Origin: a virus | Lineage: Duplodnaviria; Heunggongvirae; Uroviricota; Caudoviricetes | IMG/VR virus record: IMGVR_UViG_2718218171_000006 | Location: 1-41,141 of that record | Reading direction: 5' to 3' (one strand) | Length of the DNA stretch: 41,141 bases | Shown: positions 1 through 41,141 of the stretch, in pieces | Position numbering within the stretch: position 1 is the stretch's first letter | How the letters are laid out: each line of letters starts with the position of its first letter | Program-made: the position numbers and the translations under genes | Notes under the pieces: generated by a model | What the model saw: the letters and a program-made list of their open reading frames with translations, nothing else | Database searches by the model: none | Told to the model about the DNA's origin: nothing

Positions 1-318
1 TCACCCACGATTAACCAACAGCCAGACCAGCAGACACGCCACCACCGGCACAGCAAAATCCATCAGGCTTGCCACATCCCACGCGCGCGGATCAAAACCG
101 CCCCACCACGGCATATTCATTCGCTTGCCATGCCCGAACATTTCAATCCAGCGATATTCTGCCTGGGTGTGTTCACGCGCAATGAAGAACGTACAACCGG
201 CTATCGCCCCGTAAACCCAGTTTCCGGTAAAAAGACCAATCAGTAGCTGCGCAGCCACAGCACAAAGTGCATGAAGGAAAGGTGTTATATCCATTACTCC
301 TCCTTTATCAGATATCAC
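1..318 (-). CDS. Small hydrophobic (predicted inner-membrane) protein, function unknown; stop codon at 1..3
   Basis: 105-aa ORF with 2-3 hydrophobic segments (LCAVAAQLLIGLF, VVACLLVWLLV); lies downstream of the tail-fibre genes; family not recognised. Confidence 0.45.
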   Translation of the reverse strand: MISDKGGVMDITPFLHALCAVAAQLLIGLFTGNWVYGAIAGCTFFIAREHTQAEYRWIEMFGHGKRMNMPWWGGFDPRAWDVASLMDFAVPVVACLLVWLLVNRG

Positions 319-1009
319 TTCGGGAAGTTGATAACAACTTTAATTCTGACTCAAGTTCATCAATTCTTTCAGTCAGTTTCTGGATATGGTGAATCAGTGG
401 AACAACCAGACGTTCGTACATTACACCTTCGGCAACAAGGCCATTGCTGGAAATAGCTTCAGGAGCATCATCTTCGTTAGCTGGTCGCCAGTGTACAAAC
501 TGAGGAGCAATTTCTCCCACTTCCTCGGCAATCAATCCGTAGAATCCCCAGTCACTCCTGTCATTTTCGCATTGCGACCTGTACCACACAGGGCGCATCC
601 TGAAAATGAGATCGGCGTGCTCTGAATCTATTGTCTCTACTGAATGTTTATAGCGAATAGACGATGTTGACCGCAGTACAGACGAAATTGCAGGGTCAGG
701 ATTAAGATAAAGATTTGCCGCCGCTGTAGTCGTGCCCAATTCCCATAAATAAAACGCTTCACGGCCAGTCAGCGGGTAAAAATCTCCACCATAACGACCG
801 CTTTCCAGATCGTTCACTTCCAGTTTGTTTTTCAGCTTATTATCAACTTCAGTTTTTGTGTATCTGGTGCTGATATCCTGCTTTGCACTGGTCATATCAG
901 TCTGAAGCGTTGATACTTTTCCGTTAATTGAGGAAATATCTTCCTTAGTTTTACTGACATCTCCCTTTAGCGTGGTGATATCTCCTGGAATTACTGTCGA
1001 TGTAGCCAT
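308..1009 (-). CDS. Tail-fibre-like protein with C-terminal intramolecular-chaperone (peptidase S74-like) domain
   Basis: 233 aa; N-terminal coiled repeats; C-terminal segment ...GVMYERLVVPLIHHIQKLTERIDELE resembles the auto-processing chaperone end of tail spikes/fibres. Confidence 0.5.
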   Translation of the reverse strand: MATSTVIPGDITTLKGDVSKTKEDISSINGKVSTLQTDMTSAKQDISTRYTKTEVDNKLKNKLEVNDLESGRYGGDFYPLTGREAFYLWELGTTTAAANLYLNPDPAISSVLRSTSSIRYKHSVETIDSEHADLIFRMRPVWYRSQCENDRSDWGFYGLIAEEVGEIAPQFVHWRPANEDDAPEAISSNGLVAEGVMYERLVVPLIHHIQKLTERIDELESELKLLSTSRSDI

Positions 1010-1018
1010 TTGTCTCCC

Positions 1019-1300
1019 TCACATCCAGCCACGAAGTTGATGCTCAACAACAACCGCGTATTTATCGAATATTGACGATTTTTTTGCATCATTAATGATG
1101 CGCACGTTTACAAAATATCCGTCTTCCTTAACACATACCGGTTCGCCATCTTCAGTCAGTTCTCCGGTTTCTTTGTACACGTTACCTATCACGTCAATAA
1201 GAATATTATCCTGCATCGACTCGTCATCATAATAGCCAGTGCTCTCCATAAAGGCCGAAAAGTCGGCCTTGTCTGCAAATTTGAGTGTTAAATCTTTCAT
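1019..1300 (-). CDS. Hypothetical protein associated with the tail-fibre cluster
   Basis: 93-aa ORF tightly packed between stf and the S74-domain gene; no family recognised. Confidence 0.4.
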   Translation of the reverse strand: MKDLTLKFADKADFSAFMESTGYYDDESMQDNILIDVIGNVYKETGELTEDGEPVCVKEDGYFVNVRIINDAKKSSIFDKYAVVVEHQLRGWM

Positions 1301-3672
1301 TAGATTGACTCCCCCACCTGAGCATCAGTCAATTCCTTGTGCCATATTCTGAAATTCCTGACATGACCAAATAAATGACGTAACCCGGCAGTAGTCTGGC
1401 CTCCAATACGGATAATTGCGGTGTTCTGAATACAGGACCATGTGGTTTTTGTTTCGCTGGATATACGCCCGTTACTTACTGAGCACGTAGACTGATCTGA
1501 CTTTACACGCATCCCCATAACCATTTTTTCAAGCAATGCGTTTTCGTTTACCCGTCTGTTAGCTCCTCCAATATCGCAATAAGGAAATCCGTCGTAATCT
1601 GCTGAAGAACCGAATCCAAGAATAATTGCCGCTCCGGTTTGATGACCGCCGGTGTCAAAAACACGCGGCGCTGCATTTGGCGTTTTATACCAGTTCTTAT
1701 GTACCTCACAAAGAACCGTAAAAGGAAGATTATAAAGATTATTCTTAATGGGAACTGTGACTATATCGCTTGCGCGGGTCGCCGCCGTCGTTCCTGATAT
1801 AATAAAAGATGATACACAAGGCCCATTTTCTACTTGTGGGGTGGCCAGATAAATATAGTCACCAGATACGGTTGCCCCGCCCTGCTTAGGAGAATACTGT
1901 ATCTGAGAACCTATTTTTAACTCCCCATCAATTGCCTGAATTGTTGCCTCTGCAAAAATCCATCCGGTAGCTTCGTCCTTTCTGACTCTCGCTGTAATCC
2001 TTGAGGCAGCACCGCCTGTCATATTAATTTCAAGCGTTTGTGTATCAATATACGCATCACCAAGAAAAGTTGTTGCGCTACCGTCATATTTATCAAACCG
2101 GATACGCAACCTTACCTGCAGTTCTGTTTTAAAACGACATGAGGTTGTCACGTATTTATTATCGCCTGAGACATCAACTGACTTTGTTGCAGCAATTGAT
2201 GCCATATTAATGGCTGAGGTTTGCCCAATCAGAGAATCGTTACAGACAAACTTTCCATAGGTAAAACCAAAACTATCCTTCCCGGTTTCGGGAACATCCA
2301 TATTTGACGATCGCCCCCAACTGGCAGGGCTTTCCGAATTGAGCATGTAGTTCGTTCTTTGCCCCTCAATAAGCAGGCCATCACGTTCAAACCGTGGCTC
2401 GTCAATGGCAGCCTCTGTCAGCACACCAGATTTATTAATATAGGTTGCTTTCGATGCACGTTTAAACTTAACAATCTTGTCGCCAGGCATCGTTATTTCA
2501 TCGTCACCAATAACAATTTTTTTATATGATGGTGAAAAGCCCGTAATCATATCCAGCGAATCGTTAAATGGTATCCACACATCGGGAAGCGGCTGTAAGA
2601 CATATTTATACGGCTCCGCAGCCTGGCTTGCGTACTCTCTGGCTGCATCTTCGCTTGCTTTAGCTGCCGTCTGGCTTGCTGCCGATGCTTTCGCTGAGTT
2701 CGCAGCCGCTGTTTCGCTCACCTTTGCGTTGGTTTCACTGGTTTTTGCTGCTTTTTGACTGTTAGCTGATGCAGTGGCAGAAGAAGCCGCCGCACTTGCA
2801 GAACCAGCTGCGGCACTCTCGCTTTGGGCCGCTGCATCCTGACTGTTTTTCGCCGCAGTTTCGCTGGCTTTGGCATTCGTTTCGCTGGTCTTCGCTGCCG
2901 TCTGGCTGGACTTTGCGTTAGTTTCACTCGTCTTCGCTGCTTTCTGACTGTTAGCCGCAGCAGTTGCTGATCCAGCAGCTGAAGTCGCAGAACCGGCCGC
3001 CGCACTCTCGCTTTCAGCTGCTGCATCCTGACTGCTTTTCGCCGCAGTTTCACTGGCTTTGGCATTCGTTTCGCTGGTTTTCGCTGCCGTCTGGCTGGAC
3101 TTTGCGTTGGTTTCGCTCGTCTTTGCGGCTGTCTCGCTGTTTTTCGCGTTGGTTTCTGATTTTTTGGCTGCTGTCGCGGAGTTTGCCGATGCAGTCTGTG
3201 AGGTCGCTGCCGCCTGTGCACTATTAGCTGCATTCGTTTCTGAGGTTTTCGCCGCGTTCTTCGATGATGCCGCTGCAGTTTCGGATTTCTTTGCCGCCGC
3301 TGCGCTCTGAGAGGCGGCTTCAGCGTTGCGTGCCGCTTCTTCCACCATTTCCTCAAAACGACGCAATGCCTCCGGCATGACATCATCTTCCGTCATGGCA
3401 CCGAGAAAATCATTCAGCGTCCCCGGCTTAGAATCTTCATACACGGTGATGGTCCCGGCATGTGAAGGCGGAAAACCTTCAACCAGCAGGATAACGCTGT
3501 ACTGGCCATACTCAACAGCCATACTGTAACGCCCGGCTTCATCCGGATTTTCTGAGGCCACCGTGTTTACCACAACCGTGGTGCTGTTACGTTTTGCTTT
3601 GAGCTGAATGGTGCAGTTCTGTATCGGTTTTCCTGCACCGTCTTTCAGCACACCTGAAATCTGTACTGCCAT
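1300..3672 (-). CDS. stf: Side tail fibre protein (lambda Stf homologue, divergent C-terminal receptor-binding part)
   Basis: N-terminus MAVQISGVLKDGAGKPIQNCTIQLKAKRNSTTVVVNTV... closely matches lambda Stf; ATG at 3672 preceded by GGAG (the ORF track extends to a GTG at 3678); long A/S/T/K-rich repeat region. Confidence 0.85.
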   Translation of the reverse strand: MAVQISGVLKDGAGKPIQNCTIQLKAKRNSTTVVVNTVASENPDEAGRYSMAVEYGQYSVILLVEGFPPSHAGTITVYEDSKPGTLNDFLGAMTEDDVMPEALRRFEEMVEEAARNAEAASQSAAAAKKSETAAASSKNAAKTSETNAANSAQAAATSQTASANSATAAKKSETNAKNSETAAKTSETNAKSSQTAAKTSETNAKASETAAKSSQDAAAESESAAAGSATSAAGSATAAANSQKAAKTSETNAKSSQTAAKTSETNAKASETAAKNSQDAAAQSESAAAGSASAAASSATASANSQKAAKTSETNAKVSETAAANSAKASAASQTAAKASEDAAREYASQAAEPYKYVLQPLPDVWIPFNDSLDMITGFSPSYKKIVIGDDEITMPGDKIVKFKRASKATYINKSGVLTEAAIDEPRFERDGLLIEGQRTNYMLNSESPASWGRSSNMDVPETGKDSFGFTYGKFVCNDSLIGQTSAINMASIAATKSVDVSGDNKYVTTSCRFKTELQVRLRIRFDKYDGSATTFLGDAYIDTQTLEINMTGGAASRITARVRKDEATGWIFAEATIQAIDGELKIGSQIQYSPKQGGATVSGDYIYLATPQVENGPCVSSFIISGTTAATRASDIVTVPIKNNLYNLPFTVLCEVHKNWYKTPNAAPRVFDTGGHQTGAAIILGFGSSADYDGFPYCDIGGANRRVNENALLEKMVMGMRVKSDQSTCSVSNGRISSETKTTWSCIQNTAIIRIGGQTTAGLRHLFGHVRNFRIWHKELTDAQVGESI
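2770..3200. repeat. Tandem imperfect direct repeats (~189 bp period, 2+ copies) inside stf
   Basis: DNA at ~2770..2958 repeats at ~2959..3147 with a partial third copy; encodes 63-aa units KTSETNAKSSQTAAKTSETNAKASETAAK... Confidence 0.7.
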
Positions 3673-3685
3673 ATTCACTCCACAA

Positions 3686-3711
3686 ATAAAAAAGGCACCA
3701 TTTCTGGTGCC
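3686..3711 (-). terminator. Intrinsic terminator/attenuator between J and stf
   Basis: Hairpin GGCACCA-TTTC-TGGTGCC (3694..3711) followed on the minus strand by TTTTTTAT. Confidence 0.5.
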
Positions 3712-3730
3712 CGAATTTGGGTTTTAAAAT

Positions 3731-6700
3731 TCAGCTAATCGTGATGCCTGCAGTGGCTTTCTTCATCACAACAACCAGCAAATCGCTGATACTTGCTGTG
3801 GGATACCAACCATTTACCCACCATGCTGATACAGAAAACTCCAGTGTCATTACGCCACTGCCTGCTGGCATATCAATAACACCCGTGTAAATCAGAGTAT
3901 TATCCAGAGCCGTTCGGTTATAAATTTCAGCCCCGTTTTTCTTCACTATCAGGCGGCATGACGAATAAGTATCGCTATTCTCCCGCTCATGTCTGGCACC
4001 GCAGAAAGCCACCGCTGGAATAACAATTTGCCGGTCAAACGGCTGATCGTCATAAACCCTGACGGTAATGGTCCCTGATGGCCACCGCTCCGGTGCACGG
4101 GAGTCCCGGGGGAAAGCTTTGCCCACTGTTTTAACGAGATCGCCTTCAATCTGGTTCGCGGACAGTTTTCCCAGAACCCGACAGTTCTCGTTAATCGTGA
4201 CGTTGTTGAGCGTCCCGGAGTTCGCATTCACGCTACCGCTGATATCGGCATTTTTCGCCGTCAGCCGCCCGTCCGGTGTCAGGGAAAATGCCGGAGGATT
4301 ACCGCCGCTGGTAATGGTCGGAGCCGTCAGGCGTTTCAGGAACACGTCGTTCATGAATATCTGATCGCCCTGACCAACAAACATTGGTCTTGTGTTGCCA
4401 TTAGACGGATCAATAAACGCGATACGGTTAGCGGCAACCAGGAACTGGCTCAGTTTGCCTTCCTCCGTATCCTCCATGCTGAGGCCAAGCCCCGCGACAT
4501 AATGCCTGCCGTCTTCGGTCTGCTCAATTTTGACGCCCCACATGGCATTCCATTTATCGTTGGCGTCTTTCCACTCTTTCGAAAACTCCTCCAGTTTGCT
4601 GGCGTTATCCTCCGTCAGCTCGACTTTTTCCAGCAGCTCCTTGCCGAGATGGGATTCAGTTATCTGGCCTTTGAAAAAATCCAGGTAACCTTCCGCATCA
4701 TCGCTCGCCCGACCGACAGCCTCCACGAATGCCGATTTGCCAACGGTGTTCACACTGCGAACGTAAAAATAATAATCATGGCCCGGCCTGATATTGATAC
4801 TGGCAGCTATCCAGTACAGCGCCGTGCCAAGATAGCGGGCTGTGGTTTCAACCTGCCTGATATCCGCAATCCGCTTTTCCGAGAACCAGAACTCAAACTG
4901 TACCGTCGGATCATAAACGGCAAGATGCGGCGTGGCGGTGATCTGAAAATAGCCCGGCGTCAGCTCAATCCGCGACGGCGCTGACGGTGCGGCAATCCGG
5001 AACGATACCGACGCCGGATCGCCCTGCTGTCCCCACGCATTTACCGCCCGGACTGTCAGCCTGTAGTTTCCCAGCGCCAGTTGCGTGAATCGGTATGTGG
5101 TTTCCGTCGTCCGGGCCGTGCTGACCAGCCGCTCACTGCCGTCATCCGCTGCCACGGTCAGGCGAAGCATAAAGCTCACACCCTTCACCACCTTCGGCGT
5201 ATCCCAGCGCGCCAGCACCTGGTATTCCCCGCTGTCTGCGGTGACTTCTGCGGTCAGGTGCTGCACTGCTGGCGGCGTGACACCATTCACCGTGCCGCTC
5301 TGGTCGCCGTCAAAGTGCGCCCCGTTATCCACGATGGCCTCTTTCTCCGGCACATGCTGCACAGCGGTGATGGCATACGTGCCGTCGTCATTCTCACGGA
5401 TACTCACGCAGCGGAACAGGCGCTGGCGCAGCGTCGGCAGCTTCAGCCCCCACACGCTGTACTCGGCAACGCCATCAGGAACCCGGCTCACTTTTATCTT
5501 CACGCCGTCGGTGACGGACTGGACCTCCACGCTGACCGGATTCCCCTGTCCGTCAACCAGGCTTATCAGCGTGGTGCCGGAGGATGGCAGCGTGATTTCA
5601 CGGTCGAGCGTCAGTGTCCGCGTCTGGCTGTTCACCGCCAGCACGCGCCCGCCGGTGCTGATCCCCGCATAGTCATCATCACAGATTTCAATGACATCGC
5701 CCGGTACATGGCGAAGCCCTTCTGCGCCCACGCTGAAGTCCACGGTCTGCGTTTCCAGCAGCTCCGTTTTAATCAGCCACAGCCCGGCGCGGTGTGCCTG
5801 CCCCCGGCTGGTACAGCCAAAGGCATCCATCTTCGTGACGTTACGACCGTAACGGAGAATGGCCTGCGTATCTTCAACAAGCTCTGTCGCCGTCTCCCAG
5901 CCGTTATTCGGATCAATCCAGTTCACCTCAACGGCATTATGGCGGTCCTTCAGGGCGCTGAAGCTGTAACGGAACGGCGCGCCATCATCCGGCATCACCA
6001 CATTACTGCGGTTATAGGTCCACACCTTATCCGACGGTCGGTCCTGCACGAACGTCAGCGTCTGCCCGTTCCATACCGGCATACAGCGCATCGCCGAGCA
6101 GAAATCACTGAGAACATCCCACGCCTTGCGCTGTGTGGTCAGGTAAGCGTTACAGGTGATGCGCGGCTCCGTGCCACCAAAGCCATCCGGCACCGACTGG
6201 TCGCAGTACTGGCCGATGACATACAGCGCCCATTTGTCCACATCCGCTGCACCAAGACGTTTCCCCATGCCGTAACGCGGGTGGGTCAGCATATCCCACA
6301 GACACCAGGCCATGTTGTTGCTGTATGCTGGCTTAAACGTTCCGTCCCAGATACCGCTGTATTGCCGCGTCTGCGGGTTATAGTTCGACGGCACCTGCAG
6401 AATGCGCCCGCGAAGATGATAATTACGGCTCACCTGCTGGCTGCCGAACTGTTCCGAGTCCACCTGCACGCCAACCAGTGCCGTGTTCGGGTAGCACTGT
6501 TTCACATCGATGATTTCAGTGTATGACGACCAGAGCGTTTTGTTCTGCAGCTGGTCTGTGGTGCTGTCCGGTGTCATCCTGCGCATACGGATATTAAACG
6601 GGCGCGGCGGCAGGTTACCCACCACCACCGAGGCCAGATACTGCGAGGTGGTTTTGCCCTTAATGGTGATGTCTTTTTCCGTCACCCAGCCACCGTTACG

Positions 6701-7126
6701 TTGTATCTGAACCAGCAGGCGGACTTCCGACGGATTCCGGTCCCCCTTTGAGGTGGTTTCCACCAGTGCCTGCACACCGAAGGTAAGGCGCAGACGGTCG
6801 ATGTTTGCAGACGTGATAGTGCGGGTGATCGGCGTGTCATATTTCACTTCCGTACCCAGCACCGTCTCGGAGCCGGAGGATTCAAACCCCTCCGGCGGTG
6901 TCTGCTCCTGCTCACCTGCCCGGAACACCACCGTGACACCGGAGATGTTGGTATTACCCTCAGTGTCCAGCACTGGCGTACTGTTCAGCAGCACGCTTTT
7001 TAATCCATCCACCGGACCTTCAATCGGCCCTTCGCTGATGGCATCGATCACACTCAGTAACTGCGTGGATTTCAGGTTGTCCTTTGCTTCGCGCGGGGTA
7101 TGCCCCTTACTGCTTCCTTTGCCCAT
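3731..7126 (-). CDS. J: Tail tip host-specificity protein J
   Basis: 1131 aa; N-terminus [42 protein letters not shown] as in lambda J; fibronectin-like central region. Confidence 0.95.
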
Positions 7127-7186
7127 TCGTCATGCTCCATAAACGACAAAACCGCCCGGAGGCGGTTTCACATAAAACATTTTGCA

Positions 7187-7834
7187 TCAGCGGCCAATCA
7201 CCACAACCTGACCACCGTCCCCTTCATCTGCCGTGCTGATCTCCTGAGAAACCACACGTGACCCCACGCGCATTTCACCATACAGAACAGGCAAAACATT
7301 GCCCTGAGCAACCATGTTATCCAGTGAGGAAAAATAGGTGTTCTGTTTGCCGTTATCTGTACTGGCTGCCGTGGACGTCCTGGCTTTCGGTGCCAGCATC
7401 TGCGCCACACCGCCCAGGATCATACTGGCCCCTGCCGCATACATGCCCGATACAGCCGCGGCACCCAGCCAGCCCACAGGGTTCCACCATGCCACCGCAA
7501 TCAACGCCGCCCCCAGCACCACCTGAAATACACCGCCACTTTTAGCTCCCGCCAGACGCGGCACGATATGGATCACGGCACCATTTGCCAGCGGCTCATT
7601 AAGACGGGCAGATAATTCGGTTTCACCTGCATCACGCCCGGCAATGCGCACCTGATACCAGCCGTCATTCAGTTTCTGACGAAACGCCGGGAGCTGTGTG
7701 GCCAGCGCCCGGATGGCTTCGGCCCCCGTTTTCACACGAAGGTCGATGCGGCGGCCAAATCGTTGCAAATCCCCGTAAAGGCAGATGCGTGCCATGCCCG
7801 GTGACGCCAGAGGGAGTGTGTGCGTCGCTGCCAT
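7187..7834 (-). CDS. I: Tail assembly protein I
   Basis: 215 aa; MAATHTLPLASPGMARICLYGDLQRFGRRIDLRVKTGAEAIRALATQLPAFRQK matches lambda I; overlaps the 3' end of K as in lambda. Confidence 0.9.
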   Translation of the reverse strand: MAATHTLPLASPGMARICLYGDLQRFGRRIDLRVKTGAEAIRALATQLPAFRQKLNDGWYQVRIAGRDAGETELSARLNEPLANGAVIHIVPRLAGAKSGGVFQVVLGAALIAVAWWNPVGWLGAAAVSGMYAAGASMILGGVAQMLAPKARTSTAASTDNGKQNTYFSSLDNMVAQGNVLPVLYGEMRVGSRVVSQEISTADEGDGGQVVVIGR

Positions 7835-8475
7835 TTGTCGGTATACCTCTCTCGTTTGCTCAGTTGTTCAGGAATATGGTGCAGCAGCTCGCCGTCACCA
7901 CAGTAAATGGCGGCATGATTCGGCACCGATGAACCAAAACAGCACAGCAGCACATCGCCCGGCTGCGCCGCTGACAACGGCACCTGATACAGCCCTGTGG
8001 CCTCCAGATTATCCAGATAGAGATTCTGACCGTGACGCCACCAGTCATCCCCGCGATGAAAATCCGGCATCTCAATCCCCGCCAGATGATAAGCATCCCG
8101 GAACAGCGTGTAACAGTCCGTCACCCCGTGCTCAAAGCGCCGCCCGGTAAGATGCGGCACACAGCGGAATTTATGAATCTCACCCCGGCAGACCAGCCAC
8201 CAAGGCAAATCGCTCTGCACCTGCAGCCGCCTGTCAGCCTCACTCAGCCAGGGCAGACCACCGGGGTGGCTGTGGACCAGCGCCACAATCTCACCCTGCA
8301 TCTCTGCCCGCAGCCAGTCCTCCGGCGACATCCGGAAATACGCCTCCGGCTCACCGGAGATATTCACGCAGGGAAAATATCTTTCCCCCTCCGGCGTTCT
8401 CACCACGAAGCCGCACGACTCCGCTGGCGCACATCGCCGGGCGTGCGCCAGAATCGCTGATTCTGTCTGTGTCAT
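7732..8475 (-). CDS. K: Tail assembly protein K (JAB/MPN plus NlpC/P60 domains)
   Basis: Start placed at ATG 8475 (MTQTESAILAHARRCAPAESCGFV...), 247 aa; the ORF-track start at 8550 would overlap L. Confidence 0.8.
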   Translation of the reverse strand: MTQTESAILAHARRCAPAESCGFVVRTPEGERYFPCVNISGEPEAYFRMSPEDWLRAEMQGEIVALVHSHPGGLPWLSEADRRLQVQSDLPWWLVCRGEIHKFRCVPHLTGRRFEHGVTDCYTLFRDAYHLAGIEMPDFHRGDDWWRHGQNLYLDNLEATGLYQVPLSAAQPGDVLLCCFGSSVPNHAAIYCGDGELLHHIPEQLSKRERYTDKWQRRTHSLWRHRAWHASAFTGICNDLAAASTFV

Positions 8476-8479
8476 GGGA

Positions 8480-9178
8480 TTACTGCGAAAGTTTGTTAAT
8501 GGAAAGGAAGCCGCCAAAGTTGCCGACGTTATTGCGAAACTTACAACCACTCAGGCATTTGCTGCATTTATCCTTCGTGATATCGGACGTCGGCTGGTCA
8601 TATTCATCAGCGACAGCCGGACCGTGATAACCGCACTCATCACCGCGATAGGTCCAGGTGCAGGTATTAGCCAGCATGATGCGCCCCGGAAAAACAGCAC
8701 CGTCCGTTTCCGTCGGCGTGGACAGTACAAAAGAGGCACTGACCGCGCTCAGTTCGCTGCACTGCTCGATGCGCCAGCGGCTGATCACCTCCTGCTCCGG
8801 ATCGGCGTCACTGTTTCCGTTGACGAAGTTCACCGCATCCAGAAAACGGGCGTAAACCTTACGCCTGACCACCGTTCCGCCGACCAGACTCTGCAGGTCT
8901 TCCGCCATCCCGGTGACCATTCCGTGCAGGTTAGAAACCGTCAGTGTCGGACGGGCAGCACTGCCCTTGCCGTTCAGTTCAAATCCCGTCCCCTGAATGG
9001 GGTATGCCTGATACTGCCGCCCCTGCCAGGTAACCGGCTCACCTTTTTCGTTCTGCTCATTACAGAAAAAATAACGTTCACCACCGACCTCTGTCAGATC
9101 GATTTCCCAGAGCACCACCTGGGCTGACTGAGTAAGGCGTGTCGTCTCATGATGTGTTTCCTGTGGAATATCCTGCAT
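8480..9178 (-). CDS. L: Minor tail protein L
   Basis: 232 aa, same length and gene order as lambda L; C-terminal Cys cluster CSKCLSGCKF. Confidence 0.9.
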   Translation of the reverse strand: MQDIPQETHHETTRLTQSAQVVLWEIDLTEVGGERYFFCNEQNEKGEPVTWQGRQYQAYPIQGTGFELNGKGSAARPTLTVSNLHGMVTGMAEDLQSLVGGTVVRRKVYARFLDAVNFVNGNSDADPEQEVISRWRIEQCSELSAVSASFVLSTPTETDGAVFPGRIMLANTCTWTYRGDECGYHGPAVADEYDQPTSDITKDKCSKCLSGCKFRNNVGNFGGFLSINKLSQ

Positions 9179-9187
9179 CAGGGCCTC

Positions 9188-9517
9188 CTATGCCACGACC
9201 TGTTCAAAATCTGCCGTTATGGTTACCCACAACGCCCCCACGCTTGCCGACCATTTACGACAAACCACCCTGATCGGCTTCCAGTCATAAGGTGGCGTCC
9301 ACTGAAATGCGCGGACGCCACCGTGCCGTTCCAGAAAGGCTTTTAAAGATGGGTGTTCACATTTACGAACACGTATCGTCACGCTGTAAGTCGACAACTG
9401 GTTATTCAGTCCCGCCGCACGACGCTGTTCATAACCATCGCCCAGCTTCACTGTCACCACTTTCGGCTCTGATACCACATTCATATCCGGGCGCACTTTC
9501 CAGTGAAACGTCTCCAT
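9188..9517 (-). CDS. M: Minor tail protein M
   Basis: 109 aa, same length and position as lambda M. Confidence 0.9.
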   Translation of the reverse strand: METFHWKVRPDMNVVSEPKVVTVKLGDGYEQRRAAGLNNQLSTYSVTIRVRKCEHPSLKAFLERHGGVRAFQWTPPYDWKPIRVVCRKWSASVGALWVTITADFEQVVA

Positions 9518-12500
9518 TACCGATATGCTCCACTTAACCGACCACCATCACGGGCCTGCTGTTGCATAAAGTCCGCTGCCGCTTTTTTCCCAAGGTCATA
9601 AACCACCTTCAGGGCAGCCGGACCTATCTGTCCGTTCGTGCCATCGTTATTGATCTCGATGTTGTACTGCGGGGCAAACATCGCCATACCTGAACCACCA
9701 ATATCCGCCACAACCCCAAGCTTACCGTCAGCACCACGACGCAGTGGCAGAATGGCTTCAGGTCCAGCTTCCCCCATCACACCCGCGCCTTTTGCAAAAG
9801 CAAAAAACGTCGGACGGTTAACCACCGTGCCACTGTAACAACTCAAATCAGCAGACTGATAAATCCCCCCATTGGCATTCAGGGAAAGGCTGCTGAGATC
9901 AAATCCCAGTACACTGCCAATCCCTTTTATCGATTTCATCATGGTTGCCTGCGCCAGGATTTTCGCCATATCTGACAGCACAGAAGAGGTGAAGGATTTG
10001 AAATTGAGTTTGCCGGTAGTGACAAAAGTTGCCAGGCCATTTCCCATGTTGCTGAAGGCTGACGAGAACACCTGTTCTGCTGTTCCTGCCGTATTATCTG
10101 CATCCACGGTAAAATCCTGAAATGCACGCAGGACTCCGTTTTTCCAGTTACCCTGCACAACTTCAAGCTGTTGCCAGTAACGGCGATTCTCATTCAGTTG
10201 TCGGTTCAGGCTCTCCGTCAGCGCCTGCTCGGCCTTTCTGTAGTCATCCGTGTTATATGTCCCTTTCTGCTCACTATCCCGCCTCAACTGCTCCAGCTGT
10301 TGCTGGTATTTCTGGCGAAGACTCAGTTGTACCTGATATCGCTGCCGCTGCTGATCACCCATACCCACCGTGGCGATATCCAGGTCATGTTGCTGACGCT
10401 GAGCGCGCTCTTCTTCAGCCAGTTGACTGGTCAGCTGAATTGTTTTTTTCTTCAGCTCGTTGAGTGCCGTCTGTTTCTGAAGCTCCTGCTGTTTTACATC
10501 CAGCAGCGTCAGTGCCTGAATCAGTTCATCTTTACGGGCCAGCACACTCTTTTCATCTGCCGTCAGTTTTTTCCCGTCCAGGTCGCTGATGCGCTGCTGC
10601 AGAGCCAGAAGCTGTTTATGCGCTTCTGTCATCCTTTCCGTGGCAATGCCTGCTGACTGTCTGGCAGCAGCAATCTGTCCTTCCACCTGTGCCTGTTGCT
10701 GACTGTACTGCAGCAATAACCGGGTGGCCTCATCATTACGGGTTTCGCGTGTTTTTTTCTTACCGGATGCCAGGGCTTTCTCGTAACGTTCATTTTCACG
10801 TTGTATCGCCGCATCCCTGACAGCCTGATCGGCGTACTGCATGGCATTAATACGCGCAATTTCACGCTGATGTCGTGCTGCTTCCGTTTCATTCATCCGG
10901 TTCAGTGCAGCATTTTCAGCATTACGGCGTTTCTGTTGCTCCTGATAATTCCGCTCTGCCTGCTCTTTTGCATCCTGCAAATCCTTCTGGCGTTTTTTCT
11001 CCTGAAGCTCGTTAAGACGCTGCTGATCGTACTCAACCTGAGAAGATGATGCCGTCCAGGGGAGTCTTTTCGCCCGCGACACTTTCTCCTGTAAAGCGGA
11101 AATCTGTTCATCCAGCGAGTCTTCACGACCAATATTCATGGCCGCATCCCAGAAACGACTCCATAAATCAGACAGATACTTCAGCGTACTGCCCAGCGCA
11201 TTGAGGTTATTATCAATATCCGCAGTACGCCGACCGGTTTCCTCTGCCAGTGCAGACATGGCTATCCGTGCCGCATCACTGGACCGCCCCTGTTCCCCAA
11301 GGACGCGTATCTGCTCAAGCTGAGTGGCAGTAAGAAAATGCAGCTCATTGTCCAGAGCCTTCGCGGCATTTACAGGATCATCCTTCAGCCGCTTAAACTG
11401 ACTTATGGTATCGCTGACCGACTGGCCAACCGATCGCTCCATCTGTGCGGCAGCTCTCGCCACCATACCGATATCGTTTCCACGAAATGCACCACTCCCC
11501 ACCACCTGAGCCAGCGCACCGGCTGCAGCATGTTGCGTGATACCATTCCCGGAAATAGCACGACTGAGCGTCCACAGCTGCCCGGCAGTGACTCCGGCAT
11601 AATGCCCCGTCAGCGACAGCTGGCGGTTAAATTCTTCCCCCTCCTTCTGACCGTCATACCAGGCTTTACCCAGACCATAGACAGCCGCGGCAATACCGCC
11701 AATAACTCCGCCAAGCATCATGCCTTTCGGTGACATCAATGTGTCTATCCACCCGGCACGGTTAGCCAGCGTTATTCCGGATCCCCTCAGCGCACCTAAA
11801 TTTCCGCGGGCCAGTTCACCTATCAGAACGCCTATCTCCTGACGGGCCGCTGCACTTTTCAGCCCCAGCGAATGCGTGGCTTTTCCTGCCTGCTCCATTT
11901 TGCGGATATACACTTCTGCAGCACTGCTTACCCCCAGCTGGGCAGCCTTAGCACGAAGCAACTCAGAAGATGAAAGATTCTGGCGGGTTGCCTGCTCTTT
12001 AAGCTGACGGATAAACGCCACTTTCTGTCGGGTAGCCTCTTCCTCAGCCTGTGTAAGAACACGGGTTTTCGCCGTAACCTCAGAAATCAGCGCCAGATAA
12101 TCCTGCTGACCAATCCCGCCACTGTTTCTGGCCTGTCGGATCTGCTGCTGAATACGCTGTAATTCCTGCAACCCCGCACTGGCCTGTTTCACACTGTCAA
12201 TCTGACGATAAAACGCAGCAGCCGCTTTATCCTGAGCCTCCGCCAGAGCCATGGCCTGCGCCTGTTCCTCGCGCATTTTCTGGCTCAGTGCCTCCATGCG
12301 CTGGCGGGTTTTCTCCACCTCGCGGGCCATGCGTTCATGAGCCTGTGCGCTCTTCTCCACCGTCTGCGCATGGACGGATGCGGCTGTTGCAGCCGAAGAA
12401 GCCGCCTGCATTGTCTGCCGGGCGGCCTGAGTCTGACGCTCCATAAAACGCTGCATACGGGCAGAAGACCGTTCTGCATCGCTGGCTGCACCATTCAGAA

Positions 12501-12582
12501 GGTTTTTGATACGGGGAATTTCATTTTTAAACTCTGCCGCATCAATCCCCAAATCAATGACCAGGTTGGCTATCTGGTCCAT
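9517..12582 (-). CDS. H: Tail tape-measure protein H
   Basis: About 1020 aa, coiled-coil rich; start MDQIANLVIDLGIDAAEF and C-terminus INNDGTNGQIGPAALKVVYDLGKK resemble lambda H; start codon (12582 vs 12612) uncertain. Confidence 0.9.
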   Translation of the reverse strand: MDQIANLVIDLGIDAAEFKNEIPRIKNLLNGAASDAERSSARMQRFMERQTQAARQTMQAASSAATAASVHAQTVEKSAQAHERMAREVEKTRQRMEALSQKMREEQAQAMALAEAQDKAAAAFYRQIDSVKQASAGLQELQRIQQQIRQARNSGGIGQQDYLALISEVTAKTRVLTQAEEEATRQKVAFIRQLKEQATRQNLSSSELLRAKAAQLGVSSAAEVYIRKMEQAGKATHSLGLKSAAARQEIGVLIGELARGNLGALRGSGITLANRAGWIDTLMSPKGMMLGGVIGGIAAAVYGLGKAWYDGQKEGEEFNRQLSLTGHYAGVTAGQLWTLSRAISGNGITQHAAAGALAQVVGSGAFRGNDIGMVARAAAQMERSVGQSVSDTISQFKRLKDDPVNAAKALDNELHFLTATQLEQIRVLGEQGRSSDAARIAMSALAEETGRRTADIDNNLNALGSTLKYLSDLWSRFWDAAMNIGREDSLDEQISALQEKVSRAKRLPWTASSSQVEYDQQRLNELQEKKRQKDLQDAKEQAERNYQEQQKRRNAENAALNRMNETEAARHQREIARINAMQYADQAVRDAAIQRENERYEKALASGKKKTRETRNDEATRLLLQYSQQQAQVEGQIAAARQSAGIATERMTEAHKQLLALQQRISDLDGKKLTADEKSVLARKDELIQALTLLDVKQQELQKQTALNELKKKTIQLTSQLAEEERAQRQQHDLDIATVGMGDQQRQRYQVQLSLRQKYQQQLEQLRRDSEQKGTYNTDDYRKAEQALTESLNRQLNENRRYWQQLEVVQGNWKNGVLRAFQDFTVDADNTAGTAEQVFSSAFSNMGNGLATFVTTGKLNFKSFTSSVLSDMAKILAQATMMKSIKGIGSVLGFDLSSLSLNANGGIYQSADLSCYSGTVVNRPTFFAFAKGAGVMGEAGPEAILPLRRGADGKLGVVADIGGSGMAMFAPQYNIEINNDGTNGQIGPAALKVVYDLGKKAAADFMQQQARDGGRLSGAYR

Positions 12583-12883
12583 AACGCACACCTCCGGAAA
12601 TACCTTCCCCAAGATGCATCAGTTCTTCGTCCGTTCGCTCCGGTATCCCGTTCTCTTCCGGTAAAAGGCTGAAATCAGCCACCGCAGCATCACTGCTACC
12701 GGACACCATTCTCACGATCAATTCCTTCAGCGAGGCAAACTGCGCATCCATCCACACATCACTGAAGCTCTGCATCCGGAAATAATCGCCCCACTCACCA
12801 AGCTCAGTGGCCGACATTTCCGACAGCATCCGCCGCCAGTCTGCCCGCCGGAACTCCCGGGCAAGCCGCATGACAAACTGCAT
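12554..12883 (-). CDS. T: Tail assembly chaperone T segment (C-terminal extension of the G-T frameshift product)
   Basis: ORF in the -1 frame relative to G, overlapping the G stop; expressed in lambda only as a G-T fusion. Confidence 0.7.
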   Translation of the reverse strand: MQFVMRLAREFRRADWRRMLSEMSATELGEWGDYFRMQSFSDVWMDAQFASLKELIVRMVSGSSDAAVADFSLLPEENGIPERTDEELMHLGEGISGGVRYGPDSQPGH

Positions 12884-12891
12884 TTCCCGCG

Positions 12892-13278
12892 TCAGGACTT
12901 TTCCGGCGTCAGCACCTCATGCTCCAAATCCCCGGCATTCTCAATGGCTCCCATACCGCTCAGCGACAGAACCATCTCCGCCCCCGCTCCCAGGGCATCA
13001 TACGACCATGTTGTAATAACGGATGCGCAAAGCGTCTCAACATCCTGAGACTGTTCCGCATTCCACAGTGAGCGGGAAACCAGCCAGGCATTGATATCCA
13101 TCCCCATCCGCAGAAAAGCAATCTGTCGTTCAGCCTCCGGCAGTTCTCCCTCTTCGGCATCAAACTTTGCCGTTCGCTGCTGAACAAACGCCAGATATTC
13201 AATTCTCTGCAGCCCGGACAGCTCACTGAGCACCACGGACTGCTTTTCATAATTAAACGTGCCCTGTTTCAGAAACAT
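12892..13278 (-). CDS. G: Tail assembly chaperone G
   Basis: Start at MFLKQGTF... (lambda G begins MFLK); SELSGLQRIEYLAF motif; immediately downstream of V. Confidence 0.8.
   Translation of the reverse strand: MFLKQGTFNYEKQSVVLSELSGLQRIEYLAFVQQRTAKFDAEEGELPEAERQIAFLRMGMDINAWLVSRSLWNAEQSQDVETLCASVITTWSYDALGAGAEMVLSLSGMGAIENAGDLEHEVLTPEKS
12898..12904 (-). other. Putative -1 programmed ribosomal frameshift site G-GAA-AAG at the end of G
   Basis: The T frame is closed by a UGA at 12917..12919 and G ends at 12892..12894, so any shift must occur within ~25 nt; the only slippery-like heptamer is GGAAAAG (lambda uses GGGAAAG). Confidence 0.45.
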
Positions 13279-13338
13279 CATGTTCTCCACCTGCAAAAAA
13301 GCCCCGGATAACCGGGGCAAATGATGAGTATCGTCCTG

Positions 13339-14082
13339 TTAACCTGCGGCGCTGACAGCCACCGTAGCCACTGCCACAAAATCGCCGTCAGAAGTCATGC
13401 CAACAATGCTGACACTGCCCTGCTTCACGCCTTTCACCGTGGCCACAAGCCCGTTCAGGGTCACCGTGGCAGTCTGTGGATCTGTCGAATGCACACTGAT
13501 CGCTTTGTCACTGGCTCCGTCAGGTTTTACTGTAAAGGTCAGCGTGGTGGTTGCTCCCACTTTTACACTGGCAGATGCCGGTGCCACCGTCAGCCCGGTA
13601 ACGCTCACTGTTTCAGTGCCTTCCTCTGCCAGATACGGACGCCCCACACCGCTGATTTTCACTGTGCGGGTCATCACGTCTTTTGAGGCAATGGTTTTAC
13701 CCAGTGAGCTCAGCCAGCCACGGAAAACATCAACAGTGCCGTTGGGATATTTGATACGAAACGCGCAGACTTCACCGGAGTCGAACAACTGAACCAGTTT
13801 TTTCTGCCCGCTGTCACCCGGACGCCAGGCCAGCGTCGCCGAAGTATCACCGACGGATTTCTGCCCCTGGGTTGTCGTTTTCCAGTCTGCATCTTCATCA
13901 TCGAGATAAGTGTCATCTTCTGCATCAGCGGTCATTTCGCCAGGTTGCAGATCCTTCACCATCGCAAGACGCAGCCAGTCAGTGTCCGACAAAGGATTCG
14001 CAAACGCATCGCCGTTGCCGGTATACATCCAGAACGTCGTCCCCGCACCTTTCGTCTTTGCCAGTGGATTTGGTGTGGTCAT
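13339..14082 (-). CDS. V: Major tail protein V (with C-terminal Ig-like domain)
   Basis: Start at MTTPNPLAKTKGAGTTFWMYTG; 247 aa; C-terminal Big_2-like segment; position between U and G. Confidence 0.85.
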   Translation of the reverse strand: MTTPNPLAKTKGAGTTFWMYTGNGDAFANPLSDTDWLRLAMVKDLQPGEMTADAEDDTYLDDEDADWKTTTQGQKSVGDTSATLAWRPGDSGQKKLVQLFDSGEVCAFRIKYPNGTVDVFRGWLSSLGKTIASKDVMTRTVKISGVGRPYLAEEGTETVSVTGLTVAPASASVKVGATTTLTFTVKPDGASDKAISVHSTDPQTATVTLNGLVATVKGVKQGSVSIVGMTSDGDFVAVATVAVSAAG

Positions 14083-14092
14083 TACCACCTCC

Positions 14093-14506
14093 TTAATTCG
14101 TGTACGTGATCTGGTACGTGATTTCCGCCATCGCCCAGGTGGCCATCTCATTATCACGTTGATAGTTAAAACCGAGTGGGATCAGGGTGTCGATGAGTCC
14201 GGAAAGTGCCGGTACATCATTCAGGGCCGGGAAAATGGTGCTCTCCATCCACATATCCAGCTCTGAATCCGGTGCCTGTGCCCGGATGAAGACAGCAATA
14301 TGCAGAACAGCCTGCCAGTCATCTTCATCCGTCATTTTTCCGGTGTACTGAGCATCACTCAGCCACACCGCCACGGCAGGCAGTTCCTGCGCATCAACAA
14401 ATGCCGGAAGCCCGTCAAAAAACGTGGCGCTGTCTCCACACTGTTCCCGAAGGCGTGCCAGTACGACCTGGCGGATTTGTGTATGTCGGTTCATCGGGTC
14501 AGCCAT
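14093..14506 (-). CDS. U: Tail terminator protein U
   Basis: 137 aa, lambda U size and position. Confidence 0.85.
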   Translation of the reverse strand: MADPMNRHTQIRQVVLARLREQCGDSATFFDGLPAFVDAQELPAVAVWLSDAQYTGKMTDEDDWQAVLHIAVFIRAQAPDSELDMWMESTIFPALNDVPALSGLIDTLIPLGFNYQRDNEMATWAMAEITYQITYTN

Positions 14507-15069
14507 AACCTCAGTTGTTGTTTCAGTGCATACCCCAACTGTTTCGGCATTTCCGCAGCAATGATGCGGTCGCGGGCATCTTCAAATGCCTGTGTCAGCG
14601 GTCCGGACAACGGGATTTTCACCACATCAATGGGGTAACGATTTTTGCCATCAATACGCCGCATCACATGCCAGCGACCATTCGCCAGTTGCTGAATAAA
14701 CGCATCCCGGAAAAGATATTTACCCACCTTCAGCACACTGCCACGGTACTGCAGTTTTCCACCACGCCGGGCCAGTCTGACCCGGGCTGTCCCCAGCTTA
14801 ATGGCGGGCAGATTGCCCCGGTTAACGCGGATCCTGGCCGTCATTTTTCCTGACGGACTGGCTTTAAACACCCGGACACGCTGACGTACCAGTTTCAGGG
14901 GTATCCCTTTCACCTGGTTATCTCCCGCAACGGTATTCCCGGCAACCTGCCGGGTGGCAACCGAGACCGCTTTCTGTGCCACACGGTTTATCGCCCATGC
15001 GCTGGCCTGTGGCACCATACGGGTATCAAGGCTGTTCAGATTGCGGATGGCATTCTCAAGCCCCTTCAT
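14491..15069 (-). CDS. Z: Tail completion protein Z
   Basis: 192 aa, lambda Z size and position; overlaps the U start. Confidence 0.85.
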   Translation of the reverse strand: MKGLENAIRNLNSLDTRMVPQASAWAINRVAQKAVSVATRQVAGNTVAGDNQVKGIPLKLVRQRVRVFKASPSGKMTARIRVNRGNLPAIKLGTARVRLARRGGKLQYRGSVLKVGKYLFRDAFIQQLANGRWHVMRRIDGKNRYPIDVVKIPLSGPLTQAFEDARDRIIAAEMPKQLGYALKQQLRLWLTR

Positions 15070-15080
15070 CCCACACCTCT

Positions 15081-15356
15081 TTACTCAATAAAGATCATTG
15101 GCTTACCGTTAAAGCGTTCATGCCGTGTGACCGTCCATTGTTGTCCGTCATAAACAACGCGATCCCCGCGCCGTGGGCGGTATCCCGAAGAAAACACCAC
15201 CAGAGAGACCGCAGGTCCGGACAGAGCATTCAGCTCTGCCAGTGTTTCTCCCGGGATCACAGTCATATCGACATCATTAATCGAGGCTGTCTTTCCCATC
15301 TTTCTGACCGTGATCGCATCCATACGCGCTGCCAGCCGGGAAAAGGGATCAGACAT
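15081..15356 (-). CDS. Putative head-tail joining / head completion protein
   Basis: 91-aa ORF between the DUF2190 gene and Z, in the position of lambda FII; family assignment from context only. Confidence 0.4.
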   Translation of the reverse strand: MSDPFSRLAARMDAITVRKMGKTASINDVDMTVIPGETLAELNALSGPAVSLVVFSSGYRPRRGDRVVYDGQQWTVTRHERFNGKPMIFIE

Positions 15357-15672
15357 TGAGTTTTACCGGCACTTCTTCTGCACTGGTTCCGGCATCTGCC
15401 CAGACAACCCCGACCAGCGGATCAGAGCCGCTGTTAGTCAGCTGAACTTTTCCGGACTTCAGATAAACCTTCTTACCCGTTTTCATGTCATCCGTTTTCA
15501 GCTTAGGCAGCATAAACACACCTTCGGTCATGCCGTCGCCTGTTTCACCCTGTGGAATATCGGTCAGCGCCACCGCAAAAACATCACCCACCTGCACCAG
15601 ATCTCCGCTGCTGATGGCTGCACTGGCAACAATCGCCACCGTTTTTCCTTCTTCTACAAAATTCTTTGCCAT
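15349..15672 (-). CDS. DUF2190-like phage structural protein (possible head decoration protein)
   Basis: About 107 aa from MAKNFVEEGKTVAIVAS...; directly follows the capsid gene as in Gifsy/CP-933-type head modules. Confidence 0.5.
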   Translation of the reverse strand: MAKNFVEEGKTVAIVASAAISSGDLVQVGDVFAVALTDIPQGETGDGMTEGVFMLPKLKTDDMKTGKKVYLKSGKVQLTNSGSDPLVGVVWADAGTSAEEVPVKLNV

Positions 15673-15713
15673 AACTGTCTCCGCACAGCCCCGTTCAGGG
15701 GCTGATTTCAGGT

Positions 15714-15734
15714 ACAAAAAAAGCCCTTACGGGC
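15714..15734 (-). terminator. Intrinsic terminator downstream of the capsid gene
   Basis: Minus-strand GCCCGTAAGGGC hairpin followed by TTTTTTT. Confidence 0.55.
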
Positions 15735-15758
15735 CATCAGAGTTGTTGTCTGCGACGT

Positions 15759-17717
15759 TTACGCCGTACATTTCACCAGACCGCGGTGATCAACTGGCGC
15801 GACACCGGCGTCAATACGCACTTTCGTTGTCACGCCATCCACACTGAAGCCCTCCATCTGATCAATATATGGCGTATCCACACCGTTGAGATAAGCCACT
15901 TCAATCGTATCGGAGCCTTTTGACGCAGCCAGGTAGAAGGTGGTCTGGCTGTTATCATCAAGACGAGGCTCTGCAATAACGGTCGCAAAATCTTTCACCG
16001 GGTTAATAATACCGGCGTTAATGTCAGCCCCCTTGACACTTGAGGAGCGAATGACCTGGTTAGCAACAGACTCCATCGCCGTCGGTACCAGTACGAACGC
16101 AGGACGAATATTCAGATGACGCTCCCCCTCTTTCTGAACGCGCATCAACTGGCGGGCTTTATCCAGCGATGCCACGTCCATTGCAGCGCTCTCCAGTACG
16201 TTTGCATGTTTCGCTTTATCGAACAGACTTACATTATCTGTGGAGATTTTCGGGTTAGACGTCAGAATGGCATAAACCAGATCGGCAATAGTGGATTTCG
16301 CCGCACGGCCCAGTTTCATCGGGACATCGGTCAGCATATTCAGATCATCATTGATAATGGCCTGACGGGTGATACTGAACAGCTCGCCATAGGTCGCCAG
16401 TGCAATAGTGGCCTGTTTATCTCCGGTGGTGACGTATTTATATTCCGCCCCTTCACGCACCTGACGCAGAGCACTGAAGCCCCCCATACCCACACGATGG
16501 GCAATTTTAAAATCAGACAACTGACCTTTCCGCGTCCACTGTTCATAGGTTTCAGGAGCATCTTCCCAGCCCTGCAGAATGGCTTTGTTCGCAACATCCA
16601 GCAGAATATTACCGAAGTCAGACGTACTGTGTGTGAACGCCGCACCGACCATCTGCATCGGGTTATAACTGGAAACCCCAATACCCCGTTCAGTCAGTGA
16701 CATACGGGCATATTCACGCAGGGTCATCCCGTTGTAGACATTATCACGTTCGGTTTTTTCAAATCCGGCACGCGCCATCAGCGCCTGGCGGATCCCATCC
16801 CCCACAAAATTACCGTTACCGGCATAAATATGAGCCGGGGTATTTTTATTGGATGGCGTGGACTCGCGCCCCATCTCGTTCAACAGCTTTTCGCGGGCTT
16901 GCTCCAGCGAACATTCAGGATCGGCAAGACACTGAGCCTGCAGCGTCTGATAACGCCCGCCAAACATGGCAAACAAATCATTAATACCGTTTACACGCGC
17001 TTTTTGCTCTGCCAGTACCTGCGCACGGATACTGTTTTCATCCACCACGGGTGCTGCTGCCTGCACTGGCGTCCGGGAGGCTACAGGTTCATTATCCTGT
17101 ACGCGTGGAGCACTGTTGCGTGGCGGAGTAATCATGTTTCGAATGGATTCCGGCATCTTTTTAAATTCCTCTGTACGTTTTGACTGAATACATGCCATTG
17201 CCTTAACGGCTGGCGTTACCTGATCAGCAAATCCATGTGCCAGACATTCGGCACCGGACATCCAGGTCTCATCCGCCAGCATGGCAGCAATTTCATCGGT
17301 GGTTTTCCCGGTTTTCTGTGCATAAGCGGGTAACAGAACCGCCTCAACCTTATCGAGCAGGTCGGCATAGGTGCGCATGTCCTCCGCATCACCGCCCGTA
17401 AAGCCAAATGGTTTATGAATCATCATGAAGGTGTTTTCCGGCATAATGACCGGGTTTCCCACCATCGCAATGACCGACGCCATTGACGCCGCCACACCGT
17501 CGACATAAACGGTAATGGACGCCCCATGTGTTTTCAGCGCATTAAAAATGGCGATGCCTTCAAAGACATCGCCACCCGGTGAATTAATATGGAGATTAAT
17601 GTGGGTGATATCGCCCAGTGCATTCAGATCACTGATAAACTGCTTCGCTGTAACACCCCAGAAACCAATCTCGTCATAAATATAAATATCCGCGTCACTC
17701 TGGTGACCAGCCTGCAT
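15759..17717 (-). CDS. Prohead ClpP-like serine protease fused to major capsid protein
   Basis: Start at ATG 17717 (MQAGHQSDADIYIYDEIGFWGV...); N-terminal ClpP-like region (HINSPGGDVFEGIAIFNAL...MASVIAMVG) and C-terminal capsid-like region; 652 aa. Confidence 0.8.
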   Translation of the reverse strand: MQAGHQSDADIYIYDEIGFWGVTAKQFISDLNALGDITHINLHINSPGGDVFEGIAIFNALKTHGASITVYVDGVAASMASVIAMVGNPVIMPENTFMMIHKPFGFTGGDAEDMRTYADLLDKVEAVLLPAYAQKTGKTTDEIAAMLADETWMSGAECLAHGFADQVTPAVKAMACIQSKRTEEFKKMPESIRNMITPPRNSAPRVQDNEPVASRTPVQAAAPVVDENSIRAQVLAEQKARVNGINDLFAMFGGRYQTLQAQCLADPECSLEQAREKLLNEMGRESTPSNKNTPAHIYAGNGNFVGDGIRQALMARAGFEKTERDNVYNGMTLREYARMSLTERGIGVSSYNPMQMVGAAFTHSTSDFGNILLDVANKAILQGWEDAPETYEQWTRKGQLSDFKIAHRVGMGGFSALRQVREGAEYKYVTTGDKQATIALATYGELFSITRQAIINDDLNMLTDVPMKLGRAAKSTIADLVYAILTSNPKISTDNVSLFDKAKHANVLESAAMDVASLDKARQLMRVQKEGERHLNIRPAFVLVPTAMESVANQVIRSSSVKGADINAGIINPVKDFATVIAEPRLDDNSQTTFYLAASKGSDTIEVAYLNGVDTPYIDQMEGFSVDGVTTKVRIDAGVAPVDHRGLVKCTA

Positions 17718-17730
17718 CCTGAACCAGGAA

Positions 17731-19239
17731 TTATTCTTCGGACTGGTCGTCGGTGTGCTGCGGCTCCTGTCGTTTCGTTGCGGCACTGCTGCCTCCTTTA
17801 TCACTGGCCGGATCGGTATCAAATACCAGATCCAGCTTGCGGTTTTCATCAATTTCGGCCTTGCGCCGACGTTTGACATCATCCGGATTACGACCACCAG
17901 CACGTACCCAGTCTGATTCTGTCGCCGCTCCACCACGAATCTGGATTTTCCAGGCCTCAGCCTCCTTAACAGGGTCAATCCACGGCATCACTGGTCCGGA
18001 ATACACCGCGGTATACAGTGAAGAACGGTCAAGATCGCGGGGTAGCCTGATAACACCGGATGCCACAGCCTGTTTCAGCCAGGCACGATACATCGGGCGG
18101 GTGACGGCACCAATAAACCAGTCCTGCAGGATCAGGTAGCCATCAGTAGACTCAACCAGTTCCTGACGCTGGGCGCTGTAAGTGCCGTTATAGTTGCGTG
18201 CCGTACTGGAAAAACTCAGACGACTGCCCGCCGCCACGGCACGCAACTGACCATTACGAAAAGTTTCAAGATTAGGATTGGGGCGATCCGACTTCACCAT
18301 TCCGATTTCTTCGCCGGGTTTCAGATCGTCGTAAATAATGCCTGGCTGAATGGTAAGCTCACGTTCATTCTCCTTTCTGCCATTACCATCCGGTTCATAG
18401 CTCTGCCCGTCGCCTTTCCGGATGTACATCCCCAGAGCAGCGGCGATCCTTGCTGCAGTCAGCTCAGAATCTTCATATTCTTTCAGGGCACTGAGGCGGA
18501 TCAGCACACCGGACAATAAAGACGTCCCGCGCATCTGGTGCAGACGGCGAACAAATTTAAGATGCAGCATTCGCTCTGCATCCACTTCTTTGGTTTCCAT
18601 CTGCCGTCCGGATACGGGACGGCTTTTATACACCAGATATTTTTCGGGACGCCCCCAGTCATCAACAAACACGCCCTGATTCAGCCTGTTGCTCTCATCA
18701 CTGGTCATGGGAATAAAGTCCGGCTCGAGCGCCTCCAGCCAGAAATGAACACCGGCAGAAGGCGCCAGGCTGTTTATGCGCCCGGAAACCATCTGGGCAA
18801 ACACCTCACCATCGCGCAGCCAGGTACGCAGCATCAGACGTTCCAGCATCGGACGGGTAAACTGCCCGGTGACTTCCGGGCTGACAGACCATTCACTCCA
18901 TCGGGTGCGAATCTCCGCAGCCAGGTCACGGGCAATGGCCCCATTGCGTAATACCGGATGTGGCTCGACAATAATCCCGTTTTTCCCCACCACCCGTTCT
19001 TCCAGCTTGTCAAATACACCAATAACCAGATCGTGGTTGTTATCAAGGTAACGGGCCTGCTCACGTAACGACACGGCCCCGTACTGGCTTAACTGGTCGG
19101 CAGTTCGGTTTTCCCGCCGGGCTTTGTGTGTCCGCGTCGTTTTTACGGCCTCATAAGCCTGGATCACCGCACGGGAACGCAGCCTTGCCGCTTTCCATCC
19201 TGGTGAAAAAACGCCAATCACATCATCAAGAATTGCCAT
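17731..19239 (-). CDS. Portal protein
   Basis: About 500 aa between gpW-like and capsid genes; start at MAILDDVIGVF overlapping the gpW stop (ATGA). Confidence 0.85.
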   Translation of the reverse strand: MAILDDVIGVFSPGWKAARLRSRAVIQAYEAVKTTRTHKARRENRTADQLSQYGAVSLREQARYLDNNHDLVIGVFDKLEERVVGKNGIIVEPHPVLRNGAIARDLAAEIRTRWSEWSVSPEVTGQFTRPMLERLMLRTWLRDGEVFAQMVSGRINSLAPSAGVHFWLEALEPDFIPMTSDESNRLNQGVFVDDWGRPEKYLVYKSRPVSGRQMETKEVDAERMLHLKFVRRLHQMRGTSLLSGVLIRLSALKEYEDSELTAARIAAALGMYIRKGDGQSYEPDGNGRKENERELTIQPGIIYDDLKPGEEIGMVKSDRPNPNLETFRNGQLRAVAAGSRLSFSSTARNYNGTYSAQRQELVESTDGYLILQDWFIGAVTRPMYRAWLKQAVASGVIRLPRDLDRSSLYTAVYSGPVMPWIDPVKEAEAWKIQIRGGAATESDWVRAGGRNPDDVKRRRKAEIDENRKLDLVFDTDPASDKGGSSAATKRQEPQHTDDQSEE

Positions 19240-19457
19240 CAGAACCTCGCCAGCCGGTACCCGGGATGCCCCCGTCGTCGTGTAATCAGAGCCGCAAGGC
19301 GGCGCTCCCACTCCTGCCGCCCCTGCCGGATCTCAGATAAGTTTTCCATGGTCATCTGCTGACCATTAAAAGTGACGGATTTTCCGTCCAGCACCGCCAT
19401 TTCAGCTTCCGTATAACGCTGAATCATGGCTTCAATATCATTCTGATTCATAACCAT
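19239..19457 (-). CDS. Head-tail joining protein gpW-like
   Basis: 72 aa, C-terminus ...LITRRRGHPGY similar to lambda W; sits between terminase and portal. Confidence 0.6.
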   Translation of the reverse strand: MVMNQNDIEAMIQRYTEAEMAVLDGKSVTFNGQQMTMENLSEIRQGRQEWERRLAALITRRRGHPGYRLARF

Positions 19458-21550
19458 CCTCCGGAAGTCAGCCAGGGGTTAACATCGTCAGTTACTGTTT
19501 TCTTCCGTTTTTGTTTTTTAACAGGCGTGGATACCGGTTCCGGTGAGGGTGACGGTTCGGTACTGTCCGGGACACACTCCAGCCAGGTTTCCCGGCTCGC
19601 CCACTCCGGTGCATCCGGCCAGCGGATCTTTTCGTATCCATGCAGAATGACCAGAGCCTCGGCATACACCATCAGGTCAAAAGCTTCGTTGGCACCGCGA
19701 CCCGGCTTACTCCATTTCCCGTCACTGCTCCGCTCTTCATACGTCAGTTCGTCGTAAAACCAGCTCCCCAGCCAGTCAGGGAAATGCACATAGCCGGGAC
19801 CTGGCGAGTCACGCCATAACGCGTTATTCACCCGGTCTTTCAGTGCATCCGTCTGAAGAAGCCAGAGCGGCACATCACCTGCGGCCTGCGCCCGTCGGCC
19901 CGTTCGTCCGGTGTTATCAGGGAATGTACGGGTGATCAGTTTTGCGCGCCGGATGCTGTCGCCCTTAAACAGGTAAATACGTTTACCAAGGCCATCACGA
20001 CGGCAACGACGCCAGAATTTATAGGCATTATCAGTGACCCCGTCTTCACCGCCGGAGTCCACCGCCATTGCCATCAGTCGCATTTGTTGAGAAGGATCGG
20101 AGGCCAGCGGCCAGCTTTTATGAAAAACATCCGTCAGCAGGACATCCCAGTCTTCCGGATAGCTGGCCGGATCAATTCGCTGGCTCTCCCCGTCGCTGTC
20201 ACCGCGCAATGACTGCGTGATGTTGTAACGATCAATAATCCAGCGTTCGCCACGGCTGCCATAGCCCGTTACCTGAACCACAAAACGGCGATGACGTCCC
20301 GCCTGCACATCCACTGTCGCCACAAGGAAATTAACGCCATCCGGCACACTGCGGGAAGGAACTGGCTCTGCCCGCTGCTCAAGCAGTTCACTTTTTCGTT
20401 GCTCCATGCTGGCACGGGGAAGATAAGGTAATCCCCAGTCGGTATTGATAACCGTCTTGAGTGTTTCTTCACTTCCGGTTGTCTCGTATTCCTGTTCTGC
20501 AGTAAGCAGTTTGTAAACGAGTTGCGAGAGTGTCTGGTAAGCAGCTGCCGGCCCCTCCATCCAGAATGACGCAATACGTGAGCGTCGGGGATCACCATAA
20601 CGACTGCCATCCGCATTGATGGATTCACCATCCCGCAACCAGACCCCACGTCCGTTCAGCTCACGTTTTTGTTCAGGCATAATCCGTCCTGAACAGGAAG
20701 GACACTGAATATAAGCCGCCTCACTTGCCAGCACGGGATCGGCAATATCACGGAAACCAGCAACCACATCGCCGCAGGGCTGAAAATACTCACCACAGTG
20801 TGGACAGGGCCAGTACCAGCGACGGCGATCGCCACGGTTATAGAGCGACAGTATCCCCGTGGTTGGTGGAGCCTCATGCGGTGAAGTCCGTCGCCATTTC
20901 ACATCCTTCACATCCCTGCCGGGGGAACTCTCCACCAGCGTCATACCACTGGACATAAATGTGGTGGTACGTTTTGAGGCAAGAGAGAAGGCATCCCCCT
21001 CGCCATCAATATCTTCCGGAAAACGGTCATAATCCGTCAGCGCCACGCATTTATAATCTGATGAGGACATGATATTGACTGACGGCCAGCCGATTTTCAG
21101 GTAGTTGCCAGCAAGGAATGTTCTGTCATAAACGTTGTTGTCATTTTTGTTCGGACTCAGGCGACTGACCACTTCCGGGCTGACGCGAAACGTTCTGGCA
21201 AGTCGTTTTTTGGAGTGTTCGCGGGCTTTTTCCTCCGTCATCTGAATGATCAGCATATCCGCAGGATCGCAAATCACGTTGTAAATCACCCAGCCGTCAA
21301 TCAGGCCGATAGTCTTGCCGGTTCGTGCCGGACCAACAAATATCACTGCGTCGTATTCACGCGAGGCCAGGCAGTTCATCGGCTCAAGAACATACGGTGC
21401 CACCAGCGGATCCCACGGGACTGAGTTCCCGGCCCCCATGGGCACCCGCATATACTGAGCAACGGCATCAGCAACCCGCATTCGTCTCGGTGCGCGAAGG
21501 ATATAACCTGAATCGGTTCGTGCTGCCTTTGCGGTTTCCTGATTCAGCAT
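19448..21550 (-). CDS. Terminase large subunit (lambda gpA-like)
   Basis: 700 aa; N-terminal ATPase region and position after the small subunit. Confidence 0.9.
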   Translation of the reverse strand: MLNQETAKAARTDSGYILRAPRRMRVADAVAQYMRVPMGAGNSVPWDPLVAPYVLEPMNCLASREYDAVIFVGPARTGKTIGLIDGWVIYNVICDPADMLIIQMTEEKAREHSKKRLARTFRVSPEVVSRLSPNKNDNNVYDRTFLAGNYLKIGWPSVNIMSSSDYKCVALTDYDRFPEDIDGEGDAFSLASKRTTTFMSSGMTLVESSPGRDVKDVKWRRTSPHEAPPTTGILSLYNRGDRRRWYWPCPHCGEYFQPCGDVVAGFRDIADPVLASEAAYIQCPSCSGRIMPEQKRELNGRGVWLRDGESINADGSRYGDPRRSRIASFWMEGPAAAYQTLSQLVYKLLTAEQEYETTGSEETLKTVINTDWGLPYLPRASMEQRKSELLEQRAEPVPSRSVPDGVNFLVATVDVQAGRHRRFVVQVTGYGSRGERWIIDRYNITQSLRGDSDGESQRIDPASYPEDWDVLLTDVFHKSWPLASDPSQQMRLMAMAVDSGGEDGVTDNAYKFWRRCRRDGLGKRIYLFKGDSIRRAKLITRTFPDNTGRTGRRAQAAGDVPLWLLQTDALKDRVNNALWRDSPGPGYVHFPDWLGSWFYDELTYEERSSDGKWSKPGRGANEAFDLMVYAEALVILHGYEKIRWPDAPEWASRETWLECVPDSTEPSPSPEPVSTPVKKQKRKKTVTDDVNPWLTSGGWL

Positions 21551-22044
21551 TACTCCTCCTGCTGTAATTCCTCCTCATCATCCGCACCTGCTTCGGTCAC
21601 CCGCAGGGCTATCTGATCGCGCAGATCATCAATGATGGACTGAACACGGCTCACAGCGGCAGGCTGCAGACCGCAGTCACGTTCCAGAATATCCGGTAAT
21701 GTCTCCAGCACCTGCACGACCGCTTTTGCCCAGATGGCAAACTCCCGTCTGACATCACTGGCCGGAATGAGTTGCGCCGTTTCCTGTTCGAACTTAAGAC
21801 GCTCACGTTCAGACTGATACCAGGCTTTGCGCTCATGCGCGTCCATTTCGCCTTCTGCAACCGGCGGTGGTAATGCCAGAAATGCCGACACAATATCAAC
21901 CACCCGATAAAGCTTGAGGTTGCTTTCATGCCCCCCTGCAACGGGTAGATTTTGCAGCCTTGCCGCAGCAGTCTGGCGATGTACACCTGACAGTGCTGCC
22001 AGTTGACTGATATTCAGCGTCAGATTTTTTAACTCTCGATCCAT
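21550..22044 (-). CDS. Terminase small subunit (Nu1-like, HTH)
   Basis: 164 aa; N-terminal HTH LTLNISQLAALSGVHRQTAAARL; acidic C-terminus; starts ~180 bp from the cos-like site as Nu1 does in lambda. Confidence 0.75.
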   Translation of the reverse strand: MDRELKNLTLNISQLAALSGVHRQTAAARLQNLPVAGGHESNLKLYRVVDIVSAFLALPPPVAEGEMDAHERKAWYQSERERLKFEQETAQLIPASDVRREFAIWAKAVVQVLETLPDILERDCGLQPAAVSRVQSIIDDLRDQIALRVTEAGADDEEELQQEE

Positions 22045-22204
22045 ACCCGCTCCAGAATGTTTTAAACATGCATCTTGCGAACAACTTTAGATAAATGGTG
22101 TTAGCGATGAACAAAAAACAATCAAAATCGACACCAGAAAAATAAAATATCTGTAATATCAATTTATTACAGTTGTGGTGATGACGAATGAAATTTCAAA
22201 AACT

Positions 22205-22240
22205 AGCCTTTTTCCGCGACGCTCCCGCCCCGTGGCAGGC
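22205..22240 (-). other. cos site (cosN-like nicking region)
   Basis: Minus-strand CACGGGGCGGGAGCGTCGCGGAAAAAGGCTAGTTTTTGAAATTT parallels lambda ACGGGGCGGCGACCTCGCGGGTTTTCGCTATTTATGAAAATTT. Confidence 0.6.
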
Positions 22241-22590
22241 CACCCCACAGGGAGGACCCGTCAGCCTGACAGCTCTGACGAACGTCTGATACAGCGCCTT
22301 GCATGAATGGCATCGGGATAATCCAGAAAGACATAGCATCGTGCCCACAAGAATCTGTGTAAGTGTCCTGTTTCTTCCACCCCCGCACAGGACTGGCGAG
22401 CATGAGGGACAAACCCGCGAACCATAAACGCGGTAAAAACCCGGTGTGCATCGTTTTTGATTATTCCCGCACACTCGCGCAGAAGGAGTTCCCCGTCGGG
22501 CTACGGTCTCTGTTAATACGGGAATACGGCGACGATGCGACGCATGATTGTGTCACGATACTGTGTGCTTAATTGATTGGCCCCGGAAAC

Positions 22591-22614
22591 AAAAAAGCCA
22601 GCAATTAAGCTGGC
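22591..22614 (-). terminator. Intrinsic terminator downstream of Rz
   Basis: Hairpin GCCAGC-TTAATT-GCTGGC followed by TTTTTTGTTT on the minus strand. Confidence 0.6.
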
Positions 22615-22618
22615 TCTG

Positions 22619-23056
22619 TTAATTCAGACATTGCGTCCTGATGTACTCCTGCAGGTAGTTAACCTGCGCGGTTATCCTGTCGATTCCACTTCGGAGACGG
22701 TAATAATTGAGTTCAGCATCTGCTGTAAGTCTTGGGCTTTCTCCATCGCCCATGCCGCTGGCTCCGGTCGTTGACTTTGCACAGGTGGCGGCGACTTGCA
22801 GGCGCTTACGCCCAGCAGAAACATCAGCACGGAGACTTTCGATAGTCGCGTTAGCATCAGCAAGCTCCTTTGTATATCTGGCATCGAGTTCAGCTACATT
22901 ACGTTGACGTTTCTGCATGTCAGCGATAATGGATGCGGCCTTATCGCGCTGTTCTTTGTAGGCGATGGCGTTATCACGGTAATGATTAACAGCCCATGAC
23001 AGGCAGGCGATGATACAAATAACCAGAGCGGAGATAATCGCGGTTACTCTGCTCAT
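22619..23056 (-). CDS. Rz: Spanin inner-membrane subunit Rz
   Basis: N-terminus [31 protein letters not shown] matches lambda Rz. Confidence 0.9.
22672..22857 (-). CDS. Rz1: Spanin outer-membrane lipoprotein subunit Rz1 (embedded in Rz, +1 frame)
   Basis: Start at [20 protein letters not shown] with lipobox VSAC, followed by a Pro-rich mature peptide. Confidence 0.75.
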
Positions 23057-23529
23057 ACCTCAATCTCTCTGACCGTTCCGCCTGCTTCTTTGAATTTTGC
23101 AATCAGGCTGTCAACTTTATGCTCGAACTGACCATAACCAGCGCCCGGTAGTGAAGCCCAGATATTGCTGCAACGGTCGATAGCCTGACGAATATCACCG
23201 CGATCAATCATCGGTAAAGCGCCACGCTCTTTAATCTGCTGCAGAGCTACAGCGTCCTGGCTTTCTGGAGAAAAATCTTTCAGGCCAAGCTGTTTACGGT
23301 AAGCATCCCACCAGCGTGAAAGAAGCTGGTAACGTCCGGCGGCTGTTGATTTGAGTTTGGGGTTTAGCGTGACAAGTTTGCGAGGATGATCGGAGTAATC
23401 CGTGAATAACTCACCACCTACAATAACGTCGTAGCCGTGATTGCGGGTTGGCTGCCGCCCGTTATCCGTTCCTTCTGACCACGCCAACATATCGAGGAAA
23501 GCTTTACGCTGGGAATTTAGTACCTGCAT
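23053..23529 (-). CDS. R: Endolysin R (lytic transglycosylase)
   Basis: 158 aa; ...[46 protein letters not shown] matches lambda R. Confidence 0.95.
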
Positions 23530-23532
23530 AAA

Positions 23533-23868
23533 TTACTCCTTAGAGCCACCAAACTTGTTACCGATTACTCGCATTGCAGCCCCACGAATAGCATCGACAC
23601 CGATCAGCCCCACGCCGCCACCAATGGCAACAGAAAGTGATTTAGGCCATCCGACATACTCAAGAGCGGATGCAAAGGTCAGCGTCAGAGCGCCACAGAG
23701 CAAAATCTCGAGCGTTTTTCGCTTCCAGCCACCACCACCGCCAAAATAGGCGATGCGCAAACCAGCCATAACGATCGACATAATCACTGCACCCAGCGGC
23801 GTGTCTCCACGCCACCAGCTCTGAAACAACTCCAGCCAGTCCGGCCAGGTATTTGGGTTATGAGGCAT
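23533..23868 (-). CDS. Putative holin (longer form possible from GTG at 23964)
   Basis: Small protein with 2-3 TM segments immediately upstream of R; ATG at 23868 gives 111 aa; not the lambda S sequence. Confidence 0.55.
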   Translation of the reverse strand: MPHNPNTWPDWLELFQSWWRGDTPLGAVIMSIVMAGLRIAYFGGGGGWKRKTLEILLCGALTLTFASALEYVGWPKSLSVAIGGGVGLIGVDAIRGAAMRVIGNKFGGSKE

Positions 23869-23944
23869 TTCGTCATCTCTCACCTCGCGATATTTGCGGG
23901 TGCTGTGTTGGAAATAAAAAGGCCACGCAACGTGGCCACCAGAA

Positions 23945-24997
23945 TTATTTCCCCACCAGTTCACTTACCTCTTTCACCGTCTGATTAAACCGCTCTGACT
24001 CAAGTTCAACACCTAACGCCCGACGCCCCAGCGCCATTGCTGCTTTTATTGTGGAACCGGATCCCATAAAGAAATCAGCAACCAGATCACCAGGTCGACT
24101 ACTGGCATTGATTATTTGCCGGAGCATATCCGCCGGTTTCTCGCACGGATGTTTACCCGGGTAGAACTGAACGGGCTTATGCGTCCAGACATCGGTATAA
24201 GGCACGGAGACTGATACGGAGAAATAGCGCCGGAGAGATTTAAACTCATCCAGCAATTCAGAATATTTGCGATTCAGTGAATCATAAGATGCCACCAGCT
24301 GGTGGTGTGGTTGTTCCAGTTGTTGTTCCTGAAACTTCTCTGCCGCTACACGGGAAAACAGTGCCTGTAACTTCCGATAGTCAGCCTCATTCGGCAACTG
24401 CCACTGACTGGCACCAAACCAGTGGGAAACCATATTTTTCTTACCTGTGGCTTCGGCAATTTGTTTTGCCGTTATACCCAGTTCGGCACGAGCATCCCTG
24501 AAATACGATATCAGCGGTGCCATTATGTGCTGTTTGAGTTCCCTTTCTTTTGCCGCATAGCCATCACTTTTGCCACGATATGGCCCCTGGTAATGTTCAG
24601 CAAACAGAACGCGCTCTGTGGCAGGAAAATATGCGCGCAGACTTTCTTTATTACACCCATTCCAACGTCCGGACGGCTTCGCCCAGATGATATGGTTAAG
24701 CACGTTGAAACGTTCACGCATCATGATCTCAATATCAGATGCCAGGCGATGCCCACAGAACAGGTAAAGGCTTCCGGCAGGTTTCAACACCCGCCAGAAC
24801 TGGGCCAGACAGTGGTTCAGCCACTTAAGGTAATCTTCGTCCCCTTTCCACTGATTGTCCCAGCCGTTGGGTTTCACCTTGAAGTACGGCGGATCGGTAA
24901 CAATCAGGTCAATGGAATCATCAGGCAGGGAATGAATAAAATGCAGGCAATCAGCGTTGATTAAATCAACACTGTTTATTTTTACAGTATTTTTCAT
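23945..24997 (-). CDS. DNA methyltransferase, beta-class N6-adenine/N4-cytosine type
   Basis: 350 aa; DPPY motif near the N-terminus (LIVTDPPYFKV) and FxGSGST AdoMet motif near the C-terminus (DFFMGSGSTIKAA). Confidence 0.85.
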   Translation of the reverse strand: MKNTVKINSVDLINADCLHFIHSLPDDSIDLIVTDPPYFKVKPNGWDNQWKGDEDYLKWLNHCLAQFWRVLKPAGSLYLFCGHRLASDIEIMMRERFNVLNHIIWAKPSGRWNGCNKESLRAYFPATERVLFAEHYQGPYRGKSDGYAAKERELKQHIMAPLISYFRDARAELGITAKQIAEATGKKNMVSHWFGASQWQLPNEADYRKLQALFSRVAAEKFQEQQLEQPHHQLVASYDSLNRKYSELLDEFKSLRRYFSVSVSVPYTDVWTHKPVQFYPGKHPCEKPADMLRQIINASSRPGDLVADFFMGSGSTIKAAMALGRRALGVELESERFNQTVKEVSELVGK

Positions 24998-25147
24998 GGA
25001 TCAGTAAGCGTAACTCTGGTAGGCTCACTCTGCTTTTGCGCTAAAGCAGTGGGCCGTGGTTCGCTTGTGACCAGTAAGCATGAGCGAATGGCTGGCAGGT
25101 GCTACCAACACCCACCAGCCGCCCATTTTCACAGCAGGAAACCGCCA

Positions 25148-25351
25148 TTACTGGCAGCGTCTGAATTTATTCCCGTACCCGCCGTTATCCTTCGCCAGCC
25201 CCGCCAGAACTAACTGAGTCAGTATTAACTGGCACCGGGCTTCGCTTACTCCGGTAGTTCTCGTCATCATGCGTGGCGTTACCCACTTGTCAGCAGGTAA
25301 GAAATGAAGGACTGCGGCGGCGGTTTCTGTCATATCTTGCTGTTTTAGCAT
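25148..25351 (-). CDS. Hypothetical small protein, possible winged-helix DNA-binding fold
   Basis: 67 aa from ATG 25351 with AAGGG RBS; ORF extends to 25375; no family recognised. Confidence 0.35.
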   Translation of the reverse strand: MLKQQDMTETAAAVLHFLPADKWVTPRMMTRTTGVSEARCQLILTQLVLAGLAKDNGGYGNKFRRCQ

Positions 25352-25473
25352 GTCTTTTTCCCTTCTGGTTAACATGACATACCAATAACTCTTGTCTAAA
25401 AAGCCAGCAAGATAAAAAGTCAGTATTCACGACCACCAGCGTGTTTACTGTACTGCACCAAGTTTACAGGTAC

Positions 25474-25495
25474 AAAAAACCCGCTCAGTGGCGGG
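25474..25495 (-). terminator. Intrinsic terminator downstream of the lipoprotein moron (copy A of duplicated hairpin)
   Basis: Minus-strand CCCGC-CACTGA-GCGGG followed by TTTTTT. Confidence 0.5.
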
Positions 25496-25574
25496 TTGCT
25501 ATCACAGCTATATATTTACTTATTATTCCGTTACTAACATTTATCTTCGACATATAATCGAAAACAAGGTTTAC

Positions 25575-26000
25575 TTAAAACTCTGCTTTCATTTTATCCG
25601 GGAATTTTTTATTTGCAGCATAATAACTACCAAGTACATAAGCGTTCATTTGCTGCTCTACATCAACCCGACATGCCGCACTAGAACAAGCTCCACTGAT
25701 AAGCCCAAAAGAACTCCCTTTAGCAGAGAGATCAGCTTTGATTTCCTCTACAGTGTTTTTCCCCATAGCAACTACACACCCTGTCACAATATATCTAGCC
25801 TTCACATCATCCATGCTAAGGATAGTAGTTTTCGCAATTTTGCTGTATCCATCATTTTTATAAACATCCATGGCAAACGCACGGCAATCTGTATAATACG
25901 GACTTGCTTTAACTTGCGAATACTCAGGTAATTTCATACCTGCGCAACCAACTAAACAAAAACCTATCGCTGCTATTAATACCTTTTTCATTACAGTCAT
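25575..26000 (-). CDS. Moron-encoded lipoprotein, function unknown
   Basis: Signal peptide MKKVLIAAIGFCLVGC with lipobox; hand-counted 60-nt stretch ~30% GC; lies between Q/tR' and the lysis genes. Confidence 0.7.
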   Translation of the reverse strand: MTVMKKVLIAAIGFCLVGCAGMKLPEYSQVKASPYYTDCRAFAMDVYKNDGYSKIAKTTILSMDDVKARYIVTGCVVAMGKNTVEEIKADLSAKGSSFGLISGACSSAACRVDVEQQMNAYVLGSYYAANKKFPDKMKAEF

Positions 26001-26149
26001 AACCTAGAAGCATCATTGAAACTAATTTATTAAATAATCATCGAGTTTCTGGAATACAGACGTTAACCATCTCTCCAAAATCTAAAAGATAATAAGAAAA
26101 AATGTTTAACGCACCAATCCATTTCATAGTTTCATGAGACATCAGGCAC

Positions 26150-26172
26150 AAAAAAACCCGCTCAGCGGCGGG
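26150..26172 (-). terminator. tR'-like intrinsic terminator of the late leader (copy B of duplicated hairpin)
   Basis: Minus-strand CCCGC-CGCTGA-GCGGG followed by TTTTTTT, ~40 nt downstream of the predicted late promoter. Confidence 0.55.
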
Positions 26173-26220
26173 TTTTTGACATTTACCAACGGTAGACATA
26201 CAAGGCCCATCGTTGAGAAA

Positions 26221-26249
26221 ATCTTATCCATATTTTTTGAAAAATGCAA
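26221..26249 (-). promoter_or_regulatory. Putative Q-dependent late promoter pR'
   Basis: Minus-strand TTGCAT(-35)-17 nt-TAAGAT(-10) just downstream of the Q stop. Confidence 0.4.
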
Positions 26250-26280
26250 GCATCACGTCGACATCTTCGGCGAAAATTAT

Positions 26281-27033
26281 CTATCTTGTCACTTTTCTCA
26301 ATTGCGATTCAGCATACGCTTCTTCCTGCCAGCACTTTGTAACCAGTTTATTAATAACGTCTGCATATCCTTTGTACCACTGATAATCCGTCAGGTCCGG
26401 TACCAGTTTCTGGACATGATGCCGCGCCAGTGTGGTTGGTAAACGGCTAAACCGGTTGCCATTGCAACGCCCACAAATCTTATAAACAGGCACACCATGA
26501 AGCCGGGTTCTTTTTTCATCCAGGACAATACCTTTACCCTTACACCCTCTGCACGCTGTGCTGACTTCTCCCTTACCATGGCAATGCTGACATAGTTCCT
26601 TCACCCACTCTTCCTTGATAACAGATTCCCCGCTTCTGGAGTGTTTCACCACTTCGCGCAATACATTATGAAATCCAGTACCAGCACAATGCTCACAGCG
26701 AGCCTTACTTGCCGCAGACCTGGAATAATCAGCAAAGGCAAAATTCACAAGGTAAGGGATGATCTGTAACCGGGTTTCTTCACTCAATTTGTTCAATGTC
26801 GGGTTATCCAGTGCCATCGCGTAATTGAGCAGACCTTCAATCGCAAATTGAGGATCCTGAACACCAACTTTTGCCAGGAATAAGGCAAACCCAAGCGGTG
26901 CTTTCGACTGCACCATCCCCTGCGCAGCCATCACATCCGTAATCGTTAAACCACCTGAGCCTGTCGCCGGTGCGTCATCGCTCAATTTTGGAGATTTTGG
27001 GGAGTAATATTTTGGTAAGGCTTCAAGGTTCAT
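26281..27033 (-). CDS. Late antiterminator Q-like protein (zinc-finger type)
   Basis: Start at MNLEALPKYYSPKSP...; Cys/His clusters CEHCAGTG, CQHCHGKG, CRGCKGKG, CGRCNGN; position immediately upstream of pR'/lysis genes. Confidence 0.75.
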   Translation of the reverse strand: MNLEALPKYYSPKSPKLSDDAPATGSGGLTITDVMAAQGMVQSKAPLGFALFLAKVGVQDPQFAIEGLLNYAMALDNPTLNKLSEETRLQIIPYLVNFAFADYSRSAASKARCEHCAGTGFHNVLREVVKHSRSGESVIKEEWVKELCQHCHGKGEVSTACRGCKGKGIVLDEKRTRLHGVPVYKICGRCNGNRFSRLPTTLARHHVQKLVPDLTDYQWYKGYADVINKLVTKCWQEEAYAESQLRKVTR

Positions 27034-27046
27034 GCTCGTTCTCCAC

Positions 27047-28042
27047 TTACGCCAGTACGCCAATTGCCAGCGCACGATCGATAAAACGAAATATCAGCTC
27101 CAGCTGAGAGCCATACTTCTCTTCAAATGCCACGGTATCCGCATGCAGCTCGTCGTGATGCTTTCTGCACAAAGGCAACACAAAGAGGTCATGCGCTTTT
27201 GTACCCATTCCACCCTGACCGTGGCCTATCAGGTGGTGGGGATCATCAGCAGGCTTTCCACAACATGCACACGGCTGTGTCTTAACCCAGCGCGTGTACT
27301 TTTCATTAACCCAGCGGCGACGTTTTGGGCGTAACATAAAAGACTCCGGCGACTCCGGATCCACTTTCAGCGCCAGCACCTTTTTCGCCTTATCCTGGAT
27401 GATGCTGGTGGCAGGAACCGAAGGCACAAGGTCACTTTCCCGGGTAACAGACGGCACAACAGGCTTCGGTAATCTCAGTGCCTTACGGGCTGCACTTTCC
27501 GGTAAGGCATCCGCCAGATCATTACGAATCAGCCACCAGCACAGTTCCGGCATTGTCACAACGTGACTGTCATCAAAACCGAGATCCCGACGCACAACAG
27601 ACAACACCCAGCGGGCACAGTTATCCGTTGCCATTGATTCCAGCCGTTCCGTGAACTGATCGCGCAGCTGGTTATCGCAGTGCCAGCACAGACGGATTGC
27701 ACCCGGCGCGTGTCGCATTGTGGTCATGTTCTCGCTGTGCCAGTCGGAATGAGGCCACTGGCAGCCTTTTTCACGAAGTAACCAGCTTTCAAGACATTCC
27801 ACGCCACCAGCACGACGGATCACTGCCTCATTGCGGAACACGGCCCGAACGGCAGGATCATCCGCCAGCGGTTGTGATGCCGCCGGAACGGCACCACTGG
27901 CGAAAGATGAATAACGCTCCGGCTCAGGCTCCAGCAGGACACGCCCCTGCATAAACAGGGGCATCAGCTCTGAACCTGGCCTGAACAATACGATCCCCAT
28001 ACGCGGGGCAATTTCAGGGGTCAGTAGTGCTCTCACGGTCAC
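27047..28042 (-). CDS. DUF968-family phage protein (YdfU-like) with C-terminal His/Cys cluster
   Basis: 331 aa; C-terminus CACCGKPADDPHHLIGHGQGG...CRKHHDELH; nin-region position. Confidence 0.55.
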   Translation of the reverse strand: MTVRALLTPEIAPRMGIVLFRPGSELMPLFMQGRVLLEPEPERYSSFASGAVPAASQPLADDPAVRAVFRNEAVIRRAGGVECLESWLLREKGCQWPHSDWHSENMTTMRHAPGAIRLCWHCDNQLRDQFTERLESMATDNCARWVLSVVRRDLGFDDSHVVTMPELCWWLIRNDLADALPESAARKALRLPKPVVPSVTRESDLVPSVPATSIIQDKAKKVLALKVDPESPESFMLRPKRRRWVNEKYTRWVKTQPCACCGKPADDPHHLIGHGQGGMGTKAHDLFVLPLCRKHHDELHADTVAFEEKYGSQLELIFRFIDRALAIGVLA

Positions 28043-28043
28043 C

Positions 28044-28853
28044 TCAATGAACGGTATCGAGCAGCTTTAACAGCTCAGGGAATCGGGATTCGAAGAAATG
28101 CGGCTGCGTCTCGCGCGGATTTGCGGGACTGGTGATGTTCTTGCCGAACATGCAACCTTTCGCTGTCAGCGACCAGAATTTTTTGATGTTGTTAATCGCG
28201 GTACGGCTGTATCGTTCGCGCTGCTCGACGATCCCCAGTTTCACCATCTGGTGATATGCCTGATTAGCCGTCAGGCGTATACCATACTGTTTCAGCAGTG
28301 CACTCAGTGACAGTGTCGGGCGACTTGAGCCATCGTGTGCATCAGCAGGAGCATCAATGGCATAGCGCGGTGCCAGATTCGGTAAACCAACAGCCTCCTG
28401 GAGTTTCTGACAGGCACCAAGCACTGAAGAGTTAGACAGGTTTAACTCCCGGCGCATAAAGTCCAGCAGGATCACGCCAGCCTGCATCTTGTCAGCAGCC
28501 TGTCCGGATAATTTTTCCGGTGCGCTGGTTACCATATCGAAAGTACGGATCACCTTCAGATGGAATGACGGGCTGATCCACATTGCATAGGCATACACCA
28601 GTTCCTTGCAGACATACGTTCCCCGTTCATTTCCCCCATGAATCACACTCACCGGGTCAACACCCAAATTCTGGGTGTTGGTCAATTCATGAACAAGCTC
28701 AACAGTTTGTTGGCTGGAAAGAAACTTTCCCGGCTCCTTGGTTCTGGCATTTGCACCAGATGCTACTGCTGCGCGATGCAGATCGTTCAGGCTGTAACGC
28801 CCATAAGCATCACGACGAACTTCAATACCATCAATGACCATCAGATTATTCAT
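28044..28853 (-). CDS. KilA-N domain protein
   Basis: Start at MNNLMVIDGIEVRRDAYGRYSLNDLHRAA (KilA-N-like N-terminus). Confidence 0.55.
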   Translation of the reverse strand: MNNLMVIDGIEVRRDAYGRYSLNDLHRAAVASGANARTKEPGKFLSSQQTVELVHELTNTQNLGVDPVSVIHGGNERGTYVCKELVYAYAMWISPSFHLKVIRTFDMVTSAPEKLSGQAADKMQAGVILLDFMRRELNLSNSSVLGACQKLQEAVGLPNLAPRYAIDAPADAHDGSSRPTLSLSALLKQYGIRLTANQAYHQMVKLGIVEQRERYSRTAINNIKKFWSLTAKGCMFGKNITSPANPRETQPHFFESRFPELLKLLDTVH

Positions 28854-28872
28854 ACTTCGTTTCTCCTCTTGA

Positions 28873-29262
28873 TCAGGCGGCTGCACCCGCCGTTTTCTCG
28901 TACTTACTGATAGTGATCTCGACCTTCCCTTTCGGGATAACCGGTCCCCACTCCACCAGCATTCTTTTCACCTGACTGTCGTCTTCCCACACACCCGCAT
29001 GGGTCAGGGCGTCAAACAGCGCCTTGTTATAGTTGTCCAGATCGCGGATCCGGTTATCCGGAGGAAACAACACGATCTCCACTGAAGCAGGTGCCGACGT
29101 TGGTTTCGGCAGACGACGTAACTGCTCAACTATTGCTGCGCACGCCGCGCTCTGGAATTTGCGCCCCGCTGCGCTTATCAGACTCTTACCAGCAAACGCC
29201 CCTTTGTTGGGGTGTCGCCAGTACGTGTTCACGCTGGGCGGGAAAGGCAAGATCAGCTTCAT
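28873..29262 (-). CDS. rusA: Holliday-junction resolvase RusA
   Basis: 129 aa; RDLDNYNKALFDALTHAGVWEDDSQV motif typical of RusA. Confidence 0.85.
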   Translation of the reverse strand: MKLILPFPPSVNTYWRHPNKGAFAGKSLISAAGRKFQSAACAAIVEQLRRLPKPTSAPASVEIVLFPPDNRIRDLDNYNKALFDALTHAGVWEDDSQVKRMLVEWGPVIPKGKVEITISKYEKTAGAAA

Positions 29263-29585
29263 ACTTTCAGGCCCCTCTCATGTAACCAGTGGGCTGCACG
29301 CAGCCTGGCGTTTTCCTCACCGGCAAGCAGTGCGCGGATAATCCCGACCGCCTCGCTGTCGTCGTCCTTCACCGCGGTATGAAGCGTTATCCCCCGGGCC
29401 ACGCCACGCTTTATCGTGATGACGCCTTTTTTCTCCAGTGCGCGAAGATGCTCTACCGCTGCATTCACTGAACGGTATCCCAGCATGGTTGCCACCTCCT
29501 GATTGGTTGGCGGAAAGCCACGCTCTTTCTGGTAAGAAATCAGCATATCCAGCACCTGCTGCTGGCATTGAGTTAACGTCGTCAT
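29259..29585 (-). CDS. LexA N-terminal DNA-binding-domain protein lacking the S24 peptidase domain
   Basis: LTQCQQQVLDMLISYQKERGFPPTNQEVATMLGYRSVNAAVEHLRALEKKGVITIKRGVARGITL aligns with the E. coli LexA N-terminal wHTH; only 108 aa. Confidence 0.65.
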   Translation of the reverse strand: MTTLTQCQQQVLDMLISYQKERGFPPTNQEVATMLGYRSVNAAVEHLRALEKKGVITIKRGVARGITLHTAVKDDDSEAVGIIRALLAGEENARLRAAHWLHERGLKV

Positions 29586-30235
29586 GCCGCCATCTCCCTG
29601 ACCAGTTTTTCCGCCTGCTGGCGAACCTGCGCCAGAAAGGCCTCACCACATGCCTCAAGTTCATCGCGCCCGATGTAGCTGATTGCCGGTCCTTTCCAGG
29701 TATTGTCGAAAACAGCAATAGCACCAGCGAAGAAAGCGCCTGTCGGTACCTGCTTCTCGTCTTTCGGGATAAACCAGACAGGCAGTTCAAAACCAATACG
29801 CCCGCGAATAAAAGCAATATGGTCCGCATCTTCCGGCCACCACACTTCGCTGGTGGCAGCTTTGATCAGGAAAACATAGCGCCCGCCCTTATCACGCATG
29901 GCACTGGCATGTTTCATGATGTAACGCATGCCGGTGATGTATTGCCCCTCATGCTGACTGGCGCGGCTGTATGGAGGATTACCAAAGGCAGCACCTTTAA
30001 GCTCCGCAAGGCGTTCTGACCAGTCATGCGCCAGCGCGTTGTCTTCCGCCGTGTAATACGCGGCACATTTGGCGTTATCACCGTCAGTGAACAGATCCAG
30101 AACAAACGGGCCAAACAGGGTGTTAATTCCCCAGAAAATGTTGTCCGGCGTGCGCCACTGATCACCCACTTCCTTCAGTTCATGAGCTGGTTTGTTCCGC
30201 AGTTCCACCAGCTCCTGGCAATATTTATTACTCAT
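29582..30235 (-). CDS. Phage Dam-family N6-adenine DNA methyltransferase
   Basis: NPPY catalytic motif (AAFGNPPYSRA); ~217 aa from MSNKYCQELVEL. Confidence 0.8.
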   Translation of the reverse strand: MSNKYCQELVELRNKPAHELKEVGDQWRTPDNIFWGINTLFGPFVLDLFTDGDNAKCAAYYTAEDNALAHDWSERLAELKGAAFGNPPYSRASQHEGQYITGMRYIMKHASAMRDKGGRYVFLIKAATSEVWWPEDADHIAFIRGRIGFELPVWFIPKDEKQVPTGAFFAGAIAVFDNTWKGPAISYIGRDELEACGEAFLAQVRQQAEKLVREMAA

Positions 30236-30729
30236 TAAGCCCCCACGTAATTCCCTGACAGATACCACTCATCACCCGATACAGCTCGCTTGCTGCTTTT
30301 CTGTAAGCACTGCTCACGACGCGCCAGAAAATTGTTTCGTTCTGGCTGGGAGTGGCTTTCACGGAATGCCGCCATCCACACCGTTGCAGCACGACGGTAT
30401 AAGCCCCTGGACTCCAGTTCTTCAGCCTGGCGGGTCAGGCACAAAATCACCCGGGAATCGTTAGTGCCGACATAGAAATTGCGCACAGGTCTGGTTTCAC
30501 GAACTGGTTGTGGTTCCGGCTCCTGCGCTCTCTCAGTCAGGCGCGGGAAATGTCTGCGTGTATCTCCTTCACAACGGTGAGCCACACGCCCACTCTGACG
30601 TAACTTGCTTGCTGACTGCAGAACGCGCTGTCGTGAGTAACCTGCAAAAGCATCCGCAATGTCTCCGGAAGTACACCCCGGATGGACTTCAATGAATTTC
30701 TGAACTTCATTCAAAAGACTCATAATCAC
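30235..30729 (-). CDS. PerC-like regulatory protein (tentative)
   Basis: C-terminal segment LESRGLYRRAATVWMAAFRESHSQPERNNFLARREQCL resembles PerC/Pch-family proteins of EHEC prophages; recalled from memory. Confidence 0.35.
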   Translation of the reverse strand: MIMSLLNEVQKFIEVHPGCTSGDIADAFAGYSRQRVLQSASKLRQSGRVAHRCEGDTRRHFPRLTERAQEPEPQPVRETRPVRNFYVGTNDSRVILCLTRQAEELESRGLYRRAATVWMAAFRESHSQPERNNFLARREQCLQKSSKRAVSGDEWYLSGNYVGA

Positions 30730-31544
30730 CCCCTGAATCCTGCCGGGATCTGGCTGTAGTCCACGTTGTCGTAACTGGCTTTGAAGTACGGGTCCTCGCG
30801 TCTGGCTGCAGATACCGCAGGAACTTCCCAGGATTCTTCGAAATGACGATCCGGACCAAAGAACGTGACAGCCTGTTTCACAAATTGTGTGCCGCTGTTA
30901 CCCATCGCAGATACCCAGCCCGCGTAGCGTTTCACACCTTCCAGCATGGTTTCGGGGTTTACTCCCTCATTCAAACGGGCTTTCCAGGCTTTGAAGGCTG
31001 CAGATTTTGAATTGCCACCAGCACGTTTGGGATATGCCAGCCATGCCTGCTCAAACTCCGGAGAGTATTCCGGTCGGTTTGAACGAACTCGCACGGACTC
31101 ATCAACTGATGCACCAACAGCTATTGGTTCATTGACTGGTTCTTTGACTGGTTCAAAAGAGTGACTGGTTCTGGGTGAATCTCCTGCACTACCCCCTGGT
31201 GCAACTCCTGCACTACCTGGTGAATTTGCTGCACCAGATAGTGAATTATTTGCACTACCCCCTAGTGAATCTCCTGCACCATCCAGATGAAGGAGATAGA
31301 TATTACTTGAGTTACCTTTTTCACCTTTCCGGGTGACTTTTTTTACCAGCCCGGACTCACAGAGGGCCGCAATATGATTCATCACAGAACGTTTGCTAAT
31401 CTCGCACTGATCAGCGATATGCTGATAGCTGGGCCAGCACTCGCCCTGATCGCTGGCATTATCAGCCAGCTTAATCAGAACCAGTTTTCGCAATGGATTT
31501 CCCACTCGAATTTTCATCGCTTTAACCATCAGCTCCATACTCAT
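30726..31544 (-). CDS. Replication initiator (O-like; N-terminal HTH, internal iteron-encoding linker)
   Basis: N-terminal HTH (WPSYQHIADQCEISKRSVMNHIAALCESGLVKK); linker encoded by direct DNA repeats; position after cro/cII. Confidence 0.6.
   Translation of the reverse strand: MSMELMVKAMKIRVGNPLRKLVLIKLADNASDQGECWPSYQHIADQCEISKRSVMNHIAALCESGLVKKVTRKGEKGNSSNIYLLHLDGAGDSLGGSANNSLSGAANSPGSAGVAPGGSAGDSPRTSHSFEPVKEPVNEPIAVGASVDESVRVRSNRPEYSPEFEQAWLAYPKRAGGNSKSAAFKAWKARLNEGVNPETMLEGVKRYAGWVSAMGNSGTQFVKQAVTFFGPDRHFEESWEVPAVSAARREDPYFKASYDNVDYSQIPAGFRG
31131..31325. repeat. Iteron array plus AT-rich segment inside the O-like gene (putative origin of replication)
   Basis: Five ~21-23 bp direct repeats of consensus GTGAATCTCCTGCACTACCCC at 31175..31284, three TTGACTGGTTC repeats at 31131..31172, AT-rich stretch 31285..31325. 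Confidence 0.55.
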
Positions 31545-31777
31545 GCAGCACCTCCGAGATGCTTCATGTTTTTTCCGGAGCGAAAGGCTATAAGCGGCAT
31601 ACTGATGCGGTAATTACGGCCCAGCGGTTCACAAATCACCTTCTGACATTCACGGTCAACCAGGCTAACACGTAGAACATGCCCTGCAGGCGTGGTGTAC
31701 CACTGCCCAACTGTAGGAATTGATGTTTTTTTACGCTGAAGCAAACGGCAAATATTGAGGAGCAACGGATTAAGCAT
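31541..31777 (-). CDS. Hypothetical protein
   Basis: 78-aa ORF with 4-nt overlaps to both neighbours; no family recognised. Confidence 0.4.
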   Translation of the reverse strand: MLNPLLLNICRLLQRKKTSIPTVGQWYTTPAGHVLRVSLVDRECQKVICEPLGRNYRISMPLIAFRSGKNMKHLGGAA

Positions 31778-32606
31778 GGCGATGCCCTCCGCTGATATTC
31801 AGGAGACGGTGAATATGAAAATTAGCCTTATCCGCCAGACGAATACGTTCAGCCTGCAAGTTAAGAAGGGTTTCTACCAGAACCTGATGCGCCTGCGGAT
31901 CCGAAAGAGTTACCTTGCGCAGAGCACGTAGTGCAGTTGTTACATAACTGAGTTTATGTAAGTCTTCATCATTCAGACGAGAGAGGGCTGGGACAGTAGC
32001 CATGATGGCAGCCTCCGTATGCAATGGATAACTTCCACCACCGGAAACGCCAATTTCGCTGGTGGTGAACTGAGCAGGGTTGGCGTAACCGGCGCATACG
32101 GAAACCGGCGCACCTTTCGGTGCCCCCACCCAGCCCACCATAATTTGGGTATAGCTGAGTTGTAGCAACAAAAAAGACGCTAACGCGCCAATTGTCGCCG
32201 TATGCAATTCCAGGACGCCAATCCCGACACCCGCTTTATAAGGTGCCTGAACAGTGTAACGTCCCGGAATGGCAGAATCAATGTGCTGGTGGTCCTTCAC
32301 ACTCAACAAAATCACGCCTGAATTTCCACAAAGGACTAAAGCACTCATGCGGGTAGTCTTTGCGAAGATAGATAACGCGCTGTGTTTCTGGCTCCCAGCG
32401 AATAACATGGACATAAAGCCCTCTTCCGTCACGAAACCAGCGGTTAAGTTCCTGCACAACTCGCCCCCCACAGTCAGGTAAAGTTCTCTGTGGTTACTTA
32501 CAGCAAGGTGATTTGGTAATCTGCATTCATGCCGTAACAACAGGTGTTCAGCGACGCTGACTACCAGCTGTTGCGACAAACGGTTATTTGCCGTTAAACT
32601 GTTCAT
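31770..32606 (-). CDS. Hypothetical protein (between cII-like and O-like genes)
   Basis: 278-aa ORF, 4-nt overlap with the cII-like gene; no motif recognised. Confidence 0.45.
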   Translation of the reverse strand: MNSLTANNRLSQQLVVSVAEHLLLRHECRLPNHLAVSNHRELYLTVGGELCRNLTAGFVTEEGFMSMLFAGSQKHSALSIFAKTTRMSALVLCGNSGVILLSVKDHQHIDSAIPGRYTVQAPYKAGVGIGVLELHTATIGALASFLLLQLSYTQIMVGWVGAPKGAPVSVCAGYANPAQFTTSEIGVSGGGSYPLHTEAAIMATVPALSRLNDEDLHKLSYVTTALRALRKVTLSDPQAHQVLVETLLNLQAERIRLADKANFHIHRLLNISGGHRHA

Positions 32607-33166
32607 GCGTTAGTTTCTCCACAGACACAAAACGCCACGACGCCCGGAGCTGCACACTCGCGGGCGTCACTCTTTTCTGGAGCGCAAAAGATTTTGTAGA
32701 CCAGTGCTGCATGCTCCTGGAGCTTCGAAATTGACAGATACAACTCATCATTAATTGCTGTCTGCTCGTGTGGCTCCACTACCCCATCTTCGATTGCCGA
32801 ACGAATCTGCTTTGAGTAACTCCCGATCTGTTCGATGACTTCCAGCAGGCGCTGGTTGATATCGGCGTTCTCTACTTCCTCAATTTCAGGAAGCGATACA
32901 AACACCCCACCAGCAGACTGTGCGACAGCATCCGCAATGTAGTGAGTGCCAGCCGCGCGCTGTAAAATCATTGCCCATCCCAGCGGGAAAATCTGATCGC
33001 CATCTGCACGAAGGCGGTTGAATAAAGCGTTCTCTGTTACATCCAGCCACTCAGCAGCTTCAGCGTAACCCCCCGGCAACGCCGCGATAGTTTTTCTGAC
33101 AGCTTTCACGTACCACTCAGGCTGTTTTTCTACTTTCCAGTGATGCTTACCCACGGTTAGCCTCAT
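32603..33166 (-). CDS. CII-like regulator (YdaT / phage 186 CII family, tentative)
   Basis: 187 aa directly downstream of the Cro-like gene; central segment resembles 186-CII/YdaT HTH region; recalled, not searched. Confidence 0.45.
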   Translation of the reverse strand: MRLTVGKHHWKVEKQPEWYVKAVRKTIAALPGGYAEAAEWLDVTENALFNRLRADGDQIFPLGWAMILQRAAGTHYIADAVAQSAGGVFVSLPEIEEVENADINQRLLEVIEQIGSYSKQIRSAIEDGVVEPHEQTAINDELYLSISKLQEHAALVYKIFCAPEKSDARECAAPGVVAFCVCGETNA

Positions 33167-33197
33167 CGTTCTGTGGTTAAAAATTGAAGGTGTTCTG

Positions 33198-33398
33198 TTA
33201 ATCTTTCGGATAGATATCCGGTCTTAAGTCAGATTTCGTAATTGCACCTGACGTGCATTGCTCAAGTTTTTTAGCCAGCACAAAACTGGCTTTTTTATAA
33301 CCATTGAAAACCAGCCGTAAGTAGCCTGGTGTTGAGCCAACTTTGCCAGCCAACTCGGCCTGCTGTTCTTTGGTTAAAGAGTCCCAATACGCTTTCAT
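33198..33398 (-). CDS. Cro-like repressor (YdaS/Cro family HTH)
   Basis: 66 aa from ATG 33398 (MKAYWDSLTKEQQAELAGKVGSTPGYLRLVFNGYKK...); divergent from cI across an operator region. Confidence 0.65.
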   Translation of the reverse strand: MKAYWDSLTKEQQAELAGKVGSTPGYLRLVFNGYKKASFVLAKKLEQCTSGAITKSDLRPDIYPKD

Positions 33399-33488
33399 AC
33401 AATATGTACCTCCGGTGTACATATTACATGATTGAGATGAACCTTCAAGATACTTGTACCTTAACGGTACAAGGGTTTTAATTTCGTT
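33399..33488. promoter_or_regulatory. Immunity operator/promoter region (OR; divergent pR and pRM)
   Basis: Inverted repeats ATGTAC-N7-GTACAT (33404..33422) and CTTGTACC-N5-GGTACAAG (33453..33473); minus-strand TTGAAG-16-TAATAT overlaps the first; plus-strand TTGTAC...TTTAAT ends ~8 nt before the cI ATG. Confidence 0.55.
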
Positions 33489-34163
33489 ATGAAAACAGTC
33501 CATGACATCCGGCGGTCTAACGCCAGAAAACTGAGAGATGGTGTTGGCGGGAATTCTTCCTTTGCCACCATGATTGATCGCGAGCCAACCCAGACCAGCA
33601 GGTTTATGGGAGATGGTGCAACTAAAAATATCGGTGACAGCATGGCACGGCACATCGAAAAATGTTTCGACCTGCCTGTCGGATGGCTTGATCAAGAACA
33701 CCAGACAACGAACATCACAAAAAAACCTGATGTTTCAATCACTAACAAGCAAATAACGTTAGTCCCTGTCATATCATGGGTACAGGCCGGAGCATGGAAA
33801 GAAGTTGGCTATTCTGAGGTTGATTTGAGCACAGCAGAAACTTATCCCTGCCCTGTACCCTGTGGCGAAATGACTTATATCTTGCGGGTGATTGGTGATT
33901 CAATGATTGATGAATACCGCCCGGGAGATATGATTTTTGTTGATCCTGAAGTACCTGCCTGCCACGGTGACGACGTTATTGCATTGATGCACGATACAGG
34001 TGAAACCACCTTTAAAAGGTTGATAGAAGACGGAACACAACGTTATCTCAAAGCATTAAACCCAAACTGGCCAGAGCCTTACATTAAGATCAACGGTAAT
34101 TGTTCCATAATTGGTACTGTGATTTTCTCAGGAAAACCAAGGAGATACCAAATTAAAGCCTAA
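33489..34163 (+). CDS. CI-type prophage repressor with C-terminal S24 (LexA-like) autopeptidase domain
   Basis: 224 aa; N-terminal HTH; C-terminal ILRVIGDSM Ser-Lys dyad motif; divergent from cro. Confidence 0.85.
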   Translation: MKTVHDIRRSNARKLRDGVGGNSSFATMIDREPTQTSRFMGDGATKNIGDSMARHIEKCFDLPVGWLDQEHQTTNITKKPDVSITNKQITLVPVISWVQAGAWKEVGYSEVDLSTAETYPCPVPCGEMTYILRVIGDSMIDEYRPGDMIFVDPEVPACHGDDVIALMHDTGETTFKRLIEDGTQRYLKALNPNWPEPYIKINGNCSIIGTVIFSGKPRRYQIKA

Positions 34164-34175
34164 TCAATATTTATG

Positions 34176-34198
34176 AACCTGCTTCGGCAGGTTTTTTT
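34176..34198 (+). terminator. Intrinsic terminator downstream of cI
   Basis: AACCTGC-TTCG-GCAGGTT hairpin followed by TTTTTTT. Confidence 0.6.
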
Positions 34199-34202
34199 AT
34201 AC

Positions 34203-34235
34203 TTGACAATGTACCCTTGAGATACATAATGTACC
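34203..34235 (+). promoter_or_regulatory. pL-like early-left promoter with overlapping operator (OL)
   Basis: TTGACA(34203..34208)-17 nt-ATAATG(34226..34231); spacer contains ATGTAC-N7-ATACAT, one mismatch from the OR repeat. Confidence 0.5.
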
Positions 34236-34339
34236 TATATGAAACAGCGAACAGGCAGGATGCCCACGAAGTAGCCGCCCGGGGCATATGAAGACCGGGA
34301 TGATTCGTTAGCAACAAAAAAGCGCCGTACCGGACACTT

Positions 34340-34352
34340 CGCTCTTTAACAA
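34340..34352 (+). promoter_or_regulatory. boxA antitermination element in the pL leader
   Basis: CGCTCTTTAACAA: contains the 12-nt rrn boxA consensus GCTCTTTAACAA exactly. Confidence 0.5.
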
Positions 34353-34397
34353 TCTGATCCCCATCAACAAGTAATTGATAACTTGAGGAAGTGTGAA

Positions 34398-34604
34398 ATG
34401 CACAAAACAGAACCAAAAATCGTCGCGCCAGGCTACACAGATGAGGAAATTTACGAGTGGATGACAAAGAAGCTGGCTGCTATAAACCAGCTTCGTGAAG
34501 TGCAGTCTTATCGTCAGGAAACAATAGACTCCTTAAAAAAACTAGATCAGGAGATCACATCTTTATCGCAAGAATCTACTCTAGATATTGTTCATACAAA
34601 TTAG
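34398..34604 (+). CDS. Hypothetical small acidic protein (first ORF downstream of pL)
   Basis: 68 aa from ATG 34398 with GAGGAAG RBS; coiled-coil-like; no family recognised. Confidence 0.4.
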   Translation: MHKTEPKIVAPGYTDEEIYEWMTKKLAAINQLREVQSYRQETIDSLKKLDQEITSLSQESTLDIVHTN

Positions 34605-35010
34605 GATCCCATTCTTTTTCGTCAAAGTTATCAAAGTGATAAATTTGAGATCTCCAGTCTAAATTATCTAAAAAATCCTTAGCTCTTTTACTCATTTTAT
34701 CAAACGTCAATTCATCCTGAATAGAAAGAATAAGATCATCAAACTCCATTTCATTAATTTTTTTTGGTGTCCAATGATGTTTCATAAGAATAAGGTGAAT
34801 CAACGCATTTTTCCCTTTCAATTGATTATAGGGTGTGCTGAATTTCTTTCTATGCTCATATAGTACAAGATCAAGCAAAGTCAGGAATGCGGCTCTTGAT
34901 TCAACCTTAACTTTATCGACTGTTTGAACTATTCCACTAGTATTAATACCACGACACTTTCCAACATTTTCACAGTGGGATGCATACAGGTCACGTATAT
35001 AAACAGACAT
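34576..35010 (-). CDS. Hypothetical protein encoded by an AT-rich moron (candidate exclusion/defence gene)
   Basis: 144 aa from ATG 35010 with AGGA-type RBS; hand-counted 60-nt stretches 27-30% GC; the upstream ORF-track extension is a GC-rich read-through. Confidence 0.5.
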   Translation of the reverse strand: MSVYIRDLYASHCENVGKCRGINTSGIVQTVDKVKVESRAAFLTLLDLVLYEHRKKFSTPYNQLKGKNALIHLILMKHHWTPKKINEMEFDDLILSIQDELTFDKMSKRAKDFLDNLDWRSQIYHFDNFDEKEWDPNLYEQYLE

Positions 35011-35296
35011 TCTCTTTTCCTTTTGCGTTGTTGGGGATACCCAGATTAACCGAATCCTTGTTGTTGGGGAATAACCAGGTCCACCTCGCCTGATGTGGCT
35101 AAAAGCAGGCACATAACAACTAAGTATTTTCAACCAGAGAGAATCCTTAGCATTGTGGTGAATGCGGCTCAGCGCACGCGGGTTAAGGTTGAGGCTGACA
35201 GTCGACCTTCTGTGGATACCCACCCGCCTGGTGTGCAACCTTCGCCAGGCACCGGGAGGCACCCGACACCACAACTTTATGCTGTGTGTAGTCCTG

Positions 35297-35342
35297 GCGG
35301 TACCAGCTTGTACCCTTGCTTCCGGCTGGTACCGCTCTTTTT
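35297..35342 (+). terminator. Strong hairpin with U-tract (intrinsic terminator-like) upstream of the early-left genes
   Basis: Perfect 11-bp stem GCGGTACCAGC/GCTGGTACCGC, 17-nt loop, then TCTTTTT. Confidence 0.45.
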
Positions 35343-35479
35343 ACAAAACAGAGAAGAGCATCACCGGACGACGGGCTCATAACCCAATCCATCCGGGCGG
35401 CTGCCACCACAGGTGTTCTTCTCTGTTTTGTGGAGAAACTAATCGGCCTTGCAGGGCCGATATGATGAGGAGCAGCAAA

Positions 35480-35842
35480 ATGGCTAGCGAACGCAGTACT
35501 GATGTGCAGGCATTTATCGGGGAGCTGGACGGCGGCGTATTTGAAACCAAAATCGGCGCAGTTCTCAGTGAAGTCGCTTCAGGTGTGATGAACACGAAAA
35601 CCAAAGGTAAGGTCTCACTCAACCTGGAAATCGAACCATTTGATGAGAACCGTGTGAAAATCAAACACAAACTCTCATATGTTCGCCCGACTAACCGCGG
35701 GAAAATTTCCGAAGAAGACACCACCGAAACGCCGATGTATGTCAATCGCGGTGGTCGCCTGACTATTCTGCAGGAAGACCAGGGACAATTACTGACTCTT
35801 GCCGGTGAGCCTGACGGAAAACTCCGCGCAGCAGGTCATTAA
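35480..35842 (+). CDS. Hypothetical protein (size and context match YfdP of prophage CPS-53)
   Basis: 120 aa from ATG 35480 with GAGGAG RBS; gene order and sizes 120/274/178 aa parallel yfdP-yfdQ-yfdR; sequence identity not verified. Confidence 0.5.
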   Translation: MASERSTDVQAFIGELDGGVFETKIGAVLSEVASGVMNTKTKGKVSLNLEIEPFDENRVKIKHKLSYVRPTNRGKISEEDTTETPMYVNRGGRLTILQEDQGQLLTLAGEPDGKLRAAGH

Positions 35843-35907
35843 TATCGTTCTTAATTAACTGATTATTTATCTCATCACTGAATATCTTAATATAGTGAGG
35901 ACTTATT

Positions 35908-36732
35908 ATGTCTCAGAACTTAGACGCAACCGCAATTAATCAAATCCATGCCCTTATTTCTGCTCAGGGTGTTAATGAAATTATCAGTAAGATTGGTGCC
36001 GATGCTGTGGCATTGCCTGAGAATTTCCGCATTCATGATCTGGAAAAATTTAATTTAAATCGCTTCCGTTTCCGTGGTGCGCTTTCCACTGCCAGCATCG
36101 ATGACTTTACCCGTTATTCTAAAGATCTTGCAGATGAAGGCACCCGCTGCTTTATCGATGCTGATAATATGCGTGCCGTCAGTGTGCTTAACCTGGGTAC
36201 TATTAATGAACCAGGTCACGCAGATAACACCGCCACTCTCAAACTGAAAAAGACAGCACCGTTCTCTGCACTGTTGTCTGTTAACGGCGAGCGTAACTCC
36301 CAGAAATCACTGGCAGAATGGATTGAAGACTGGGCCGACTACCTTGTGGGCTTTGATGCTAATGGTGACGCCATTCAGGCAACAAAAGCGGCTGCGGCAA
36401 TCCGTAAAATCACGATTGAAGCAAACCAGACCGCTGATTTTGAAGATAATGACTTCAGCGGCAAACGCTCCCTGATGGAGTCTGTCGAAGCGAAGACCAA
36501 AGACATTATGCCAGTGGCATTTGAATTTAAATGCGTTCCGTTTGAAGGCCTGAAAGAACGTCCGTTTAAATTACGCCTCAGCATTATTACTGGCGATCGT
36601 CCTGTACTGGTTCTGCGCATTATTCAGCTGGAGGCGGTGCAGGAAGAAATGGCTAACGAATTTCGTGATCTGCTTGTTGAGAAATACAAAGACAGCAAAG
36701 TAGAAACCTTTATTGGTACTTTCACCGCCTGA
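35908..36732 (+). CDS. YfdQ-like protein (DUF2303 family, tentative)
   Basis: 274 aa; assignment by size and context, not by search. Confidence 0.5.
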
Positions 36733-36860
36733 TTTCATTACTGCAAATGCCCCTGCGGGGGCATTTATGGAAACGTAATTAACTCAATAATCGCCGGATG
36801 GTGAGGGCTTACTTTTACCCGAATTCAGCGCGGTGCAGCGCATATAAAGTGGAGAACGAA

Positions 36861-37397
36861 ATGTCATTTATTAAAACTTTTTCCGGGAAGCATTTTTATT
36901 ATGACAAGATAAATAAAGACGACATCGTGATTAACGATATCGCGGTTTCCCTTTCAAATATCTGTCGCTTTGCAGGACATCTTTCACACTTCTACAGTGT
37001 CGCCCAGCATGCGGTGCTTTGCAGCCAGCTGGTGCCGCAGGAATTTGCTTTTGAAGCGTTAATGCATGATGCAACAGAAGCGTATTGCCAGGACATCCCC
37101 GCACCACTGAAACGCCTTCTTCCTGACTATAAACGGATGGAAGAAAAAATAGATGCCGTAATCCGTGAGAAATACGGGTTACCCCCGGTTATGAGCACGC
37201 CCGTGAAATATGCCGATCTCATCATGCTGGCAACCGAACGCCGCGATCTCGGGCTTGATGATGGCTCTTTCTGGCCTGTGCTAGAAGGTATCCCGGCAAC
37301 AGAGATGTTCAAAGTTATTCCACTGTCGCCAGGCCATGCCTATGGGATGTTTATGGAACGTTTTAACGAGTTATCGGAGTTACGCAAATGCGCATGA
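36861..37397 (+). CDS. HD-domain phosphohydrolase (YfdR-like 5'-deoxynucleotidase family)
   Basis: 178 aa from MSFIKTF...; HD signature (FAGHLSHFYSVAQH ... EALMHDATEAY). Confidence 0.6.
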   Translation: MSFIKTFSGKHFYYDKINKDDIVINDIAVSLSNICRFAGHLSHFYSVAQHAVLCSQLVPQEFAFEALMHDATEAYCQDIPAPLKRLLPDYKRMEEKIDAVIREKYGLPPVMSTPVKYADLIMLATERRDLGLDDGSFWPVLEGIPATEMFKVIPLSPGHAYGMFMERFNELSELRKCA

Positions 37398-37768
37398 ATG
37401 TTTTCGAAATGGAAGGGTTTCTTCGCGGGAAATGTGTACCGCGAGATCTGAAAGTGAATGAAACAAATGCTGAGTACCTAGTACGTAAATTCGATGCGCT
37501 TGAAGATAAATGTGCGGCACTGGAAAACAAAATAATACCAGTGTCAGCTGAACTGCCACCAGCAAATGAAAGTGTTCTGTTATTTGATGCTAACGGAGAA
37601 GGCTGGCTAATTGGCTGGCGTTCTCTCTGGTACACCTGGGGACAAAAAGAAACCGGAGAATGGCAGTGGACATTTCAGGTCGGGGACCTTGAAAACGTCA
37701 ATATCACTCACTGGGCAGTAATGCCAAAAGCGCCGGAGGCTGAGCATAATGACCACATTTACCAATAA
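37388..37768 (+). CDS. DUF551-like phage protein
   Basis: 126 aa; C-terminal W-rich segment ending ...NITHWAVMP; GGAG RBS. Confidence 0.5.
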   Translation: MRMNVFEMEGFLRGKCVPRDLKVNETNAEYLVRKFDALEDKCAALENKIIPVSAELPPANESVLLFDANGEGWLIGWRSLWYTWGQKETGEWQWTFQVGDLENVNITHWAVMPKAPEAEHNDHIYQ

Positions 37769-38369
37769 CGAACTGATTAAAGAAATCAAAGAACGAATCA
37801 GCAGCCTAGAGGTTCGAGACGATATTGAGCGCCGTGCTTATGAAATTGCTCTGGCATCGCTGGAAGAGGATCCGGTGGCATGGCTGCATTCAGACAATGG
37901 CTTAGGTATTCCGGCAATAACCAGGAGTAAAAACATTGCTGACAGTTGGTTATCAAAGGGCTGGTATGTTCAGCCGCTATATATAGCCAAACCAGTACCG
38001 GTGGTGCCAGATGCTCGTCCGTCTTTAAATAATGGCATAGTCGGTTTTGATGAAGGCTGGAACGCCCGCCGCACCGCCATGATTCATGGTGCCGAACCTG
38101 TAAGCCAGACTTACAAGTTGAACGAGCTGTCGGGCAACTCTCCGGTAATTCCGGATGGTTGGATAAGCTGTAGTGAGCGAATGCCGAACGATAAACAGTA
38201 TGTTTGGTGTTGGGGTAAGTCTTACGGCTGGACTGAGTGCGATACCTTCGAAGGGTATTACGATTGGTCGAGAAACAAATGGTGGGCAGTTACTGACGAT
38301 GGGGAAGAACCGGCATCGAAAGTAACCCACTGGATACCGCTACCGGAGCCGCCGCAGGAGGTGAAGTAA
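37749..38369 (+). CDS. DUF551-like phage protein
   Basis: 206 aa; C-terminal WISCSERMPNDKQYVWCW...THWIPLPEPP typical of DUF551. Confidence 0.5.
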   Translation: MTTFTNNELIKEIKERISSLEVRDDIERRAYEIALASLEEDPVAWLHSDNGLGIPAITRSKNIADSWLSKGWYVQPLYIAKPVPVVPDARPSLNNGIVGFDEGWNARRTAMIHGAEPVSQTYKLNELSGNSPVIPDGWISCSERMPNDKQYVWCWGKSYGWTECDTFEGYYDWSRNKWWAVTDDGEEPASKVTHWIPLPEPPQEVK

Positions 38370-38563
38370 TGAACAACTTAATGACAACAAAACAAGTTGC
38401 CGAATTCTGTGGCGTTTCAGTATCGACTGTTCTTCGCTGGAACAGCGTAAACAGGAGAACTGGCCAGAAATACAGGCCTGACTTTCCAGATCCTGATATT
38501 AAATCCTGCCCAAATAAATGGGCATCACGCAAGATATACAGGTTTGCTGGAGTTATTGAGTAA
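38369..38563 (+). CDS. AlpA-family HTH regulator / putative excisionase
   Basis: 64 aa; MTTKQVAEFCGVSVSTVLRWN HTH; last gene of the early-left operon, near int. Confidence 0.6.
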   Translation: MNNLMTTKQVAEFCGVSVSTVLRWNSVNRRTGQKYRPDFPDPDIKSCPNKWASRKIYRFAGVIE

Positions 38564-38885
38564 CGTGTATTATCTCAGATGGGAGCTGACACATCTATGG
38601 CACAGAGCCAAACCTAATCTGACAGCTTGCGCTATGCTGTGAGTTCAACGGGTCGATGCAACGCTATCCTTGAACAACGGGGAACAGGTCAGTCAGCTGG
38701 TGCGCCCGGCGGCGATTCTTGATGTATGCGCTGCAAGATACTGTCACTTTAGGCAATCTGCAAAACATATCACGACCGACTTTTCACAATAAGTGCGTAC
38801 TATTGTGAATTGAATTCTGGGAGTATCGCCTAGTTATATAACGTTAACTGATTGTTTTTTCTAGCGTAGAATGAGGGATTTATCG

Positions 38886-39074
38886 ATGAAAGAAGAACTG
38901 ATTGAACTATACAAAGACTCCTTACTTTTAGGAAAATATATTGAGCTGGAACATATTGCTAATGACATGTTACCAGGCCTATTTCCTGGAAAGGAACTAG
39001 AAGAACTTTCTGACAAGGAGTTAATTGCATTAACTAAAGCCGTAATTACAGGTATGACCTCGTGGCTGTGCTAA
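38886..39074 (+). CDS. Hypothetical small protein in an AT-rich segment
   Basis: 62 aa from ATG 38886 with GAGGGA RBS; no family recognised. Confidence 0.3.
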   Translation: MKEELIELYKDSLLLGKYIELEHIANDMLPGLFPGKELEELSDKELIALTKAVITGMTSWLC

Positions 39075-39178
39075 TACTGATTAAAACTGGCGGCATATGC
39101 CGCCATAATACAACTAACTCGAACAGCCTGCCGTAGGCGTTATCTTCAATGGTCAGTGGTTATAGCAATACCCTCTCG

Positions 39179-39730
39179 TCATGAATATCGGAGATTTAGT
39201 CGGGAATACAGCCTTTCTATCTCATCGACAACTTTGCTAAACTCTTTGGCTAATTTGGGTGGCAATTCAATATGCCCATGCTGGTTCGCTAGGTCACCAG
39301 TATTTAATATTTCAAAACGTTTTCTAGCAAGATACAACCATCTGATCACATCAGGATCATTTACAAGAGCCTGGCGGATATTGTCTACCTGCTGCCCCCT
39401 ATAAATCCGCGTACTATCAGGTAGAAATAAAATATTTTCCGTACTATAAGGATATGGCGTGATATCCAGCATTTCTCCAGCATCATTCTCCCAAATACAG
39501 TGGAACTCAGCTTCAATATAAACTCCCGGTACCTGCCAGATAGCCCAACCGTAAACAGCTCTTCCGCCATTCTGTTCAATCACCGTTTCAACATTCGAAA
39601 AGCAGTCCATAACTTCCGCTCCCGAGAAAGGTTCATTTTTAATCAATACAGCATGAGCATCAGGAACAACTTTCAGACAAAAATTCAGGGTTTCAGGCGT
39701 ATCTAACTGTGCGGGTATTGGATGGTGCAT
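39179..39730 (-). CDS. Hypothetical protein (integrase-proximal cargo gene)
   Basis: 183-aa ORF between the xis-like gene and int, convergent with the 62-aa ORF; no family recognised. Confidence 0.5.
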   Translation of the reverse strand: MHHPIPAQLDTPETLNFCLKVVPDAHAVLIKNEPFSGAEVMDCFSNVETVIEQNGGRAVYGWAIWQVPGVYIEAEFHCIWENDAGEMLDITPYPYSTENILFLPDSTRIYRGQQVDNIRQALVNDPDVIRWLYLARKRFEILNTGDLANQHGHIELPPKLAKEFSKVVDEIERLYSRLNLRYS

Positions 39731-39917
39731 AGCATTCCTTACATTAGAGCTAAATGGGAGGTTTGTAGTAAAGGACTTGCAGATAATGTCATCGCTGGCG
39801 AAGTTTTGGTTTCATTGACTGCTTATCTGTGTCTGCTCACTTATCAATCAATAGTTTTACTGCAATCTGGCGACACCGTTTGTATAAGAATATCCGTTCC
39901 TAGCTCAGAGCGAACTA

Positions 39918-41141
39918 TCAGTTGGTGTCTGAGTTAGTACAAGTAACGATCGATTCAACTCTCTCCCACCATGCCTGGTAGGCTTTACGCTGTTCTTCTA
40001 GATAATCGCTCTTGTCATAAACTTGCCATACCCCTGGCAGTTTATGACCTAGCATTATTTCTGCAATATGAGGCGCAGTAAGATCAGAAAAGTTTGTTCG
40101 TGCTGTTCGCCTCAAATCATGAAGAGACCAATGAGGGAATTGATACCCCAAACGCCGCCATGCGTACTGCATTAAATTGTAAGGCAGCGACTGCAATGAT
40201 GTCCGACCAACGGGTTCCCTGCTTCCTTCCTTAGTAAAAAGCATATCGGAACCATTGTTCATAGAAATAGCGTACTTTATAAGCTCTTCAACCGGTTCAA
40301 TAATAGGCCGCTTTAGCGGTTCGCCTGTTATCTCCCCAGTCTTATGTCGTTCTGGTGGTACAGTCCATACTTTATTAATGAAATCAAAATCGTCCACCCT
40401 GGCGGTAATTAGCTCTGAACTACGGCAGCCAAAATGCAGCAATAGTTTAATGAAGGCCCGGTATTTAGGAACCATTCGAGAACCATCGATCGCAGCATAA
40501 AGGATTTTAATTTCATCATGTGTCAGAAACCGTTTCTTCTGACCTTTACGGATATCCATATCTTTACCCGTGATATCCGACAGCGGGCGAGTTTCAATGA
40601 GCTTTCTCTTATACGCCCAGACATGGGCCTGCTTTGCGTTAATTAGCAATCGGTCTGCTATTGCTGGAGTCTTAGTGCTAAGAGGCTCCAGGACTTCTAA
40701 CCAATCATGCAATGTAGCTGCATCGTGAGGGATATTCCCGATTTTAGAGAACAGGTGCAGCTCAAACGAGCGGAGTATCTGTTCAGAACCTTTTTTATTT
40801 TTTACACAATATGCTTCATACCAGGCACGGATCACAGACTCTACCGTCATGGCTTCAGTAGCTTTTCGTTTTTCAGCCTGCTTGACTAATCGTGGATTGC
40901 GGTTTGACTCGAGTTCACCACGGAGACGGATAACTTCTTCTCTGGCCTCTTTTAATCCAGTTGCCGGGTAAGTTCCGATATCAAGGCGCTCACCTTTCCC
41001 TGCCCATTGATAACGATATTGGAACACTACGCGACCTTTCGGTGATACTCTGACAGACAGACCATCACGATCGGATTTAACCAAAACCTTATCACGTTCC
41101 TTTCCAACGACTGAACGCAACCACGCATCAGACAGCGCCAT
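39918..41141 (-). CDS. int: Tyrosine recombinase / phage integrase (P4-like, N-terminal arm-binding domain)
   Basis: 407 aa; C-terminal catalytic region with HDLRRTARTN and HxxG...Y motifs; start codon at the window edge. Confidence 0.9.
   Translation of the reverse strand: MALSDAWLRSVVGKERDKVLVKSDRDGLSVRVSPKGRVVFQYRYQWAGKGERLDIGTYPATGLKEAREEVIRLRGELESNRNPRLVKQAEKRKATEAMTVESVIRAWYEAYCVKNKKGSEQILRSFELHLFSKIGNIPHDAATLHDWLEVLEPLSTKTPAIADRLLINAKQAHVWAYKRKLIETRPLSDITGKDMDIRKGQKKRFLTHDEIKILYAAIDGSRMVPKYRAFIKLLLHFGCRSSELITARVDDFDFINKVWTVPPERHKTGEITGEPLKRPIIEPVEELIKYAISMNNGSDMLFTKEGSREPVGRTSLQSLPYNLMQYAWRRLGYQFPHWSLHDLRRTARTNFSDLTAPHIAEIMLGHKLPGVWQVYDKSDYLEEQRKAYQAWWERVESIVTCTNSDTN

Follow-up and report, generated by a model that had tools for sequence, protein, structure and literature searches.

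The window analysed here (the whole stretch of viral DNA, 41,141 nucleotides) is a lambda-like siphovirus prophage of E. coli, with a structural half that is 95–98% identical to those of Tritos, PhiR40_1, PhiR47_1 and mEp460. The region of interest, a small cassette lying between the late antiterminator gene Q and the lysis genes, is matched at 100% identity by a chromosomal prophage of E. coli TUM1886. Every gene near the cassette is on the minus strand and, read in that direction, the order is Q, late promoter, hairpin A, lipoprotein gene, hairpin B, 75-aa ORF, methylase gene and lysis genes. The features referred to throughout are as follows, in transcript order:

28042..27047, minus strand: DUF968/YdfU protein, first in transcript order, before Q
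26281..27075, minus strand: late antiterminator Q, a 264-aa ORF (Pfam PF03589, Antiterm, E = 6.9e-54)
26209..26249, minus strand: pR'-like late promoter, read from the sequence (TTGCAT at 26249..26244, 17-nt spacer, TAAGAT at 26226..26221)
26214, minus strand: approximate start (+1) inferred for the late promoter, followed by AACGAT at 26214..26209
26143..26178, minus strand: hairpin A, read as the late terminator tR' (stem AAAAACCCGC/GCGGGTTTTT, loop CGCTGA, 7 T)
25498..26174, minus strand: 677-bp present/absent segment (one repeat copy, leader, lipoprotein gene and 3' UTR), with boundaries that can be slid within the repeat
26089..26117, minus strand: candidate moron promoter (TTGGTG at 26117..26112, 17-nt spacer, TATTAT at 26094..26089)
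25575..26000, minus strand: lipoprotein gene, 141 aa (lipobox LVGC, Cys19; Ala at +2), with an ATG at 25991 as a possible alternative start
25466..25497, minus strand: hairpin B, putative cassette terminator (stem AACCCGC/GCGGGTT, loop CACTGA, 6 T)
25148..25375, minus strand: 75-aa ORF, homologue of SfV orf47 (PHROG 331)
23945..24997, minus strand: N6/N4 DNA methyltransferase of the late leader (Pfam PF01555, E = 8.3e-43)
23921..23937, minus strand: third terminator-like hairpin, from a terminator scan, just past the methylase stop, where Ayreon and SfV have an annotated terminator
22619..23964, minus strand: lysis cassette of holin, endolysin, Rz and Rz1 (Pfam PF05106 holin; SfV and 720R4 annotations parallel)
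23868..23533, minus strand: probable extent of the holin, with the start at 23868 inferred from the 111-aa length of SfV S
23529..23053, minus strand: endolysin
23056..22619, minus strand: Rz
22884..22672, minus strand: Rz1, embedded in Rz

The GC content falls to 0.33–0.42 over 25400..26300, compared with ~0.5 in the flanks. An earlier note on this stretch, made from the sequence alone, had placed a low-GC gene for a lipobox-bearing protein at 25575..26000, between a Q-dependent late promoter with its terminator tR' and the lysis genes. Both statements hold: the 141-aa ORF has a GC content of 0.39 and an LVGC lipobox with Cys19, while the PF03589 Q gene lies on one side and holin, endolysin and Rz on the other. 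The Q protein additionally contains a DnaJ-type CXXCXGXG zinc motif, and its homologues in related phages are annotated with a length of 250 aa; those of mEp460, Ayreon and SfV bear the name 'antitermination protein Q'.

Two further reading frames in the region were considered as genes and set aside. The first, a small ORF at 26038..26199 (phrog_37626), is annotated in Ayreon and in an Stx2k phage; it was dismissed for its overlap with hairpin A and for an early stop in the aligned Salmonella leader. The second, a plus-strand ORF at 25488..25931, was rejected because both conservation and dN/dS support the minus-strand frame.

Directly downstream of Q, the predicted late promoter (TTGCAT-17-TAAGAT) is followed by tttctcAACGATGGG, just as the lambda pR' promoter (TTGACT-17-TAAATT) is followed by tgactcAACGATGGG. 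The two share an identical 12-mer, ctcAACGATGGG, as initial transcribed sequence, at the same distance from the -10 element. It begins with AACGAT, which we take to be the sigma-70-dependent pause element of the lambda initial transcribed region, where Q loads. Hairpin A lies ~40 nt beyond this promoter-proximal pause motif and ~65 nt past the promoter; a transcript begun near 26214 and stopped in the T run of hairpin A would yield a leader RNA of ~65 nt. A terminator is annotated at the homologous place in SfV, and Ayreon annotates both hairpins as terminators. Because of the pR'-like start upstream, the ~65-nt leader and these annotations, the upstream hairpin is best read as the phage's own late terminator tR', i.e., as a working part and not as a scar.

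The two hairpins are copies of one another. Their cores (25474..25497 and 26151..26174) are 24 nt long, identical at 23/24 positions and 677 nt apart. Allowing for one indel, the repeat extends to ~35/36 nt, reading on the minus strand AACCCGCC[G/A]CTGAGCGGGTTTTTT[T]GT[G/A]CCTG. A 20-mer from the repeat, with up to 2 mismatches allowed, occurs exactly twice in the 41-kb window, and none of 100 shuffled sequences contained a match (0/100); a repeat of this kind is beyond chance, none being expected. Both copies have the form of an intrinsic terminator: a GC-rich stem-loop (a 7-bp stem in hairpin B) followed on the minus strand by 6–7 T. Hairpin A also has an A tract upstream, and so is bidirectional in form. 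The two near-identical flanking copies, each described in the earlier note as a minus-strand terminator, are thus present at 25466..25497 and 26143..26174, and have the form that was described. A search of 24900..26400 against Rfam returned only sub-threshold matches, all of them terminator hairpins. The hairpin alleles vary between phages, with differences of the sort expected from recombination or conversion.

The gene between the hairpins encodes a protein with the N-terminus of a lipoprotein, as predicted for a signal peptidase II substrate: an n-region with two lysines (K-K), a hydrophobic core, and LVGC with Cys19. A strict PROSITE-style lipobox pattern passes in all seven homologues and fails in the window allele only, because residue -4 is a Cys in the latter. 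The lipobox Cys and four Cys of the mature domain are invariant among eight aligned sequences, and the motifs VYKNDGYSK and GCVV.MGK are conserved across the same alignment. Estimates of dN/dS are 0.09–0.23 (all pairs with estimable dS), from which it follows that the gene is real and constrained; it is under purifying selection. Ala at +2 (and no Asp) predicts, by the +2 rule, Lol-dependent sorting to the outer membrane.

In terms of relatives, the lipoprotein is an orphan. No Pfam family matched at E ≤ 0.01, and none in NCBIfam or PADLOC. Among the PHROGs only families of unknown function were recovered, the sole strong match being phrog_4748 (PHROG 4748). An AlphaFold2 model is all-alpha, with a mean pLDDT of 70.8; searches returned no fold match, and no PDB sequence match at E ≤ 10. 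Homologues fall into 9 clusters among 5.8 billion proteins, with 8 matches when 1.84 billion representatives were searched with a profile. These homologue searches revealed no distant annotated relative, with cluster names limited to 'hypothetical protein' or 'Lipoprotein'. The published Ayreon genome already contains the cassette, its gene labelled 'hypothetical protein' and lying between two terminators that are likewise annotated; our literature searches found no paper on the lipoprotein gene or the cassette.

Comparison with related phages reveals the empty site. In SfV and vB_EcoM-720R4, which share the same Q, promoter region, 75-aa ORF and methylase, there is one hairpin, and alignment with the window and Ayreon shows exactly 677 bp to be missing. 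This is the single-hairpin empty site that the earlier note had anticipated in relatives lacking the insert. The 75-aa ORF is the first backbone gene past tR' in cassette-free phages, and lies directly 3' of the single hairpin in SfV, 720R4 and PhiR40_1. The flanks of Ayreon (cassette present) and 720R4 (cassette absent) differ at ~3 of 290 aligned positions, and so are ~99% identical. Around its one hairpin, 720R4 has the upstream flank of the copy A side, the core, and the downstream flank of the copy B side, which is precisely the single-hairpin sequence expected from a crossover within the repeat. The SfV hairpin is a different allele: its loop base and its run of 7 T are those of copy A. 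The SfV downstream flank agrees in part with the beginning of the cassette leader (GTGCCT-GATGT) before rejoining the backbone.

When the hairpin was used as a probe, at least 28 single-hairpin loci and at least 16 cassette loci were found among the matches listed, counts that are lower bounds and not frequencies; among the same matches, the repeat spacing is 676–677 nt in every cassette locus. The cassette is ~98% identical in mEp460, Ayreon and 15 Stx2c phages (97.9% in the Stx2c phages), and occurs in PhiR47_1 and phiSTEC1575-Stx2k as well. The last of these bears out the proposal that the cassette occupies the position where Shiga-toxin phages carry their toxin genes: it carries the cassette upstream of tRNAs and stx2AB, in the same transcription unit. 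The lipoprotein gene is found in 214 of 5426 complete E. coli genomes (~4%), always on the chromosome, and also in many Salmonella.

The earlier note had interpreted the duplication as an insertion footprint. One part of that interpretation stands—the 677 bp is indeed either present or absent as a unit—while another does not, in that there is no transposition scar and copy A is the presumptive tR'. That the repeat is a target-site duplication, or another footprint of a mobile element that arrived by transposition or hairpin-targeted insertion, is to our mind very improbable. Direct repeats do bracket a low-GC insert, and the empty site does hold one copy. However, the 677 bp contains no transposase, no integrase or recombinase gene and no terminal inverted repeats, the lipoprotein gene being the only conserved ORF. 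The repeat is 24–40 nt long, and to our knowledge known target-site duplications are far shorter. Moreover, the repeated unit is the tR' hairpin, which is also found as a single copy behind unrelated Q genes and in numerous other phage settings, and the repeat copies vary by allele between phages.

The simplest account is instead a short-homology exchange at a shared terminator, plus selection that would keep a terminator after a promoter-bearing insert. Under this exchange model, a crossover within the 24–36-nt repeat would give the single-hairpin sequence of the relatives, and the repeat would double as functional insulation and as the homology patch for gain and loss of the 677-bp unit; the junction sequences themselves read the same for gain as for loss. 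Since close relatives lack exactly the 677-base piece, we regard the cassette as an ordinary accessory moron. In architecture and in mode of gain and loss, it is probably a self-contained moron sitting right after tR' and exchanged through the repeat.

Other cargo is found around the same hairpin. In phages with a different Q (121 aa, PF06530), a hairpin is followed by the same 75-aa ORF region, and other cargo, often in reverse orientation, lies between Q and the hairpin. On one further contig (L085), a PemK/MazF-like toxin gene occupies the same site, lying between the hairpin and a variant copy that follows after 695 nt.

A more distant version of the cassette is found in a Salmonella prophage, where the lipoprotein has 76% protein identity, Q is unrelated (DUF1133/PF06530) and a hairpin lies on each side. 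The Salmonella order is: a hairpin (AAGCCCGCCACTGAGCGGGTTTTTTTGTACCTG), a homologous but diverged leader, the lipoprotein gene, a second hairpin (AACCCGCATTGCGCGGGTTTTTGTATCCG), a methylase remnant and the holin gene. The sequence of the second hairpin has diverged while its terminator form is kept, and such retention of a diverged terminator past the gene suggests selection for termination. Given that dS between the E. coli and Salmonella versions exceeds 1.3 and that the latter is also flanked by hairpins, the two-hairpin layout predates the split of the two versions. This bears on a point raised in the earlier note, according to which an ancestral two-hairpin arrangement in relatives, together with a known and unrelated function of the gene, would speak against its interpretation: the layout is old, as the 76% identity in Salmonella illustrates, and the homologue clusters are named only 'hypothetical protein' or 'Lipoprotein'.

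Further homologues of the lipoprotein gene occur in settings far removed from a late operon. These include (i) Rac-like early regions, in which the gene is divergent from vapB (of a vapBC pair), (ii) a 111-kb Buttiauxella phage-plasmid with phage replication genes, in which a second small lipoprotein gene follows directly, (iii) an IS-rich E. coli contig, and (iv) Serratia chromosomes, where the gene lies between housekeeping genes and has a low GC content for the genus. Judging from these contexts, the gene would work as a lone unit with whatever promoter lies upstream, the late operon not being needed. That homologues stand alone elsewhere favours autonomous expression in the window prophage, too.

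A possible source of such expression lies in the leader. The pair TTGGTG-17-TATTAT (26117..26089) is the top-scoring sigma-70-like pair in the leader, and the aligned position of the Salmonella leader carries TTGGTA-18-TATCAT, which again has the top score. A stricter scan missed TTGGTG-17-TATTAT, and 30% of shuffled leaders score at least as high as the best pair of the actual leader; for the latter reason, we treat it as a candidate promoter only. An RNA element in the leader was also considered, and dropped because the leader folds no better than shuffles (z = -1.24).

Taken with the hairpins, the candidate promoter leads to the following model. In the lysogen, constitutive transcripts from the late promoter would stop at hairpin A after ~65 nt. 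The cassette would bring its own candidate promoter, the gene for a lipoprotein targeted to the outer membrane, and a second terminator (hairpin B), the last of which would keep moron transcripts out of the methylase gene and out of the genes for holin, endolysin and spanin. Once the prophage is induced, polymerase modified by Q would pass both hairpins, such that the lipoprotein would also be made late. We infer promoter use, termination, lipidation, sorting and the recombination route alike.

The lipoprotein gene could, alternatively, be a true late gene: lacking its own promoter, it would be expressed only once Q carries polymerase past hairpin A, and would act in the lytic cycle. Possible roles would then be to prevent the adsorption of progeny to debris, as has been proposed for T5 Llp, or to modulate lysis or the envelope, with hairpin B as a leftover of recombination. 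The gene is co-oriented with the late operon, it immediately follows tR' in two lineages whose Q genes are unrelated, and the candidate promoter is statistically weak, all of which is in line with late expression. We nevertheless consider a purely late gene unlikely. Homologues occur alone and far from late operons (divergent from vapB, or on Serratia chromosomes), and isolated phages—SfV, 720R4 and mEp460_4F5, all viable—lack the cassette. In addition, the Salmonella version keeps a downstream terminator whose form is retained despite its diverged sequence, and the position of the promoter-like pair is conserved between E. coli and Salmonella.

What a lipoprotein made by the lysogen might do can be approached by precedent. 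Apart from spanins, most characterised phage outer-membrane lipoproteins serve in exclusion or in protection of the host, and it is from this prior that we propose a protective role at the envelope. Our guess is an envelope-acting factor that benefits the lysogen; the most likely role, put forward tentatively, is to prevent other phages or envelope-targeting agents from entering at the outer membrane. The tail and structural module that accompanies the cassette in PhiR47_1 and mEp460 is also found in PhiR40_1 and mEp460_4F5, which lack the cassette, and the cassette is present in Stx phages as well; it is therefore not tied to one receptor type. This lack of linkage to the tail argues against masking of the phage's own receptor, and not against exclusion of other phages.

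Cor (of phi80, N15 and HK022), Llp (T5) and Bor (lambda), which had been suggested as analogues of the lipoprotein, are likewise small phage lipobox proteins expected in the outer membrane. Beyond this general likeness the analogy found no backing in homology and structure searches: neither sequence nor fold is similar, and the window lipoprotein is predicted to be all-helical. The setting differs from that of cor as well, in that the window gene adjoins Q whereas cor adjoins tail genes. For the Bor/Iss family specifically, there was no match in Pfam (E ≤ 0.01), in the PDB or by fold.

A factor for host interaction or protection, conferring Bor/Iss-like serum resistance or immunity to a periplasm-acting toxin (a bacteriocin or a type VI effector), is another role to be weighed, albeit one that we judge to have a low probability. 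The gene's distribution fits such a factor, being that of a lone accessory gene spread over prophages, a phage-plasmid, an IS-rich contig and the chromosomes of several Enterobacterales genera, with no linkage to tail type. So does the predicted nature of the protein: small, disulfide-capable, and periplasmic or in the outer membrane. However, it is unlike Bor or any solved immunity protein in sequence or fold, and no toxin gene adjoins it in the homologue loci read. Entry blocking on behalf of the lysogen remains the role that we propose.

The hairpin itself is widespread. Exact copies occur in at least 30 unrelated flank contexts on viral contigs, while two other terminators of the window, used as probes, gave 2 and 0 matches. 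A broader proposal can be built on this, namely that the hairpin AACCCGCC(A/G)CTGAGCGGGTT plus T run is, beyond its role as a terminator, a promiscuous and portable junction of temperate enterobacterial phages, a counterpart of the PeSL cassettes of T4-type phages, through which small cargo (often secreted or lipoprotein genes) is swapped by short homology, and that the lipoprotein represents a new class of envelope exclusion or immunity protein. We hold this combined proposal to be improbable.

At several sites variable cargo lies between copies of the hairpin, as in the baseplate regions of myoviruses, where the bracketed genes are variable and encode secreted proteins. Exact 27-nt matches to the hairpin were also found in an Alteromonas phage, with near-matches in Pseudomonas and Vibrio phages; such matches could reflect convergence towards a preferred kind of terminator just as well as spread of the hairpin.

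The cassette is of interest beyond the window for several reasons. Firstly, an insert that carries a promoter and lies ahead of the lysis genes would switch on lysis unless it also brought a terminator; the cassette illustrates this rule. Secondly, the tR'-to-lysis site is where Shiga toxin genes ride, which gives the rules for cargo at this position a practical interest. With the cassette in place, as in Stx2c and Stx2k phages, the late promoter is separated from the toxin genes by a second terminator. Thirdly, a gene present in ~4% of complete E. coli genomes, under purifying selection and without known relatives or a known fold, lends itself to phenotype screens as an inexpensive and well-defined target. 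Finally, precise gain and loss at a short shared hairpin illustrates in a concrete and testable way how small cargo moves between lambdoid mosaics.

Of the known systems, the closest to the late promoter region is the pR'/6S RNA/tR' arrangement of lambda: in both, the promoter lies just downstream of Q, the initial ctcAACGATGGG is identical, and there is a short terminated leader RNA, predicted in the case of the window. The differences are that (i) Q belongs to PF03589 here and to PF06530 in lambda, (ii) the leader would be ~65 nt long here, where lambda has ~190 nt between its pR' start and the T run of tR', and (iii) the terminator is present twice in the window, with the third terminator-like hairpin past the methylase. 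The stx genes of Shiga-toxin phages occupy the same hot spot, from tR' to lysis; the cargo here is an orphan lipoprotein gene with its own downstream terminator, and not a toxin. Arbiol et al. (2010) reportedly described PeSLs, mobile regulatory cassettes of T4-type phages, and these offer a further parallel: repeated regulatory stem-loops bracket variable small ORFs, and short homologies serve gain, loss and shuffling. A PeSL, however, consists of an early promoter plus a stem-loop in lytic T4-type genomes, whereas the window has a single kind of terminator hairpin, in temperate enterobacterial phages, with exchange inferred from the junctions only.

The comparison that best fits the cassette as a whole is with the morons of HK97 and HK022, the phages for which morons were defined (the definition is given in PMC2629481). 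As described there, morons are extra genes present or absent among otherwise collinear phages, of odd base composition, with their own terminator and probably their own promoter; furthermore, the insert sits in an operon whose function it does not serve. The cassette shares the presence/absence pattern, the base composition, the terminator (in form) and the placement, and has a candidate promoter; its expression from the prophage is predicted. By the criteria given in PMC2629481, the cassette is a textbook moron, at the known cargo hot spot downstream of tR'. Its peculiarity lies in the terminator, which is a copy of the neighbouring late terminator and not an unrelated one.

The 20-nt hairpin AACCCGCC(A/G)CTGAGCGGGTT, which brackets the lipoprotein cassette, also occurs elsewhere. 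Exact matches in viral contigs (IMG/VR loci L010-L128, e.g., L036, L050, L090, L116 and L119) have flanks that fall into 30 or more unrelated contexts. As a control, two other terminators of the window were used as probes, and returned 2 and 0 matches. In the IMG/VR loci, myovirus baseplate regions carry pairs of the hairpin (copies or variants) spaced 1.4-2.0 kb apart, enclosing a conserved 338-aa gene and variable small genes whose products have a signal peptide or are lipoproteins. The similarity does not end with the T run but continues into the ribosome-binding site of the gene that follows. Among the entries of the phages collection (H95-H123), Alteromonas phage P24 matches the hairpin plus T run exactly over 27 nt, and near-matches occur in Pseudomonas, Vibrio and other phages. 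These matches point either to convergence on a favoured terminator or to very wide spread.

The cassette site itself can hold other cargo. In IMG/VR contig 3300011784_000022 (L085 2362..3077), the same position—3' of a Q of the same family and the late promoter pR'—is occupied by a gene for a 133-aa PemK/MazF-like toxin (PF02452, E = 5e-12), with the hairpin on one side and, 695 nt downstream of it, a variant copy on the other; the holin comes just after. No antitoxin ORF was noted beside the toxin gene at this locus. The Q of the window (26281..27075, minus strand) carries, besides its PF03589 domain, a zinc-finger repeat of the DnaJ type, CXXCXGXG (PF00684, E = 1.6e-8). Where Q is short and of the PF06530 type, phages harbor different cargo, mostly in reverse orientation, between Q and the shared hairpin (L004, L015, L040, L042 and L125); this stretch, on the upstream side of the terminator, is a second hot spot for cargo. 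One example, from phage PhiR40_1, is:

L004 1930..2376, minus strand: gene for an unrelated 148-aa lipobox protein.

A Pfam search with this protein gave no match.

Homologues of the cassette lipoprotein were also found in other settings. Firstly, Buttiauxella sp. WJP83 (CP110081.1) encodes one on a replicon of 111 kb that also has replication genes of phage type; there it is followed by:

L008 6446..6745 (CP110081.1): second small lipoprotein gene, 99 aa with an LSGC lipobox, starting 10 nt after the homologue.

The 99-aa product has no Pfam match. This arrangement suggests that the two genes form a unit in this replicon. Secondly, Serratia chromosomes (L129-L131) carry homologues of 55-62% identity flanked by housekeeping genes, e.g., adjoining emrAB and trxC. 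Their GC content (0.42-0.45) is low for Serratia, and thus they look acquired there too. Finally, in a Salmonella prophage (L007), the methylase reading frame 3' of the cassette is reduced to its 3' end (about 6560..6810; the remnant ends ...ETERFSQTVSKVEALAKR), and is followed by a holin of a different type.

Two further features of the window are:

26038..26199, minus strand: 53-aa ORF overlapping hairpin A (the late terminator tR') and the cassette leader.
23921..23964: stretch with a third terminator-like hairpin, GGCCACGTTGCGTGGCC plus T run, just 3' of the methylase stop codon.

The annotations of Ayreon and of the Stx2k phage phiSTEC1575-Stx2k list a shorter version of the 53-aa ORF, with a match to phrog_37626. 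The ORF is unlikely to be a gene, given the early stop in the Salmonella leader that aligns with it. The third hairpin falls within the 5' end of a mechanically listed 143-aa holin ORF. The holin itself probably starts from the ATG at 23868, giving a protein of 111 aa—the same length as S of the related phage SfV.

What the first reader, a model, noticed from the sequence alone, without database searches (positions are those of the whole stretch)
34203..34352. pL-like promoter with a perfect rrn-type boxA in its leader but no recognisable N antiterminator
After the cI terminator comes a near-consensus sigma70 promoter (TTGACA-17-ATAATG) whose spacer carries an operator-like inverted repeat. 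About 105 nt downstream is CGCTCTTTAACAA (34340..34352), containing the full 12-nt rrn boxA consensus; a 12-mer match is unlikely by chance in 41 kb. I find no Arg-rich N-like ORF nearby: the first downstream ORF is acidic. The early-left operon may use host Nus-factor antitermination in an N-independent or unrecognised-N mode.
Basis: partly seen in the sequence, partly recalled or inferred. Interest (0 to 1): 0.5.

Follow-up and report, generated by a model that had tools for sequence, protein, structure and literature searches.

The report
Host-type boxA in N-less phage leader
The early-left promoter of this e14/SfV-like prophage is followed by a previously unannotated, very widely conserved folded leader RNA and then by a perfect copy of the host ribosomal-RNA "boxA" signal, with no N protein anywhere, so the phage probably keeps its early transcription going using RNA signals and host factors alone.

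Summary
A repressor-controlled sigma70 promoter lies at 34203-34230 (-10 is CATAAT with a 16-nt spacer, not ATAATG). An exact rrn-type boxA (GCTCTTTAACAA, 34341-34352) lies about 105 nt downstream. No N-like protein is encoded in the window or in 85 related loci.

1. Positions 34246-34309, between promoter and boxA, are a 64-nt structured RNA.
- Two helices are backed by strong covariation, and a 22-nt core is invariant.
- It heads the early-left operon behind dozens of different immunity promoters, in about 90 Enterobacterales species and in E. coli K-12 e14.
- It has no Rfam match and my covariance model does not match HK022 or HK639, which carry put RNAs.

2. The boxA belongs to an optional cassette, present in about 20% of these leaders.
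- It directly abuts a hairpin that is a minus-strand terminator.
- In 29 of 31 contexts the cassette is followed by a reverse-oriented cargo gene, from at least five unrelated families.

Best reading: boxA recruits NusB/NusE and the Nus complex without N. That would protect pL transcription from Rho across about 860 nt of untranslated antisense RNA, as at rrn operons and CRISPR arrays. The conserved leader RNA may be a put-like antiterminator. Function is inferred, not shown.

The parts
34175..34200 (+). Intrinsic terminator of the cI (YmfK/CohE-like) repressor gene
   Evidence: 8-bp stem, tetraloop and T-run. Conserved in SfV, SfIV, cdtI and e14.
34203..34230 (+). pL promoter: -35 TTGACA 34203-08, 16-nt spacer, -10 CATAAT 34225-30. 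Transcription start expected near 34237 (inferred from the -10 position).
   Evidence: 11 of 12 consensus matches. The identical promoter precedes ymfJ in K-12 e14, where ymfJ and intE are SOS-induced (PMC11002266).
34209..34246 (.). Two operator-like sites (34209-34228 and 34228-46) of the ATGTACC-N5-GrTACAT type, overlapping the spacer, the -10 and the expected start
   Evidence: Repeat families D1-D3 and inverted repeats I1, I3, I5 link them to three sites between cI and cro.
34246..34309 (+). Conserved structured leader RNA. P1 is 34246-51 paired with 34304-09. A small GGC/GCC hairpin with an AGGAU loop lies at 34254-64. The invariant core is 34253-34277. P3 is 34278-82 paired with 34295-99, with a GGCAUAUGAAGA loop. 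The junction AUGA is 34300-03.
   Evidence: Covariation: 95.1% of cells paired against 19-50% for slid controls, 10 of 14 pairs changed on both sides, score 0.608 against 0.176 for shuffles. RNAalifold recovers P1 and P3 on its own. In an independent genome set P1 is kept in 88 of 98 and P3 in 86 of 98. No Rfam match at E up to 10. Model R1 scores 90.8 bits here and finds nothing in HK022 or HK639.
34316..34339 (-). A6 tract plus hairpin AAGCGCC-GTACC-GGACACTT. Read on the minus strand it is a hairpin followed by T6, an intrinsic terminator for the convergent cargo gene. On the plus strand it occupies the position that boxB has in rrn leaders.
   Evidence: Terminator scan, minus strand 34340..34319. 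Folding gives -9.7 kcal/mol on the minus strand against -4.2 on the plus strand. The stem is conserved while the loop varies across contexts.
34340..34352 (+). rrn-type boxA CGCTCTTTAACAA (12-mer GCTCTTTAACAA at 34341-52), a putative NusB/NusE binding site on the pL transcript
   Evidence: unique in the window; exact in 21 of 123 element-bearing loci, with one mismatch in 2 more; fits consensus GYTCTTTAANA; the same 12-mer lies in the T7 early leader.
34398..34604 (+). First pL ORF, 68 aa, acidic, phrog_1744 of unknown function. Its start is 45 nt after boxA. It is absent from other boxA-bearing relatives such as PhiR29_1.
34576..35010 (-). Reverse-oriented AT-rich cargo gene (144 aa, phrog_5286, unknown function). 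The pL transcript runs antisense through it.
   Evidence: GC is 28-38% against about 50% in the flanks, and the plus strand has C>G stretches. No Pfam or PADLOC family.
35134..35344 (+). STnc100-like structured RNA ending in a strong intrinsic terminator (13-bp stem at 35296-35336 plus a U-run). pL transcription must pass it to reach the yfdP-like gene and, in related phages, xis and int.
   Evidence: Rfam RF02076: 36.2 bits, gathering score 47, E 1.2e-5, full length. Fold -27.1 kcal/mol, z -4.2. SfV annotates the equivalent site as a terminator.
35480..35842 (+). yfdP-like gene, the first translated gene after about 860 nt of untranslated pL RNA. An alternative start lies at 35462.
   Evidence: phrog_204, E 1.2e-49. 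Synteny with yfdP-yfdQ-yfdR in SfV, SfIV and PhiR29_1, continuing to xis and int in those phages.

Best explanation
The leader of the repressor-controlled early-left (pL) transcript carries two cis-acting RNA signals and no phage antiterminator protein.

The boxA at 34340-52 is a genuine binding site for host NusB/NusE. It nucleates the NusA/NusB/NusE/NusG/SuhB complex on RNA polymerase without N, as in rrn operons and CRISPR arrays. It sits immediately before the point where the pL transcript stops being translated for any length. After a 68-codon ORF, the RNA runs antisense through an AT-rich reverse-oriented cargo gene and then through a long structured untranslated stretch, about 860 nt in all, before the yfdP-like gene.

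Its job is to stop Rho from terminating this untranslated RNA, so that the distal early genes are still expressed after induction. Those genes are yfdP, yfdQ, yfdR and others, and in relatives xis and int.

The boxA and the adjoining hairpin, which is the terminator of the convergent cargo gene, form a backbone cassette that flanks a slot for reverse-oriented cargo.

The 64-nt conserved RNA at the very 5' end is the universal device of this N-less phage class. I infer that it is a factor-independent or host-factor-dependent modifier of the elongation complex, analogous to HK022 put. That would account for passage of the strong intrinsic terminator at 35296-35344, which a boxA complex alone is not expected to suppress.

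Shown: the sequences, their conservation, covariation, context and the absence of N. Inferred: Nus binding, the anti-Rho role, and any antitermination by the leader RNA.
For: - The boxA is exact and unique in the window and fits the functional consensus.
- It is invariant while the neighbouring hairpin loop and the 3' flank vary.
- No N: with a positive control for the scan.
- No conserved boxB after boxA. Homologous leaders diverge right after AATCTGG.
- No second boxA on the pR side.
- Context: in 29 of 31 non-redundant hairpin+boxA contexts the first long ORF within 300 nt is reverse-oriented, with its stop codon 9-223 nt beyond boxA. For boxA without the hairpin the split is 16 reverse and 19 forward of 47.
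- The reverse genes belong to at least 5 unrelated families.
- All 12 boxA-positive leaders have reverse coding downstream, against 53% of boxA-negative ones.
- The antisense stretch is AT-rich with C>G segments, which is rut-like.
- 40 of 48 hairpin+boxA modules lie behind the leader RNA core, at a fixed 68 nt in 30 of them.
- Precedents for N-independent boxA: CRISPR arrays (PMC7665894) and suhB. The same 12-mer lies in the early leader of N-less T7.
- Leader RNA.
- A strong in-line terminator lies at 35296-35344.
- In e14, with the same promoter and leader RNA, both ymfJ and the distal intE are induced in the SOS response.
Against: - There are no functional data for either element.
- Close relatives (SfV, e14, cdtI) express the same distal genes without boxA, and some of them also carry reverse genes, so boxA is dispensable or replaceable.
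- The association with reverse genes rests on related, not independent, loci (p about 0.015-0.06).
- The complement of boxA pairs with the U-tract of the minus-strand terminator, so part of its conservation could serve that terminator.
- The boxA lies 45 nt before a start codon. That is within the distance at which Nus complexes repress suhB.
- My crude terminator scan found in-line intrinsic terminators in only 30 of 83 element-bearing loci, so reading through intrinsic terminators is not obviously the universal need.
- The window's own leader does not fold better than shuffled sequence (z 0.48).
Confidence: 0.5

Rival explanations
1. boxA acts as a repressor as at suhB. The Nus complex assembled on boxA stays tethered to RNA polymerase, blocks ribosome loading on the nearby 68-codon ORF, and thereby promotes Rho termination, damping early-left expression.
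For: The boxA ends 45 nt before the ATG at 34398. That is within the 50-nt criterion used for suhB-type targets, and a ParE-like toxin gene is repressed in this way.
Against: In 29 of 31 contexts the module is followed by a reverse gene rather than a forward ORF. PhiR29_1-type leaders have boxA with no nearby forward start. The small ORF is absent from most boxA-bearing relatives.
Confidence: 0.12
2. The boxA match has no Nus function. The sequence is kept because it belongs to the 3' end of the convergent cargo transcript, either as the A-rich arm that pairs with the U-tract of the minus-strand terminator or as the U-rich tail of a bidirectional terminator.
For: On the minus strand the hairpin plus T6 is a canonical terminator, and the complement of boxA extends its stem. 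The module always abuts a convergent gene.
Against: A terminator tail does not need an invariant 12-mer identical to rrn boxA. The loop and flanks vary while boxA does not. The same 12- to 17-mer occurs without any hairpin directly after promoters in other phages, including T7, always in the sense orientation. The plus-strand U-tract CUCUUU is poor.
Confidence: 0.15
3. It is a canonical nutL, and a divergent, unrecognised N-like protein is encoded somewhere in the phage.
For: Atypical N proteins exist, for example Gp17 of mEp021. Several small ORFs of unknown function lie in the early regions. The same boxA sequence is part of true nut sites with N-like ORFs in other phages (L138, L239).
Against: There is no boxB-like hairpin conserved after boxA. 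No Arg-rich ORF lies near pL or pR in the window or in 85 relatives. There is no second nut site. The boxA is optional among phages that share all the conserved early genes, which is not expected for the recruitment site of a dedicated essential factor.
Confidence: 0.06
4. The 64-nt leader RNA is not an antiterminator. It could be a 5' stabiliser of the pL mRNA, or a binding site for another host factor such as CsrA acting on its two GGA motifs.
For: It lies at the extreme 5' end of the transcript. It has a GGA in a pentaloop and a second GGAUGA. In-line intrinsic terminators are not seen in most element-bearing loci with my crude scan.
Against: A 22-nt single-stranded and hairpin core that is invariant from Escherichia to Xenorhabdus is far more than a protective hairpin needs. 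The first genes downstream differ completely between phages, which argues against gene-specific translational control. The element is sometimes 60 nt or more from the start, behind other modules.
Confidence: 0.3

Closest known systems
rrn operon leader antitermination signal (boxB-boxA-boxC) with NusA/B/E/G, SuhB and S4
   Same: The 12-nt boxA GCTCTTTAACAA is identical. A hairpin directly abuts its 5' side. It acts, by inference, on long untranslated RNA. No phage protein is needed.
   Different: There is no boxC. The hairpin is weak on the sense strand and is better explained as the terminator of the convergent gene. The transcript is a phage mRNA leader, not pre-rRNA.
boxA upstream of CRISPR arrays (Stringer et al. 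2020, eLife, PMC7665894)
   Same: A stand-alone boxA placed a short distance before a long untranslated transcript to prevent premature Rho termination. It is N-independent.
   Different: Here it sits in a prophage early operon, protects antisense read-through of inserted cargo, and is paired with a minus-strand terminator. Function is untested.
suhB / ParE-toxin 5'UTR boxA (Baniulyte et al. 2017, PMC5725501)
   Same: It matches the consensus GYTCTTTAANA, lies in a 5' leader, and in this window is within 50 nt of a start codon.
   Different: Those sites repress the downstream gene. Here most family members have no forward ORF after boxA.
Lambda-type nutL with N protein
   Same: Same position in the genome map (cI, pL, leader). 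boxA is present, and Nus factors are presumably used.
   Different: No boxB, no N, no nutR, and the boxA is optional within the family.
HK022 / HK639 put RNA (polymerase-utilisation antiterminator RNA)
   Same: The 64-nt leader RNA is about 65-70 nt long, lies directly downstream of pL, occurs in lambdoid phages without N, has a very conserved sequence with helices, and contains AGGAUG-type motifs as the put stem II loops do.
   Different: There is no sequence or covariance-model similarity. The architecture differs: a closing helix around two hairpins, against two side-by-side stems in put. There is a single copy with none on the pR side. Activity is untested.
T7 early leader boxA (between promoter A3 and gene 0.3)
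   Same: An exact GCTCTTTAACAA lies in the early leader of a phage that has no N.
   Different: T7 is a virulent phage, and its boxA has no adjoining terminator or cargo cassette. That this T7 site was noted historically as boxA is my recollection and was not verified here.

Membership tests
Lambda-type nut site (N-utilisation) | boxA element on the early transcript | tested here: met
   CGCTCTTTAACAA at 34340-52
Lambda-type nut site (N-utilisation) | boxB hairpin a few nt 3' of boxA with a purine-rich loop, conserved among relatives | tested here: not met
   Relatives diverge immediately after AATCTGG. The fold of 34237-34400 shows no conserved hairpin there.
Lambda-type nut site (N-utilisation) | Cognate N protein with an Arg-rich motif encoded in the early operon | tested here: not met
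   Pfam and PHROG searches are negative. Arg-rich-motif scans are negative in the window and in 85 relatives. The scan detects N-like ORFs in L138 and L239.
Lambda-type nut site (N-utilisation) | Second nut site in the rightward operon | tested here: not met
   No other boxA at up to 1 mismatch on either strand. The 2-mismatch hits are all in structural genes and at chance level.
N-independent Nus-factor (NusB/E-boxA) target: rrn, CRISPR, suhB class | Match to the functional consensus GYTCTTTAANA, including C at position 4 | tested here: met
   GCTCTTTAACA
N-independent Nus-factor (NusB/E-boxA) target: rrn, CRISPR, suhB class | Located in a transcript leader upstream of RNA that is exposed to Rho (untranslated) | tested here: met
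   About 105 nt after pL. 34605 to about 35461 is untranslated, partly antisense, AT-rich and has C>G segments.
N-independent Nus-factor (NusB/E-boxA) target: rrn, CRISPR, suhB class | NusB/NusE/SuhB association and boxA-dependent change in Rho termination | not testable with these tools
   Needs ChIP, reporter fusions and nusB or rho mutants.
rrn leader signal | boxC (GU-rich UGUGUGGG) downstream of boxA | tested here: not met
   By reading the sequence, the 45 nt between boxA and the ATG at 34398 hold no TGTGTGGG-like element. No pattern search was run.
HK022 put RNA family | Sequence and structure homology to putL or putR | tested here: not met
   Model R1 built on the element finds nothing in HK022 (L008) or HK639 (L013, annotated putL-like RNA at 34187-34312). 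By eye, only the AGGAUGA motif is shared.
HK022 put RNA family | Structured RNA of about 70 nt directly downstream of an early promoter in an N-less lambdoid phage | tested here: met
HK022 put RNA family | Factor-independent antitermination in cis that is sensitive to rpoC zinc-binding-domain mutations | not testable with these tools
   Needs in vitro transcription and rpoC-Y75N hosts.
Rfam STnc100 (for 35134-35344) | Score at or above the family gathering threshold | tested here: not met
   36.2 bits against 47, although the match is full length with E 1.2e-5. It is a probable divergent relative.

The most novel reading that the evidence does not exclude
The 64-nt RNA at 34246-34309 founds a new, very widespread class of cis-acting leader RNAs. 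Its features are helix P1, a GGC-AGGAY-GCC hairpin, an invariant ACGAAGUAGC segment, helix P3 with a GGCRUAYGAA loop, and an AUGA junction. In this reading it makes early-left transcription of N-less lambdoid phages processive, as a functional analogue of HK022 put with an unrelated fold, working alone or with host Nus factors. The optional rrn-type boxA would be a second, anti-Rho module added where reverse-oriented cargo makes the transcript untranslated. This would explain how the many lambdoid prophages without N, including K-12 e14, SfV, ST64B and Gifsy-like phages, get past terminators.
Probability: 0.35. Interest if true: 0.85.

Novelty: new variant of a known kind. Interest (0 to 1): 0.64.

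Why it matters
Many lambdoid prophages have no N gene. [quoted passage not shown]

This window points to two concrete and testable devices.

- An rrn-type boxA appears to be used without N to shield an early operon from Rho where reverse-oriented cargo genes interrupt translation. That would extend the Nus-factor regulon, so far rRNA, suhB and CRISPR arrays, to prophage induction. It would also explain how phages tolerate reverse-oriented morons inside operons.
- An unannotated leader RNA has strong covariation, is absent from Rfam, and occurs in about 90 Enterobacterales species. The window's 200-nt leader query (34201-34400) finds a match in 1115 of 5426 complete E. coli genomes. If this RNA modifies RNA polymerase, it is a second natural example, after put, of RNA-only processive control in enterobacterial phages.

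The RNA is present in E. coli K-12 (e14, upstream of ymfJ), so standard genetics can test it.

Tried and rejected
- Rfam at gathering and at E up to 10 over 33100-35600 gave no family for the leader or boxA region.
- A direct comparison with HK022 putL/putR and the HK639 putL-like RNA found no homology.
- The search for a second copy of the leader RNA or of boxA on the pR side found none.
- N search by Pfam, PHROGs and an Arg-rich-motif scan was negative.
- The hairpin before boxA as an rrn-like boxB was set aside. It is weak on the sense strand (-4.2 kcal/mol, z -0.5), stronger on the minus strand, and has a T6 tail there.
- My own hairpin-plus-T-run scan for in-line terminators in 83 loci missed known terminators such as SfV's, so its 30 of 83 is unreliable.
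- Pfam and PADLOC on five reverse cargo families gave no function.
- King 2011 (PMC3187212) and the e14 analysis by Mehta 2004 are not held in the library.
- mEpimmI 'Nus-dependent non-lambdoid' phages proved to be a different group with an N-like Gp17.
- A literature search for T7 boxA gave nothing useful.
- Thermodynamic stability of the window's leader is not exceptional. The support for structure comes from covariation only.

Full report
**What the window is**

The region is the immunity and early region of an SfV/SfIV/cdtI-type temperate phage.
- The repressor gene (33489-34163, S24 peptidase domain) is 99% identical to YmfK/CohE of the E. coli K-12 e14 prophage.
- cro (33198-33398) and a CII-like gene (32603-33166, PF06892) lie on the minus strand.
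- A Q-like late antiterminator is at 26284-27075 on the minus strand (phrog_127).
- The 200-nt leader query (34201-34400) is 100% identical to a stretch of E. coli TUM1886. It finds a match in 1115 of 5426 complete E. coli genomes, and 215 of them hold at least 80% of it, boxA included.

**The observation**

- After the cI terminator (34175-34200) comes TTGACA (34203-08), a 16-nt spacer and CATAAT (34225-30). This is 11 of 12 matches and the best promoter-like site in 4 kb.
- The spacer holds an operator-like repeat (34209-28). It recurs at 34228-46 and three times between cI and cro.
- CGCTCTTTAACAA lies at 34340-52. The 12-mer GCTCTTTAACAA is unique in the window even when one mismatch is allowed. 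It fits the functional gamma-proteobacterial consensus GYTCTTTAANA.
- The first ORF (34398-34604, 68 aa) is acidic and of unknown function.
- No N-like protein is found by Pfam, PHROGs or an Arg-rich-motif scan in the window or in 85 related loci. The same scan does find N-like ORFs about 90-100 nt after the same boxA in other phages (L138, L239), so the negative result is meaningful.

**What lies between promoter and boxA**

A distant BLAST of 34201-34400 showed that only a block of about 65 nt (34243-34311) is shared with many otherwise unrelated phages. These include SfII, ST64B, mEp237, mEp460, SPN3UB, SEN34, Pectobacterium ZF40, Yersinia YeP1-3, Pantoea AH07, Citrobacter phiNP and Klebsiella phages. 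In each annotated case it lies just after the repressor gene, at the head of the leftward early operon. None of these phages has an annotated N.

Distribution:
- It occurs in 104 stretches of a one-genome-per-species collection, from Escherichia to Xenorhabdus, Photorhabdus, Yersinia, Serratia, Erwinia and Pectobacterium.
- It is in K-12 e14 between ymfK and ymfJ.
- Upstream are dozens of different promoter and operator types. The -10 commonly ends 20-31 nt before the core, though the simple best-promoter scan placed it further away in many loci. In a few loci other leader modules come first.

Structure, from a gapless alignment of 96 distinct copies:
- Helix P1 pairs 34246-51 with 34304-09. 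Hairpin P3 pairs 34278-82 with 34295-99.
- 95.1% of cells are paired, against 19-50% when partners are slid. Ten of 14 pairs show changes on both sides. The covariation score is 0.608 against 0.176 for shuffles, reached by 0 of 500 shuffles.
- RNAalifold finds P1 and P3 independently and adds a small GGC/GCC hairpin with an AGGAY loop. One divergent copy has a compensatory GTC/GAC change in that hairpin.
- In the independent genome set P1 is kept in 88 of 98 unique copies and P3 in 86 of 98, with many different base-pair combinations.

Relation to known RNAs:
- Rfam has no match.
- A covariance model of the element scores 90.8 bits in the window and 71 bits in e14. It finds nothing in HK022, in HK639 (whose putL-like RNA is annotated) or elsewhere in the window.

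So this is a distinct, single-copy, unannotated leader RNA.

**What the boxA belongs to**

Among 123 loci chosen only for having the leader RNA, 21 have an exact GCTCTTTAACAA within about 250 nt downstream and 2 more have one mismatch. In the genome set 17 of 98 have the consensus. SfV and e14, with the same promoter and the same downstream genes, lack it.

Where present, the boxA is directly preceded by A6 plus a hairpin (AAGCGCC-loop-GGACGCTT). The loop varies while the boxA does not.
- On the minus strand this is a hairpin followed by T6, which is an intrinsic terminator.
- It folds better on the minus strand (-9.7 kcal/mol) than on the plus strand (-4.2).

Context:
- In 29 of 31 non-redundant contexts the first long ORF within 300 nt after the module is reverse-oriented, with its stop 9-223 nt past boxA. 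For the same boxA without the hairpin the split is 16 reverse and 19 forward of 47.
- The reverse genes fall into at least five unrelated families with no recognisable function.
- 40 of 48 unique modules lie behind the leader RNA core, at a fixed distance in 30 of them.

Thus terminator(-)/boxA(+) is a backbone cassette at the edge of a slot for reverse-oriented cargo in this class of leader.

In the window the cargo is the AT-rich 144-aa gene at 34576-35010 (GC 28-38%). The sense RNA across it has C>G segments. It is followed by an STnc100-like structured RNA with a very strong terminator (35296-35344, -27 kcal/mol, z -4.2) and a 23-bp hairpin. The pL transcript is therefore untranslated from 34605 to about 35461.

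**Mechanism**

The best-supported reading is that boxA recruits NusB/NusE and the rest of the Nus complex without N. This would suppress Rho on the untranslated antisense stretch. It is the logic established for rRNA and shown for CRISPR arrays (PMC7665894). The same 12-mer sits in the early leader of T7, which also lacks N.

By established knowledge, boxA complexes are poor against intrinsic terminators. The strong terminator before the yfdP-like gene therefore needs something else. The conserved 5' RNA is the obvious candidate for a put-like modifier, but that step is inference only. In e14, with the same promoter and leader RNA, both the first gene (ymfJ) and the distal intE are induced late in the SOS response. 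This is consistent with processive transcription.

mEp237 and mEp460 carry the RNA element and mEp237 has no annotated N. Both names belong to the mEp collection, which a 2025 paper describes as Nus-dependent. I did not confirm their individual Nus dependence, so this is a lead and not a test.

**Rivals**

- suhB-like repression of the 68-codon ORF is possible for this window, because the boxA is 45 nt from the ATG. It does not fit the family, where a forward ORF is usually absent.
- The boxA as a mere terminator arm or tail is weakened by its invariance and by its occurrence without a hairpin after promoters in other phages.
- A hidden N is unlikely, for the reasons given above.
- The leader RNA could instead be an mRNA stabiliser or a host-factor site. 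Its two GGA motifs resemble CsrA sites. This remains open.

**Novelty**

N-independent boxA regulation is a known kind. Its use in a temperate-phage early leader, packaged with a convergent-gene terminator at a cargo slot, is a new variant.

The leader RNA appears undescribed. It has no Rfam match and I found nothing in the literature searches. It could be a new class of antiterminator RNA.

Specialists still describe early antitermination in N-less lambdoid phages as a guess.

Noticed in passing
window 32058-32246 (-): Rfam gathering-level hits to C4 antisense RNA (32058-32145, 80.7 bits) and isrK (32170-32246, 58.9 bits) lie in the rightward operon. Both fall inside the 278-aa ORF 31770-32606 that SfV annotates as 'immunity region', so that ORF is probably spurious. 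pR transcription must pass the isrK terminator, yet there is no boxA and no copy of the leader RNA on that side.
   Followed up: partly
window 35134-35344 (+): A full-length but sub-threshold match to Rfam STnc100 (36.2 bits against 47, E 1.2e-5) ends in a 13-bp-stem terminator. The block is conserved upstream of yfdP-like genes in SfV, SfIV, cdtI and Kati. It is probably a prophage-borne relative of the Salmonella sRNA.
   Followed up: partly
window 35340-35461 (+): A 23-bp perfect-stem hairpin (-43.7 kcal/mol, z -5.96) has a 5' arm that overlaps the U-tract of the preceding terminator. A small hairpin (35442-35461) follows, just before the yfdP-like start. This could be an alternative-structure switch controlling termination or translation.
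   Followed up: no
L009 (mEp237), L010 (SPN3UB), L026, L044, L053, L149: Another conserved leader module, AACGTTCCGCC-N-GGCGAUAAGGGYAAAC, is a hairpin with conserved flanks. It lies downstream of the leader RNA in Gifsy-like phages and upstream of it in others. The leader modules shuffle like genes.
   Followed up: no
L003 (Ayreon), L004 (cdtI), L006 (Stx2c phage); L014, L054, L131: A different 'type-B' leader of about 110 nt replaces the leader RNA behind the same e14-type promoter in cdtI, Ayreon and Stx2c phages. In some contigs it precedes the leader RNA in tandem. It may be an alternative device with the same role.
   Followed up: no
L219 (IMGVR_UViG contig): A put-like stem I (GTCGAACGGCGCGACTTTAAACCATGCGTCGG) is followed directly by GCTCTTTAACAATCTGG. 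This looks like a natural hybrid of a put-type RNA and an rrn-type boxA.
   Followed up: no
L240 (T7) 813-824: An exact GCTCTTTAACAA lies between E. coli promoter A3 (+1 at 750) and gene 0.3 (925) of T7. T7-like contigs in the viral scan (L154, L158, L170, L205) carry the same boxA upstream of ocr.
   Followed up: partly
window 34254-34264 and 34297-34303: The leader RNA shows CAGGAUG in a pentaloop and GGGAUGA at the P3/P1 junction. The stem II loops of HK022 putL and putR also read AGGAUGA. This may be a shared contact motif, or it may be CsrA-like. It is untested.
   Followed up: no
window 34335-34341 and 34388-34394: ACACUUC, the 3' arm of the hairpin before boxA, is perfectly complementary to GAAGUGU, which overlaps the Shine-Dalgarno region of the 68-codon ORF. 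SfIV keeps the pairing through wobble changes and Kati does not. This could be a translational switch or it could be chance.
   Followed up: partly
L259, L260, L307, L311 (Xenorhabdus sp. TCT-1): Four separate copies of the exact 22-nt core lie in one Xenorhabdus chromosome. A few hits come from unlikely hosts (Haloarchaeobius, Chryseobacterium, a Rhodospirillales MAG, Pseudomonas lundensis), which probably reflects contamination or mis-binning.
   Followed up: no

What the first reader, a model, noticed from the sequence alone, without database searches (positions are those of the whole stretch)
34398..35010. AT-rich convergent two-gene moron beside the immunity region: candidate uncharacterised exclusion/defence module
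Directly downstream of cI and the pL-like promoter, where lambda and relatives carry rexAB/sieB-type exclusion genes, lies a 144-aa ORF on the minus strand (34576..35010). Its body is about 27-30% GC in hand-counted 60-nt stretches, against about 50% for flanking phage genes. It converges on, and overlaps by 29 nt, a 68-aa acidic ORF on the plus strand (34398..34604). I cannot place either protein in any family from sequence. Atypical composition, hotspot position and transcription opposed to pL suggest a horizontally acquired cargo locus; any function (superinfection exclusion, abortive infection, toxin/antitoxin-like pair controlled by convergent transcription) is inference.
Basis: partly seen in the sequence, partly recalled or inferred. 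Interest (0 to 1): 0.7.

Follow-up and report, generated by a model that had tools for sequence, protein, structure and literature searches.

The report
Conserved convergent prophage gene pair
Two small overlapping genes next to a prophage's repressor are a real, mobile, conserved pair of unknown function, and one of them sits behind a widespread, undescribed structured leader sequence shared by dozens of other prophage cargo genes.

Summary
A 144-aa gene (34576-35010, minus) and a 68-aa gene (34398-34604, plus) converge and overlap by 29 nt just downstream of cI and a pL-like promoter. The 144-aa gene is the most AT-rich stretch of the window (32.6% GC against 50.9%).

Both evolve as coding genes (dN/dS about 0.2). 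The large protein belongs to the uncharacterised ECs1072 family and has no detectable fold relative. The small one is YdfC-like.

They are a module: all 36 testable ECs1072-family loci, across Enterobacterales and in three different prophage slots, carry a convergent, 3'-overlapping partner. A related phage swaps both genes out as one cassette. In Salmonella prophage ST64B, published RNA-seq shows the homologous pair transcribed in lysogens.

No known defence, toxin-antitoxin or Pfam family matches, so any exclusion or defence function remains inference.

An unexpected extra: the 144-aa gene follows a conserved structured leader of about 75-105 nt (35011-35114, minus). It precedes at least 27 unrelated small cargo families, occurs in 56% of complete E. 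coli genomes (including e14 ymfI) and is absent from Rfam.

The parts
33489..34163 (+). cI-like repressor (LexA/S24 family, ymfK-like). Context: it defines the immunity region.
   Evidence: Pfam Peptidase_S24 at 1.5e-26 and PHROG 4. RefSeq annotates it as a 'LexA family protein'.
34175..34230 (+). Terminator after cI (34175-34194) followed by the pL-like promoter TTGACA-16-CATAAT (34203-34230).
   Evidence: Consensus scan, 11 of 12 promoter positions. The equivalent features are annotated as terminator and promoter in phage Ayreon.
34376..35026 (.). Exchangeable cassette that holds both genes.
   Evidence: blastn against PhiR29_1: homology stops at 34375 and resumes at 35027, with 532 nt of unrelated sequence in between.
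34398..34604 (+). 68-aa acidic YdfC-like partner gene, co-oriented with pL.
   Evidence: PHROG 1744 at 1.2e-33. It is 39-41% identical to phage genes annotated 'YdfC family'. dN/dS is 0.17 against SfIV. It shares an N-terminal motif, EP..(I/V).x6-9..(I/L)..W(M/L), plus a coiled coil with the partners of distant loci.
34576..35010 (-). 144-aa ECs1072-family gene, antisense to pL.
   Evidence: NCBIfam NF033230 at 161 bits and PHROG 5286 at 2.2e-67. There are 64 family representatives at 50% identity, all about 145-155 aa. The AF2 model has pLDDT 93.8 and is all-helical. dN/dS is 0.20.
34576..34604 (.). 29-nt 3'-3' coding overlap of the two genes.
   Evidence: Read directly from the sequence. The overlap is 29-95 nt in the short-partner class and 131-308 nt in the long-partner classes.
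34469..34494 (-). Terminator-like hairpin on the minus strand, 82 nt past the 144-aa stop and inside the partner ORF. It is a possible 3' end for the antisense transcript.
   Evidence: Scan result: 10-bp stem followed by TTTG. The stem is conserved in SfIV. The U-tract is weak, and the conservation could come from the coding constraint.
35011..35114 (-). Conserved structured leader immediately upstream of the 144-aa start codon. Elements: S1 GCCTG 35110-35106 pairing with CAGGC 35092-35088; S2 CCAC 35098-35095 pairing with GTGG 35084-35081; hairpin CCTGGTT/AACAAGG at 35079-35056; then a second CCCCAACAAC repeat and the SD.
   Evidence: Covariance model R1 hits 35042-35114(-) at 43 bits, E 1.7e-11. 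The same leader precedes a different cargo gene in PhiR29_1.
35134..35344 (+). STnc100/PasD-like sRNA candidate with its own 3' hairpin and U-run, in the pL direction. It is a neighbour, not part of the cassette.
   Evidence: Rfam RF02076, full-length match, 36.2 bits (gathering score 47), E 3e-6.
35480..36732 (+). yfdP and yfdQ, the next early-left operon genes (context).
   Evidence: RefSeq annotation of the identical E. coli C4 locus; PHROG 204.

Best explanation
This is a mobile, lysogen-expressed two-gene prophage cassette.

[quoted passage not shown] In the 15 loci whose flanks were read, the small gene points the same way as the phage's lytic transcription (pL here, the late operon elsewhere) and the large gene is antisense to it. 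Both genes are under purifying selection. The pair moves as a unit between prophage slots. The ST64B homologues are both transcribed in Salmonella lysogens while the neighbouring lytic genes are silent.

Inferred mechanism: the large protein is the effector of an accessory function exerted in the lysogen, most likely exclusion or abortive infection of incoming phages. The small protein is its cognate partner or antagonist. Because the two transcription units collide and their RNAs overlap, they form an excludon-type switch. When the resident prophage is induced, strong lytic transcription through the partner gene should raise the partner and suppress the effector, by transcriptional interference and RNase III cleavage of the duplex. 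That would give the prophage self-immunity.

In most lineages, including this window, effector expression is probably set by a conserved structured 5' leader: two interleaved helices and a hairpin abutting the Shine-Dalgarno sequence. Many unrelated cargo genes share this leader.
For: Module:
- All 36 testable ECs1072-like loci have a convergent, overlapping ORF. 31 of them carry the P...W motif, which occurs in 4.4% of background ORFs; the other 5 carry recognisably related variants.
- The hosts span Escherichia, Shigella, Salmonella, Klebsiella, Proteus, Providencia, Morganella, Arsenophonus and Xenorhabdus.
- The pair occupies three slots: after cI/pL, between Q and holin (Klebsiella phage, ST64B), and after the lysis genes (Xenorhabdus).
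- In the 11 loci tested by synonymous shuffling, the six long overlaps (167-239 nt) stay open only rarely by chance (P 0.003-0.03 each).
- The pair is swapped as a unit against PhiR29_1.

Coding: dN/dS is 0.17 and 0.20.

Expression:
- STMMW_20121 (435 nt) and STMMW_20131 (360 nt, overlapping it by 71 nt) match the ST64B pair exactly in size and position. With one exception (4.9 TPM for STMMW_20121 in one condition) they show 20-270 TPM across 17 conditions, against 0.1-41 for holin and lysozyme.
- The authors report that STMMW_20121 has its own promoter and lies antisense to the lytic genes (PMC7067206 text and supplement).
- In the two conditions where the neighbouring holin and lysozyme genes are highest (the paper attributes ST64B lytic transcription to peroxide and nitric-oxide shock), the partner/effector ratio rises from about 0.7 to 1.3-2.5.
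- ECs1072 itself is on the list of genes whose expression changes at a growth transition in O157 Sakai (PMC2241611).

Same architecture in K-12 e14: the leader precedes ymfI, which converges on ymfJ downstream of the cI-like ymfK. RNA-seq lists ymfI-ymfJ as a convergent excludon (PMC12288877). ymfJ is induced late in the SOS response (PMC11002266).

Cargo character: lowest GC in the window, and dS of 0.82 against 0.22 for cI.

Leader.
Against: - The partner family also exists without the big gene (Qin-like YdfC), so it may have a job of its own.
- In ST64B the partner is already transcribed in lysogens, so it is not simply an induction-only antidote.
- Homology between the short and long partner classes is weak (hhalign P 0.0017, probability 16%).
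- No sigma-70 consensus promoter was found for the 144-aa gene in the window.
- The 29-nt overlap here carries no statistical weight on its own.
- The strand on which the leader folds could not be settled.
Confidence: 0.4

Rival explanations
1. Prophage-internal regulator rather than defence. The pair is a regulatory excludon that tunes the resident phage's own early-left or late transcription, for example by damping leaky pL read-through in lysogens or timing induction. The 144-aa protein, or merely its antisense transcript, acts on the phage itself.
For: The position is strictly fixed within lytic operons, antisense to them, in the loci examined. The analogous e14 pair is scored as an excludon, and ymfJ is controlled by a CI-like repressor. 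A terminator-like hairpin would end the antisense RNA inside the partner gene. Owen et al. describe the locus as 'accessory or regulatory'.
Against: An RNA-only role does not explain purifying selection on a 144-aa protein conserved down to 20-30% identity. The slot holds many unrelated cargo genes behind the same leader, which fits interchangeable accessory functions better than a core regulator. Related phages lack the pair altogether.
Confidence: 0.25
2. Toxin-antitoxin-like addiction or abortive-infection pair with the roles reversed. The small YdfC-like protein is a growth-inhibiting lytic-cycle effector, and the ECs1072 protein is its lysogen-expressed neutraliser.
For: YdfC-like genes sit in early-left operons next to host-takeover genes such as dicB, dicF and ydfD. 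The partner is always the gene driven by lytic transcription. Both are expressed in ST64B lysogens, as is typical of TA pairs.
Against: The genes are convergent, not an operon. Neither protein matches any TA family. Canonical YdfC exists without a neutraliser. Toxicity was not tested.
Confidence: 0.15
3. Two unrelated genes that are merely adjacent. A backbone early-left gene (YdfC-like) has a solo moron inserted behind it, and the overlap is an accident of insertion.
For: YdfC-like genes are ordinary pL-operon genes and occur alone. The space behind them is a general insertion hotspot. The 29-nt overlap is not significant by itself. The short and long partner classes are only weakly alike.
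Against: The pair co-occurs in all 36 testable loci and has moved jointly to late-operon slots that have no other pL genes. It is swapped as one block. The long overlaps are kept open against expectation.
Confidence: 0.12

Closest known systems
e14 prophage ymfI-ymfJ locus of E. coli K-12 (downstream of ymfK/cohE)
   Same: Same slot, directly after the cI-like repressor and before the STnc100-like region. The same conserved leader precedes the antisense gene. The gene pair is convergent and overlapping (63 nt). The sense gene is induced late in SOS, and the pair is scored as a convergent excludon.
   Different: The proteins are unrelated: YmfI and YmfJ hit neither the ECs1072 profile nor the partner profile. 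Their function is also unknown.
Excludons (convergent or divergent genes with overlapping transcripts that give mutually exclusive expression through interference and RNase III)
   Same: Convergent units with overlapping 3' ends. One is driven by a strong, conditionally active promoter (pL or late), the other is expressed in the repressed state.
   Different: Transcript overlap is not mapped for this locus. In ST64B both genes are detectably expressed together in lysogens.
sieB/esc with sas antisense RNA of P22 and lambda; rexAB of lambda (from my own knowledge of the literature)
   Same: Exclusion genes expressed in the lysogen, located beside the immunity region and pL. In P22 there is a self-immunity product and antisense control.
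   Different: There is no sequence or fold similarity. ECs1072 proteins look soluble (GRAVY -0.55), not membrane proteins. An exclusion phenotype has not been tested.
BstA of Salmonella prophage BTP1 (PMC8585504)
   Same: A prophage defence gene placed downstream of the repressor, constitutively expressed in lysogens, with a built-in self-immunity element. It was flagged by the same transcriptomic study that flagged STMMW_20121.
   Different: BstA is a single large protein with a DNA anti-BstA element inside its own gene. Here there are two small proteins, and no homology.
Qin prophage ydfABC-dicF-dicB operon
   Same: The partner is YdfC-like (39-41% identity to annotated YdfC-family phage genes). 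In both, the YdfC-like gene is followed by an sRNA region (dicF there, STnc100-like here).
   Different: Qin-type loci have no ECs1072 gene behind ydfC. The function of YdfC is itself unknown.

Membership tests
NCBIfam NF033230, ECs1072 family phage-associated protein (144-aa gene) | Whole-protein HMM score above the curated cutoff of 70 bits, over the full length. | tested here: met
   161.3 bits, residues 5-143 aligned to profile positions 3-141 of 142. PHROG 5286 also matches at 2.2e-67.
YdfC-like small proteins / PHROG 1744 (68-aa gene) | Sequence homology over the full length. | tested here: met
   PHROG 1744 at 1.2e-33 over residues 1-67. tblastn gives 39-41% identity and E 2e-10 to phage genes annotated 'YdfC family'. 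K-12 YdfC itself was not compared directly.
Known anti-phage defence systems (PADLOC-DB 2.0) | An HMM match to any component model. | tested here: not met
   No families at E up to 1 for either protein, and none for ten other cargo proteins of the same slot at E up to 0.01.
Type II toxin-antitoxin systems | Two co-directional, co-transcribed genes. | tested here: not met
   The genes are convergent and overlap at their 3' ends.
Type II toxin-antitoxin systems | A toxin or antitoxin domain of a known family. | tested here: not met
   No hit in Pfam, NCBIfam or PDB sequence profiles. Foldseek hits to HEPN toxins are not significant (E above 1, TM about 0.25).
Type II toxin-antitoxin systems | Toxicity of one protein, neutralised by binding of the other. 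| not testable with these tools
   This needs expression and interaction experiments.
Moron (autonomous accessory unit inside a phage operon) | Base composition unlike the neighbours, and presence or absence among close relatives. | tested here: met
   32.6% GC against 50.9%, the window minimum. The unit is replaced or absent in PhiR29_1, Ayreon, SfV and cdtI phages that share the flanks.
Moron (autonomous accessory unit inside a phage operon) | Its own promoter, and expression in the lysogen. | tested here: inconclusive
   No sigma-70 consensus was found upstream in the window. The ST64B homologue is reported to have its own promoter and constitutive expression (PMC7067206).
Excludon | Convergent genes whose transcripts overlap. 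| tested here: inconclusive
   The coding overlap of 29 nt is shown, but transcript ends are not mapped. The analogous e14 pair is listed as an excludon from RNA-seq.
Superinfection exclusion proteins of the SieB/RexB type | Membrane protein expressed from the prophage that blocks other phages. | tested here: not met
   The protein is hydrophilic (GRAVY -0.55) and modelled as a soluble helical bundle. No dedicated transmembrane predictor was run. The phenotype is untestable here.
Any Rfam 15 family (leader, minus strand 35011-35114) | A covariance-model match. | tested here: not met
   No hit on that strand in the window at E up to 10, and none at the leader positions of five other loci at E up to 1.
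Rfam RF02076 STnc100 (35134-35344, plus strand) | Score at or above the gathering threshold of 47 bits. | tested here: inconclusive
   36.2 bits, full-length, E 3e-6. A related PasD family is described in a 2026 preprint.

The most novel reading that the evidence does not exclude
Enterobacterales prophages carry a plug-and-play cargo platform. A conserved pseudoknotted leader RNA, in no RNA database, governs expression of dozens of interchangeable small cargo genes placed antisense inside lytic operons. Its commonest cargo, the ECs1072 protein with its convergent YdfC-like partner, is a new two-component phage-exclusion or abortive-infection system. Self-immunity comes from excludon-type convergent transcription plus a protein antagonist.
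Probability: 0.25. Interest if true: 0.85.

Novelty: new variant of a known kind. Interest (0 to 1): 0.68.

Why it matters
If the pair is an exclusion or abortive-infection system, it adds a compact defence module (about 650 bp) with a new fold. The cassette region is present in about 8% of complete E. coli genomes at 80% coverage or more (408 of 5426), and the ST64B homologue was seen on at least 1000 Salmonella contigs. It would also give a concrete case of self-immunity built from convergent transcription.

Independently of function, the shared leader marks, by a simple sequence signature, at least 27 families of small prophage cargo proteins that have no annotation. It is present in 56% of complete E. 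coli genomes and in at least 13 other genera of Enterobacterales. That makes two things directly testable: how prophages express accessory genes from inside silent lytic operons, and what the K-12 y-genes ymfI and ymfJ do.

Tried and rejected
- AF2 on the single sequence gave pLDDT 46.6 and was unusable. The 50-sequence alignment fixed this.
- A PDB profile search gave only a chance myoglobin hit at E 0.3.
Single-protein scans yielded one locus and none. Contexts were therefore obtained through the look-up of encoding contigs.
- HEPN was considered because of the conserved HR...H residues. It was rejected: there is no Rx4-6H motif in the alignment and no fold match.
- The long 232-aa reading of the minus ORF (TTG at 35274) was rejected. 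Homologues start at the ATG at 35010, and the extension is the antisense of the sRNA and leader region.
- The leader was considered as a sigma-70 extended -10 promoter (TGnTATCTT). This is unlikely to be its only role, because the hairpin whose 5' arm overlaps that hexamer covaries.
- Sigma-54 and RfaH ops readings were checked by eye and do not fit.
- The leader strand was tested by G.U against A.C counts and by MFE on both strands. The result is inconclusive and confounded by the C/A-rich composition and a register shift in one stem class.
- RNAalifold on the MAFFT alignment recovered only one helix because of register shifts. The covariance-model alignment was used instead.
- Literature searches for the leader sequence found nothing. 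A search for ECs1072 found one paper, which only lists it in an expression table.

Full report
**1. What is in the window**

The window is an SfIV/SfV/e14-like lambdoid prophage of E. coli. Region 34150-35500 is 100% identical to strain C4, and the region is present at 80% coverage or more in 408 of 5426 complete genomes.

- A cI-like S24 repressor (33489-34163, +) is followed by a terminator (34175-34194) and a near-consensus promoter at 34203-34230.
- The first ORF after that promoter is the 68-aa gene (34398-34604, +).
- The 144-aa gene (34576-35010, -) converges on it with a 29-nt overlap.
- GC of the 144-aa gene is 32.6% against 50.9% for the window, the lowest of any 435-nt stretch.

**2. 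Both ORFs are genes, in named but uncharacterised families**

- The 144-aa protein matches NCBIfam NF033230 'ECs1072 family phage-associated protein' (161 bits, cutoff 70) and PHROG 5286. There is no match in Pfam or PADLOC.
- The 68-aa protein matches PHROG 1744. It is 39-41% identical to phage genes annotated as YdfC family. YdfC is a small protein of unknown function in the Qin ydfABC-dicF-dicB operon (PMC5069750).
- Against the SfIV alleles, dN/dS is 0.20 and 0.17. The 144-aa gene is much more diverged (dS 0.82) than cI (0.22), which fits a mosaic, imported allele rather than positive selection.
- An exhaustive HMMER search found 64 family representatives at 50% identity, nearly all 145-155 aa. 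The conserved residues are R54, L64, G66, A69, H72, W80 and W134.
- With that alignment AlphaFold gives a confident all-helical model (pLDDT 93.8).

**3. The two genes are a module**

Distant family members (20-35% identity) were located in phage records and assemblies from nine genera: Escherichia, Shigella, Salmonella, Klebsiella, Proteus, Providencia, Morganella, Arsenophonus and Xenorhabdus.

- Every one of the 36 testable loci has an ORF on the opposite strand that overlaps the 3' end of the ECs1072-like gene.
- 31 of these ORFs carry a P-x10-16-(hydrophobic)xxW(M/L/I) motif followed by a coiled coil. The motif occurs in 4.4% of background ORFs. The other five carry recognisable variants.
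- Partners fall into a short class (68-87 aa, overlap 29-95 nt) and longer classes (about 100-190 aa, overlap 131-308 nt).
- In the six long-overlap loci tested by shuffling (167-239 nt), synonymous shuffling of the big gene keeps the antisense frame open in only 0.3-3% of trials.
- Homology between the short and long partner classes is only weakly supported (hhalign P 0.0017).
- The pair occupies three different slots: after cI/pL (this window and most loci), between Q/tRNA and holin (Klebsiella phage ST974-OXA48phi18.2, Salmonella ST64B), and after the lysis genes (Xenorhabdus).
- In all 15 loci whose flanks were read, the small gene is co-oriented with the phage's lytic genes and the big gene is antisense.
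- In phage PhiR29_1 the block 34376-35026, holding both genes, is replaced by one unrelated minus-strand gene (coiled coil plus zinc ribbon). In Ayreon a larger block is replaced.
- Conversely, YdfC-like genes occur without the big gene in Qin-like phages. The partner family is therefore broader than the module.

**4. Expression evidence from the literature**

The ST64B pair (L005 3281-3715 and 3645-4004, overlap 71 nt) corresponds exactly in length, overlap and position next to the holin to STMMW_20121 (2090066-2090500) and STMMW_20131 (2090430-2090789) of S. Typhimurium D23580.

- Owen et al. single out STMMW_20121 as transcribed in almost all of 17 conditions, from its own promoter, antisense to the lytic genes.
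- Their table gives 20-270 TPM for both genes (apart from one condition at 4.9 TPM for STMMW_20121), against 0.1-41 for holin and lysozyme. The partner is highest in the two conditions where those lytic genes peak, which the paper attributes to peroxide and nitric-oxide shock (PMC7067206).
- ECs1072 itself appears in the list of genes with significant expression changes at a growth transition in O157 Sakai (PMC2241611).

**5. A conserved leader, found in passing**

Aligning the regions upstream of the big gene revealed a non-coding element conserved far better than the proteins. Its consensus is GCCYG-N7-12-CCAC-N-UCRGGCG-N1-3-GUGG-UAU-[CUUGG-N13-15 containing CACACAAC-CCAAG]-SD-N6-10-AUG.

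*Distribution*
- The ORF that follows it belongs to at least 27 unrelated families of 57-167 aa. ECs1072-like is the largest (34 of 127). Only DUF1883 and BssS are recognisable, and none is in PADLOC.
- It occurs in 3049 of 5426 complete E. coli genomes and is never annotated there.
- In K-12 e14 it precedes ymfI. ymfI converges on and overlaps ymfJ just downstream of the cI-like ymfK, which is the same architecture with unrelated proteins. A Qin-like BL21 locus is similar.
- RNA-seq lists ymfI-ymfJ as a convergent excludon (PMC12288877). ymfJ is induced late in the SOS response (PMC11002266).
- One-genome-per-species scanning finds the strict form in 31 records from 13 further Enterobacterales genera plus one unclassified Enterobacterales MAG, plus 2 likely chance hits.
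- Several loci carry two or three leader-gene units in tandem.

*Structure*
- A covariance model scores the window copy at 43 bits (35042-35114, minus; E 1.7e-11). It is the only copy in the window.
- On the model alignment 94.3% of cells pair. 8 of 16 pairs show compensatory changes. No shuffle out of 500 reaches the observed values on four of the five measures (15 of 500 on the fifth), and slid controls pair at 26-57%.
- The SD-proximal hairpin covaries at 5 of 6 pairs. Observed stems include CUUGG/CCAAG, ACUGG/CCAGU, UCUGG/CCAGA, AUUGUU/AACAAU and CUCUUGCU/AGCGAGAG.
- Helix S1 switches cleanly between GCCUG/CAGGC and GCCCG/CGGGC.
- S1 and S2 interleave, which suggests a pseudoknot or two alternative hairpins.

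*Caveats*
- The alignment is fitted to the model.
- S2 was fixed by the search pattern, so it carries no independent information.
- The strand could not be settled by wobble counts or energies.
- The fixed spacing to the SD and start codon favours the cargo-sense strand.
- No Rfam family matches, and no paper contains the sequence.

**6. Neighbour**

35134-35344 (+) is a full-length but sub-threshold STnc100 match (36 bits). STnc100 and PasD are prophage sRNAs (bioRxiv 10.64898/2026.05.13.724894). This mirrors the Qin arrangement, where an sRNA (dicF) follows ydfC. ORFs called across this stretch are translations of that RNA region: ymfH in K-12, and a 'frameshifted' pseudogene in C4.

**7. 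Interpretation**

Firmly supported: a mobile, purifying-selected, two-gene convergent cassette in a prophage cargo slot, whose homologues are transcribed in lysogens.

Inferred: the big protein is the effector of a lysogen-expressed accessory function, most plausibly phage exclusion or abortive infection, given the slot and the precedents rexAB, sieB and BstA. The YdfC-like protein is its cognate partner or antagonist. Convergent, overlapping transcription shifts the balance towards the partner when the prophage's own lytic promoters fire.

Rivals:
- a phage-internal regulatory excludon;
- a pair with reversed roles, in which the small protein is toxic;
- mere adjacency.

None is excluded by experiment. 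Mere adjacency is disfavoured by the co-occurrence and co-mobility data.

Novelty: the families were already catalogued as hypothetical. The obligate convergent pairing, the absence of any fold relative and the shared structured leader appear to be undescribed.

Noticed in passing
window 35011-35114 (-); also L003, L009-L019, L022-L144: A conserved structured leader lies immediately upstream of the 144-aa start codon. It has interleaved helices GCCYG/CRGGC and CCAC/GUGG, plus a covarying hairpin next to the SD. It is shared by at least 27 unrelated small cargo gene families, is present in 56% of complete E. coli genomes and across Enterobacterales, and is absent from Rfam.
   Followed up: yes
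window 35134-35344 (+): A full-length but sub-threshold match to the STnc100 sRNA (36.2 bits, gathering score 47) with a 3' hairpin and U-run; the 3' hairpin also gives a weak DicF hit. It lies in the pL direction, in a stretch conserved at 94-97% in many phages that lack the cassette. ORFs called over it (35095-35382 and others, 'ymfH' in K-12) look spurious.
   Followed up: partly
L143 2501-3185 (E. coli K-12 e14) and L144 2001-2611 (BL21 Qin-like): The same architecture occurs with unrelated proteins. In e14 the leader precedes ymfI, which converges on ymfJ with a 63-nt overlap. In BL21 the leader precedes a 66-aa gene that converges on a 121-aa gene inside the dicB operon with a 32-nt overlap.
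   Followed up: partly
L052 3506-4126, L056 9213-9833, L013 3426-4987, and L027, L048, L138, L089, L031, L035, L036: Two or three leader-plus-small-gene units sit in tandem on one strand, like a cassette array.
   Followed up: partly
window 35011-35080 (-); L003, L089 5206-5279, L131, L111, L035 3695-3769: A longer leader subclass repeats the 'UAUCCCCAACAAC' segment, adding about 35 nt between the first hairpin and the SD. The window copy belongs to this subclass and scores lower with the model (43 bits against 80-95).
   Followed up: partly
window 34469-34494 (-): A 10-bp GC-rich hairpin followed by TTTG lies on the minus strand inside the 68-aa ORF, 82 nt past the 144-aa stop. Its stem is conserved in SfIV. 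It may end the antisense transcript.
   Followed up: partly
L008 3700-3915 (-) and L012 3202-3390 (-): Phage-encoded CsrA homologues lie directly next to the ECs1072-like gene in two unrelated prophages. They could be candidate regulators of GGA-containing leaders, or the adjacency could be coincidence.
   Followed up: no
L003 2229-2745 (-) (phage PhiR29_1); cargo cluster 10 (L131): The alternative cargo in the same slot is a protein of about 167 aa with a coiled coil and a C-terminal zinc ribbon. It probably starts at a GTG placed where the window has its ATG. GenBank annotates it as a 242-aa ORF that runs into the leader.
   Followed up: partly
window 33400-33480 and 34203-34240: Repeated TGTAC-containing inverted repeats flank both the divergent cI/cro promoters and the pL-like promoter. 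They are probably the repressor operators.
   Followed up: no
L011 4349-4582, L012 4422-4649, L016-L020 (70-aa genes), L109/L115: Loci with a long-class partner also carry a separate canonical YdfC-like gene of about 70 aa just upstream. The long partner may therefore be a specialised paralogue.
   Followed up: partly

Follow-up and report, generated by a model that had tools for sequence, protein, structure and literature searches.

The question raised by this locus is what occupies the 470 bp between the AT-rich moron and the yfdP-like gene (positions 35011 to 35479), where a preliminary description had seen GC-rich DNA dense in structure. The window, the whole stretch of 41,141 nucleotides analysed here, is a lambdoid prophage of the e14/SfV-like type and is identical to one in E. 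coli TUM1886. The features listed in that description sit where it placed them and are non-random. Its remark on composition is likewise borne out, as the GC content of the interval is 0.54-0.58 vs 0.29-0.38 in the moron. When folded as a whole, the interval gives a z-score of -4.55 on the + strand and -3.3 on the - strand. The interval is non-coding, a modular chain of conserved folded RNAs rather than a dead gene or junk. Three separable modules can be distinguished, at 35011-35133, 35147-35344 and 35343-35461 (Table 1).

The interval had been presented as a leader upstream of the early-left genes. The presence of structured RNA before yfdP agrees with this, but the interval is neither the head of the operon nor a single leader. 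A pL promoter and its operator are found at 34203-34230, which places the interval approximately 900 nt downstream of the start of the early-left (pL) transcript. The operator motif itself, TGTAC-N7-GTACA, was searched for in the interval and is absent, being found 900 nt upstream. The GTAC repeats of the terminator were considered as cI operators and rejected, their spacing being wrong. The small early-left ORFs differ among the window, SfV and e14.

Table 1. Positions in the window of the features in and around the interval (paired strands are joined by "with")
Feature	Position	Strand	Remarks
cro-like gene and ymfL		-	gene order near the interval
oR operators, TGTAC-N7-GTACA	33405, 33455		two copies between cI and cro
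cI-like repressor, LexA family	33489-34163	+	
pL promoter and operator	34203-34230		TTGACA-16-CATAAT overlapped by TGTAC-N7-GTACA; directly 3' of the cI terminator
Small ORF	34383-34604	+	
AT-rich moron, ECs1072 family	34576-35010	-	start codon at 35010
Two direct repeats, GTTGTTGGGGATACCCAG and GTTGTTGGGGAATAACCAG	35027-35078	+	upstream of the reverse-strand ECs1072-family moron gene
Conserved 38-nt element CCACCTCGCCTGATGTGGCTAAAAGCAGGCACATAAC	35081-35118	.	interleaved CCAC/GTGG and GCCTG/CAGGC inverted repeats, then CACAYAAC
PGAP "frameshifted hypothetical protein" (YmfH-like)	35155-35465	+	annotation of the identical genome
Pseudoknotted core, five helices	35147-35281 (P1 span 35153-35274)	+	Rfam STnc100; model R1
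P1	35153-35160 with 35267-35274	+	closing helix UGGUG/CACCA
P2	35164-35168 with 35174-35179	+	bulged GC-rich hairpin
P3	35180-35183 with 35222-35225	+	short helix around variable insert
Pseudoknot	35185-35191 with 35236-35242	+	AAGGUUG with P4 loop CAACCUU
P4	35226-35233 with 35243-35250	+	hairpin, loop in pseudoknot
21-nt family motif ACCGGGAGGCACCCGGCACCA	35251-35271	+	
P5	35252-35256 with 35262-35266	+	invariant CCGGG-AGGCA-CCCGG hairpin
DicF-like unit	35275-35342	+	G/U-rich single strand CUUUAUGCUGUGUGUAGUCCU (candidate seed) and intrinsic terminator
Intrinsic terminator	stem 35296-35308 with 35324-35336; U-tract 35336-35342	+	
Three-way-junction RNA	35343-35431	+	begins directly after the U-tract; model R2
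S1 basal stem, 20 bp	35343-35362 with 35412-35431	+	
S2 arm	35364-35368 with 35392-35396	+	encloses hairpin S3, 35373-35375 with 35383-35385
S4 variable apical hairpin	35397-35400 with 35407-35410	+	
Small hairpin AUCGGCCUUGCAGGGCCGAU	35442-35461	+	-13.1 kcal/mol, z -3.5
yfdP Shine-Dalgarno GAGGAG	35467-35472	+	just 3' of the small hairpin; start codon 35480
yfdP, yfdQ, yfdR, more genes to an excisionase-like gene	from 35480 (yfdP start)	+	

The first reading to be weighed is that of a decayed protein gene, a frameshifted pseudogene of the YmfH family. It would account for the frameshifted CDS called by PGAP, for the intact ymfH of 103 codons that overlies the homologous DNA in K-12 and for one weak PHROG match (residues 60-96). 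However, of 46 distinct close copies only 3 have the YmfH frame open for at least 100 codons, and in the Salmonella, Klebsiella, Cronobacter and type-E clades a stop comes after 0-20 codons. The K-12 frame hinges on a 1-nt deletion in the otherwise invariant loop of P5. Indels between homologues are not multiples of three, and the substitutions compensate for RNA pairing. A pseudogene is thus highly improbable, and the ORF called by PGAP is judged to be spurious, laid over RNA modules. The earlier observation that there is no convincing ORF holds, as the pseudogene frame is not conserved. Pairing, unlike the frame, has been maintained by compensatory changes, which relatives show for both the core and the three-way-junction RNA. 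The decayed pseudogene that the preliminary description named as a ground for refutation is thus not found, and the interval is non-coding structured RNA.

The first module belongs with the moron. The direct repeats reported earlier are present, with GTTGTTGGGGA exact at 35027 and 35060; allowing indels, the two copies reach 35027-35044 and 35060-35078. An exact 11-mer repeat is expected only about 0.04 times in 600 nt. A related paired motif (CTGTAGGGGT...) occurs in the same place in Klebsiella and Hafnia phages, adjoining the start codons of reverse-strand morons including sieB. Homology with SfV, e14, phiES15 and others begins only at 35081, and therefore 35011-35080, with its repeats, travels with the moron. 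The direct repeats are part of the moron module, not of the RNA cassette.

The 38-nt element has 97% identity in Cronobacter phage phiES15 and recurs in phages of Salmonella, Klebsiella and Hafnia; the variable DNA that separates it from the core is 30-330 nt long. As RNA it is thermodynamically unstable (z -0.5), and a stable hairpin or pseudoknot was rejected on these thermodynamic grounds. The stems are invariant, so covariation cannot be judged. Two roles are conceivable, one as a promoter or 5'-UTR element serving the moron and the other as an RNA element carried by the pL transcript. In a consensus scan of 35011-35150, no sigma-70-like promoter passed on either strand. A sigma-54-like reading, TGGC-N8-GGCA, is a tentative possibility.

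These elements bear on the suggestion that the interval is the control region of the neighbouring moron, carrying the promoter, operators and 5' UTR of this reverse-strand gene. The repeats and the 38-nt element abut the starts of reverse-strand morons of the ECs1072 and sieB types in several phages. A TATNCT box also follows GGTGG on the - strand in SfV, e14, sal3 and phiES15, but the window copy is without it and no consensus promoter was detected. The suggestion is retained for the first ~120 nt and fails for the rest of the interval, as it explains 35011-35133 only. From 35147 onwards, the DNA is conserved independently of morons (ST64B, phiES15, Qin), is favoured as RNA on the + strand and belongs to RNA families. 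As an account of the whole interval, moron control is improbable.

The second module begins with a pseudoknotted core of five helices. In a permissive Rfam covariance-model scan, STnc100 (RF02076) was matched with 36.2 bits (E 2e-4 over the whole window), below its gathering threshold of 47 bits, with model positions 1-206 of 206 aligned. Relatives in SfV, phiES15, sal3, ST64B, L137, L239, L173 and L021 score 30-41 bits. The match spans the full model in the window, SfV, phiES15 and sal3, and is partial in ST64B. Compared with the STnc100 consensus architecture (closing helix, internal hairpins, CCGGG-AGGCA-CCCGG and terminator), the window core gives a match over the full length. R1, our own covariance model built from the window clade, scores 154.5 bits on the window core, which is the single copy in the window. 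It finds the canonical members at 38-71 bits, and all members over the full model length. The core is thus a divergent, promoter-less and sub-threshold member of the STnc100/PasD superfamily.

Pairing within the core was counted in 61 relatives, in which 96.7% of alignment cells pair and 23 of 29 pairs have changed on both sides, against at most 49% of cells in slid controls. These counts derive from an alignment (A5) that was fitted to the covariance model and leans towards the modelled structure. A MAFFT alignment of 18 divergent cores (A2) misaligned P3, P4 and P5 and was therefore replaced by A5 for counting. The pseudoknot also covaries, with more than 20 distinct sequence versions, such as AAGGCUG with CAGCCUU in phiES15. 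The complementarity of its cognate pairs has a mean of 6.6 nt vs 4.75 for mismatched pairs. The ACCGGGAGGCACCCGGCACCA motif has at least 120 matches each in IMG/VR and in a collection of species-representative genomes; in the latter, the matches listed are from Enterobacterales nearly throughout. The window copy departs from the family at two conserved pairs, in P5 (35266, G to A) and in S4 of the three-way-junction RNA (35409, a mismatched A), and may be slightly degraded.

Canonical members of the superfamily are stand-alone sRNA morons, some in tandem arrays of 2-4. They contain a TTGACA-type -35, a -10 box 7-8 nt upstream of P1 (UGGUG), a variable spacer and a terminator. In EDL933 there are 11 copies of STnc100, one of which has been confirmed by Northern blot (PMC5331693). 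PasD and EcOnc27 are Hfq-binding prophage sRNAs, the latter encoded downstream of stx2B (PMC5331693, PMC12711010, 10.64898/2026.05.13.724894). The prophage-borne window unit shares with STnc100, PasD and EcOnc27 the five-helix core with its UGGUG/CACCA closure and near-invariant ACCGGGAGGCACCCGGCACCA, followed by a variable single-stranded spacer and an intrinsic terminator, in a total of ~200 nt. The differences lie in P2, which is of another sequence type (GCGGC...GCACGC vs CCCCC...GGGG in STnc100), and in the promoter, which canonical members possess and the window unit does not. The window unit is situated in the early-left operon, whereas STnc100-type members are found in the late region between Q, stx and lysis genes. 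Also unlike these members, it is followed by the three-way-junction RNA.

An attenuator or a small RNA gene had been among the original suggestions. The small-RNA-type unit with its conserved intrinsic terminator, and a possible attenuator before yfdP, survive from this; a consensus promoter was not found. A stand-alone gene, expressed in the lysogen from its own promoter and independently of pL as for STnc100, PasD and EcOnc27, is to be considered separately. The autonomy, abundance and Hfq binding of canonical members speak for it, and the 38-nt element could hide a non-consensus promoter. Reg-Seq has also reported a weak, condition-specific start site in the K-12 intE-xisE-ymfH operon. Against this, the consensus scan passed no sigma-70-like promoter in 35011-35150, no member of the window clade has a -10 box 7-8 nt upstream of P1, and the 38-nt element stands at a variable distance (30-330 nt) from the core. 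DicF, the closest studied analogue, is likewise without a promoter of its own. On balance, a stand-alone sRNA gene is unlikely.

The remainder of the second module is a DicF-like unit, composed of a G/U-rich single strand and the intrinsic terminator. The hairpin with an 11-bp stem was described correctly, its arms (35297-35307 and 35325-35335) being complementary at 11 of 11 positions around a 17-nt loop and followed by UCUUUUU. In full, the terminator hairpin has 13 pairs and a folding energy of -23.7 kcal/mol (z -4.9 vs shuffles). The stems vary across E. coli, Salmonella, Klebsiella, Cronobacter and Citrobacter phages but stay complementary, and CCUUUUUAC always comes next. The single strand UGCUGUGUGUAGUC is conserved in phages of E. 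coli, Cronobacter, Klebsiella and Citrobacter, with UGCUGUGUGAAG(U/A)C in Salmonella phages. In local alignment to K-12 DicF, the window scores 41 vs 17.2 +/- 3.5 for shuffled sequences, none of 500 being as high. The e14 copy scores 53, also above all shuffles. The Rfam model of DicF (RF00039) gives 15.9 bits (E 2.4) at 35283-35337, below its threshold of 48. A search for a target of the G/U-rich strand within the window returned chance-level matches only. HnrS (PMC13502914) is unrelated. A tRNA reading of T-arm-like strings in sal3 and Kp4866 was discarded, as ARAGORN finds no tRNA.

The setting of the unit is also that of DicF: it lies in a polycistronic prophage operon under repressor control, with a structured domain upstream and a 3' end predicted to be set by the terminator. 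In the Qin prophage of K-12, R1 has a match at 1649449-1649587, exactly between dicF and dicB. In a sister clade (type-E core), a bona fide DicF lies directly upstream of the core. A related core without P5 appears, on reading the sequence, to have a similar P1, P2, pseudoknot and P4; it is found upstream of Qin dicF and in phage 2H10. The type-E core of Qin follows the DicF terminator and directly precedes dicB, and the core is therefore not always contained in a terminated sRNA.

DicF is derived from the polycistronic dicBp transcript and has no internal promoter (10.1101/2023.04.14.536235). Two species are known, one of 190 nt with its 5' end generated by RNase III, and one of 53 nt with its 5' end generated by RNase E (10.1101/2023.04.14.536235). 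By analogy, the 190-nt form would correspond to the core plus DicF, as does 35147-35342 in the window. Both loci contain an sRNA-type unit, of seed and GGCGGUAYCAG... terminator, in a repressor-controlled lambdoid operon of the early-left type. In both, a structured core of ~115 nt (P1, P2, pseudoknot and P4) precedes the sRNA unit, the two together amounting to ~190 nt. They differ in the seed (UGCUGUGUGUAGUCC in the window vs UUUCUGGUGACGUUU in DicF) and in the upstream core, which contains P5 in the window and lacks it in Qin. The seed of DicF is one that pairs with ftsZ, xylR and pykA. The 3' neighbours are the three-way-junction RNA and yfdP in the window, and a second core and dicB in Qin. 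The processing of DicF has been demonstrated, and that of the window unit is predicted.

The inverted repeat noted in the third module is real, with arms of 18 nt (35343-35360 and 35414-35431) that are 94% complementary. The domain that it closes, a three-way-junction RNA, has a predicted fold of -40.8 kcal/mol (z -5.3). Its covariance model, R2, scores 109 bits on the + strand vs 37 on the - strand and finds a single copy in the window. The RNA is present in at least 120 IMG/VR contigs, and no match was obtained in Rfam 15 at E <= 10. When 21 diverse copies were aligned with MAFFT, independently of structure, pairing held in 93.4% of cells (36-52% in slid controls) and 10 pairs had changed on both sides. 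Within the arm, the sequence CACCGGRYGACGGGCUCAUAACCCAAUCCAYCCGGGC is near-invariant. Among the matches listed, a strict CYTTTTT U-tract directly precedes the RNA in 72 of 125 copies. Again among the matches listed, the RNA is followed first by a YfdP-like gene in 95 of 124, and by a YfdR, RdgC-like, excisionase or other gene in the rest. As the first gene varies, the RNA serves the operon and not a single gene. The stem of the small hairpin that follows in the window covaries as well, with GGCGG paired to CCGCC in ST64B, Kp4866 and phiNP.

The lambda N leader and the T7 early region contain RNase III sites. Similar to these, the three-way-junction RNA has a long (20-bp), near-perfect stem, placed ahead of the first gene in the untranslated leader of an operon. 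An internal mismatch in S1 is conserved in most copies. Unlike the lambda and T7 sites, the RNA is branched and contains ~35 near-invariant internal nucleotides, and cleavage by RNase III is a prediction from the length of the helix. Candidate roles for the RNA are those of a site for RNase III or other processing and of a leader that binds a protein.

The preliminary description had also proposed a put- or nut-like antitermination RNA. In a put-type processive antiterminator, the core or the three-way-junction RNA would bind RNA polymerase, carry it past 35342 and later terminators, and so replace N. HK022-type put acts in cis on terminators further along, suppressing them by way of the zinc-binding domain of the RNA polymerase beta-prime subunit. 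A search of the small early-left ORFs turned up no N-like protein, and PHROGs assigns none of them to an antiterminator family. The N-less lambdoid phages HK022 and HK639 use such RNAs, and HK022 putL/putR and the HK639 putL-like RNA are likewise cis-encoded structured RNAs of early operons. In both window RNAs, junctions and unpaired nucleotides are conserved, which would suit the binding of a partner, and the three-way-junction RNA heads the early-left gene block whichever gene comes next.

The details, however, are not those of put. The HK022 elements consist of two stems in ~70 nt, unlike the window RNAs in size and architecture. They lie just downstream of the early promoters, one per early operon, whereas the window RNAs are present in a single copy each and ~900 nt from pL. 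There is no sequence or covariance-model similarity to either element. Even with 6 substitutions allowed, the 21-nt motif is not matched anywhere in the HK022 immunity region, and R1 and R2 have no match in HK022 or at the HK639 putL-like RNA (34187-34312). The sole R1 match in HK639 is in the late region, between Q and the holin gene. Canonical members of the family are promoter-core-terminator units upstream of lysis genes, where constitutive antitermination would be harmful. The terminator is an integral, conserved part of the window unit, unlike put; the three-way-junction RNA is 3' of it and has no second copy in the pR operon. The string taken for a second boxA, CGCTCTTTTTACAA, is made up of the 3' half of the terminator stem together with the U-tract, and is not conserved among relatives. 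A put-type antiterminator is consequently regarded as quite unlikely. A lambda-type nut site (boxA CGCUCUUA-like, boxB and N) finds no support, as CGCTCTT occurs only in the window and 2H10 types and PHROGs gives no antiterminator family for the small ORFs. Other relatives have CGCCCTT, CGACCTT or CGTCCTT in this position.

The preferred reading, to which slightly better than an even chance is given, is that of a non-coding modular RNA leader inside the pL operon, organised by analogy like the Qin dicF locus. In K-12, ymfH is part of one expression module with ymfJ, xisE and intE, in keeping with this reading. The sequences establish that the interval is non-coding, that its structures are conserved and covary, to which families it belongs and where in the operon it lies. 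The transcripts of the locus, their processing, their Hfq dependence and their targets are what we infer. In the lysogen, pL would be shut off by the cI-like repressor. Transcription from pL would run antisense through the moron, then through the core, the DicF-like unit, the three-way-junction RNA and the small hairpin into yfdP and the recombination and excision genes. The terminator would end most of these transcripts, giving an RNA of ~190-200 nt with the core and the DicF-like part. This would be the counterpart of the 190-nt DicF and of the ~200-nt STnc100. An RNase E cut in the A/U-rich stretch after P1 could free a DicF-like base-pairing sRNA of ~60 nt, with a seed unlike that of DicF. 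As most transcripts would end at the terminator, it would also attenuate yfdP-xis. Read-through transcripts would carry the three-way-junction RNA into yfdP-xis, and its 20-bp stem is likely an RNase III or processing site at which the mRNA would be parted from the sRNA portion.

The 21-nt motif and the pseudoknot are constrained beyond the needs of a passive sRNA scaffold, so that a further function, unexplained by the proposed model, may reside in the core itself. A bolder and more doubtful proposal, put forward tentatively, is that the core is a functional RNA domain in its own right and the three-way-junction RNA a new class of cis-acting leader. If so, the core might be bound by a factor from host or phage, or might serve as a processing and stability module. 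It would be deployed at the 5' end of stand-alone sRNA morons, upstream of DicF-like sRNAs and directly upstream of dicB. The three-way-junction RNA, through processing, insulation or antitermination, would gate the early-left recombination and excision genes in N-less lambdoid phages, and K-12 ymfH would be an RNA locus rather than a protein gene.

Of 5426 complete E. coli genomes, about half (2715) contain the sequence, annotated as a frameshifted hypothetical protein or, in K-12, as ymfH; it appears to be structured RNA. The three-way-junction RNA is widespread, covarying and new to Rfam 15, and e14 and Qin of K-12 carry the same modules. The comparison suggests an identity for the dicF-dicB spacer and for the 137 nt, so far unexplained, within the 190-nt DicF species. 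STnc100/PasD and DicF, which have been studied apart, seem to be parts of one modular system.

R1, the covariance model built from the window clade, places the spacer between dicF and dicB in the Qin prophage of E. coli K-12 within the STnc100-type core family, with a match over its full length (see table). A related core without helix P5 lies upstream of dicF. No structural connection between DicF and STnc100 was found in the literature searched. Several viral contigs carry tandem arrays of two to four divergent STnc100-family units, each organised as promoter, core, spacer and terminator, and a single unit is present in phage HK639. In phages sal3 and Kp4866-6, strings resembling a tRNA T-arm occur in the stretch that separates the 38-nt element from the core; no tRNA was predicted at these strings by ARAGORN.

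In the e14 prophage of K-12, an RNA cassette with 91.7% identity to window 35081-35345 underlies the annotated gene ymfH. ymfH is probably not protein-coding, as its frame is open only through the loss of 1 nt from the otherwise invariant P5 loop. The window copy differs from almost all relatives at two positions, 35266 and 35409, with A in place of G, breaking the closing pair of P5 and a pair in stem S4 of the module 2 RNA, respectively. These substitutions may reflect slight degeneration of the RNA copy in this prophage.

Features elsewhere in the window and in relatives of the RNA interval
Feature	Location	Strand	Details
STnc100-type core, dicF-dicB spacer	L441 2450-2588 (NC_000913.3 1649449-1649587)		R1 67.4 bits
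P5-less core	L441 ~2253-2365		upstream of dicF
STnc100-family tandem arrays	L019 2319-3356; L028 368-995; also L016, L031, L069, L090		
Single STnc100-family unit	HK639 44805-44929		between Q and holin gene, among four annotated terminators
T-arm-like strings GGTTCGATTCCAG, GGTCCGTTCGATTCGGACACC	sal3 (Salmonella phage), L010 ~2385-2470; Kp4866-6 (Klebsiella phage), L007 ~2860-2930		
ymfH (b1142), K-12 e14	L135 5070-5389 (NC_000913.3)	-	
pL, TTGACA-16-CATAAT	window 34203-34230		overlapped by operator TGTACCCTTGAGATACA
Two perfect operators, TGTAC-N7-GTACA	window 33405-33471		between cI-like and cro-like genes
boxA-like CGCTCTTTAACAA	window 34341-34353		near-perfect match to rrn-type boxA UGCUCUUUAACAA
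Two terminator-like hairpins	window 34469-34494, 34319-34340	-	downstream of moron
C4 antisense RNA	within window 32058-32246	-	Rfam, 80.7 bits, above gathering score
isrK Hfq-binding RNA	within window 32058-32246	-	Rfam, 58.9 bits, above gathering score

The boxA-like string lies approximately 110 nt 3′ of the early-left promoter pL and is a possible recruitment site for NusB/NusE on RNA transcribed from pL. None was found at the equivalent place in SfV. The transcript of the moron, an ECs1072-family gene, is convergent with pL transcription and is probably ended by the two terminator-like hairpins, one of which is contained within a small + strand ORF (34383-34604).

The C4 and isrK RNAs belong to the early-right operon, 5′ of the DUF4222 and ash-family genes; SfV and ST64B likewise carry this pair. 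Immunity specificity is set by the operator overlapping pL together with the two cI/cro operators, and is common to SfV and 2H10.

Follow-up and report, generated by a model that had tools for sequence, protein, structure and literature searches.

Hotspots for cargo and defense genes are known in prophages, among them the P2 and P4 hotspots (Rousset et al., 2022; PMC9122126), and some prophage defenses are encoded by a single gene, as are BstA (PMC8585504) and HepS of Gifsy-1 (PMC13043305). Rugutis, a single-protein antiphage system of lactococci that is borne on a mobile element, combines a SEC-C zinc knuckle with a fold that otherwise lacks a match (PMC11381338). Here we describe a locus at one end of a lambdoid E. 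coli prophage, contained in a 41,141-nt stretch of DNA (the window, in which all positions are given). Like the described cargo and defense hotspots, the slot between its xis and int genes combines conserved flanks with an interchangeable interior and single-gene modules.

Conserved genes bound the slot on both sides: on the left xis, the final gene of the rightward early operon, and on the right int, which by annotation and chromosomal context marks the prophage end beside yjjG in E. coli TUM1886. The TUM1886 prophage is 100% identical, and NCBI PGAP calls the same two coding sequences between the flanks, both as hypothetical proteins. An earlier note on this DNA had described these as convergent ORFs of 62 and 183 amino acids (here ORF62 and ORF183) with a palindrome between them, and all three are present at the positions it gave (Table 1).

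Table 1. Features of the xis-int region, with the evidence for each.
Feature	Position	Strand	Evidence or description
xis (excisionase, 64 aa)	38369..38563	+	phrog_1553 excisionase, E 1.3e-35; HTH_17, E 6e-5
Conserved post-xis backbone anchor	38564..38625	+	>600 E. coli records, ~95% match over query positions 1-62, whatever the cargo
Solo IS30-family left-end relic	38637..38685	+	48-nt match at ~90%, ~500 E. coli genomes
ORF62 mini-module	38815..39077	+	~70 nt conserved upstream region (~38815..38885) plus CDS 38886..39074
18-bp perfect palindrome, TGGCGGCATATGCCGCCA	39088..39105	-	Terminator scan, minus-strand match
ORF183 (183 aa, pI 5.0, 42% GC)	39179..39730	-	RBS AAGGA 6 nt ahead of ATG
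Spacer, int stop codon to ORF183 start codon (187 nt)	39731..39917	-	Sequence
int (tyrosine integrase, 407 aa)	39918..41141	-	Pfam Phage_integrase, Arm-DNA-bind_3, Phage_int_M

Positions 38626 to ~39905 form the variable interior of the cargo slot. Identity of 95-97% is seen both for xis with ~62 nt downstream and for int in Stx1a/Stx2c phages, phage 2H10 and PhiR63_1, and the two genes recur at this level in hundreds of E. coli genomes and 57 phage records (xis alone is ~97% identical in related phages). In the alignments, similarity to related phages fades past ~38625 and returns at ~39905, and just 3 of 5,426 complete E. coli genomes contain the full-length interior. These figures bear out the proposal of the earlier note that the interval is cargo rather than conserved backbone. 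A conserved core component or directionality factor was rejected, as the interval is missing from nearly all genomes with the same int and xis; since most phages with these two genes lack it, it is not needed for recombination.

Other prophages fill the same slot differently. AR434-type prophages carry AbiU there (PADLOC E 2.6e-111), and the contents elsewhere include a restriction endonuclease and an HNH endonuclease, both by annotation, together with several different orphan proteins. The suggestion that this integrase-adjacent position is a hotspot was therefore upheld when the int-xis interval was compared across related prophages: the interval varies and its flanks remain constant. In our window, the slot carries two unrelated, independently mobile genes of low GC content (37% for ORF62 DNA and 42% for ORF183, versus 51% for the whole window). 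The slot has been rebuilt through recombination in the conserved flanks and through insertion-sequence traffic.

Traces of this traffic lie upstream of ORF62. The stretch from 38564 to 38885, which had been described as ~300 bp of noncoding DNA, indeed lacks a conserved ORF and any Rfam match (a scan of the interval returned no family even at E ≤ 1), but it is composite, consisting of backbone, an insertion-sequence relic and the region upstream of ORF62. The backbone part, which anchors the left flank, holds a short hairpin (AGATGgG/CACATCT); the consensus fold of 38564..~38625 was weak and gave no convincing consensus RNA structure. In strain ST131, sequence matching the IS30-family relic lies directly upstream of a partial transposase gene, a pseudogene that matches NCBIfam transpos_IS30 (E 1.9e-16). 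Neither a second IS30 end nor a transposase was found in the window. The IS30-family end is a relic, not an element, and is the scar of past turnover in the slot.

ORF62 encodes a tiny acidic protein (pI 4.5) that has its own conserved upstream region. DNA homology to a copy in a P2-like Citrobacter prophage and to a copy in the E. coli kdgR-yobH islet begins ~70 nt upstream of the coding sequence and ends at the stop codon. Eight homologous clusters share 74-97% identity with the protein, and codon changes are biased toward the third position, with 23 synonymous versus 13 nonsynonymous changes in one comparison and 21 versus 10 in another. An alternative start codon, ATG at 38871, would give a 67-aa product and is not conserved among the homologs. 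A promoter-like TTAACT-17-TAGAAT sequence occupies 38844..38872; such sites are at chance level here, being no more common in the region than in shuffled sequence. Searches of Pfam and NCBIfam with ORF62 gave no match, and PADLOC-DB v2.0.0 returned only PDC-M43B at chance level (E 0.058). ORF62 may be a separate moron, a gene added to a prophage together with signals for its expression.

ORF183 belongs to a far larger family. We found 104 homologous clusters at 90%, with identity as low as 30%, and at least 3,177 representatives at 50% identity (E ≤ 1e-3). Members are distributed patchily over Proteobacteria, Acidobacteria, Verrucomicrobia, Clostridia, Fusobacteria and Nanoarchaeota; one search pattern gave 66 matches in 185,579 species genomes. 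The family is present on 63 plasmids versus only 3 of 50,697 phage records, and copies were located at the ends of prophages, on plasmids and in an integrative conjugative element (ICE). ORF183 has no match in Pfam, NCBIfam or PADLOC (PADLOC-DB v2.0.0) and matches only PHROG 37148 (E 2.8e-26), whose function is unassigned. Thus the statement of the earlier note that neither protein is recognizable holds for both ORFs. Distant relatives are annotated solely through a C-terminal SEC-C motif (PF02810), which occurs in 81 of 236 aligned family members and is missing from ORF183 itself. Scanning 66 relatives against Pfam revealed SEC-C alone, and no further informative domains came to light in relatives of greater length, among them a tandem form of 403 aa. 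A 184-aa neighbor in Klebsiella, considered as a possible paralog of ORF183, is not one. We found no description of the family in the literature.

ORF183 is co-oriented with int and opposite to the early operon. A promoter scan upstream of the gene found no site, and inspection by eye revealed a weak candidate, TTTACT-18-TCTAAT, in the spacer between int and ORF183. As no terminator was found in this spacer, read-through from int is possible.

The structure of ORF183 was predicted with high confidence (pLDDT 93.6). The model consists of an N-terminal alpha/beta domain (approximately residues 1-125) and a C-terminal helical hairpin (residues 126-181). Among 236 family sequences, Cys43 is kept in 232, His77 in 235 and Asp89 in 222 (the remainder having Asn or Cys), and Glu73, Glu75 and Asp105 are each kept in 96-97%. 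In the predicted structure, Cys43 opens a helix (residues 43-54), His77 lies in a strand (71-81) and Asp89 in another (87-89). This order and these predicted positions, with a near-invariant Cys at a helix N terminus, a His in a strand and an Asp in the next strand, are shared with transglutaminase-like and papain-like enzymes, a group that includes PF01841 Transglut_core, TglA (PDB 9crn), PeiW (8jx4), 3isr, LapG, SseI, NAT and staphopain. The motifs are also alike: C-F ... G-x-A-V-Y-G-W ... F-H-x-I-W-E ... D-I-T-P in ORF183 resembles C-R-D-F ... I-P-A-R-Y-x-x-G-Y ... F-H-A-x-F-E ... F-D-A-T in the transglutaminase-like proteins. From the model and the conserved residues, we infer that ORF183 works as an enzyme on its own, with Cys43, His77 and Asp89 laid out as in these thiol enzymes.

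ORF183 differs from the transglutaminase-like and papain-like families in its invariant Glu73, Glu75 and Asp105, in its C-terminal helical hairpin and in having no significant sequence or profile match to them. A Foldseek search of the PDB with the full-length model found nothing at E ≤ 0.001, PDB sequence searches with ORF183 and the family profile gave only chance matches in the helical tail, and neither ORF183 nor 66 relatives matched the Transglut_core HMM. We also used hhalign to compare the family with a PF01841 core alignment built from PDB hits and 16 fragments from a homology search. The result was not significant (probability 0.2%, E 0.34), and the test is a weak one because this alignment is shallow; the sole alignment, subject to the same limits, sets His77 on the catalytic His. 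Glu73, Glu75 and Asp105 would share a face with Cys43, His77 and Asp89, and the Glu-Glu-His-Asp set could instead form a metal site. The C-terminal hairpin, which in one third of the relatives is extended by a SecA-type SEC-C zinc knuckle, might serve in oligomerization or target binding.

Between the two convergent stop codons lies the palindrome. The earlier note had called it a perfect 16-bp palindrome, GGCGGCATATGCCGCC, which is present at 39089..39104, but its true extent is 18 bp. The 18-bp sequence occurs once in the window, and a second 16-bp palindrome is found at 1086. As 43% of shuffles of the window contain a perfect 16-bp palindrome by chance and an 18-bp palindrome is expected 0.16 times, the palindrome alone is only mildly unusual, and its meaning derives from its position and hairpin energy. 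It folds into a hairpin with a 7-bp stem (6 GC pairs) and a 4-nt loop (-14.1 kcal/mol, z -4.2), located 74 nt beyond the ORF183 stop codon and outside the ORF62 homology block. A GUUUUAAUCA tail containing 4 U follows the hairpin on the minus strand only, the plus strand having no U-tract. Since the GC-rich hairpin is joined to a U-tract on the minus strand only, the palindrome fits, on sequence grounds, an ordinary intrinsic terminator for ORF183. With Rho-independent terminators between convergent genes it shares the GC-rich 7-bp stem, the 4-nt loop and the U-tract on the ORF183 strand. Such a hairpin would also halt antisense transcription into ORF62 and xis. Because the U-tract is short and is missing from the plus strand, bidirectional termination is doubtful; toward ORF62 transcripts, the hairpin could act as a weak barrier.

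The adjacency of ORF62 and ORF183 raises the reading that they are a functional pair, either toxin-antitoxin or effector-immunity, kept together by the palindrome they share. One hairpin between two convergent neighbors, one a small acidic protein and the other a putative enzyme, would suit such a pair, but the two genes occur together solely in three near-identical E. coli prophages, which largely refutes it. Homologs of ORF62 lie without ORF183 behind ogr in the P2-like Citrobacter prophage and in the kdgR-yobH islet, and ORF183 homologs lacked ORF62 in every other context we examined. Moreover, the ORF62 homology block stops at the stop codon, short of the hairpin, and the convergent orientation means that the genes form no operon. 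When we clustered 1,056 ORFs neighboring ORF183 relatives, no conserved partner emerged, the best cluster being present at 6 of 58 loci. A toxin-antitoxin pair was therefore rejected, there being neither co-occurrence nor co-orientation across genomes and no recurrent neighbor of ORF183. A functional pair is very improbable; ORF62 and ORF183 are unrelated, independent modules. We can hardly credit, in turn, a reading in which neither ORF is functional and the interval is either junk in decay or DNA that regulates int/xis directionality. The IS scar and ~190 featureless nt could be read that way, but purifying selection maintains both ORFs across genera, ORF183 folds at high confidence, and phages with the same int and xis mostly do without the interval.

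Several relatives of ORF183 lie close to defense genes. The Gabija genes gajA and gajB lie beside relatives on Xanthomonas plasmids, a gene for a 978-aa SIR2 protein (ThsA/Dsr1-like) lies beside a relative in Yersinia, and DarT/NADAR lies beside one in Mesorhizobium. Kiwa, a type I restriction-modification specificity subunit, mad5, DrmD, AIPR and MqsA were found within two genes on either side of relatives. The neighbors are mostly heterogeneous and many are housekeeping genes, and the association of the family with defense genes is anecdotal. That so large a family was evidently missed by earlier defense-island screens argues against strong enrichment near defense genes.

For ORF62 and ORF183 themselves, a defense role is putative. 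As its most likely role, ORF183 would be a single-protein conflict factor expressed in the lysogen; in the likeliest version, it would be an anti-phage effector of the abortive-infection type that cleaves or modifies a protein target upon infection. Our best explanation overall, held tentatively, is an exchangeable slot with two independent genes, of which ORF183 encodes a putative thiol-type conflict enzyme and ORF62 is a separate moron. A bolder form is possible but doubtful: ORF183 would found a new and widespread family of single-gene anti-phage systems of the abortive-infection type, very divergent Cys-His-Asp thiol enzymes with a helical hairpin and, in many members, a SEC-C zinc knuckle. 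On sensing infection, these enzymes would cleave or modify a protein of the host or the phage, perhaps one with a link to translation or secretion (hinted at by SEC-C), and ORF62 would be another conflict factor, a micro-protein acting independently.

Two other readings take ORF183 out of host defense. It could be an accessory enzyme of a general, housekeeping-like kind that hitchhikes on mobile elements and for which the slot is incidental; one example would be a hydrolase or modifier that depends on a thiol or a metal and acts upon a metabolite or protein of the cell. The great size and taxonomic breadth of the family would be expected of such an enzyme, as would its lack of a PADLOC match, the unrelated nature of most neighbors (oxidoreductases, hydrolases and regulators) and the copies in ordinary chromosomal contexts, such as one between TetR and DAPG-hydrolase genes. 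However, the family is patchy across the species genomes by the search pattern used, and its copies reside in prophage ends, the ICE and plasmids. In taxa unrelated to one another, relatives also lie beside Gabija, SIR2, DarT/NADAR and Kiwa, and the slot carries AbiU in other prophages; we consider the accessory-enzyme reading unlikely, though a serious contender. Alternatively, ORF183, ORF62 or both may be counter-defense or host-takeover factors by which a phage or plasmid inhibits the immune system of the host or a system of a competitor. In that case ORF62 would be an inhibitor, small and acidic, and ORF183 would modify a defense protein or cleave it as a protease. Many inhibitor proteins are typically small and acidic, as ORF62 is; both genes travel on mobile elements, and ORF183 relatives lie beside defense systems, as do some plasmid anti-defense genes. 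Against this, ORF183 relatives are nearly absent from phage genomes and common in chromosomes and large plasmids, and the other cargo of the slot includes defense genes. The orientation of ORF183, opposite to the early operon, also places it outside the early lytic transcript and counts against counter-defense, which we regard as improbable.

Slots that hold proven defense genes in sister phages are a productive source of new immunity and counter-immunity genes. The family to which this slot draws attention numbers at least 3,000 clusters, has neither a Pfam model nor a clear PDB match and combines a confident structural model with conserved, catalytic-looking residues. If ORF183 protects against phage, the repertoire of known defenses would gain a compact single-gene system and perhaps thiol enzymes of a new branch. 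Even otherwise, the locus cleanly illustrates cargo exchange in a lambdoid phage, with recombination in the flanks, insertion-sequence traffic, cargo co-oriented with int and a terminator shielding xis.

HepS and Rugutis are conceptual parallels only. Rugutis is a 359-aa protein with SEC-C at the N terminus, whereas the SEC-C motif of ORF183 relatives is C-terminal; the two are likened by description, and the likeness is a lead only. In contrast to the P2 and P4 hotspots, the slot described here is bounded by xis and int and belongs to a lambdoid phage, and ORF62 and ORF183 match no described system. With prophage cargo and defense hotspots it shares genes of low GC content and, in the case of ORF183, an orientation against the lytic operon and a probable terminator of its own, and in sister prophages the same slot is occupied by AbiU.

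The DNA between the excisionase gene (xis) and the integrase gene (int) had been described in an earlier note as cargo rather than lambdoid backbone, and all elements listed by that note were recovered at the same positions. They include ORF62 and ORF183, named for the lengths of their predicted proteins. E. coli TUM1886 carries a prophage that is 100% identical to the window in the xis-int region; yjjG adjoins the int end of this prophage, and PGAP (NCBI) calls both CDSs hypothetical proteins.

Features of the xis-int interval
Feature	Coordinates	Strand	Description
xis	38369..38563	+	PHROG 1553 'excisionase', E 1.3e-35
ORF62	38886..39074	+	62-aa ORF
16-bp palindrome GGCGGCATATGCCGCC	39089..39104		within 18-bp palindrome
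ORF183	39179..39730	-	183-aa ORF
int	39918..41141	-	Phage_integrase, Arm-DNA-bind_3 and Phage_int_M domains

Using a query spanning xis to int, we found 57 phage records that match both flanks at 95-97% and leave the interior unmatched, including Stx1a/Stx2c-converting phages, 2H10, and PhiR63_1. The first ~62 nt after xis are present in >600 of 5,426 complete E. coli genomes, the slot interior in only three. By alignment, the variable DNA runs from near 38625 on the left to near 39905 on the right, where it ends just inside the int stop codon or after it. Elsewhere, the slot holds an AIPR protein of 566 aa recognised as AbiU (E 2.6e-111); by annotation, a restriction endonuclease or an HNH endonuclease with hypothetical proteins; or orphan proteins of 239, 377, 121, and 517 aa that have no Pfam or PADLOC match. 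The int-adjacent cargo gene lies on the int strand in the window and in several sister phages. GC content is 37% for ORF62 and 42% for ORF183, against 51% for the window. The xis-int interval is a variable slot with two independent genes of foreign composition, a further example of the known prophage moron/defence hotspot. A conserved core function, which would have spoken against cargo, does not fit an interior that differs among relatives sharing the flanks. The reading of the interval as junk or as int-xis regulation is likewise refuted, as the ORFs are conserved and the interval is absent from sister phages.

Two other regions of the prophage deserve mention. Upstream of xis, 37749..38369 (+) is one intact 206-aa ORF that matches phrog_60 along its whole length and has DUF551 at its C-terminal end (residues 137-203). 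Its TUM1886 counterpart (5186..5806 of locus L001) is identical in sequence, yet appears as two partial pseudogenes in PGAP, probably an annotation artefact. At 32058..32246 (-), Rfam reports a C4 antisense RNA (80.7 bits) adjoined by the Hfq-binding sRNA isrK (58.9 bits), both above the gathering score; this pair is an immunity/antirepressor-type RNA module.

The roughly 300 bp between xis and ORF62 had been described as non-coding. No Rfam family matches the xis-int interval, but the stretch is a composite of backbone, an IS30-family end, and the upstream region of ORF62. The backbone portion (38564..~38625) is conserved whatever cargo follows and contains a small hairpin, AGATGTG/CACATCT. 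Consensus folding of 38564..38625 gave no convincing RNA structure; this stretch could be an early-operon terminator or a recombination anchor. In three sister-phage loci (L022, L023, and L002), a second inverted repeat, GGCACAGAG...CTCTGTGCC, follows xis and is degraded in the window. Beyond the backbone, some 500 E. coli genomes match 38637..38685 over 48 nt at ~90%. The counterpart in strain ST131 directly precedes a transposase gene that is truncated and matches NCBIfam transpos_IS30 (E 1.9e-16). Since the window contains no second IS end or transposase, 38637..38685 is a solo IS30-family left-end relic, the scar of earlier slot turnover. DNA from ~38815 on is homologous to upstream regions of ORF62 copies elsewhere.

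The perfect 16-bp palindrome is present as described, but its full length is 18 bp (TGGCGGCATATGCCGCCA, 39088..39105). The 18-bp form is unique in the window and expected 0.16 times, while 43% of shuffles contain a 16-bp perfect palindrome; a second one of 16 bp occurs at 1086..1101. As RNA, the palindrome folds into a hairpin with 7 bp in the stem, 6 of them GC, and 4 nt in the loop (-14.1 kcal/mol, z -4.2), followed by a U-tract (GUUUUAAUCA) on the minus strand only. A terminator scan reported this minus-strand hairpin, 74 nt past the ORF183 stop codon. As the ORF62 homology block stops at the ORF62 stop codon, short of the hairpin, the hairpin goes with ORF183. The palindrome itself is ordinary, an intrinsic terminator for ORF183. 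It would also block int/ORF183 transcription from entering ORF62 and xis antisense.

ORF62 (pI 4.5) has homologues in only eight 90% clusters, all enterobacterial, with 74-97% identity and a conserved start at the ATG at 38886. In codon comparisons, synonymous changes are more frequent than non-synonymous ones and third positions are favoured, indicating a real gene. Relatives occupy two other sites: one follows ogr where a P2-like Citrobacter prophage ends, the other precedes the gene for an orphan protein of 459-495 aa in the kdgR-yobH islet of E. coli. In both of these accessory positions ORF62 relatives never accompany an ORF183 relative, and the possibility that the two genes sharing the slot form a two-gene system is largely refuted; ORF62 is an independent micro-gene. 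In the islet (about 5001..7187 of L008-L011), the ORF62 homologue (84% identity) lies ~500 nt upstream of the co-oriented orphan, which has no Pfam or PADLOC match. This small chromosomal islet may be another unexplored accessory module.

The earlier note had recognised neither protein, and ORF183 indeed has no match in Pfam, NCBIfam, PADLOC, or PDB sequences, matching only PHROG 37148, annotated as unknown function (E 2.8e-26). A word-index search returned 104 clusters, and an exhaustive profile search 3,177 representatives at 50% identity with E <= 1e-3 (824 at E <= 1e-30). Genomes with family members are scattered across alpha-, beta-, and gamma-Proteobacteria, Acidobacteria, Verrucomicrobia, Clostridia, Fusobacteria, Bacteroidota, and Nanoarchaeota MAGs. 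The family was found on 63 plasmids but in only 3 phage records out of 50,697. The proteins of about a third of the family terminate in a SEC-C zinc-knuckle motif, which the window ORF183 lacks. Among the very few occurrences in phage genomes are ~212-aa hypothetical proteins of Synechococcus phage Sc-Yong805-1 (L093, 3845..4483) and Nostoc phage Nsp-JY21, which match only the conserved core (residues 43-96, 41% identity). One 403-aa family protein, P0249, has two stretches matching the family and no Pfam domain; in it, the ORF183 domain appears to be duplicated in tandem or fused.

We modeled ORF183 using AlphaFold2 with the family alignment (pLDDT 93.6). The model consists of an N-terminal alpha/beta domain (helices 12-21 and 43-54; strands 28-32, 57-67, 71-81, 87-89, 99-104, and 118-121) and a C-terminal helical hairpin (residues 126-181). 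Among 236 sequences scored for conservation, Gly56, Gly61, and Phe102 are invariant, Cys43 is present in 232, His77 in 235, and Asp89 in 222 (otherwise Asn or Cys); Glu73, Glu75, and Asp105 are kept in 96-97%. The model places Cys43 at the start of helix 43-54, His77 on the next-but-one strand, and Asp89 on the strand after, the same predicted connectivity as in transglutaminase-like/papain-like thiol enzymes. Whole-model structure searches returned matches dominated by the helical tail, or none, and profile-profile comparison against a small PF01841 core alignment put His77 on the catalytic His with a probability of 0.2% (E 0.34). That ORF183 is a divergent Cys-His-Asp thiol enzyme is therefore no more than a working hypothesis, not a statement of family membership. 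Alternatively, the same conservation could reflect a Glu/Glu/His/Asp metal site.

When 1,056 ORFs from 62 family loci were clustered, no neighbour proved recurrent; even the best-represented neighbour cluster is limited to 6 of 58 loci, largely related Rhizobiales. ORF183 acts by itself or together with unlinked partners. Most relatives lie in accessory contexts: at Klebsiella prophage ends beside a DNA invertase and integrase, adjoining gpD in a P2-like Pseudomonas prophage, in a Dickeya integrative conjugative element (ICE), beside DarT/NADAR in Mesorhizobium, one gene from Gabija (GajA E 2e-292, GajB E 9e-188) on Xanthomonas conjugative plasmids, and, in Yersinia, 275 bp downstream of the gene for a SIR2 protein (978 aa, ThsA/Dsr1-like matches). 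The Klebsiella loci (L012-L016, 4817..6552) share a block of Hin-type DNA invertase, 184-aa orphan, and ORF183 homologue, adjoining differing tail-fibre or depolymerase genes; no paralogy between the orphan and ORF183 was detectable. In Yersinia enterocolitica (L097/L098, 1789..5552), the SIR2 protein (967-978 aa; SIR2 domain N-terminal; PADLOC matches ThsA/Dsr1/LmuA-like, E down to 2e-23) is encoded in the same orientation as an ORF183 homologue of 76% identity, which is followed by a 452-514-aa orphan protein.

We also surveyed 146 genes within two positions either side of ORF183 relatives using Pfam and PADLOC. Defence matches were Kiwa KwaA/KwaB, a type I R-M specificity subunit, mad5, DrmD, AIPR, and MqsA; UmuD/UmuC, integrases, resolvases, and many unrelated genes were also found. 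The family itself is not among PADLOC described or candidate systems. These defence neighbours are suggestive of a role in conflict, though anecdotal. Rival readings are an accessory enzyme unrelated to conflict and a counter-defence factor. In our preferred reading, ORF183 would act enzymatically as a single protein in phage-host or mobile-element conflict, and its most likely effect would be to protect the lysogen; that its family is a new single-gene defence enzyme family we consider possible but rather unlikely. The gene would be expressed in the lysogen, via its own weak promoter or read-through from int; the 187-nt int-ORF183 spacer has no detectable terminator, and ORF183 has a good AAGGA ribosome-binding site.

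The family merits pursuit: it is large and lacks a Pfam model, its confident fold has no clear structural match, and it combines catalytic-looking invariant residues with repeated defence-gene neighbours. The single-protein prophage defences BstA (PMC8585504) and HepS (PMC13043305) illustrate that genes of this kind can confer genuine immunity, as does Rugutis, a SEC-C-bearing protein (PMC11381338). We cite all three as parallels to ORF183 in kind only.
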